Virus record (IMG/VR): IMGVR_UViG_2778261346_000016
Location: 1-9,852 of that record
Strand: one strand, 5' to 3'
Length of the DNA stretch: 9,852 nucleotides
Origin: a virus
Lineage: Duplodnaviria; Heunggongvirae; Uroviricota; Caudoviricetes
Shown here: positions 1-9,852 of the stretch, in pieces
How positions within the stretch are numbered: the stretch's first letter is position 1
Layout of the letters: each line of letters begins with the position of its first letter
The notes under the pieces: generated by a model
The model's database searches: none
What the model saw: the letters and a program-made list of their open reading frames with translations, nothing else
What the model was told of the DNA's origin: nothing
Program-made: the position numbers and the translations under genes

Positions 1-7280: not shown

Positions 7281-7451
7281 TCAGAATGGACACGGCCCAA
7301 GGAAATAACGCTGATTTAATACTTCAGTCTTTGCCGCATTTAAAAATACGCGAACACCTTCACGATCTCCCTTCTGGCGATACATTAACGCCTGCTGCGT
7401 GTACATGCGTCTCTGTAACTTGCTCTCCTTCACTGTGGTTGCAAGTGACAT
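7281..7451 (-). CDS. small ORF, 56 aa (sits where P22 has arf)
   Basis: Hand-translated: MSLATTVKESKLQRRMYTQQALMYRQKGDREGVRVFLNAAKTEVLNQRYFLGPCPF. ATG 7451..7449 with AAGGAG SD 7 nt upstream; stop is 10 nt before the erf start. Overlaps the alternative ORF 7360..7530 in another frame. Confidence 0.35.
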   Translation of the reverse strand: MSLATTVKESKLQRRMYTQQALMYRQKGDREGVRVFLNAAKTEVLNQRYFLGPCPF

Positions 7452-7530
7452 GAATATCTCCTTCGTTACCGATTAAATCTTTCATCTGACGAATGAATTC
7501 TTCGTCTGACCAGTTATCTGTAAAACTCAT
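7360..7530 (-). CDS. alternative small acidic ORF, 56 aa
   Basis: Hand-translated: MSFTDNWSDEEFIRQMKDLIGNEGDIHVTCNHSEGEQVTETHVHAAGVNVSPEGRS. ATG 7530..7528 forms an ATGA overlap with the Kil-like stop, but the SD is weak. Overlaps 7281..7451, so at most one of the two is likely real. Confidence 0.25.
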   Translation of the reverse strand: MSFTDNWSDEEFIRQMKDLIGNEGDIHVTCNHSEGEQVTETHVHAAGVNVSPEGRS

Positions 7531-7679
7531 TTCCTGCGATACAACGGAAGGTTGATAGCTGATTTCATCGCTTTATTTGCTTCAAGCCACATTTTTGAAT
7601 CACCAATAAATCTGGCTATTACTGCTTTGTTCTGTGCAGCACGAAGCATCTGGTGATTGATGGCTATTTCATTGCGCAT
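7527..7679 (-). CDS. kil: Kil-like small protein, 50 aa
   Basis: Hand-translated: MRNEIAINHQMLRAAQNKAVIARFIGDSKMWLEANKAMKSAINLPLYRRK. ATG 7679..7677 with GGAGG SD 4 nt upstream. The core IARFIGDSKMWLEA resembles my recollection of lambda Kil (IATFIGDEKMFREA). Position between cIII-like and the recombination genes matches lambda/P22 synteny. Confidence 0.45.
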   Translation of the reverse strand: MRNEIAINHQMLRAAQNKAVIARFIGDSKMWLEANKAMKSAINLPLYRRK

Positions 7680-7798
7680 AACGCCTCCAGTTGTTTCTTT
7701 GCTGCTCTGATTAATTGTTTAACTCGGCGTGATAATTCAGATTCGTGCGGGTAGAAAGCGGACATGACGCCGCTACCCGCGAGCTGAAAGTGCATCAT
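7664..7798 (-). CDS. cIII: cIII-like protein (FtsH inhibitor family), 44 aa
   Basis: Track ORF 7664..7903 trimmed to ATG-ATG 7798..7793, with AAGGAG SD 7 nt upstream; the longer version would run through a terminator. PHESELSRRVKQLIRAAKKQLEAL resembles the lambda cIII amphipathic core PSESLLERITRKLRDGWKRL (recalled). Confidence 0.5.
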   Translation of the reverse strand: MMHFQLAGSGVMSAFYPHESELSRRVKQLIRAAKKQLEALCAMK

Positions 7799-7861
7799 GG
7801 GTAACTCCTTATATTTGATTGCATAACGAAAACGCCTCGAGTGAAGCGTTATTGGTATGCA

Positions 7862-7888
7862 TATAAAAAAGCCCTCACACTGGAGGGC
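7862..7888 (-). terminator. intrinsic terminator for leftward transcription (tL-like)
   Basis: GCCCTC / GAGGGC 6-bp GC stem (7871..7876 and 7883..7888) with a 6-nt loop, followed on the minus strand by TTTTTTAT (7870..7863). Confidence 0.55.
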
Positions 7889-7950
7889 AAAGAAGATTTC
7901 CAATAATCAGAACAAGTCGGCTCCTGTTTAGTTACGAGCGACATTGCTCC

Positions 7951-7978
7951 GTGTATTCACTCGTTGGAATGAATACAC
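7951..7978. repeat. perfect 9-bp inverted repeat GTGTATTCA / TGAATACAC with 10-bp spacer
   Basis: Read directly at 7951..7959 and 7970..7978. No adjacent U-tract on either strand, so it is not a classical terminator. Confidence 0.5.
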
Positions 7979-8007
7979 AGTGCAGTGTTTATTCTGTTGT
8001 TTATGCC

Positions 8008-8032
8008 AAAAATAAAGGCCGACTATGCGGCC
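8008..8032 (-). terminator. intrinsic terminator immediately after the 60-aa moron gene
   Basis: GGCCG / CGGCC 5-bp stem (8017..8021 and 8028..8032) with a 6-nt loop, followed on the minus strand by TTTATTTTT (8016..8008). The stop codon of the 8033..8215 gene abuts the stem. Confidence 0.45.
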
Positions 8033-8215
8033 TCAGAATGGTTTATATCCATTTTTAAAGGCGAAATCGTATGCCTCATCCTTAGTGCTGAAGTATTCAT
8101 AATCAGCAAATCCATCACGATAAAACTTGCAGCACCAATGATGCGGAATGCCATCCTCAGGACCATAGTCTTGATGGAACACATCCTCGACGATGATATT
8201 TTCATCTTTTCCCAT
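8033..8215 (-). CDS. small acidic aromatic-rich protein, 60 aa (moron; function unknown)
   Basis: ATG 8215..8213 with AGGTGA SD about 5 nt upstream; TGA 8035..8033 followed directly by a terminator. The locally AT-rich segment (about 7985..8280) contrasts with its flanks. About 13 D/E against 6 K/R. Confidence 0.5.
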   Translation of the reverse strand: MGKDENIIVEDVFHQDYGPEDGIPHHWCCKFYRDGFADYEYFSTKDEAYDFAFKNGYKPF

Positions 8216-8277
8216 ATATCACCTAAAATAAGTGGTTTGCTGCCAAAACAATGAACCATCCGGAAATTCCAGATAGT

Positions 8278-8505
8278 TCATAATTCACTCTTCAATACTT
8301 CCAACTTACTAATCGCCGATAGATATCCGCGCTGATAGGGAATCATCATTCCTTCGAGCTTGCCACTTCTTAACTCCTCCCTGAGCAATTGTATTGCTTG
8401 ATCAATAACCTCTGACTTAGCGTCCTTTATGGCTTGCTTGCGGGGCTTTGCTTTCTGCTTTGGCAGATTTCTCAAGCATGATGGAATGTATGTCTGATTC
8501 ACCAC
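8278..8505 (-). CDS. possible small protein, 75 aa, GTG-initiated (low confidence)
   Basis: ORF beginning at GTG 8505..8503 immediately after the N-like TAA. No ATG start or clear SD; it may be real (coupled to N) or spurious. Confidence 0.25.
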   Translation of the reverse strand: MVNQTYIPSCLRNLPKQKAKPRKQAIKDAKSEVIDQAIQLLREELRSGKLEGMMIPYQRGYLSAISKLEVLKSEL

Positions 8506-8778
8506 TTACCTCGCCGTCAGTTGTTTTGATTTCCGGTATCCTGCCGCGTAAATAGCTACGTTTGGCAGGCAAACACTTCCACTGCATTCATCTGCCTTCT
8601 TGCAGCGAAGGCTTCCGAGTGATGCTGCTTTGTCTGCTCTGACGCAACCAGAGAGCTTTCGCGCAATTTTTCGCGCCAGTCGCTGCTCTTGCATTGCCTG
8701 TTCACGTTGAGCCTGTCTGCGTGCTCTGCGGCGATTTCTGGCGTTATCGTCAGCCAGATATGTAATGACTACTGTCAT
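8506..8778 (-). CDS. N: N-like transcription antiterminator with N-terminal arginine-rich motif, 90 aa
   Basis: ATG 8778..8776 with GGAGGT SD 6 nt upstream. N-terminal NARNRRRARRQAQREQ resembles the lambda N arginine-rich motif (TRRRERRAEKQAQW, recalled). First gene downstream of the nutL-like site and operator/promoter region on the same strand. Confidence 0.55.
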   Translation of the reverse strand: MTVVITYLADDNARNRRRARRQAQREQAMQEQRLARKIARKLSGCVRADKAASLGSLRCKKADECSGSVCLPNVAIYAAGYRKSKQLTAR

Positions 8779-9223
8779 GTTGACCTCCGATGATTGACTT
8801 TGGTGATTGGATGGCCGGTGCTGAATTCCGGCTTACTGGTTAGAGCGCCCGCACTACCAGTGACGCTGTCTTGAGGCGCAGATTGGTTACTGCTTGCCAT
8901 GAGCGCTGTTTATACATTGGTCGAGCATCAGCCTGCTCATTCATCCAATCCCAAAGCCAACTACTCTTTGACTCACACTCTCGCAGTGAGCGCGCTCATG
9001 CCCTTGAGTCTCTGCCGCTTCATCGCCGCTGATAACCGGTGCGCGTCTGGCATTCGCGCTGCTTTACCGGAGCTACTTTTAATATATTGACCCTAACCCG
9101 ATGCTAAGCAGGCTCGCTCAATGGCGACTCAGGGCAGCATCATTACTGCTGCATTTCCTTTCGGCTGCGGTCTAACCGCGTTAGTGCACCATTACGGCAC
9201 CTCCTGTTTGGTTAAACTCAGTT

Positions 9224-9263
9224 CCCGCATTTCGGCGGGACAATCCCATCAATGTTAAAGAGC
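9224..9263 (-). promoter_or_regulatory. nutL-like site: boxA plus boxB hairpin
   Basis: Minus strand reads GCTCTTTAACA (reverse complement of 9253..9263), close to the recalled boxA consensus (rrn boxA TGCTCTTTAACAA; lambda CGCTCTTA). A 13-nt spacer is followed by hairpin CCCGC-CGAAAT-GCGGG (9239..9224). Confidence 0.45.
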
Positions 9264-9304
9264 CTGCCAATCTGTTCCGTTTGGCTTCCAGCGTCCTGCT
9301 GATG

Positions 9305-9400
9305 GCTAAAGAATACTGTAGGTATTTTATTGTGTAAATACCCAAGGTATTTATTTTTGATGAAATAATGATAAACAAATGAATACAAAGGATATTTATT
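9305..9400 (-). promoter_or_regulatory. oL/pL-like region: three 17-bp operator palindromes overlapping a leftward promoter
   Basis: Perfect 7-3-7 palindrome AAATACC-CAA-GGTATTT at 9336..9352; imperfect copies GAATACT-GTA-GGTATTT at 9311..9327 and GAATACA-AAG-GATATTT at 9381..9397. Minus-strand candidate -35 TTTACA (9338..9333), 17-nt spacer, -10 TATTCT (9315..9310), about 40 nt upstream of boxA. Confidence 0.45.
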
Positions 9401-9483
9401 TGTTTCGGTGTCTGCTTGTTCAGTGCTTTTTATGCGGGATATGTGAAGTGGATCCCGATAGCTATTGCTGCCGGGATTATGGG

Positions 9484-9852
9484 TTAGTCAGCGAAGGTTA
9501 AGACGAGAATTACCTTAATGATGTCTGCTACAACAGACACGGCCATAGATAAACCAAAGACGATCCAAGCCATAGAGATGTCTTCACTACCATCGTATAG
9601 GGTTCCGTAATCACTGGTGTAAGGCGTAAATGTCGCGCCTTGATACAATAGGTATAAGCTTGATCCATAGAGGATAAATGCAGATATCCCTTGTATTGCT
9701 ATGATCACTAGAATCATGAAACGAGCTGATCTATGCGCCCAAGCCTGGCTTATTTTTTCTGATAGAGATTTCGCAATAAAAGCATGCGCTAAGCCGTAAA
9801 TTGTTGAGATTGCCAACATCCCCAAAAAGCTTGCTATAGCGGTTCCAACCAT
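9484..9852 (-). CDS. hydrophobic membrane protein, possibly 5'-truncated by the window edge (occupies the lambda rexB-like position)
   Basis: ORF runs to the window end with no upstream stop visible, so the ATG at 9852 may be internal. Multiple long hydrophobic stretches. Sits on the far side of the operator region from the N-like gene. Confidence 0.45.
   Translation of the reverse strand: MVGTAIASFLGMLAISTIYGLAHAFIAKSLSEKISQAWAHRSARFMILVIIAIQGISAFILYGSSLYLLYQGATFTPYTSDYGTLYDGSEDISMAWIVFGLSMAVSVVADIIKVILVLTFAD

Follow-up and report, generated by a model that had tools for sequence, protein, structure and literature searches.

The cIII-kil-gp42.1-gp42 block of an HK022/HK97-type lambdoid prophage and its overlapping gene pair upstream of erf

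Four small open reading frames (ORFs) on the minus strand were confirmed at positions 7281-7798 of a 9,852-nt stretch of a Caudoviricetes virus record (IMGVR_UViG_2778261346_000016; the whole stretch is hereafter called the window). By sequence comparison, they are early genes, already catalogued, from a lambdoid (Shiga-toxin) prophage of the HK022/HK97 type, namely cIII, kil and two mutually overlapping 56-aa genes, referred to here as ORF B and ORF A. We consider it highly probable that this catalogued block of the leftward early (PL) operon consists of four coding ORFs, of which ORF B is functional only in its N-terminal ~24 residues.

Identity and genomic context of the block

The minus-strand order in the window was cIII, kil, ORF B, ORF A and then erf (Table 1), and the order and overlaps of the four small genes matched those of HK022 genes 44 (cIII), 43 (kil), 42.1 and 42. 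The block was also found in HK97, HK106, H-19B and Sf6 (genes 32-29), with 95%-98% DNA identity across most of the query, and the interval was 100% identical to the Stx2c phage Stx2_5044. Essentially no difference separated the window from these phages except for a gene fusion in HK97 and the Sf6-type allele changes, in which the central part of ORF A differs and ORF B stops four codons earlier. At the protein level, CIII was identical to that of HK97 and ORF A to HK022 gp42, and one residue each distinguished Kil from HK97 Kil and ORF B from HK022 gp42.1. The interval represents the cIII-kil-gp42.1-gp42 block of the PL operon, lying between the N-dependent terminator region and an Erf-SSB-Abc2 recombination module, and a single transcript would carry all four small ORFs, each cistron overlapping the next or lying close to it. 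A search for a boxA-like nutL pattern returned nothing relevant.

Table 1. Coordinates of the four small genes, their signals and the neighbouring recombination module in the window
Feature	Position	Strand	Basis
cIII, 44 aa, HK022-class CIII	7664..7798	-	Pfam PF08134, 2e-30; ATG at 7798
cIII Shine-Dalgarno AAGGAG	7805..7810	-	Read from sequence; 6-nt spacer to ATG at 7798
Terminator-like hairpin and T-run upstream of cIII, inside the 79-aa ORF	7871..7888	-	Corresponds to terminator annotated at the equivalent position in HK97 and HK106
Second terminator-like hairpin, cIII leader	7831..7850	-	Consensus scan only
kil, 50 aa, lambda-type Kil (cell-division inhibitor)	7527..7679	-	Pfam PF06301, 1.7e-20; phrog_2055, 2e-34
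ORF B, HK022 gp42.1/Sf6 gene 30, 56 aa, acidic	7360..7530	-	phrog_2123, 6.3e-40, profile 1-52
Putatively constrained, Arf-N-terminus-like part of ORF B, codons 1-24, MSFTDNWSDEEFIRQMKDLIGNEG	7459..7530	-	pN/pS, hhalign, BLASTP
ORF A, HK022 gp42/Sf6 gene 29/HK620 HkaM family, 56 aa, basic	7281..7451	-	phrog_1723, 4.5e-34
ORF A Shine-Dalgarno AAGGAG, within ORF B codons 23-25	7458..7463	-	Read from sequence; 6-nt spacer
ORF B/ORF A overlap, 92 nt: B codons 27-56 and stop, A codons 1-30	7360..7451	-	pN/pS by frame
erf, ERF-family single-strand annealing protein	6665..7270	-	Pfam PF04404, 2e-44; start 10 nt past ORF A stop
Short SSB-like protein ending ...DDSIPF, recombination module	6282..6665	-	phrog_44, 1.3e-27; no Pfam match
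abc2, anti-RecBCD, recombination module	5965..6258	-	Pfam PF11043, 6e-64

Together with frame-specific substitution patterns, the profile matches to Pfam (cIII and kil) and PHROG (ORF B and ORF A) in Table 1 placed the ORFs beyond chance. As the outcome of a scan, the four genes are ordinary. All of them carry annotation in HK022, HK106 and Sf6, and the correspondence to HK022 gp42 and gp42.1 means that the overlapping pair is already known. RefSeq is the exception with respect to ORF B: PGAP calls cIII (WP_000972063.1, 'protease FtsH-inhibitory lysogeny factor CIII'), kil and ORF A (WP_000050554.1) and omits ORF B. Automated annotation systematically loses one member of a truly overlapping gene pair. 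NCBIfam held no family for any of the four.

A first-pass annotation had described the interval as a dense cluster of sub-60-aa genes absent from its ORF list, and this description was borne out; the genes had been missed only because of the 60-aa cut-off of that list. It had further named an over-extended 79-aa ORF and a plus-strand shadow ORF as the only entries of the list here. The list contains both (a TTG-started ORF at 7664-7903 and a plus-strand 82-aa ORF at 7205-7453), and 20 nt of the interval are also covered by an erf ORF with a TTG-extended start (6665-7300).

Among 5426 complete Escherichia coli genomes, 1114 (about a fifth) matched at least part of the block, and 243 matched at least 80% of it. 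The exact sequence of ORF A occurred in at least 1000 contigs and that of ORF B in 103. Stx-converting phages are among the members of this prophage type, and their mosaic evolution could be affected by accessory recombination functions encoded here.

cIII and kil

The 44-aa ORF had been proposed as cIII-like with a strong Shine-Dalgarno sequence, and both parts of this proposal held. The PF08134 match scored 104.7 bits against a cut-off of 25 and covered the full profile (1-37), and the gene occupies the expected place in the PL operon, after N and a terminator and before kil. An HK022 class of CIII has been described, in which the HK022, HK97 and H-19B sequences are identical (PMC1838920). 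The window CIII shares its operon position with lambda CIII and P22 C3 (FtsH inhibitor, PF02061), and all are small peptides with an N-terminal AG-G motif and a central helical region; however, it falls in the separate HK022 class and is shorter than the 52-54 aa of the lambda and P22 proteins. BLASTP aligned it with P22 C3 at 42% identity over 36 aa (E = 7e-5), whereas the pairwise similarity to lambda CIII was not significant (E = 0.68). By homology, CIII would inhibit FtsH and so stabilise CII. The 79-aa ORF listed in place of cIII was indeed over-extended: its N-terminal extension crosses both terminator-like hairpins (7888-7871 and 7850-7831), the first of which corresponds to the terminator annotated in HK97 and HK106.

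Lambda Kil is an FtsZ/ZipA-dependent division inhibitor. The 50-aa ORF shares 16 nt with the end of cIII and is preceded by GGAGG at 7684-7688 with a 4-nt spacer. Its Kil-like call was upheld by a PF06301 match of 72.6 bits against a cut-off of 27.6 (profile 1-31) and by an alignment with lambda Kil in which 54.5% of 33 aa were identical (E = 8e-9). In both phages kil follows cIII, and the aligned stretch corresponds to the helix-turn-helix core of lambda Kil (residues ~4-38), with IATFIGDEKMF in lambda and IARFIGDSKMW in the window. By homology, the window Kil would block FtsZ-ring assembly, a mechanism described elsewhere (PMC3961180; PMC11762379). Its C-terminus (...LPLYRRK) is basic but lacks RSK/RSSK, a motif that nearly all homologs of lambda Kil are reported to carry (PMC11762379). 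Database similarity was significant for both cIII and Kil. Of the individual alignments suggested beforehand for these two proteins, those with lambda Kil and P22 C3 revealed similarity, whereas lambda CIII gave the non-significant value above and P22 Kil had no detectable sequence similarity to the window Kil.

Selection on the overlapping frames

Which of the two 56-aa frames is translated had been left undecided in the first-pass annotation, with the suggestion that both could be. Both ORFs were verified along with their start signals. The ATG of ORF B overlaps the kil stop codon as ATGA, with only a weak AGGA 1 nt upstream, and ORF B would depend on this stop-start coupling for its translation. 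ORF A lies in the +1 frame with respect to ORF B and would be read from the strong AAGGAG inside ORF B. Comparative evidence from pN/pS and from standalone relatives supported the suggestion that both could be translated. A literature search returned no ribosome-profiling or proteomic report of these phages.

Within the overlap, pN/pS was 0.22-0.75 in the A frame, compared with 1.1-6.9 in the B frame and 0.7-6.9 in the other frames taken together. In the part belonging to ORF A only, the corresponding values were 0.2-0.5 in the A frame and 0.6-1.7 in the other frames, and the A frame had the lowest ratio in every comparison. Among loci sampled on ORF B, 9 of the 12 variants in the A-only region were synonymous and 10 were at codon position 3; the IMG/VR scans for close relatives yielded near-identical loci only, each set being biased by its query, and were used only for the region outside the query, and the genome-contig scan comprised only 8 loci. 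Judged by these substitution patterns, purifying selection acts on all of ORF A, overlap included, whereas the ORF B tail inside the overlap evolves freely and constraint on ORF B is confined to its first ~24 codons. ORF A is the better conserved of the pair. The ORF B tails of the window, Enterobacter and Pseudocitrobacter phages were unrelated, while ORF A was conserved there. Selection for a long ORF B tail was considered and rejected: loci without ORF B keep the frame open for 2-44 codons beyond the start of ORF A and loci with it for 25-29 codons, which gives no signal of selection. The 30-codon tail would then be a mere out-of-frame reading of ORF A.

The N-terminal part of ORF B gave a different picture. 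Here the B frame had a pN/pS of 0.21-0.47, and the other frames, interrupted by stops, had 0.7-3.0; the ORF B estimate comes from 20 codons and three non-independent pairs. ORF B thus appears to be coding in its N-terminus, although it is short, has a poor Shine-Dalgarno sequence and is omitted by PGAP. These data bear on the alternative that ORF A is the only functional gene and that ORF B is a relic, an Arf-like N-terminal stump that was cut when an ORF A-SSAP module was joined to it and that may still be translated via kil coupling without a function of its own. Such a relic would be expected to show the unconstrained and wholly divergent tail described above, with a length within the range seen in loci lacking ORF B. 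It would also agree with the occurrence of ORF A without ORF B in many phages, the omission of ORF B by PGAP and the mosaic or deletion junctions found inside ORF B (P0031, P0034, P0059 and P0064). However, purifying selection acts on the first 20 codons in the B frame only, and the ATG with its ATGA coupling is retained behind different genes, kil in the window and a cIII-type gene in others (Klebsiella phiKp_30, SEN22). Moreover, a stand-alone 35-aa protein with the ORF B N-terminus and a short acidic tail is very common (at least 1000 contigs), and 21-nt duplications in P0029 and P0036 are in frame and preserve the ORF B reading. We therefore regard the relic explanation as unlikely, although it deserves some weight, and favour a functional N-terminal part of ORF B. 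The kil-B-A arrangement, including the 79-nt offset, recurred in an Enterobacter phage whose ORF B was 39% identical.

The two ORFs have been joined repeatedly in nature. HK97 gp42.1 is a B-A fusion in which two 1-nt insertions join the first 43 codons of ORF B to codons ~17-56 of ORF A, and the P0056 fusion allele, present in at least 36 E. coli assemblies, arose from a 1-nt deletion, suggesting that the B and A parts tolerate joining. In principle, programmed +1 (or -2) ribosomal frameshifting in the overlap could yield a B-A fusion as the true product, with HK97 gp42.1 as its hard-wired version. The +1 position of ORF A, the fused alleles of 82-83 aa, the junction CATGT/ACACGC shared by HK97 and P0056, and the complementary charges of the acidic B and basic A parts, as read from their sequences, are compatible with this idea. 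Nevertheless, frameshifting is very unlikely. No recognisable shift-prone site (slippery run, in-frame stop or rare-codon pause) was seen in the overlap by inspection, and fusion junctions are many and varied (B residues 26 to 51), as expected from random 1-nt indels in a 92-nt overlap. In addition, ORF A has its own ATG in the relatives containing ORF B. AAGGAG stands before this ATG in the window and in the types of Sf6, Klebsiella and Enterobacter (Enterobacter: GTGAAGGAGG) but was not evident in Pseudocitrobacter. ORF A also occurs alone in many phages, including Erwinia phage 59, Salmonella ABTNLsp11242 and Kluyvera loci, which indicates that A and B are not obligate partners. An AF2 model of one natural fusion (P0010) had a pLDDT of 58 and a pTM of 0.39, values too low to be informative, and the B helix was not confidently packed on the A hairpin. 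Separate translation of the two ORFs remains the preferred reading.

The possibility that RNA or DNA elements (e.g., coupling structures or erf ribosome-binding sites) rather than proteins account for the conservation has almost no credibility. In relatives, the ORF A stop codon sits inside the ribosome-binding site of the annealing gene, terminators are annotated within hkaM and kil of HK620, and a weak hairpin lies at 7364-7349, although this hairpin is missing from the Sf6-type allele. In contrast, variation is concentrated at the third codon position of the proposed frames, protein similarity persists at near-saturated synonymous divergence (pS 0.8-1.0), synonymous changes occur in the terminal codons for Pro (CCA/CCG/CCC) and Phe (TTC/TTT), and Rfam gave no matches.

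Relationship to Arf, HkaM and annealing-protein genes

Both ORF A and ORF B occupy the position of P22 Arf (47 aa, phrog_2445) between kil and erf, and the first-pass annotation had accordingly called them arf-position ORFs. The location applied to both; resemblance to Arf was found in the N-terminal ~24 residues of ORF B and not in ORF A, which was rejected as an Arf relative because it had no similarity to Arf. ORF B and P22 Arf are both acidic peptides with ATGA-type coupling. The ORF B N-terminus (WSDEEFIRQMKDLIG) matches that of P22 Arf (FSDEEFIALISPEIE), including the Arf motif (W/F)xD(D/E)EFI, and a Klebsiella Arf homolog (RCIP0034 gp41) bridges the two, aligning with ORF B at 52% over 21 aa in BLASTP (E = 7e-7). 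The comparison of ORF B with the Arf family by hhalign gave 91.9% (E = 7e-7). However, ORF B matched phrog_2123 and not phrog_2445, and neither ORF B nor ORF A has the conserved C-terminal half of Arf (NLxAERQNPxIxWDEFAG). The functional part of ORF B would therefore comprise only its acidic N-terminal ~24 residues, related to the Arf N-terminus, and the distant relatives gained for P22 Arf delimit a minimal motif at its N-terminus. Another group considered as ORF B relatives, the 49-aa proteins encoded before ORF A in Erwinia phage 59 and L186 (...DFDFIRALYEM...), was discarded (hhalign, 0.7%).

ORF A instead belongs with HK620 HkaM (62 aa). Both matched phrog_1723 (HkaM, 3.6e-33), as did Erwinia gp43 (4e-16); ORF A and HkaM were 36% identical, and the ORF A family matched HkaM in hhalign at 90.5%. 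Both genes lie directly upstream of an annealing-protein gene and encode a C-terminal ...FL..PF. In HK620, the gene that follows is Sak4 rather than Erf, and no overlapping ORF B is present; HkaM was first labelled 'arf' by its position. ORF A was predicted by AF2 to form a helical hairpin (pLDDT 86.8). Foldseek hits in the PDB were limited to generic two-helix structures (E > 2 throughout), and a profile search against PDB sequences found nothing (best E = 0.27). The C-terminus was ...PF in 12 of 12 full-length representatives, nearly all FLGxxPF (YFLGPCPF in the window). This (Y/F)FLGxxPF-COOH ending and the position upstream of an SSAP gene are family criteria derived in the present analysis.

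In nearly all contexts examined, ORF A was located 7-10 nt upstream of ERF, Rad52_Rad22 or AAA_24/Sak4 genes (junction: TTCTGAGGTGAnnnATG). The exceptions were one 49-nt gap and one HNH insertion, and two metagenomic contigs ended before the downstream gene. ORF A is thus a small protein whose gene accompanies those of phage annealing proteins from three unrelated families, and it is not discussed in a recent survey of lambdoid recombination modules (PMC12315714). Our literature search for gp42.1 or HkaM found nothing beyond a single study, in which HK620 sak4 and ssb alone matched the oligo-recombineering of all three surrounding genes (PMC5928155). This result implies no contribution of HkaM in that assay, although it was not reported as such in that study. 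Arf stimulates Erf-mediated recombination (Poteete et al. 1991, as cited in PMC12315714). By analogy with Arf and P22 Erf, we infer that ORF A and ORF B may be accessory factors of the recombination module, perhaps acting together.

A more specific role, in which ORF A mimics the SSB tip as a general partner of phage single-strand annealing proteins, is speculative and quite improbable. The ...xPF-COOH ending of the ORF A family resembles those of E. coli SSB (DDDIPF), HK620 SSB (NDYPPF) and the SSB-like protein of the window (DDSIPF). The terminal PF are the two most important residues of the SSB C-terminal tip in both bacterial and phage proteins. This putatively free and flexible C-terminus is the most strongly conserved feature of the ORF A family, and the gene appears to be tied in translation to Erf-, Rad52- and Sak4-type annealases alike. 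ORF A could fill the SSB-tip pockets of host enzymes (ExoI, RecQ, RecJ, PriA and others) or of the annealase, thereby protecting or channelling recombination intermediates. Its acidic partner would be the Arf-like ORF B peptide, and this pairing would account for the recurrent natural B-A fusions.

Gene order and annotation of the block

The genes of the window are encoded on the minus strand. The array listed in the table makes up the leftward early operon of a lambdoid phage whose recombination module is Erf-SSB-Abc2. The 1-kb stretch 7100-8100 was 100% identical to the Stx2c-converting phage Stx2_5044, and its identity to HK022, HK97, HK106 and H-19B was 95-98% across 87-92% of its length. 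The four small genes cIII, kil, ORF B and ORF A are coding and arranged as a chain of coupled cistrons; their coordinates, start codons, Shine-Dalgarno sequences (SDs) and overlaps, as read off the sequence, agreed with the first-pass annotation. At an ORF threshold of 60 aa, this interval showed only a 79-aa TTG ORF, a plus-strand 82-aa ORF, already recognised as a shadow, and the tip of an erf ORF extended to a TTG. The 79-aa ORF had been regarded as over-extended. Its extension indeed runs across a hairpin annotated as a terminator in HK97 and HK106, and thus the short cIII is the real form.

Features of the minus-strand array, in order of transcription
Feature	Position	Strand	Start and SD	Context or family
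N-like antiterminator	8506-8778	-		PF25694
Two small ORFs	8278-8505, 8033-8215	-		follow the N-like gene
Terminator-like hairpins	8034-8015, 7888-7871, 7850-7831	-
cIII	7664-7798	-	ATG 7798; AAGGAG, 6-nt spacer
kil	7527-7679	-	ATG 7679; GGAGG, 4-nt spacer	16-nt overlap with cIII end
ORF B	7360-7530	-	ATG 7530; weak AGGA 1 nt upstream	ATG overlaps kil stop (ATGA)
ORF A	7281-7451	-	ATG 7451; AAGGAG, 6-nt spacer	+1 frame relative to ORF B; 92-nt overlap
erf	6665-7270	-	ATG 7270; weak GAGAA	10 nt past ORF A stop; PF04404
Short SSB-like gene	6282-6665	-		phrog_44
abc2	5965-6258	-		PF11043

The cluster is already known at the annotation level. ORF A and ORF B are genes 42 and 42.1 in HK022 and genes 29 and 30 in Sf6, both are annotated in HK106, and they correspond to phrog_1723 and phrog_2123, respectively. 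RefSeq PGAP annotates cIII, kil, ORF A and erf but leaves out ORF B. Public contigs encoding a protein identical to ORF A number at least 1000; for ORF B there are 103. Part or all of the block matched 1114 of 5426 complete E. coli genomes, 243 of which carried at least 80% of it.

Elsewhere in the window, two adjacent Ead/Ea22-like paralogs (PF13935; 2991-3743 and 3740-4402, minus strand) have overlapping stop and start codons, and Pfam gave no family for the nearby ORFs 4390-5127, 5027-5335, 5332-5811 and 1940-2527. The hydrophobic 122-aa ORF at the window edge (9484-9852, minus strand), upstream of the N region, is probably a membrane protein.

CIII and Kil

The first-pass assignments of cIII-like and Kil-like genes were confirmed by Pfam (PF08134, 2e-30, and PF06301, 1.7e-20); the CIII protein was identical to that of HK97, and Kil differed from HK97 Kil at one residue. 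Kobiler et al. divided CIII proteins into a lambda-type and an HK022-type class; those of HK022, HK97 and H-19B are mutually identical (PMC1838920). The window CIII is of the HK022 type. In alignments with the lambda and P22 proteins, likeness to P22 C3 was significant (E 7e-5) but to lambda CIII weak (pairwise E 0.68), and lambda Kil showed 54.5% identity over the helix-turn-helix core, whereas sequence comparison with P22 Kil detected no similarity. The window Kil ends in YRRK, in contrast to the RS(S)K motif of most lambda Kil homologs (PMC11762379). By homology, CIII would inhibit FtsH, and Kil would inhibit FtsZ in a ZipA-dependent manner (PMC3961180).

Coding signal in the overlapping frames

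Diverged loci were compared by Nei-Gojobori pN/pS in each frame. Within the overlap, pN/pS was 0.22-0.75 in the A frame versus 1.1-6.9 in the B frame, and in the A-only part it was 0.24-0.47 in the A frame. Nine of 12 variants in the A-only region were synonymous and 10 of 12 lay at codon position 3, counts that are unbiased because the loci had been sampled on ORF B. The ORF A protein was conserved over its full length, overlap included, and occurs without ORF B in Erwinia phage vB_EhrS_59, Salmonella phage ABTNLsp11242, a prophage of Kluyvera and a number of contigs of metagenomic or genomic origin. For ORF B, codons 1-20 gave pN/pS of 0.21-0.47 in the B frame and 0.7-3.0 in the other two frames, which contained stops. 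An Enterobacter phage with just 39% ORF B identity kept the kil-ATGA-ORF B-ORF A layout with the same 79-nt offset. Past residue ~25, ORF B was unrelated among the window, Enterobacter and Pseudocitrobacter, while ORF A was similar over the same nucleotides. Since this tail is unrelated among relatives and its length (25-29 codons beyond the start of ORF A) falls within the range of the same frame in B-less loci (2-44 codons), it is best interpreted as a side effect of the overlap. Judging from these sequence comparisons, we conclude that both ORFs are coding, ORF A throughout, whereas the part of ORF B with apparent function comprises about the first 24 residues. The frame-specific ratios support the earlier suggestion that both frames could be translated.

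Natural B-A fusions were also found. In HK97 gp42.1 (83 aa), two 1-nt insertions bring ORF B residues 1-43 into frame with ORF A residues ~17-56. The allele P0056 (82 aa), carried by at least 36 E. coli assemblies at NCBI, has lost 1 nt at that position; junctions of the remaining fusions were scattered from B residue 26 to 51. As any net -1 indel in the overlap yields a fusion, these forms are evidence of tolerance, and perhaps also of the acidic B part and the basic A part being functionally connected. They do not show that a fusion product is made by programmed frameshifting: no shift-prone site was seen in the overlap on inspection, ORF A keeps its own ATG, and the AAGGAG SD is present in most B-containing relatives.

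The spot 7409-7416 (minus strand; CATGT/ACACGC/AG), where the frame changes in both the HK97 (+2 nt) and P0056 (-1 nt) alleles, is a mosaic boundary, because window-type and Sf6-type ORF A begin diverging there. A weak hairpin with a T-run (CGTGAAGGTGTTCGCG TATTTTTAAA; 7349-7364, minus strand) lies exactly at the ORF B stop, within ORF A. It is probably fortuitous, given that the Sf6-type allele lacks it. HK620 has an annotated terminator, tL2D, within hkaM.

ORF A, ORF B and the annealing-protein genes

The two overlapping ORFs had been placed in the position of arf, and both do lie between kil and erf. The ORF B N-terminus (MSFTDNWSDEEFIRQMKDLIG) aligned with that of P22 Arf, and a Klebsiella Arf homolog (MSAAEKWNDDEFIQLMSDAIG...), with a match to the PHROG of Arf and a weak one to that of ORF B, bridges the two (BLASTP E 7e-7; profile-profile 91.9%). 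One public source already names one ORF B cluster 'accessory recombination function protein'. However, ORF B lacks the conserved C-terminal half of P22 Arf and is therefore Arf-like in one domain only, not a full member. Sequence comparison found no relationship between ORF A and Arf. ORF A shares a PHROG with HK620 HkaM (36% identity; hhalign 90.5%), originally labelled 'arf' on position and described by Hutinet et al. as an orphan of unknown function; in that study, sak4 and ssb alone gave the same oligo-recombineering as all surrounding genes (PMC5928155). From their position and the Arf link, ORF A and ORF B would be accessory factors of the Erf-SSB-Abc2 module.

A 35-aa ORF (MSFTDNWSDEEFIRQMNKMLNQHKEQEKDDDSDSE; P0095) in which the ORF B N-terminus is followed by a short acidic tail is very common (at least 1000 contigs) in E. 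coli and Salmonella prophages with other recombination modules, mostly unannotated or 'hypothetical'. In Salmonella phage SEN22 (locus L172, 1501-1608), its upstream partner in the ATGA coupling is a different type of cIII, and an exonuclease VIII-type module comes next. Some E. coli and Salmonella ORF B alleles (P0029, P0036; relatives of window 7480-7500) carry 2-3 in-frame tandem copies of a 21-nt unit encoding EFIRQMK; the duplications leave both downstream frames intact. In several prophages (P0059, P0064, P0031, P0034, P0051; relatives of window ~7500), junctions from deletion or mosaicism fall within ORF B at ...NWSDEEFIRQ..., and in one junction protein a PF11438-matching N-terminal segment (MDAQTRRRERRAEKQAQW...), which looks like the lambda N arginine-rich motif, is joined directly to ORF B.

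The ORF A family is small (~21 representatives in an exhaustive HMMER search), and PF forms the C-terminus of all full-length members, in nearly all cases as ...FLGxxPF. AF2 modelled ORF A as two helices (7-27 and 30-51; pLDDT 86.8) folded into a hairpin, the C-terminal tail being free; fold and PDB searches with ORF A added nothing informative. The most consistent trait was position, 7-10 nt upstream of an annealing-protein gene of ERF, Rad52_Rad22 or AAA_24/Sak4 type, which shows a tight linkage of ORF A with genes for annealases. In relatives, the ORF A stop codon lies inside the ribosome-binding site of the annealing gene (TTCTGAGGTGAnnnATG). Its counterpart in the window has decayed to GAGAA, and thus erf translation may lean on termination-reinitiation after ORF A. 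HNH endonuclease genes at the borders of the ORF A-annealase unit (ABTNLsp11242, locus L171 1679-2149; loci L186 and L187), separating ORF A from erf in one phage and following erf in the rest, were the only interruptions of this otherwise fixed adjacency.

The 127-aa product of the short SSB-like gene matched phrog_44, an SSB family (1.3e-27), and had no Pfam match. Its terminal ...YDDSIPF resembles the C-terminal tip of an SSB (DDDIPF in E. coli, NDYPPF in the HK620 SSB); its HK022 homolog is annotated 'likely analog of P22 Abc1'. The HK620 tip is essential for Sak4 stimulation (PMC5928155). Speculatively, the invariant xPF-COOH tail of ORF A might mimic such a tip.

The annealing proteins of three folds (ERF, Rad52_Rad22 and AAA_24/Sak4-like) have a similar C-terminal tail, ...EL(K/R)xAFxxAWxxLxGxxEQxxKAxxVYxIRxxEL...AA, at window 6665-6800 (Erf C-terminus) and, in loci of relatives, at L168 ~2400-2543, L170 ~2250-2387 and the annealase 3' ends of L186, L188 and L190. 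Absent from HK620 Sak4 and the Enterobacter homolog, this tail suggests a swappable partner-binding module.

Follow-up and report, generated by a model that had tools for sequence, protein, structure and literature searches.

The stretch of viral DNA analyzed here, referred to as the window, is 9,852 nucleotides long (positions 1 to 9,852 of the IMG/VR record IMGVR_UViG_2778261346_000016, assigned to the Caudoviricetes). Its minus strand carries a gene for an N antiterminator, preceded by a promoter, operators and a nut site and followed by terminator-like sites and a recombination gene. These features are listed below in window coordinates.

6665–7300, minus strand: Erf single-strand annealing protein, probable start MSKEFY at 7270 (Pfam ERF)
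7349–8281, minus strand: five terminator-like sites, each a hairpin followed by U residues, at 8281–8251, 8034–8015, 7888–7871, 7850–7831 and 7364–7349 (scan)
8506–8778, minus strand: N antiterminator CDS of the HK620 type (ORF list; Pfam PF25694; PHROG 271)
8509–8580, minus strand: C-terminal segment of N, residues 67–90, CLPNVAIYAAGYRKSKQLTAR, of the H-19B/HK97/P22 type; RNA-polymerase-contacting by analogy
8581–8670, minus strand: central segment of N, residues 37–66, near-identical to phage 21 N; NusA-binding by analogy
8671–8748, minus strand: arginine-rich motif (ARM) region of N, residues 11–36, predicted boxB-binding module (alignment of N proteins)
8784–8788, minus strand: Shine-Dalgarno sequence GGAGG of N, read from the sequence and kept in all leader variants
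8793–8961, minus strand: long leader hairpin (boxC region) directly 5' of the Shine-Dalgarno sequence, basal stem GGCUUUGGG...CCAAAGUC
8968–9207, minus strand: RNA module X, about 240 nt, an insertion relative to HK620 and mEpX2 (bounds from an nhmmer profile)
9223–9240, minus strand: nutL boxB, UCCCGC-CGAAAU-GCGGGA, loop at 9229–9234 (fold; identical to HK620 nutL)
9255–9263, minus strand: nutL boxA, GCTCTTTAA, rrn/P22/21-type consensus
9310–9338, minus strand: pL promoter, TTTACA-17-TATTCT (promoter scan; identical to the pL annotated in HK620)
9311–9374, minus strand: operators OL1 (9311–9327), OL2 (9336–9352, AAATACCTTGGGTATTT) and OL3 (9358–9374), transferred from the HK620 annotation through a gap-free identical alignment

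The N ORF begins at the ATG 8778–8776 and specifies 90 residues in 90 codons (MTVVITYLADDNARNRRRARRQAQREQAMQEQRLARKIARKLSGCVRADKAASLGSLRCKKADECSGSVCLPNVAIYAAGYRKSKQLTAR). Residues 11–90 match the Pfam profile PF25694 (N_peptide) with an E value of 2.6e-15 and a score of 57.2 bits, the curated cutoff being 27.9, and the protein matches PHROG 271, "anti-termination protein N-like," with an E value of 2e-33. An earlier note on this DNA, made from the letters alone, had called the product N-like, and these matches agree with it: the homology search that it proposed places the protein in the N family and in no unrelated one. An unannotated ORF of the Stx2c-converting phage Stx2_5044 encodes a protein that is 100% identical. 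Next come N of mEp213 (96.7% identity) and the annotated N of coliphage HK620 (95.6%), which has the same length and differs at four amino acids. We confirmed 494 relatives in IMG/VR, the best 80 of which are 94–98% identical. A sequence search of the PDB with the N protein gave no match at E ≤ 10, and no NCBIfam model fits N or the neighboring proteins. A 41-aa ORF that overlaps the start of N (8775–8900) is without a family match and lies inside the leader hairpin; it was therefore treated as noncoding. No tRNA or tmRNA was found by scanning.

Upstream of the gene, the window is base-for-base identical from about position 9400 to 9221 to the stretch of HK620 in which OL1–3, pL and nutL are annotated in GenBank. 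HK620 thus has the same pL, operators and boxA, with the boxB CCCGC-CGAAAT-GCGGG in its nutL. Transcription from pL would start near 9303. In the nutL of this transcript, the boxB hairpin starts 14 nt after boxA (GCUCUUUAA) and folds into a 6-bp stem with a 6-nt loop (−10.5 kcal/mol, z = −3.3; none of 200 shuffled sequences is as stable). The hairpin with a CGAAAT loop mentioned in the earlier note is therefore present and stable, but it lies outside 8506–8778, with 445 nt between boxB and the ATG of N. Its 6-nt loop does depart from the lambda pentaloop, as had been claimed. The partner site, nutR, falls outside the window and is known from relatives only. In Stx2_5044, which is 99.9% identical over 8200–9852, the pattern boxA-N(5–30)-boxB occurs exactly twice, with zero occurrences expected by chance: one copy corresponds to the nutL coordinates and the other lies on the opposite strand, 8 nt past the cro stop codon, and is nutR. 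The annotated nutR of HK620 likewise has the same boxB as its nutL.

N is the first gene of the pL operon, no family-supported ORF being found between pL and N. The ORFs that follow N match cIII, Kil, an Arf-like protein, Erf and an SSB-like protein; this downstream gene set is one respect in which the window differs from HK620. The P22-type Erf context noticed earlier is confirmed by a Pfam ERF match (E = 2.4e-44) and by identities of 75% to the Erf of P22 and 99% to that of H-19B. Scanning 7300–9852 for terminators gave seven sites, against 2.0 ± 1.3 expected; five of the seven are on the minus strand between N and erf, all of these being matches to a consensus only. HK620 annotates tL1 and tL2A–C in the equivalent region, and the five minus-strand sites of the window are likely substrates of antitermination.

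The locus therefore displays every feature by which an N system is recognized at the sequence level: a profile match over the threshold, an N-terminal ARM, the operon position, nut sites, and terminators. The N/nut pair is a common, named type, already annotated in HK620 (GenBank AF335538 / NC_002730), whose neighboring genes also resemble those of the window, with a membrane gene like hkaS and a cI that shares its immunity type. The earlier note had missed that HK620 carries an annotation of this exact pair. Taken as a whole, the gene is very probably the N transcription antiterminator of a lambdoid prophage of the HK620 immunity type, from a Stx2c-converting phage or a near-identical one, with its own nut pair and a likely specificity class of its own.

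The protein itself is a composite. Residues 1–10 form a P22 gp24-like N-terminal tip, MTV(V)ITY. The ARM of residues 11–36 is, in the alignment, confined to the HK620 group. The central segment is 92.9% identical to N of imm21 over residues 37–64 (tblastn), and the C-terminal segment is 92–100% identical to the C-termini of N proteins from Stx phages, H-19B and HK97; over residues 47–90, identity to P22 gp24 is 59%. With P22 gp24 and H-19B N, the protein shares the C-terminal pattern CLPxVAxYAAGxRKSKQxTAR as well as the Erf context. H-19B N differs in its length of 127 aa, which includes a long extra central region. Phage 21 N differs in its C-terminus, which is lambda-like (GRQKIK..PLI), whereas that of the window N is P22/H-19B-like, and in its ARM (SRYKARRAELIAERR vs. 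NRRRARRQAQREQ in the window). The likeness to phage 21 extends to the nucleic acid: the two pL leaders agree base for base from the start of transcription to the first bases of the spacer past boxA. Beyond these bases, the CGAAAU hairpin takes the place of the phage 21 boxB, UCUCAAC-CUAACC-GUUGAGA. The near-identity to phage 21 of the central third of N and of the 5' pL leader, boxA included, is an addition to the earlier note. The lambdoid mosaicism which that note had proposed is borne out in the P22-like tip, an ARM of its own, the phage 21 center, and the H-19B/P22 C-terminus, with a P22/H-19B-type Erf nearby. As far as the alignments go, this N protein is textbook lambdoid mosaicism at sub-gene resolution. 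Under the three-region model of N (PMC3526286), the central segment would be the NusA-interacting part, and the C-terminal segment would by the same analogy contact RNA polymerase.

The comparison with lambda is less straightforward. The two systems share the three-part logic, the position of N in the pL operon, the ARM core A-x-x-RRR-x-RR and a GNRA-type loop core in boxB. The lambda motif on which the earlier note relied is correct (RRRERRAEKQAQ, residues 6–17 of lambda N). In the window, the ARM comprises residues 12–27 (NARNRRRARRQAQREQ), with seven Arg within 11 residues (14–24), and its core NRRRARRQAQREQ corresponds to residues 15–27 (nt 8736–8698, minus strand). Over 16 residues centered on the Arg core, it has 7/16 identities with lambda (MDAQTRRRERRAEKQAQWKAAN), 6/16 with H-19B, and 5/16 each with P22 and phage 21. 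The alignment to lambda, P22, and phage 21 proposed in the note thus makes lambda nominally the closest, by a trivial margin. The Trp of the lambda N ARM stacks on the lambda boxB loop. At the position of this residue, Trp18, the HK620-type ARM has Ala, so that it includes no loop-stacking Trp. Beyond the ARM, lambda N has a different C-terminus and an overall identity of 23% in the alignment. What survives of the proposed "lambda-type" ARM is therefore the core motif and a nominal first rank; from these alignments, the label overstates a shallow resemblance.

The nut sites point the same way. Both nutL and nutR carry UCCCGC-CGAAAU-GCGGGA and not the pentaloop hairpin GCCCU-GAAAA/GAAGA-AGGGC of lambda; in the latter, the pentaloop sits on a U-A closing pair, compared with the 6-nt C-GAAA-U of the window. 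The boxA elements also differ (CGCUCUUA in lambda vs. the rrn/P22-type boxA of the window). In stem and loop context, the window boxB is closer to P22 nutR than to lambda. P22 nutR reads CCGC-C-GACAA-C-GCGG and the window CCGC-C-GAAA-U-GCGG, a near-identical stem with a mismatched loop-closing position in both; P22 and H-19B both have the GACAA pentaloop, unlike the window.

We surveyed ARM and boxB in close relatives and in loci recovered through the X RNA described below. The ARM core is identical in 80 of 81 HK620-type sequences, the remaining one having NARNHRR. Of 80 related IMG/VR loci, 77 have exactly this boxB ahead of N, always with a boxA upstream, and 75 have a second, inverted boxB (nutR) 1.3–2.3 kb further on. 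Of the two sites, nutR has the longer stem; the loop is invariant. Two of the three boxB exceptions are loci too short to reach the site, and the third is mEp213. This phage has a second HK620-type N gene, and the boxB in front of it has a broken stem.

The same ARM and boxB are found on three N backbones: P22-type in mEpX2, where the middle and C-terminus of the protein are P22-type, phage-21-type in the loci L188 and L206, whose N proteins are phage 21 throughout except for the ARM, and H-19B-type in the window. In a more distant relative, L107 (N 46% identical), 11/16 residues of the ARM core are kept (DNARNRRRAKR..EREQ), and a CGAAAU loop is carried on an altered stem. By these comparisons, ARM and boxB are exchanged as a single cassette among phage-21-, P22-, and H-19B-type N backbones. 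Since both are almost invariant in the sample, their coupling represents co-inheritance plus one diverged lineage and not true covariation.

The window combines the three elements that mark the HK620-type N/nut group: the ARM NARNRRRARRQAQREQ, a CGAAAU loop on a CCGC/GCGG stem, and an rrn-type boxA. Because the ARM and the CGAAAU loop are co-inherited across three backbones and in L107, the case for a separate specificity class is strengthened, and the HK620-type ARM/boxB likely forms a class of its own, not interchangeable with lambda, P22, or phage 21. Other natural N/boxB pairs include some with GAGA, AAUA, or AUAG loops, each with a quite different ARM. A "new" N/boxB specificity is commonplace among lambdoid phages because loop types are many and each goes with a different ARM, a point also made for phage epsilon34 (PMC2629481). 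A literature search found no experimental work on the HK620-type N/boxB pair.

The most serious alternative is that the ARM is functionally lambda-type, recognizing a generic GNRA-like fold, cross-reacting with the lambda boxB and belonging to the lambda N specificity group. The ARM core and a downstream Gln are common to the two proteins, lambda leads the ranking of ARM identities, and the loop holds GAAA, the GNRA core that is mimicked by the GAAAA of lambda. The rank is worth little, however, with H-19B one identity behind and P22 and phage 21 two; an equivalent of Trp18 is lacking, neither nut site has the lambda pentaloop or the lambda stem, and the CGAAAU loop is strictly kept with this ARM even in the 46%-identical relative. 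We consider a lambda-type specificity unlikely. The lambda N peptide has been reported to tolerate GNRA tetraloops, and some cross-recognition between lambda and the HK620-type pair may occur.

As predicted from its sequence, the C-GAAA-U loop probably presents a true GNRA tetraloop on a C·U mismatch, with no extruded base. Such a tetraloop would dispense with a stacking Trp, which fits an ARM that has none. The HK620-type ARM on a genuine GAAA tetraloop and C·U mismatch would then be a fourth, structurally uncharacterized mode of ARM-boxB recognition. If its specificity is confirmed, the pair could be used as an additional orthogonal peptide-RNA pair.

The HK620-type N would operate along the lines of the lambda, P22, and H-19B paradigms. 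Its ARM would fold on the loop of boxB in the nascent RNA from pL and pR, the phage-21-like central segment would recruit NusA, NusB/NusE would bind the rrn-type boxA, and the H-19B/P22-like C-terminus would contact RNA polymerase. The polymerase modified in this way would read through the leftward terminators, toward cIII, kil, arf, erf, and ssb, and through the rightward ones.

Between boxB and the N gene, the window departs from most of its relatives. The leader ends in a long hairpin with a predicted minimum free energy of −75.2 kcal/mol (z = −4.4; 0/200 shuffles as stable). Its basal stem, GGCUUUGGG...CCAAAG, matches the leader hairpins of lambda and HK620, and the lambda leader likewise has a structured hairpin adjoining the Shine-Dalgarno sequence. 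We regard the hairpin, by analogy, as the putative counterpart of the structured, RNase III-sensitive leader of lambda N, and cleavage by RNase III would be expected here too. Binding of lambda N at nutL leads to repression of N translation across a leader that is highly structured (PMC5725501). Because in the window, too, a long hairpin directly precedes the Shine-Dalgarno sequence, translation of N is probably autoregulated and modulated by RNase III as in lambda. An insertion of 250 nt between boxB and the leader hairpin could nevertheless alter or abolish a lambda-style autoregulation. Measured between a point 4 nt inside boxB and the end of the ATG, the leader has 449 nt in the window; HK620 and most relatives have 112 nt, and about a quarter of the relatives have 199–566 nt, with interchangeable modules. 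The 449-nt form of the window combines a 251-nt module, X, placed directly behind boxB, with a replaced hairpin interior. HK620 has no such 251-nt structured RNA after boxB, and its hairpin interior differs. Across the loci compared, the N leader is a hot spot for insertions.

This elongated leader, of 525 nt vs. about 190 nt in HK620 and with two inserted or replaced modules, might be taken as the mark of an inactive remnant in a decaying prophage, in which N expression is blocked by insertions, and the broken-stem boxB before the second N gene of mEp213 offers a precedent. This is very unlikely for the window: the ORF is intact and 94–100% identical across many loci, none of pL, boxA, boxB, the basal hairpin, and the Shine-Dalgarno sequence is disrupted, and an identical leader is present in records described as complete for the Stx2c-converting phages Stx2_5044 and Stx2_EH1904 and in other contigs. 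More improbable still is an exclusion factor like Nun of HK022, which would bind the nut RNA of another phage and arrest transcription without antitermination in its own genome; the gene has the map position of HK022 nun (PMC4124055) and an N-terminal ARM, but the hairpin co-segregating with this ARM is present in both nutL and nutR of the phage itself, the protein has the center and C-terminus of functional N proteins (phage 21, H-19B, and P22), it scores above the curated N-family cutoff, and terminators that need read-through lie downstream. A functional N antiterminator of the HK620 type remains the best explanation of the locus.

Module X lies between the boxB of nutL and the N leader hairpin. 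In the window, it begins with a Shine-Dalgarno sequence (9205–9200) and a mini-ORF, ATG GTG CAC TAA (9192–9181), which are followed by about 11 helices. The mini-ORF is present in at least 66 of 83 copies as an ATG (in a few, GTG), 0–2 further codons and a stop that ends 0–9 nt before the first helix; 57 of these have a recognizable Shine-Dalgarno sequence, and the encoded peptides include MKH*, MVH*, MK*, and M*. The case for a structure comes from covariation, the thermodynamic stability being uninformative (z = −0.44). In 83 sequences less than 93% identical, 88.8% of the cells of the 11-helix model are paired, as against 28–39% with slid partners. For covariation, the model scores 0.285 vs. 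at most 0.063 for the slid partners; none of 500 shuffles reaches 0.285, and the compensatory changes fall mostly in helices P3, P7, P7a, and P11.

No Rfam 15 family matched X in cmscan searches of the whole window, of the leader alone, and of 24 related loci. One match to the Rfam skipping-rope family in the window was discarded, as it scored 15.5 bits for a gathering threshold of 36.7 and none was seen in 14 other loci searched at an E-value threshold. A literature search found no experimental work on the X RNA.

Phages of Escherichia, Hafnia, Klebsiella, Edwardsiella, and Providencia carry homologs of X in intergenic DNA that is unannotated, the Klebsiella copies including that of the linear-plasmid prophage phiKO2. 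An 18-mer that is invariant in X occurs in at least 119 IMG/VR contigs; together with other related loci, these contigs yielded 106 distinct copies. Among 5,426 complete E. coli genomes, 118 gave matches to X, and in 78 of these the match spans at least 80% of the module; E. coli O145:H28 RM12581 carries a 100% match. Where these annotations list a feature at X, it is a "hypothetical protein" and never an ncRNA. A scan of species-representative genomes with the 18-mer gave 120 matches, of which 13 are X RNA; nine of the 13 genomes were identified, all Enterobacterales. A wide phylogenetic spread was rejected, the other matches being coding coincidences such as the HSLKGMSA motif of CheA.

The genomic context of X is notable. 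Of the 80 HK620-type N loci, 8 contain it, and none of the lambda, P22, phage 21, H-19B, HK620, mEpX2, and phi80 loci examined does. X occurs 47–52 nt past boxA, directly behind boxB, in at least five nutL types, and about 170–215 nt past the boxA of a phi80-type nutL. It is also found 89–123 nt past the stop codon of Q antiterminators belonging to three unrelated Pfam families; in this context, a strong intrinsic terminator runs directly into the Shine-Dalgarno sequence of X. A location after spanin genes is less frequent. X is usually followed by a long CUUUGGG...CCAAAG hairpin.

Since the downstream genes differ, X is not a gene-specific switch; more likely, it serves lytic, antiterminated transcripts as an accessory RNA. 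Tentatively, and with somewhat less than even confidence, we propose that X is an undescribed family of structured phage RNAs with a translated mini-ORF of one to three codons, placed as the first RNA past the N checkpoint (immediately behind boxB, with at least six boxB types) or the Q checkpoint (immediately behind the Q-dependent terminator, with three unrelated Q families) and made in the lytic state only. Such an RNA would be produced only in lytic, antiterminated transcripts, and cleavage at the long hairpin beside it might set it free. Its target could be its own transcript, for example through ribosome loading, protection from Rho, or modulation of N translation, or it could work in trans.

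Within this locus, the unannotated leader RNA is more unusual than the N/nut pair. If our reading of it is true, X represents an unrecognized accessory layer in the lambdoid regulatory cascade, inserted after N- and Q-type antitermination sites. Its relevance would extend to Shiga-toxin phages, in which the timing of early and late transcription controls the release of the toxin.

The stretch from the boxB hairpin of nutL to the N start codon is a modular insertion hot spot in HK620-type phages, its length varying from 112 to 566 nt in the regions upstream of N at loci L011-L090. In the window, this leader is occupied by the following features:

8968-9207, minus strand: X, a conserved structured RNA of ~240 nt, inserted between boxB of nutL and the leader hairpin of N
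9192-9181, minus strand: mini-ORF ATG GTG CAC TAA, the window copy of the one carried by X
8793-8961, minus strand: long, very stable leader hairpin (z = -4.4)
8775-8900, minus strand: 41-aa ORF inside the leader hairpin, whose terminal ATGA overlaps the N start

The structure of X is backed by strong covariation, with 88.8% paired cells versus 28-39% for the slid controls. Rfam contains no family corresponding to it. Its 5' end consists of a conserved SD followed by a mini-ORF of one to three codons. In other phages, X lies immediately behind nut sites of several types or immediately behind the terminator located 3' of Q antiterminators belonging to three unrelated Q families. Two other modules were identified in the leaders of L011-L090. 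The first, of ~200 nt, harbors a start-stop mini-ORF (AGGAGG-N5-ATG TGA), and the second codes for a hydrophobic peptide of ~40 aa (MLDIITNPILGGLVTTFAIGFGF...).

The leader hairpin shares its basal stem with the N leaders of lambda and HK620 but differs from them in its interior. IME10, Gally, and 611R6 carry the same interior at 100% identity, and versions 90-98% identical to it occur in phages of Klebsiella and Enterobacter. The 41-aa ORF within the hairpin had no match in the family search and is probably non-coding.

Phage mEp213 (L008) carries two N genes, together with a remnant of boxB:

1144-1416 and 2569-2901: the two N genes
near 1780-1800: boxB remnant with a broken stem, CCCTCC-GAAAT-GCGGG

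The N gene adjoining the leftward early promoter pL is HK244-like; the one further downstream is of the HK620 type and is preceded on its 5' side by boxB and X. No boxA accompanies the boxB remnant. The cassette formed by boxB, X, the hairpin, and N appears to have been transplanted whole into mEp213. Upstream of N in phage 21 (L005, imm21), the 5' end of the pL transcript, boxA, and the first bases of the spacer are identical to window positions 9241-9303. This identity ends inside the spacer, just 5' of boxB, which puts a recombination joint between the two boxes.

Other genes were noted elsewhere in the window:

9484-9852, minus strand, continuing past the window edge: multi-pass membrane-like protein, homologue of HK620 hkaS (PHROG 6534, function unknown)
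6282-6665, minus strand: SSB-like protein (PHROG 44, E 1.3e-27)
2991-3743, 3740-4402, and 5332-5811, minus strand: three ORFs, adjacent to or near one another, with common motifs

The hkaS homologue lies between cI and pL, a position equivalent to that held by rexB in lambda, and by this analogy it may provide a prophage-expressed exclusion function. The SSB-like gene is directly downstream of erf; its product ends in DDSIPF, which resembles the acidic tip at the C-terminus of bacterial SSB. ORFs 2991-3743 and 3740-4402 share an N-terminal YQxLREAAEKA motif, and TPATDAFL(S/A)E is common to ORFs 3740-4402 and 5332-5811. These shared motifs suggest that the far-left early region holds a small family of paralogues made up of the three ORFs.

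The nutL regions of L007, L107, L128, L144, L165, and L172 yielded several more natural N/boxB pairs whose loops are short. Their boxB hairpins include GUAUGCC-GAGA-GGUGUAC, CUCCUG-AAUA-CAGGAG, and UCUCCCGG-AUAG-UCUGGGAGA, and the arginine-rich motif of N differs for each of these three types. The GAGA, AAUA, and AUAG pairs constitute a ready-made candidate set of orthogonal peptide-RNA pairs.

Follow-up and report, generated by a model that had tools for sequence, protein, structure and literature searches.

The leader of the N-like gene in the window (the whole 9,852-nt stretch of Caudoviricetes DNA analysed here, from IMG/VR record IMGVR_UViG_2778261346_000016) is a composite in which pL and nutL are followed by a 250-nt inserted module, an N-leader hairpin of about 180 nt, a Shine-Dalgarno (SD) sequence and N. 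The inserted module is very probably one copy of a widespread type of structured RNA, conserved in its anatomy and as yet uncatalogued. Its most likely role is that of a leader RNA, primed by a ribosome, which acts in cis to maintain the expression of long operons on mobile elements. For this explanation as a whole, anatomy and mechanism blended, we estimate a probability of about 0.55.

Organization of the N leader

The leader is transcribed from the minus strand and comprises the following elements:

9310..9338, minus strand: pL-like promoter (TTTACA, 17 nt, TATTCT), identified by a promoter scan and by 98-99% identity to the annotated HK620 pL
9223..9265, minus strand: nutL, with boxA GCTCTTTAA (9263..9255) and the boxB hairpin, aligned with the annotated nutL of HK620 (AF335538, locus positions 1736-1777)
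9240..9223, minus strand: boxB tcccgccgaaatgcggga
8971..9220, minus strand: inserted structured RNA module, type A, 250 nt, a precise insertion relative to HK620 and phi296
8789..8966, minus strand: long hairpin of the N leader, whose main stem pairs 8961..8942 with 8812..8793
8506..8788, minus strand: SD GGAGG (8788..8784) and N-like antiterminator gene (8778..8506, 90 aa, from the list of open reading frames)

The first-pass annotation had drawn attention to a spacing of 445 nt between boxB and the N-like ATG, which was confirmed (9223..8779, with boxB ending at 9223 and the ATG at 8778), as was the GC richness of the stretch (0.53, against 0.47 for the window and 0.36-0.44 for the flanks). 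Positions 9265..9224 share 98-99% identity with the annotated HK620 nutL, with boxA and boxB lying between pL and N, and the N-like product matches phrog_271 (2e-33) and is 98% identical to HK620 N, as expected of an arginine-rich N-type antiterminator. The corresponding interval between boxB and N measures just 108 nt in HK620, which shows 98-99% identity to the window in pL, nutL and N. From this sequence comparison, the extra leader length is made up of a discrete 250-nt mobile module directly after boxB and a larger apex on the usual hairpin of the N leader, and is not due to a stretched lambda-type leader. The order of pL, boxA, boxB, long hairpin, SD and N is that of a lambda-type N leader, from which the window differs by the foreign 250-nt RNA module placed between boxB and the hairpin and by the enlarged apex.

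The long hairpin (8966..8789) folds with a minimum free energy of -73 kcal/mol (z = -4.48; none of 200 shuffles folds as well) and ends 4 nt before the SD of N. It is common to HK620, mEp213, mEpX2, ECP1, Stx1a_10051 and yong1, and its distal stem covaries among the window, HK620 and yong1. The apical part (segment B, 8949..8804) is enlarged (146 nt versus 59 nt), and as aligned the structure is the normal HK620-type leader hairpin carrying a larger apical insert. In lambda, an RNase III cut in the N leader parts nutL from the N ribosome-binding site and relieves N-mediated repression. N bound at nutL, together with Nus factors, represses N translation through a highly structured leader, a control that is modulated by RNase III (PMC5725501). 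By analogy, the hairpin is plausibly the counterpart of the lambda RNase III site and N-autoregulation structure, and both RNase III cleavage and N autoregulation would be expected in the window. The processing site that the first-pass annotation had suggested for the region is thereby borne out as a possibility, predicted from lambda.

A conserved RNA structure in the inserted module

The module occurs as a single copy in the window, where it was detected with an nhmmer E-value of 8e-67 and a covariance model score of 251.7 bits over 9222..8969. Its parts are:

9181..9205, minus strand: head of the module, SD AGGAGG (9205..9200), 7 nt and mini-ORF ATG GTG CAC TAA (9192..9181)
9167..9179, minus strand: hairpin P1, GCGG-UUAGA-CCGC, 2 nt past the mini-ORF stop; 93% of cells paired, two compensatory variants
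9134..9152, minus strand: hairpin P3, GCAGCA / UGCUGC, with the conserved loop GUAAUGA; compensatory changes in 6 of 6 pairs, 96% of cells paired
9091..9133, minus strand: three-way junction P4/P5/P6, CCU-GAGU-[UCGC..GCGA]-G-[CCUG..CGGG]-UUA-GGG
9036..9070, minus strand: stem-loop P7/P8, CCGG..GCGCG-AAUGCCAGA-CGCGC-A-CCGG; compensatory changes in 5 of 5 pairs of P8 and 2 of 4 of P7, 97-98% of cells paired
8972..9008, minus strand: conserved core CUCAAGGGCAUGAGCGCG (9008..8991) with helix P9 (CUCA/UGAG), and tail hairpin P10 (8990..8972)

Comparison of the homologues gives about ten helices with 31 pairs, in which 97.2% of cells are paired, against 85.4% in shuffles (none of 500 reaches the observed value) and around 33% in slid controls. 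The covariance analysis across related phages that the first-pass annotation had recommended revealed compensatory changes on both sides in 19 of the 31 module pairs (237 cells), in addition to the covariation of the distal stem of the N-leader hairpin. For example, P4 varies between C-G and U-A (60 to 13), P9 is backed by the plasmid variants CCCA/UGGG, and P10 has three covarying pairs. The stem sequences of P5 and P6 are diverse, with an optional extra hairpin, and single-sequence folding recovers both helices in most of 74 distinct variants. Invariant nucleotides are held in the loops and junctions. Since compensatory base changes are accompanied by G-U pairs that are far more numerous than A-C pairs, the alignment shows the module to act at the RNA level, on the transcribed strand. 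Single-sequence folding of the whole module was no better than that of shuffles (z = -0.23), so that the proposed structure is founded on the comparison of homologues and not on thermodynamics. A mutual-information scan for additional tertiary pairs was dominated by subfamily structure and yielded no new helix. The earlier suggestion of a structured regulatory RNA is thus borne out in general terms, as most of the region consists of conserved, covarying structure on the transcribed strand.

The module does not correspond to a catalogued family. A scan of the whole window against Rfam 15 gave nothing in the region at E <= 1, and scans of the phiKO2 copy and of the B2 variant returned chance-level matches only; such matches overall were to SCARNA7, skipping-rope, AbsR28, ceN28, MIR814 and RAGATH-36. 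A tRNA/tmRNA scan found none, and no description came up in the literature searched by topic and by the exact sequences of core, head and tail. The best Rfam match of the module alone was to skipping-rope RNA (RF02924), at 15.5 bits. This RNA is likewise an orphan structured RNA with a conserved GAGG near its 5' side, and has a sophisticated structure of unknown function (PMC5737381). However, the score falls far short of the gathering threshold (36.7), the match leaves out the outer helix, and skipping-rope RNAs end in terminators, whereas members of the module family mostly do not.

An SD and ATG head is present in at least 68 of 75 diverged homologues, and likewise in the plasmid copies. 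The mini-ORF has one codon in 9 of the diverged homologues, two in 11 and three in 43 (one to three codons in 63). Its sense codons are not conserved (MKH, MVH, M, MK and others), its stop is TAA in 50 of 68, and the distance from the stop to the first helix is 2-3 nt across the family. The first-pass annotation had seen no convincing ORF in the stretch; the plus-strand 63-aa ORF (8899..9090) and the minus-strand 41-aa ORF (8775..8900) that it described as lacking an SD do exist and indeed have none, but the conserved SD and three-codon mini-ORF escaped it. This succession of AGGAGG (9205..9200) and ATG GTG CAC TAA (9192..9181), at the start of the insert, is the strongest signal, which it missed.

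The head resembles the bar minigenes of lambda in having a strong SD and an ORF of 1-3 codons inside the pL transcript of a lambdoid phage. The bar minigenes consist of an SD, AUG, one sense codon and a stop in the pL transcript, with AUA as the last sense codon, are toxic in pth-defective hosts, and are not known to be fused to a large conserved fold. In contrast, the module mini-ORF has no specific last codon, its codons varying widely, and is always fused to such a fold. With sense codons this variable, it is unlikely to work by depleting a particular tRNA.

Distribution and genomic context

The exact 18-mer of the core was found in at least 119 viral contigs, and the covariance model gave 99 full-length matches in 100 loci. 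The module is present in 118 of 5426 E. coli genomes, in none of which it is annotated, and in 23 Enterobacterales plasmids. A degenerate 18-mer scan of genome contigs gave nearly all chance matches in GC-rich genomes, and 5 Enterobacterales loci were confirmed by nhmmer. Hosts of the family are temperate Enterobacterales phages, phage-plasmids and conjugative plasmids. Homologues in other contexts, all co-oriented, occur for example in mEp213, Hafnia yong1, vB_EcoS-733R5, Klebsiella RothC/D, phiKO2, EPP-1 and PSTCR7lys.

The module is always oriented like the genes around it, and it occupies the leaders of long operons of mobile elements or the gaps between their cistrons. Its positions are downstream of nutL, of Q/tR' or of lysis genes, or upstream of plasmid pil or virB operons. 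Upstream neighbours include CI-like repressors (26 of 98), Q (12 of 98) and Rz spanins, and downstream neighbours N-like genes (15 of 99), holins (13 of 99), tRNAs, HNH, pilL and virB. On MPF_I plasmids the module stands at the head of the operon for the type IVb pilus, in one case with a NusG-family traB two genes upstream of it, and in pET49 it lies in the leader of a virB-like operon. Clustering of the neighbouring ORFs revealed no partner protein common across contexts. tRNA genes adjoin the module in several phages. There is no room for an own promoter in the contexts examined, and an own terminator is usually absent. The next ORF begins anywhere from 0 to more than 700 nt away, and a terminator lies directly downstream in about 13 of 95 loci, and in phiKO2; this variable distance and the rarity of an immediate terminator fit a cis function that is independent of distance.

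The module was not present in HK620, phi296, mEpX2 and ECP1, nor in the pilK-pilL gap of E. coli IncI1 pESBL. It must therefore be considered as optional or accessory, since closely related elements do without it. The first-pass annotation had taken a lack of the segment in homologous phages, without regulatory consequence, as an argument against a regulatory role; such relatives do exist, but conservation with covariation in hundreds of other elements indicates that the module is not meaningless. Neither a target-site duplication nor terminal inverted repeats were found at its borders. TGAGT is present at both ends of the insert, but not in the empty HK620 site.

Possible function

The cis-acting mechanism, either polarity suppression or transcript stabilisation, is suggested by anatomy and context and is proposed only tentatively. 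The module would be co-transcribed with its operon, and a ribosome would load on the mini-ORF, necessarily opening P1. Re-initiation might occur repeatedly, as with very short minigenes, on which ribosomes keep recycling on the same mRNA (PMC2490762). The compact fold would then influence, in cis, the transcript that carries it or the elongation complex at work on that transcript, so that a long untranslated leader and the downstream operon stay expressed. It could do so by suppressing polarity or termination, as put and EAR RNAs do, or by stabilising the 5' end.

The put RNA of HK022 and the EAR RNA of Bacillus are cis-acting processive antitermination RNAs. As in these systems, the module is a structured RNA that runs in the direction of a long operon, in its leader or farther inside; its distance from the next gene is not fixed, and terminators follow it in some cases. 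However, put RNA is about one third of its size, and the module has a mini-ORF head and coexists with N/nut or Q; antitermination by the module is putative, by analogy. Neither the nhmmer profile nor the covariance model (R1) found anything in positions 22000-29000 of HK022, the presumed place of pL and putL in a record that has no put annotation. This absence of sequence or structure similarity to the HK022 pL region speaks against antitermination in cis. Moreover, in the phage contexts the polymerase has passed nutL or Q/tR' before it reaches the module and should by then be refractory to terminators and Rho, so that a further antiterminator would be redundant. For a mere stabiliser, a 230-nt fold with invariant loops looks over-elaborate.

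The main rival explanation is that the module is a trans-acting cargo RNA (an "RNA moron"), that is, a self-contained non-coding RNA gene riding on strongly transcribed, antiterminated transcripts, processed out of them and acting on a host machine. The ribosome would be the obvious candidate target given the mini-ORF head, and the RNA might tune translation or act against a host defence. In favour of this reading, the module is mobile as well as optional, it occupies classic sites of phage cargo (after pL/N, Q and Rz) with tRNA genes adjacent in several phages, and the invariance of its loops and junctions suggests that it meets a macromolecular partner which is itself conserved. The interchangeable bodies between the same head and tail also agree with this, and could represent a trans-acting specificity domain; the direct terminator in phiKO2 and some other loci would likewise be compatible with a discrete RNA product. 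On the other hand, the module has no promoter and usually no terminator of its own, the head of pil or virB operons is an atypical position for cargo, and no seed-like single-stranded region is evident. We regard a cargo RNA as rather unlikely.

A classical riboswitch or leader-peptide attenuator, controlling N or the next gene by a terminator or by SD sequestration, could be imagined from the complex conserved fold in a 5' leader and the attenuator-like mini-ORF that precedes it. It is improbable, as the downstream genes are unrelated (from N, holins and tRNAs to HNH, pilL and virB) and lie at very different distances, and the few loci with a terminator do not provide a general expression platform. 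In addition, the mini-ORF has no conserved sense codons and no Rfam riboswitch matches. Equally improbable is a new self-cleaving or processing RNA that would separate the nut RNA or the upstream transcript from the downstream message: strictly conserved unpaired nucleotides surround the multi-helix junctions, and lambda provides a precedent with the RNase III processing of its N leader (PMC5725501), but no known ribozyme family matches and the module is larger than the known small ribozymes.

Returning to the ribosome-primed leader RNA, the head and P1 are also fused to other RNA bodies. More speculatively, and on balance doubtfully, the shared head and tail with interchangeable middle bodies may indicate a new, modular superfamily of operon-leader RNAs primed by ribosomes, of which the module would be the first to be recognised. 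Lambdoid phages, phage-plasmids and conjugative plasmids of the IncI-like and virB types would use such RNAs to shield very long operons from Rho or termination without the help of a protein or, in a broader sense, to link a parked ribosome to a folded RNA whose biochemical activity would be novel.

The nut and put leader RNAs of phage operons have shaped the understanding of how transcription elongation is controlled. The RNA described here is large, uncatalogued, strongly supported by covariation and unusual in its conserved start-and-stop mini-gene at the 5' end. It has moved among early and late phage operons and the pilus and type IV secretion operons of conjugative plasmids across Enterobacterales, and Shiga-toxin phages are among its carriers. 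Suppression of polarity or stabilisation of long transcripts, should either be its function, would make it a new, factor-independent means by which mobile DNA evades silencing by Rho, and a compact building block for synthetic operons. Action in trans on the ribosome would instead make it an RNA effector of a new kind in phages and plasmids.

The palindrome and the small open reading frames

The perfect 12-bp palindrome TGAGCGCGCTCA reported by the first-pass annotation is present at 8987..8998, inside the core/P10 segment (8972..9008), where it arises from the invariant core meeting one arm of the hairpin. It is incidental: 12-nt perfect palindromes occur in 7% of leader shuffles, and it is kept in 4 of 75 diverged homologues, in which the commonest reading is GAGCGCGGCCAC. 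Its perfection and its location within a regulatory region had raised the possibility of a DNA-level site bound by a dimeric protein, which is very improbable given that poor conservation and the fact that the surrounding conservation is that of strand-specific RNA pairing with G-U.

Small protein genes are hardly more credible. The plus-strand 63-aa and 45-aa and minus-strand 41-aa and 34-aa ORFs exist, and hypothetical proteins are annotated over homologous stretches in some records, but none has an SD, the ORFs extend past the module borders, and the antisense frame differs between subfamilies and stops after 14 aa in many. Antisense coding had looked possible, with indels that are often multiples of three and stop-free stretches of median 67 aa, and was rejected because the frame is not preserved between subfamilies. 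The 34-aa ORF of segment B was also rejected, since its stop and ATG are lost in BUCT554 and ep3. Annotation pipelines leave the module blank or place spurious ORFs there, and it merits inclusion. Finally, the 6-bp stem ACTGGT/ACCAGT noticed earlier is present (8835..8840 and 8856..8861) as a minor sub-hairpin within segment B of the much larger leader hairpin, and it is broken in KO-TP1.

Organization of the early-left leader

The early-left operon runs on the minus strand of the window, and the stretch 9500..9221 is 98-99% identical to the part of HK620 with annotated OL operators, pL and nutL. The components of the leader are as follows.

Features of the early-left region in the window
9338..9310, minus strand: pL-like promoter, from a promoter scan
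9263..9255, minus strand: boxA, placed by the HK620 match
9240..9223, minus strand: boxB hairpin, placed by the HK620 match
9205..9200, minus strand: Shine-Dalgarno (SD) sequence AGGAGG, 7 nt before the ATG of a mini-ORF
9192..9181, minus strand: mini-ORF ATG GTG CAC TAA
8961..8942 and 8812..8793, minus strand: leader hairpin stem, GUUGGCUUUGGGAUUGGAUG pairing with CAUCCAAUCACCAAAGUCAAU
8788..8784, minus strand: SD of N, 4 nt past the stem end
8778..8506, minus strand: N-type antiterminator ORF of 90 aa (phrog_271 at 2e-33), 98% identical to HK620 N

Upstream of pL lies a 122-aa ORF (9484-9852, minus strand) for an hkaS-type membrane-like protein (phrog_6534 at 1e-78) of unknown function, located after cI in HK620.

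The first-pass annotation had described an unusually long, GC-rich leader. The spacing between boxB and the N ATG is indeed 445 nt, against 108 nt in HK620, and its GC content is 0.53 vs 0.47 for the window and 0.36-0.44 for the flanks. Both ORFs, the 8987..8998 palindrome and the ACTGGT/ACCAGT stem that it listed are also present. Pairwise comparison with HK620, phi296 and mEp213 resolves two departures from the 108-nt leader. The first is a precise 250-nt insertion (9220..8971, hereafter the module), 2 nt past boxB and flanked by ...gcgggaac and caaagagtag; the second is a stretch of 146 nt (8949..8804, segment B) that replaces 59 nt. The intervening 21 nt (8970..8950) and the final 25 nt before the ATG are common to both leaders. 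This anatomy is solid: the leader consists of a mobile, uncatalogued structured RNA followed by a regular N-leader hairpin.

Distribution of the inserted module

Homologues of 9220..8971 (69-90% identity) turn up where unrelated phage regions have an unannotated gap. mEp213 has one ahead of its second N gene and Hafnia phage yong1 has one after rexB; in vB_EcoS-733R5 the homologue separates the lysis genes from terminase, in Klebsiella RothC it comes past Q and a tR'-like terminator and ahead of tRNA genes and holin, and in the linear phage-plasmid phiKO2 it comes after the lysis genes, with a terminator next. Edwardsiella and Providencia phages also harbor copies, and in every one of these phages the module has the orientation of the flanking genes. 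At least 119 IMG/VR contigs contain an exact match to the 18-nt core of the module, CTCAAGGGCATGAGCGCG. Removal of near-duplicates left 80 sequences with mutual identity below 93%, 75 of which were used to train a covariance model. The model recovered 99 full-length copies among 100 loci and a single copy in the window (9222..8969, 251.7 bits), and had no match in HK620, in phi296 or in the pL region of HK022, which we take to lie at 22000-29000. A copy is present in 118 of 5426 complete E. coli genomes, always chromosomal and never annotated. A scan of representative genomes with a degenerate pattern returned chance matches for the most part, the profile-confirmed loci being only those in Citrobacter, Pseudocitrobacter, Kluyvera and Silvania and one further locus.

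The mEp213 early-left operon carries two N-type genes (394-726 and 1879-2151 of its comparison locus). The second is HK620-like and has boxB, the module and the leader hairpin ahead of it, with no boxA-containing pL region directly upstream.

A conserved RNA fold

The helix order given by RNAalifold agrees with that of our own helix list.

Predicted helices of the module, in 5'-3' order
P1: hairpin
P2: optional, after P1
P3: hairpin with a conserved GUNRUGA loop
P4/P5/P6: three-way junction, where P6 may hold an extra hairpin; an A-rich linker follows
P7, P8: nested stems; a variable stretch follows
P9: helix within the invariant core
P10: tail hairpin with loop UGCGAGAGU

Over the 31 well-aligned pairs, 97.2% of the cells are paired vs 85.4% in column shuffles (0 of 500 shuffles as high) and around 33% in a control with partners slid by 1-3 columns. 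Changes on both sides were observed in 19 of these pairs (237 cells). A-C pairs are rare and G-U pairs common in the alignment, indicating that the functional strand is the transcribed one. P9 was invariant in the first set because it sits inside the search pattern, and plasmid copies display a compensatory change in it (CCCA...UGGG). The folding energy of a single module sequence is unremarkable (z = -0.23), and the case for the predicted structure rests on the comparison of homologues. This comparison demonstrates a conserved, strand-specific fold at the RNA level, bearing out the early guess of a structured regulatory RNA.

The perfect 12-bp palindrome, proposed as a possible protein-binding site, does not stand as such: it is kept in only 4 of 75 homologues, and 7% of leader shuffles give one. 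It (TGAGCGCGCTCA) is a by-product of the junction between an invariant ...UGAGCGCG and the P10 5' arm, which is CUCAC in the window subfamily and GCCAC in most others. Apart from it, the window has just one perfect 12-nt palindrome, TTTTTGCAAAAA (2512-2523).

Stop-free antisense stretches are common in module homologues (median 67 aa). An antisense protein gene was rejected, as the frame shifts between subfamilies and many stretches stop 14 aa past the core; the plus-strand ORFs of the window overrun the module borders. Scans for tRNA and tmRNA gave no match, and Rfam 15 returned no family at E <= 1 for the leader region. With the module alone, the best Rfam match was the skipping-rope RNA, rejected at 15.5 bits vs a gathering score of 36.7; this motif comprises terminator-ended RNAs of unknown function (PMC5737381). 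Full-text literature searches with the core, head and tail sequences and related topics retrieved no description of the module.

A ribosome-binding head shared with other RNA bodies

In all subfamilies the module opens with a purine-rich SD, a spacer of 5-9 nt, an ATG, zero to two more codons and a stop. By a simple test this head is present in at least 68 of 75 sequences, and most of the others lost it to the edge of the extraction window; a ribosome-binding mini-ORF is an obligatory part of the module. Its length is three codons in 43 cases, two in 11 and one in nine, and the peptides vary freely (MKH, MVH, M, MK, MHK and others), with a TAA stop in 50 of 68. In the window, P1 begins 2 nt past the stop, and given the known size of the ribosome footprint we infer that a ribosome on the mini-ORF must open P1.

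A head-only search (TAA-N-GCGGATAGACCGC) found further loci where the same ribosome-binding site, mini-ORF and P1 (hairpin GCGGAUAGACCGC) precede other bodies (L262, L286, L308; L276, L297, L285; L260, L298, L045). Type B2 (e.g. L262, L286, L308) has a different 170-nt middle and the same tail hairpin, GCCACUGCGAGAGUGUGGC, as the window module (type A); in L286 (6468-6700, minus strand) it is followed by an HK620-like leader hairpin. Type B2' ends in a different tail, and an "A-long" type has around 155 extra nt between P1 and P3. B2 matched no Rfam family and no isolated-phage record. One contig, L115, carries two members, type A (13045-13306, plus strand) and a head-only match that continues B2'-like (5041-4898, minus strand). 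A common head on interchangeable bodies suggests a modular superfamily.

In HK140 (~668-880 of its locus) and CUS-3 (~480-700), the N leader contains a different insert of ~200 nt, after the leader hairpin. It starts with GGAGGATTT ATG TGA, an SD and a start-stop; the two inserts are 73% identical and occur in no other isolated phage.

Genomic neighbourhoods and possible function

Neighbours at the viral loci were taken as the closest sizeable same-strand ORFs.

Neighbours of the module at viral loci
Upstream: CI-like repressors, 26 of 98; Q antiterminators, 12 of 98; Rz-type spanins, present
Downstream: N-like proteins, 15 of 99; holins, 13 of 99; HNH endonucleases, ~5 of 99

The remaining neighbours are unknown proteins, and no protein family co-occurring across contexts was found at the module loci. 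A terminator-like hairpin lies immediately upstream in ~17 of 95 loci, as in the tR' situation, and a terminator immediately downstream in only ~13 of 95. The next ORF lies anywhere from 0 to more than 700 nt away.

The module is also present on 23 plasmids (eight typed conjugative) of Pantoea, Rahnella, Erwinia, Pectobacterium, Yersinia, Klebsiella, Enterobacter, Providencia, Edwardsiella and Lelliottia. A PilK-like gene and pilL flank it on four MPF_I (IncI-like) plasmids, where it heads the type IVb pilus genes; the equivalent gap of E. coli IncI1 pESBL is 328 nt long and lacks the module. In pLPa1526, traA, a NusG-family traB (two genes upstream) and a putative traC lie just upstream of the module, and in pET49 a virB-like type IV secretion operon has it in its leader. 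The copies at these pilus and virB-like operons are full-length, and the plasmids are conjugative ones from Pectobacterium, Rahnella, Pantoea and Erwinia (MPF_I: L314, L315, L316, L318; and pET49, L319).

Several phage late regions and three MPF_I plasmids have small HNH endonuclease genes no more than 1-1.5 kb from the module (RothC, 2589-3125; L005, 3104-3454; L010, 3143-3493; L315, 2825-3199; L316, 2503-2937; L318, 2081-2443). This could be a coincidence, since HNH genes commonly adjoin terminase.

At all these sites the module is an optional, co-oriented insert in a leader or intercistronic gap of a long phage or plasmid operon, at a variable position relative to the next gene. The module relies on operon transcription, as there is no room for a promoter in the window and phiKO2. 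Together with the RNA fold and the mini-ORF, this speaks against a riboswitch or attenuator specific to one gene and for a distance-independent function. We favour a cis-acting leader RNA, with a probability of about 35%. A ribosome would load onto the mini-ORF, and the compact fold next to it would protect its own transcript or the elongation complex; it would either suppress polarity or termination, like the put and EAR RNAs, or stabilise the 5' end. With very short minigenes, ribosomes are known to recycle on one message (PMC2490762). What chiefly speaks against the model is that polymerase in the phage contexts is already N- or Q-modified. The chief rival, itself rather unlikely, is a trans-acting cargo RNA targeting the ribosome or another host machine, for which the cargo-like phage positions, the interchangeable bodies and the terminator after some copies would speak. 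There is also a small chance that the module is a new processing ribozyme.

The N-leader hairpin and segment B

The window region 8971..8779 folds into one long hairpin (-73 kcal/mol, z = -4.48, 0 of 200 shuffles as stable). In the 108-nt version this hairpin is found in HK620, mEp213, mEpX2, ECP1 and an Stx1a phage, and it is longer in yong1. Its distal stem varies with compensation (GGUGACG/CGUCACC, GAUUGGAUG/CAUCCAAUC, GGUGUGGUG/CACCACACC), so segment B is an enlarged apical portion of a hairpin that is conserved among these leaders. The 6-bp stem of the first-pass annotation is correctly located there and turns out to be a minor sub-hairpin of little significance. The comparison of homologues lends no support to the 34-aa and 41-aa ORFs of segment B. 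In lambda, nutL-bound N and Nus factors repress translation of N through a highly structured leader, with modulation by RNase III (PMC5725501, its references 28 and 29). By analogy, the leader hairpin is likely a processing and autoregulation structure.

Blocks of this segment are also found in IME10, Gally, 611R6, ep3, BUCT554 and KO-TP1. Segment B may be an independently moving RNA piece, as its BUCT554 homologue (~1460-1500 of the locus) directly follows an apparent tRNA 3' end (GGGTTCGAATCCC...).

Follow-up and report, generated by a model that had tools for sequence, protein, structure and literature searches.

Probable left control region of a lambdoid prophage of the HK620 type and an RNA element inserted between its nutL site and N gene

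Genes and control elements of the window

The window, by which we mean the whole 9852-bp stretch of DNA that was analyzed, contains the genes and predicted control elements listed here in coordinate order.

6282-6665, SSB gene of the early-left operon
6665-7300, gene for an Erf-like annealing protein, also in the early-left operon
8506-8778, minus strand, N antiterminator gene (90 aa; Pfam N_peptide, E = 2.6e-15; arginine-rich motif NARNRRRARRQAQRE)
8972-9221, minus strand, insertion in the pL leader (250 bp, a clean indel relative to HK620 and IME10; RNA core at 8974-9204)
9181-9192, minus strand, mini-ORF AUG GUG CAC UAA at the 5' edge of the RNA (AGGAGG ribosome-binding site at 9205-9200, N7 spacing)
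9223-9240, minus strand, boxB hairpin of nutL (UCCCGC-CGAAAU-GCGGGA, 6-bp stem and 6-nt loop)
9253-9263, minus strand, boxA of nutL (GCUCUUUAACA)
9310-9338, minus strand, predicted pL core promoter (-35 TTTACA at 9338-9333, 17-nt spacer, -10 TATTCT at 9315-9310)
9311-9327, no strand assigned, OL1 (GAATACTGTAGGTATTT; 17 bp, 7-3-7, two mismatches to AAATACCNNNGGTATTT)
9336-9352, no strand assigned, OL2 (AAATACCCAAGGTATTT; perfect 7-3-7 palindrome)
9358-9374, no strand assigned, equivalent of the OL3 annotated in HK620 (TGATGAAATAATGATAA; not supported as an operator by its sequence)
9371-9401, tIMM hairpin of the HK620 annotation (contains the palindrome at 9381-9397)
9381-9397, no strand assigned, distal third operator-like palindrome (GAATACAAAGGATATTT; three mismatches to AAATACCNNNGGTATTT)
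9484-9852, minus strand, hkaS-like gene (122-aa hydrophobic protein; hkaS in the HK620 annotation; PHROG 6534, function unknown)

Otherwise the window has the make-up of a typical early-left operon, and a tRNA/tmRNA scan of the window returned no genes of either kind. The N protein is 95.6% identical to that of HK620, and in its C-terminal half it is similar to the N proteins of further lambdoid phages, with 59% to P22 gp24 as one example. The start codon of N is overlapped by the stop codon (ATGA) of a 41-aa ORF at 8775-8900 on the minus strand, which matched no Pfam family. This ORF belongs to a long-leader variant that is common to IME10, 611R6 and Gally and missing from HK620; as an upstream ORF, it may have its translation coupled to that of N. 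The hkaS-like gene fills a rexB-like slot between cI and OL, and the window ends at its start codon. A second ORF of the leader, 65 aa long with a TTG start (9181-9378, minus strand), is annotated as a CDS in HK630 (HK630_043, hypothetical protein). We do not accept it as a gene: an ORF that runs across the pL -10 element, the transcription start and nutL is almost certainly a false prediction.

When positions 8400-9852 were compared with phage genomes by megablast, the Stx2c-converting phage Stx2_5044 matched at 99.9% and HK620, HK630, HK140 and mEpX2 at ~98%. Between 9222 and 9401 the window aligns base for base with HK620, without a single difference. The record of that phage annotates, in order, N, nutL, pL, OL1, OL2, OL3, tIMM, hkaS, cI, OR3-1, pR, cro and nutR. 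Adding 6342 to a coordinate of the HK620 locus gives the coordinate in the window, which places the annotated nutL at 9223-9264, pL at 9303-9338, OL1 at 9311-9327 and OL2 at 9336-9352. The initial annotation of this stretch had read it as the pL operators followed by nutL, and the HK620 record has nutL, pL, OL1 and OL2 at these same positions. It had also proposed to compare the operator half-site with known lambdoid immunity groups; the alignment gives the HK620 type, with 100% identity over 9222-9401.

The immunity group of the prophage is thereby fixed as HK620-type, which is common to 16 phage records with CI proteins at least 99% identical. The pL/OL1/OL2/nutL region is already known, having been annotated in HK620 in 2001, and the value of our main finding is one of annotation only. 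The HK620 genome, including this region, was described by Clark et al. (2001, J Mol Biol 311:657, pmid 11518522), as cited in PMC2629481. The annotations of the HK620 record are themselves sequence-based, and in the searchable literature we found no experiments on HK620-type repressor binding or N/nut function.

Predicted operators, promoter and nut site, and the immunity boundary

We searched the whole window for the consensus AAATACCNNNGGTATTT with up to three mismatches and obtained three sites, namely OL1, OL2 and the palindrome at 9381-9397. The chance expectation for this pattern is 0.34 matches, and three matches were reached in 1 of 200 shuffles. The three sites span 87 bp and have one half-site (AAATACC) in common. 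All three of the 17-bp 7-3-7 palindromes that had been picked out from the letters are thus recovered, including the perfect one at 9336-9352. The sites were also scored with a weight matrix derived only from the OR1-3 operators of HK620 and Stx2_5044, all of which lie outside the window. Among the 9836 positions scored, OL2 ranks first, OL1 second and 9381-9397 third. Measured from centre to centre, OL1 and OL2 are 25 bp apart, and OL2 and the site at 9381-9397 are 45 bp apart.

A sigma-70-like promoter scan of 8400-9852 gave a single match, the minus-strand TTTACA-17-TATTCT, whose hexamers agree with the consensus at a modest 9 of 12 positions. It overlaps both OL1 and OL2, in keeping with the earlier suggestion that the palindromes overlie a plausible leftward promoter. 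The positions of the hexamers (9338-9333 and 9315-9310) mean that OL1 covers the -10 element (5 bp of the hexamer, together with most of the promoter spacer) and that OL2 touches the -35 element (3 bp of overlap). The predicted start is near 9303 on the minus strand, and the promoter reads away from the repressor gene. The register of -10 element and operator seen at pL is repeated at pR. On these features the cluster at 9311-9397 is supported as a predicted lambdoid CI-type OL/pL region.

The repressor had been expected just beyond the window, and this is where Stx2_5044 encodes it: a 238-aa protein with HTH_3 (8e-10) and Peptidase_S24 (5e-24) domains begins 19 bp past the window end. One detail of the earlier description is corrected by the gene map, in that the 122-aa gene at 9484-9852 separates the operators from the repressor gene. 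After CI, Stx2_5044 carries three OR sites with the same half-site, then cro and nutR; the OR1-3 sites of HK620 have this half-site as well. The OR sites lie between cI and cro with spacings of 24 and 25 bp, and the Cro protein matches the Pfam Cro family. Over the 7.4-kb locus of this phage the operator pattern has six matches, which are exactly the three OL-side and the three OR sites; six were reached in 0 of 200 shuffles.

The third palindrome fits the operator profile, as had been proposed, but it is not the OL3 of the GenBank record and it overlaps the annotated tIMM. When window positions 9358-9401 are set against positions 3016-3059 of the HK620 locus (L001), the record has OL3 at the nearer 9358-9374 and tIMM across 9381-9397. 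By the weight matrix the annotated OL3 scores -8 to -13 bits and ranks ~3100-3350 of 9836, which is background, whereas the distal site scores 12.4-13.1 bits. A similar arrangement is found in the Serratia phage OS31, in which three OL-side consensus matches occur at 2803, 2848 and 2873 (L131 coordinates). Their centre-to-centre spacing of 45 + 25 bp is the same as that of the sites starting at 9381, 9336 and 9311, and in OS31 a separate terminator follows cI. The hairpin that can form over 9381-9397 is AT-rich with an all-A/U core (-6.7 kcal/mol, z = -3.0), and a terminator scan did not call it. Because the annotated OL3 is at background, the OS31 spacing agrees, OS31 has a terminator of its own and the hairpin is weak, we favor 9381-9397 as the strongest candidate for the actual OL3, perhaps with a second role as a hairpin in the RNA.

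The alternative is that 9381-9397 is no operator at all and serves only as the stem of the tIMM terminator ending the cI-hkaS transcript, the real OL3 being at 9358-9374. Besides the layout of the HK620 record, this would accommodate the U-rich tail that follows the hairpin in the minus-strand RNA at tIMM, as well as the lambda-like spacing of ~22 bp that 9358-9374 keeps from OL2. The 45-bp spacing of the distal site is atypical for cooperative lambda-like binding, and this site coincides with the annotated terminator hairpin. We nevertheless consider the alternative unlikely, since it has to set a site at the matrix background above one that ranks third, and since OS31 keeps the distal site at the same 45-bp offset while a GC-rich terminator follows its cI separately. 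The tIMM hairpin has a core without G-C pairs and was missed by the terminator scan, and the roles of operator DNA and RNA hairpin are compatible rather than mutually exclusive. The evidence for a misplaced OL3 in the HK620 reference record, with 9381-9397 as the favored third operator, is a by-product of the analysis and is perhaps worth more than the main finding.

For nutL, the boxA sequence GCTCTTTAACA has an exact and single match at 9263-9253 on the minus strand. It starts ~40 nt downstream of the predicted pL start at ~9303, where the initial annotation had put it. On its own boxA is not statistically significant, because a match with up to one mismatch occurs in 37 of 200 shuffles. After a spacer of 12 nt comes the boxB hairpin, which has a folding energy of -10.5 kcal/mol (z = -3.2) that was equalled by 0 of 200 shuffles. 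This hairpin had been written as CCCGC-CGAAAT-GCGGG; it is indeed present, but its stem has 6 bp (UCCCGC/GCGGGA) and not 5. The GCUCUUUA core of boxA is the E. coli rrn BoxA, derivable from an Aquifex 12-mer and three differing positions (PMC3177189).

The 11-mer of the nutL boxA recurs in the nutR of HK620, HK630 and Stx2_5044. In these three phages nutR lies downstream of cro and has an identical boxA/boxB with a spacer that differs from that of nutL; its boxB has the same core on a longer stem of 8 bp. In another viral contig (L034) the boxB loop CGAAAU is kept with a compensating change in the stem. With a boxA, a boxB, an N gene downstream and a second copy as nutR, the segment 9223-9263 is supported as a probable nut site. 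In mEp213, two N genes are annotated (L005 1144-1416 and 2569-2901), and ahead of the HK620-type copy stand the structured RNA described below and a boxB that reads CCCTC in place of CCCGC. As this change disrupts the stem, it suggests that the second nut/N module is decaying.

The stretch of operators and nutL had been taken as a whole to define the immunity boundary, and this holds for the operators, which lie inside the immunity-specific DNA, but not for nutL, which lies outside and is shared with IME10. This phage is heteroimmune, with other operators and another repressor, and is identical to the window from ~9307 leftward. The identity starts just downstream of the pL -10 element (L222 900-1010 versus window ~9303-9308) and covers the early leader, boxA and boxB. 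The immunity-specific segment therefore has its left edge near 9307, at the predicted pL start, and nutL goes with N, as part of an N module shared by heteroimmune phages. The nutL-N unit is found traveling together in the heteroimmune HK620 and IME10 and in the window prophage.

That boxA and boxB are a non-functional relic, or that an rrn-like boxA acts with host factors alone so that read-through would not depend on N and boxB, is very improbable: boxA is insignificant by itself and of the full rrn type, and the pL leader of OS31 contains this boxA yet no obvious boxB, and no N is annotated there, but nutL is followed by an N gene that is intact and encodes an arginine-rich motif, boxB is exactly conserved between nutL and nutR though the spacer differs, contig L034 compensates its stem change, and the nutL-N unit moves between immunity types.

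RNA element in the pL leader

The 250-bp insertion lies directly 3' of the nutL boxB and carries a conserved structured RNA (nhmmer E = 1.9e-66). Sequences that are 69-90% identical to it occur in unannotated intergenic gaps in Hafnia, Klebsiella, Providencia, Edwardsiella and E. coli phages, and the copies are always oriented with the flanking genes or local transcription. A search with the block CTCAAGGGCAT..GCG....CACT found matches in at least 119 viral contigs and in 89 species genomes. Of the latter, 68 were confirmed by nhmmer, essentially all of them Enterobacterales, and the 21 unconfirmed matches fit the chance expectation. Among 5426 complete E. coli genomes, 118 carry the element, and none of the 118 has it annotated.

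When folded as a single sequence the insertion is indistinguishable from its shuffles (z = -0.47), so the support for a structure is comparative only. For the comparison we used a set of 48 sequences that are <90% identical to each other. A model of eight helices and 35 pairs is paired in 98.1% of cases, versus 85.3% in column shuffles and 30-38% when the partners are slid. Changes on both sides with pairing kept are seen at 23 of the 35 pairs (185 cells), a level reached in 0 of 500 shuffles. The G-U pairs fit the minus strand only, that is, the pL transcript.

In 83 of 95 copies the first helix is preceded on its 5' side, at a constant spacing, by a ribosome-binding site and an AUG. In most of them a stop follows after 0-2 further codons (53 three-codon, 9 two-codon and 13 start-stop forms). 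We also considered a helix that would enclose the ribosome-binding site and mini-ORF by pairing GUUUAACC with GGUUAGAC; some subfamilies have it, but it was rejected for the family, as over 139 copies it is no improvement on permuted partners (4.73 versus 4.62 +/- 0.06).

The nearest gene upstream of the element most often encodes a Q antiterminator (16 cases) or a CI-like repressor (12), or belongs to the lysis region. Its typical location is just past an antitermination checkpoint, which is either a nut site or the terminator following Q. The genes downstream are diverse, and the RNA is therefore not the dedicated leader of one gene.

The window, including the RNA core at 8974-9204 (E <=10), and 16 homologous loci were compared with Rfam 15, and no family reached the gathering threshold. 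The hits sau-41, SCARNA7, ST7-AS1 and skipping-rope were discarded as chance-level, all being far below threshold (skipping-rope, 15.5 bits versus 36.7). With nhmmer at E = 10 and the filters off, the inserted RNA had no similarity to the put RNAs of HK022 or to the OS31 leader. Literature searches by sequence strings and keywords found no paper on the inserted RNA. A self-splicing intron was not supported, as the unambiguous boundaries TGAGT...TGAGT are without group I/II end signatures and there was no Rfam intron match. A plus-strand 'terminator' at 9134-9152 was also set aside, since these positions form helix 2 of the RNA on the minus strand.

The element is well supported as a structured RNA, apparently an undescribed one, with a start-stop-like mini-ORF; it stands in the N leaders of numerous enterobacterial prophages, Shiga-toxin phages among them, and is perhaps worth more than the main finding. 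As to its role, we can only guess at a leader acting in cis, which would load a ribosome and shield the antiterminated transcripts of the phage, or, equally, at a processed phage RNA acting in trans. We put at about even the chances of the joint reading, in which the insertion would belong to an undescribed class of functional RNA, next to HK620-type operators arranged as 2 + 1 with the third site 45 bp out and the published OL3 mis-assigned.

Proposed mechanism and comparison with known systems

With its operators, promoter and nutL, its identity to HK620, an OR/nutR counterpart and cognate genes for CI, Cro and N, the region at 9223-9397 very probably serves as the left control region in a lambdoid prophage of the HK620 type, working in the way proposed here. 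Four parts of the proposal (repressor binding, cooperativity, the exact start and the dependence on N and Nus factors) are inferred by analogy with lambda.

In a lysogen, dimers of CI (HTH_3 + S24) would bind OL1 and OL2 (25 bp from centre to centre). As these operators cover the pL hexamers, bound CI would occlude the -10 and -35 elements and block leftward early transcription, and the weaker third site, 45 bp farther out, would probably act as OL3. Once CI is inactivated by cleavage, pL would fire near 9303, and the RNA would present boxA after ~40 nt and then boxB; boxA would recruit NusB/NusE, and the arginine-rich N-terminus of the N protein encoded at 8506-8778 would bind boxB. Together, N and the host Nus factors would render RNA polymerase resistant to terminators, and the modified polymerase would transcribe the early-left operon, including ssb and erf (6282-7300).

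HK620 (GenBank AF335538) has the gene order N - nutL - pL/OL - hkaS - cI and the hkaS gene as in the window. It is without the 250-bp insertion that in the window separates boxB from the rest of the N leader, and without the longer leader variant and its 41-aa upstream ORF.

Phage lambda resembles the window in having 17-bp, partly symmetric operators that overlap the -35 and -10 elements of the leftward promoter, and an early-transcribed boxA and boxB hairpin, in that order, ahead of N. Like phages of the window type, it has a mirror-image set of OR, pR and nutR across cI. Its rexB is a non-essential gene between cI and OL, the slot that is occupied here by hkaS. The lambda operator half-site differs from the AAATACC of the window, and the third lambda operator is ~23 bp away, versus 45 bp. 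The lambda boxA is CGCUCUUA, versus the full rrn-like GCUCUUUAACA of the window, and its boxB has a GAAAA/GAAGA pentaloop, versus a 6-nt loop (CGAAAU) on a G+C-rich stem.

In E. coli rrn operons the longer form of boxA is UGCUCUUUAACAA. At position 1 of this NusB/NusE site there is a U, whereas nutL has a G and nutR a C, and unlike the rrn boxA, the boxA of nutL precedes a phage-specific boxB.

The Serratia phage vB_SspS_OS31 (MT843276) has a CI that is 71% identical and the same half-site as the HK620-type phages. Its pL leader contains the same rrn-type boxA as the window (GCTCTTTAACAA; L131 3015-3058) and, after it, a ribosome-binding site with the mini-ORF ATGAAGCAGTAA. Unlike the window, OS31 has no member of the structured RNA family in this leader, no recognizable boxB and no annotated N, and its cI is followed by a canonical GC-rich terminator. 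The OS31 leader may be a different element that shares the mini-ORF theme with the RNA inserted in the window.

Follow-up and report, generated by a model that had tools for sequence, protein, structure and literature searches.

A predicted membrane-protein gene behind cI and a probable operon-end stem-loop at the right end of an HK620-type lambdoid phage sequence

The right end of the window (the whole 9,852-nt stretch of phage DNA analysed here) holds a gene for a hydrophobic protein beside an operator region, with three hexamers of the CGGGAT/ATCCCG type just past its stop codon. What is this gene, and what does the repeat element do at its 3' end? A sequence-only reading had seen in the protein a candidate exclusion component in the position of lambda rexB, with one or more partner genes beyond the window, and in the hexamers a regulatory switch or binding site. 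By nucleotide comparison, we found that the rightmost 650 bases of the window match two Stx2c-converting phages at 100% identity and coliphages HK620, HK630, HK140, mEpX2 and others at 98-99%, and that the same end stretch is present in 146 of 5,426 complete E. coli genomes (about 2.7%). The gene itself, hkaS, also occurs in HK630, HK140, mEpX2, HF4s and the two Stx2c phages at 98-100% identity. HK620 (AF335538) and the window share the gene order cI, hkaS, OL/pL, N as well as the operators, and nothing material differs between them. The genes and sites to which the following paragraphs refer are these:

9484..9852, minus strand: hkaS, a complete ORF of 122 amino acids that follows cI as the second and final cistron and is predicted to encode an inner-membrane protein with three helices
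9486-9484, minus strand: hkaS stop codon TAA; the ATG is the last triplet of the window
9223-9264 (approximate): nutL, from the HK620 annotation in window coordinates
8506-8778: N, a gene of the early-left operon
7664-7903: cIII, a gene of the early-left operon

Elsewhere the window has the usual make-up of a lambdoid early-left operon, with N, cIII, an ERF recombinase gene, two Ead/Ea22 genes and a DUF551 gene. The order cI, hkaS, OL/pL, N is repeated in Salmonella, Hafnia and Buttiauxella relatives within our comparison set of about 125 related loci. The reading that we favour, and hold as a whole to be reasonably probable, is that a lambdoid prophage of HK620 immunity has the distal portion of its immunity (repressor) operon at the right end of the window, and that the hairpin behind hkaS forms the terminal stem-loop of the immunity transcript and corresponds in position to lambda tIMM.

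Extension of the sequence to the right, through a 100%-identical locus (L002), showed that the hkaS ORF is whole at 122 amino acids and not a piece of a larger unrelated gene, so that the check proposed in the earlier reading came out in favour of the gene. Beyond the window lies cI, which encodes a 238-aa HTH_3/Peptidase_S24 repressor and ends 18 nt upstream of the hkaS ATG. The junction reads TGA-tcacgcaaGGGGGcgctt-ATG and includes a good Shine-Dalgarno sequence, AAGGGGG, located 6 nt ahead of the start codon. Because the gap is 18 nt, because hkaS has this ribosome-binding site of its own, and because a promoter and terminator scan found neither a sigma-70-like promoter nor a terminator between the two genes, hkaS would be co-transcribed with cI from pRM in the lysogen; it appears to borrow that promoter. 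Two other candidates were rejected. The 40-aa ORF on the plus strand (9379-9501) has no Shine-Dalgarno sequence, and its frame is shifted by an A-run length polymorphism among close relatives. For a type I toxin-antitoxin system the protein is too large, and the antisense promoter was absent in the promoter scan.

On the far side of hkaS lie the operators and the leftward promoter, which drives N and the early-left genes:

9310..9338, minus strand: pL (TTTACA, 17 nt, TATTCT), found by the promoter scan and in agreement with the HK620 annotation (about 9303-9338)
9311..9327: OL1, GAATACTGTAGGTATTT
9336..9352: OL2, AAATACCCAAGGTATTT, a perfect palindrome
9358-9374: 'OL3' of the HK620 record, in window coordinates
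9371-9401 (approximate): 'tIMM' of the HK620 record, in window coordinates
9373..9405: AT-rich palindrome with 13-bp arms (inverted repeat I3, direct-repeat family D1), labelled tIMM in the HK620 record
9381-9397: operator-like 17-mer, GAATACAAAGGATATTT, operator score 10/12

All relatives conserve the 17-mer at 9381-9397 but differ in the sequence around it, and the 45-bp spacing between OL2 and OL3 is also found in Serratia phage OS31. Judged by this comparison, the 17-mer is probably the true OL3. The HK620 record places both OL3 and tIMM otherwise than conservation suggests and leaves the hairpin at 9452-9477 unannotated, and its OL3 and tIMM annotation probably needs revision. Another operator-like 17-mer, located inside hkaS (9682-9698), was discarded, since Salmonella relatives with this immunity type do not keep it and the window has a 9/12 match at 1756 as well. 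Resemblances to DnaA boxes and IHF sites, judged by eye, were too weak to be retained.

Between hkaS and the operators, the three hexamers lie exactly where the earlier reading had put them, in the following arrangement:

9472-9477: CGGGAT, an exact hexamer
9452-9457: ATCCCG, the middle hexamer
9435-9440, plus strand: CGGGAT (AUCCCG in the mRNA), the third hexamer
9452..9477, minus strand: hairpin 1, with 7 bp, an internal 1x1 mismatch, 3 bp and an AAUA loop, starting 7 nt past the hkaS stop
9398..9449, minus strand: spacer, a C-rich, G-poor, unstructured untranslated stretch from hairpin 1 to the third operator, and a candidate Rho-loading (rut-like) tract

We found that hairpin 1, whose stem (9452-9462/9467-9477, inverted repeat I5) has 10 interrupted base pairs, 6 of them G-C, folds at -13.7 kcal/mol (z = -2.9 against shuffles), with pair probabilities of 0.85-0.99 and an occupancy of 99%. 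Pairing of the middle with the third hexamer around an 11-nt loop gives an alternative hairpin at -6.4 kcal/mol with a probability below 0.01. The earlier proposal of two mutually exclusive hairpins therefore stands on paper but not in balance (pair probability 0.99 versus < 0.01); the two are exclusive in principle and far from equal. The lack of a U-tract, also proposed earlier, was borne out, as a terminator scan of the minus strand revealed no U-tract terminator between the hkaS stop and pL. The tail 3' of the hairpin 1 stem, CCACUUCACAUAUC, contains no U-tract, so that hairpin 1 fails the definition of an intrinsic terminator. Composition of the spacer was also unusual. The 60 nt running from 9449 to 9390 contain 17 C and 6 G, have a minimum free energy of -1.6 kcal/mol, and fall in the top 1% of 60-nt windows on that strand for C-G excess and in the top 0.35% for C/G ratio. 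An Rfam search with the 3' element gave no matches at the gathering score and chance-level ones only at E up to 10.

The triple repeat was then compared with chance expectation. When the window was shuffled with its dinucleotides preserved, 39% of the shuffles contained one or more triples in which any hexamer is followed by its reverse complement and then by a second copy of itself (gaps of 3-30 nt); the mean was 0.56. The real window has three such triples, two of which are the OL1/OL2 operators. CGGGAT itself has 6 matches in the window versus 3.8 expected, which is no enrichment. The triple repeat is not beyond chance, and the inner hairpin is real. By a rough estimate, a third complementary hexamer would fall within 30 nt of a given real hairpin with a chance of about 1%. 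The third hexamer is probably incidental, a part of the C-rich spacer, and we consider some role for it, or a real alternative pairing, quite improbable.

Comparison with relatives bears on which parts of this element are maintained. E. coli-type copies, at about 98% identity, are hardly informative site by site; all three hexamers are kept in 77 of 78 distinct E. coli-type haplotypes, and the whole region is equally conserved. In the Hafnia type, HkaS is 82% identical and the coding sequence has a dS of 0.66, yet hairpin 1 differs in no more than 3 of its 29 nt. Two of these substitutions convert the AAUA loop to GAGA, and the remaining one replaces a G-U pair by A-U; every stem pair is kept. 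Both flanks of the Hafnia hairpin diverge; a 15-nt insert containing a poly-C run separates it from the stop, and ATCTGT stands in place of the third hexamer. No compensatory double change was seen among the 10 stem pairs, and the covariation test had no power; the comparison supports hairpin 1 by conservation and compatible changes, not by covariation.

Other relatives have other sequences at the same place. The Salmonella type has an unrelated 12-bp stem (-19.5 kcal/mol) with a poor U tail, and the Buttiauxella locus L012 has a textbook intrinsic terminator, AACCCGGACUCCGAUCCGGGUUUUUUAUU, after the stop. Serratia phage OS31 carries a canonical terminator, GCCCAGCugaauGCUGGGCUUUUUCUU, directly behind cI, and in lambda, tIMM is AACCCGGCCUCAGCGCCGGGUUUUCUUUG, directly behind rexB. 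The lambda pRM and pLIT transcripts were reported to end at TIMM, immediately downstream of rexB (bioRxiv 10.1101/2021.04.19.439022). Every relative, lambda and OS31 were found to have one stable stem-loop of -12 to -19 kcal/mol just past the last stop, in sequences that are unrelated to each other. In all of these, and in the window, the last stop and the third operator lie 75-100 nt apart, and in all relatives, lambda and OS31 the spacer behind the stem-loop is C-rich and G-poor and extends 83-100 nt to OL3. The end of the lambda operon thus resembles the end of hkaS in having a stable stem-loop a few nt past the last stop and then a C-rich spacer to OL3, whereas the lambda stem-loop is a proven intrinsic terminator with a U-tract and the hkaS hairpin has none. 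A U-tract is added to the stem-loop in lambda, OS31 and Buttiauxella, and the E. coli, Hafnia and Salmonella types are U-less. Such a mixture of operon-end hairpins within one immunity family amounts to a small natural experiment on how pL and N are insulated from pRM read-through.

How could a U-less hairpin serve at the end of an operon? Dar and Sorek reported that Rho-dependent transcripts of E. coli end just past stable stem-loops that have no U-tract (PMC6061677), and that these stem-loops protect against PNPase and RNase II, with rut sites immediately downstream (PMC6061677). Hairpin 1 shares the anatomy of this class, since a stable stem-loop that lacks a U-tract stands where the last ORF ends, and the RNA just 3' of it is rich in C, poor in G, unstructured and rut-like. 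By analogy, the most likely role of hairpin 1 is to mark the 3' end of the repressor-operon RNA and to protect it. The structure, position and conservation of the hairpin and the composition of the spacer were observed directly; from this anatomy and the analogy we infer how Rho, trimming and insulation might act here. Ribosomes would leave at the hkaS stop, allowing Rho to load on the C-rich spacer. RNA polymerase would then be halted by Rho at, or ahead of, the OL operators with their bound repressor, and 3'-5' exonucleases would trim the RNA back to hairpin 1, stabilising the cI-hkaS message. The net effect would be that pRM transcription is kept from running into N.

Other explanations of the element have to be weighed against this one. 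The true terminator might be the AT-rich palindrome at OL3 (9373-9405), leaving hairpin 1 as a passive stability element or without function. This is what the tIMM label in AF335538 implies, and the 13-nt arms are 92% complementary and are followed by UUUAUCAUUAUUU, with a U-rich tail. However, relatives keep the 17-bp operator core but neither the longer arms nor the tail, the stem is almost purely A-U and fails the terminator scan, and in relatives and lambda the strong stem-loop lies right past the stop, not at OL3. We consider this explanation unlikely. The hexamers might instead be DNA-level protein-binding sites, or a recombination or module-boundary element. The three copies alternate in orientation at distances of 17 and 20 bp, and the immunity region is indeed mosaic, with a recombination joint inside cI and a breakpoint in one locus (L116). 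Yet the CGGGAT count in the window is that of an ordinary hexamer, the third copy is not conserved, the hexamers do not look like the operator consensus, and the element is not dispersed but present only with hkaS. Moreover, the unrelated hairpins of the relatives fit a role for RNA structure and not for a sequence-specific site. The binding site proposed in the earlier reading belongs to this explanation, which we consider scarcely credible.

The regulatory switch of the earlier reading fared similarly. It would have the middle hexamer pair with either the 5' or the 3' copy, the choice regulating something; in one variant, a ribosome terminating at the hkaS stop masks the 5' arm and the second hairpin forms. 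All three hexamers are exact, the stop is 7 nt upstream of the 5' arm and thus within the cover of a terminating ribosome, and the third hexamer persists in the E. coli-type haplotypes noted above, though no more than the region around it. Against this, the large difference in energy leaves the alternative pairing less than 1% occupied, a ratio of 99:1 in favour of one hairpin. The Hafnia type keeps hairpin 1 without the third hexamer, its insert puts the hairpin beyond the reach of the ribosome, and the other relatives show a single, unrelated hairpin. Neither hairpin has a U-tract and no later cistron follows on the transcript, so that a switch would have no output. With triples of this kind common in shuffles and an Rfam match absent as well, we regard an RNA switch as very unlikely. 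The end-of-operon stem-loop remains the reading that we favour, and the region around it is a well-known prophage architecture, consisting of a repressor operon, one accessory membrane-protein gene and a terminal stem-loop; the value of the analysis is mainly clarification.

We next consider the protein. HkaS is 98% identical to the HK620 hkaS product (AAK28867.1, annotated 'unknown') and 100% identical to that of Stx2c phage LC645408. Kyte-Doolittle analysis gave hydrophobic stretches at about residues 1-27, 41-70 and 90-122. An AlphaFold2 model built from a 7-sequence alignment (pLDDT 91, pTM 0.78) has three long helices at 2-29, 41-74 and 89-121, a further helix at 31-38 and a short beta-hairpin at about 78-86. 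HkaS is therefore predicted to be an inner-membrane protein with three transmembrane helices, as the description of a hydrophobic membrane protein in the sequence-only reading had anticipated. Loop 1 carries K28, K33, R41 and R44, and loop 2 carries D81, D87, E90 and D91. This charge distribution would place the N-terminus outside and the C-terminus inside; the loop on the cytoplasmic side would be basic, and the periplasmic one, acidic and rich in tyrosine, is predicted to form the beta-hairpin and is highly conserved. The conserved motifs are W38-x-H-R/K-x-A-R-F, Y67-LLYQGATF-x-x-Y-x-S-x-YG-x-x-Y-x-G, which is predicted to be periplasmic, and D110-I-x-K113, which lies within helix 3. Because dN/dS is 0.10-0.22, the length is constant at 122 amino acids across relatives and the model is confident, hkaS is a real gene under purifying selection.

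Searches for relatives of HkaS returned little. The only PHROGs match was phrog_6534, a family of unknown function (E = 1e-78), and scans of Pfam, NCBIfam and PADLOC gave nothing above threshold. Clustering at 90% identity gave 11 groups. When 1.84 billion representatives were searched exhaustively with a profile, a single full-length relative came up (a 50%-identity representative); the other matches were a 44-aa fragment and a giant repeat protein that matched the short loop motif only. A Foldseek search of the model against PDB and BFVD revealed no match with E below 0.4. By these searches HkaS is a tiny orphan family. None of the papers covered by the literature search characterises hkaS; it is an already annotated, uncharacterised gene.

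We found hkaS directly behind cI in every Salmonella, Hafnia and Buttiauxella relative. Identities for HkaS versus cI are 60% versus 86% in Salmonella, 82% versus 96% in Hafnia and 55% versus 88% in Buttiauxella, where the cI figure covers the C-terminal domain only; HkaS thus diverges faster than cI. In Buttiauxella, hkaS is still tied to the C-terminal domain of cI, although an exchange has replaced the DNA-binding domain and the operators. Serratia phage OS31 has no hkaS, although its cI is 71% identical and its operators are of the same type, which argues that hkaS is dispensable for the immunity module. On the metagenomic contig L128, a 57%-identical copy has a tRNA-Thr gene on one side and a P21-type holin, lysozyme and Rz cassette on the other, with no cI neighbour. 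This position is a late-region accessory slot, the one where stx sits in Stx phages.

Two hallmarks of a moron gene can be compared with these data. Presence of hkaS is patchy and its genome slots differ (absent in OS31, late-region slot in L128). As for a promoter and terminator of its own, no sigma-70-like promoter lies between cI and hkaS, and the stem-loop after hkaS has no U-tract. Because hkaS is absent in OS31 and stands beside a lysis cassette in L128, it appears to be a stand-alone accessory ('moron'-like) gene without a partner. The 84-nt 3' region was found in exactly the 146 of 5,426 E. coli genomes that carry hkaS, and its presence only with the gene ruled out a dispersed or REP-like repeat.

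Is HkaS then a RexB? The position is indeed rexB-like, as had been proposed, since hkaS occupies the slot between the repressor gene and OL/pL. As in lambda cI-rexA-rexB, the pRM operon finishes with a gene for a membrane protein, and this gene adjoins OL. HkaS is also small and polytopic with the conserved charged residues D110 and K113 inside its last helix, and the third transmembrane helix of RexB likewise has an acidic residue (bioRxiv 10.1101/2021.04.19.439022). These likenesses would suit an abortive-infection component that requires a sensor partner. The evidence from homology and context is different. An hhalign comparison of the HkaS alignment with lambda RexB gave a probability of 0.12% over 4 aligned columns, and Pfam and PADLOC showed no Rex match for HkaS. 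Lambda RexB has four transmembrane helices, whereas hydropathy and AlphaFold2 predict three for HkaS. Lambda has RexA as a partner, whereas hkaS has cI upstream and OL/pL downstream, the same in all relatives. The partner gene expected beyond the window turned out to be cI itself, 18 nt away; no adjacent partner was seen in any context examined, and the copy on L128 stands alone beside the lysis cassette. A RexB-like abortive-infection role that needs a sensor partner is accordingly very doubtful.

On the basis of its expression context, membrane location and conserved periplasmic loop, the likeliest class for HkaS would be a prophage-expressed membrane function, for example superinfection exclusion or another lysogenic conversion; this is a tentative guess. 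Homology to a characterised exclusion protein was found in none of the PHROGs, PADLOC, and PDB and BFVD fold searches. HkaS is a confidently foldable orphan that is probably expressed in lysogens, to judge from its place in the operon, and is carried by 146 of 5,426 E. coli genomes and by Stx2c phages, which makes it a cheap, well-defined candidate for exclusion or defence screening. To the joint reading, in which a translation-coupled hexamer switch is combined with HkaS as a new single-gene inner-membrane exclusion or defence factor, we give little credence. If it were true, a weak hairpin during hkaS translation would change whether pRM transcription stops before OL or reads on toward pL and N, translation of the repressor operon would be linked to the tightness of immunity, and an exclusion or defence factor would be present in about 2.7% of sequenced E. 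coli, Stx phages included.

Known proteins offer analogues for such a function. P22 SieA is an inner-membrane superinfection-exclusion protein (PMC10883804). Like HkaS, it is small and encoded by a single accessory gene, but it has no sequence or fold similarity and a different genome position, and is thus an analogue and not a relative. T4 Imm and HK97 gp15 are also small inner-membrane superinfection-exclusion proteins. They are prophage- or early-expressed from single genes, again with no sequence or fold similarity to HkaS and with other genome positions. In phage 434, hex yields a second protein from the pRM mRNA alongside the repressor (PMC3564112); hex overlaps the repressor gene, and its product acts on RecA-mediated cleavage. 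Hex differs in this from HkaS, which is a membrane protein encoded by a separate downstream cistron, and the two are not homologous. The bstA gene of Salmonella phage BTP1 is a defence gene for a large cytoplasmic protein; it directly follows the repressor gene of its prophage, ahead of pL/N. It shows no homology to hkaS but occupies the same genomic slot.

Our analysis of the operator region revealed a third conserved operator-like palindrome, 45 bp from OL2, in addition to the operators OL1 and OL2 by pL:

Window 9381-9397: OL3-like palindrome GAATACAAAGGATATTT, matching the consensus AAATAC-N5-GTATTT at 10/12 positions.

The same OL2-OL3 spacing of 45 bp was found in Serratia phage OS31. 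In the GenBank record of HK620 (AF335538), this palindrome falls within the element labelled tIMM (palindrome 9373-9405), and the site that the record calls OL3 (9358-9374) neither resembles an operator nor is kept in relatives. The OL3 and tIMM labels of the HK620 record probably need revision. We also considered a 17-mer within hkaS, AGATATCCCTTGTATTG (window 9682-9698), which lies about 300 bp from OL3, is operator-like with a 9/12 match and agrees with the reverse-complemented OL3-like site at 14 of 17 positions. This 17-mer was not conserved in the Salmonella relatives whose operators are the same, and an equal 9/12 match occurs at window 1756. Its resemblance to an operator is probably due to chance.

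Next to these operators, hkaS is the last cistron behind cI. In a metagenome contig (SKER01005078.1; L128 1-2330), a HkaS homologue with 57% identity has no adjoining repressor and is flanked by a tRNA-Thr(tgt) gene and a lysis cassette of P21-type holin, lysozyme and Rz. Given this placement away from a repressor, the HkaS family is found at two classical sites for accessory genes in lambdoid phages. Serratia phage vB_SspS_OS31 (MT843276; L130) has a cI that is 71% identical and the same operator type, hkaS is absent, and a canonical terminator, GCCCAGCtgaatGCTGGGCTTTTTCTT, directly follows cI (L130 2208-2245). OS31 is thus a natural 'empty site' for hkaS insertion. In an uncultured Buttiauxella (CBCPKK010000004.1; L012 2330-3600), the N-terminal DNA-binding domain of the repressor is unrelated (23% identity) and the operators are different, and the C-terminal domain of cI (88% identical) and hkaS (55%) are retained. 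This pattern indicates that there is a recombination joint inside cI, and that hkaS moves together with the C-terminal half of cI.

A metagenomic copy (L116) carries hkaS and the hairpin region, followed by unrelated DNA (AAGTCATGCGCTGTCTGGCGC...) from about 85 nt past the hkaS stop. The switch point coincides exactly with the OL3-like site's edge; it is a rearrangement or an assembly breakpoint at the operator. Homopolymer runs in the 3' UTR also vary: the A-run beside the OL3-like site (window 9398-9404) has 5-8 A across E. coli-type copies, and the Hafnia-type loci L007 and L008 show a C9/C10 length polymorphism just past the hkaS stop. On the strand opposite to hkaS, an ORF encoding 40 aa, rich in Cys, overlaps the hairpins (window 9379-9501, + strand). 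It was rejected as a gene, as it has no Shine-Dalgarno sequence and an A-run that varies in length from A6 to A8 in close relatives shifts its frame.

Two other features were recorded in the early-left region:

Window 9133-9162, + strand (+ strand coordinates): G+C-rich hairpin GCAGCATCATTACTGCTGC then ATTTCCTTTC, from the terminator scan.
Window 2991-4402, - strand: two tandem Ead/Ea22-like genes (250 and 220 aa) of the early-left operon.

The hairpin falls between nutL and N, within the leader, and is antisense to the pL transcript. The lambda N leader has an RNase III site, and by analogy the same stem on the pL transcript could be a leader structure of this kind. An adjacent Ead/Ea22-like pair is commonplace among lambdoid phages.

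Finally, a profile search of the representative protein library matched HkaS to P0013, a giant YD/RHS-like repeat protein of 5949 aa. Its nine copies of ...ASATFQTYSSGYTTLYEW... resemble QGATFTPYTSDYGTLYDG, the conserved HkaS loop that is predicted to be periplasmic, with an E value of 1.6e-6 that is inflated by the repeats; the resemblance may be a coincidence or a common short beta-hairpin motif.
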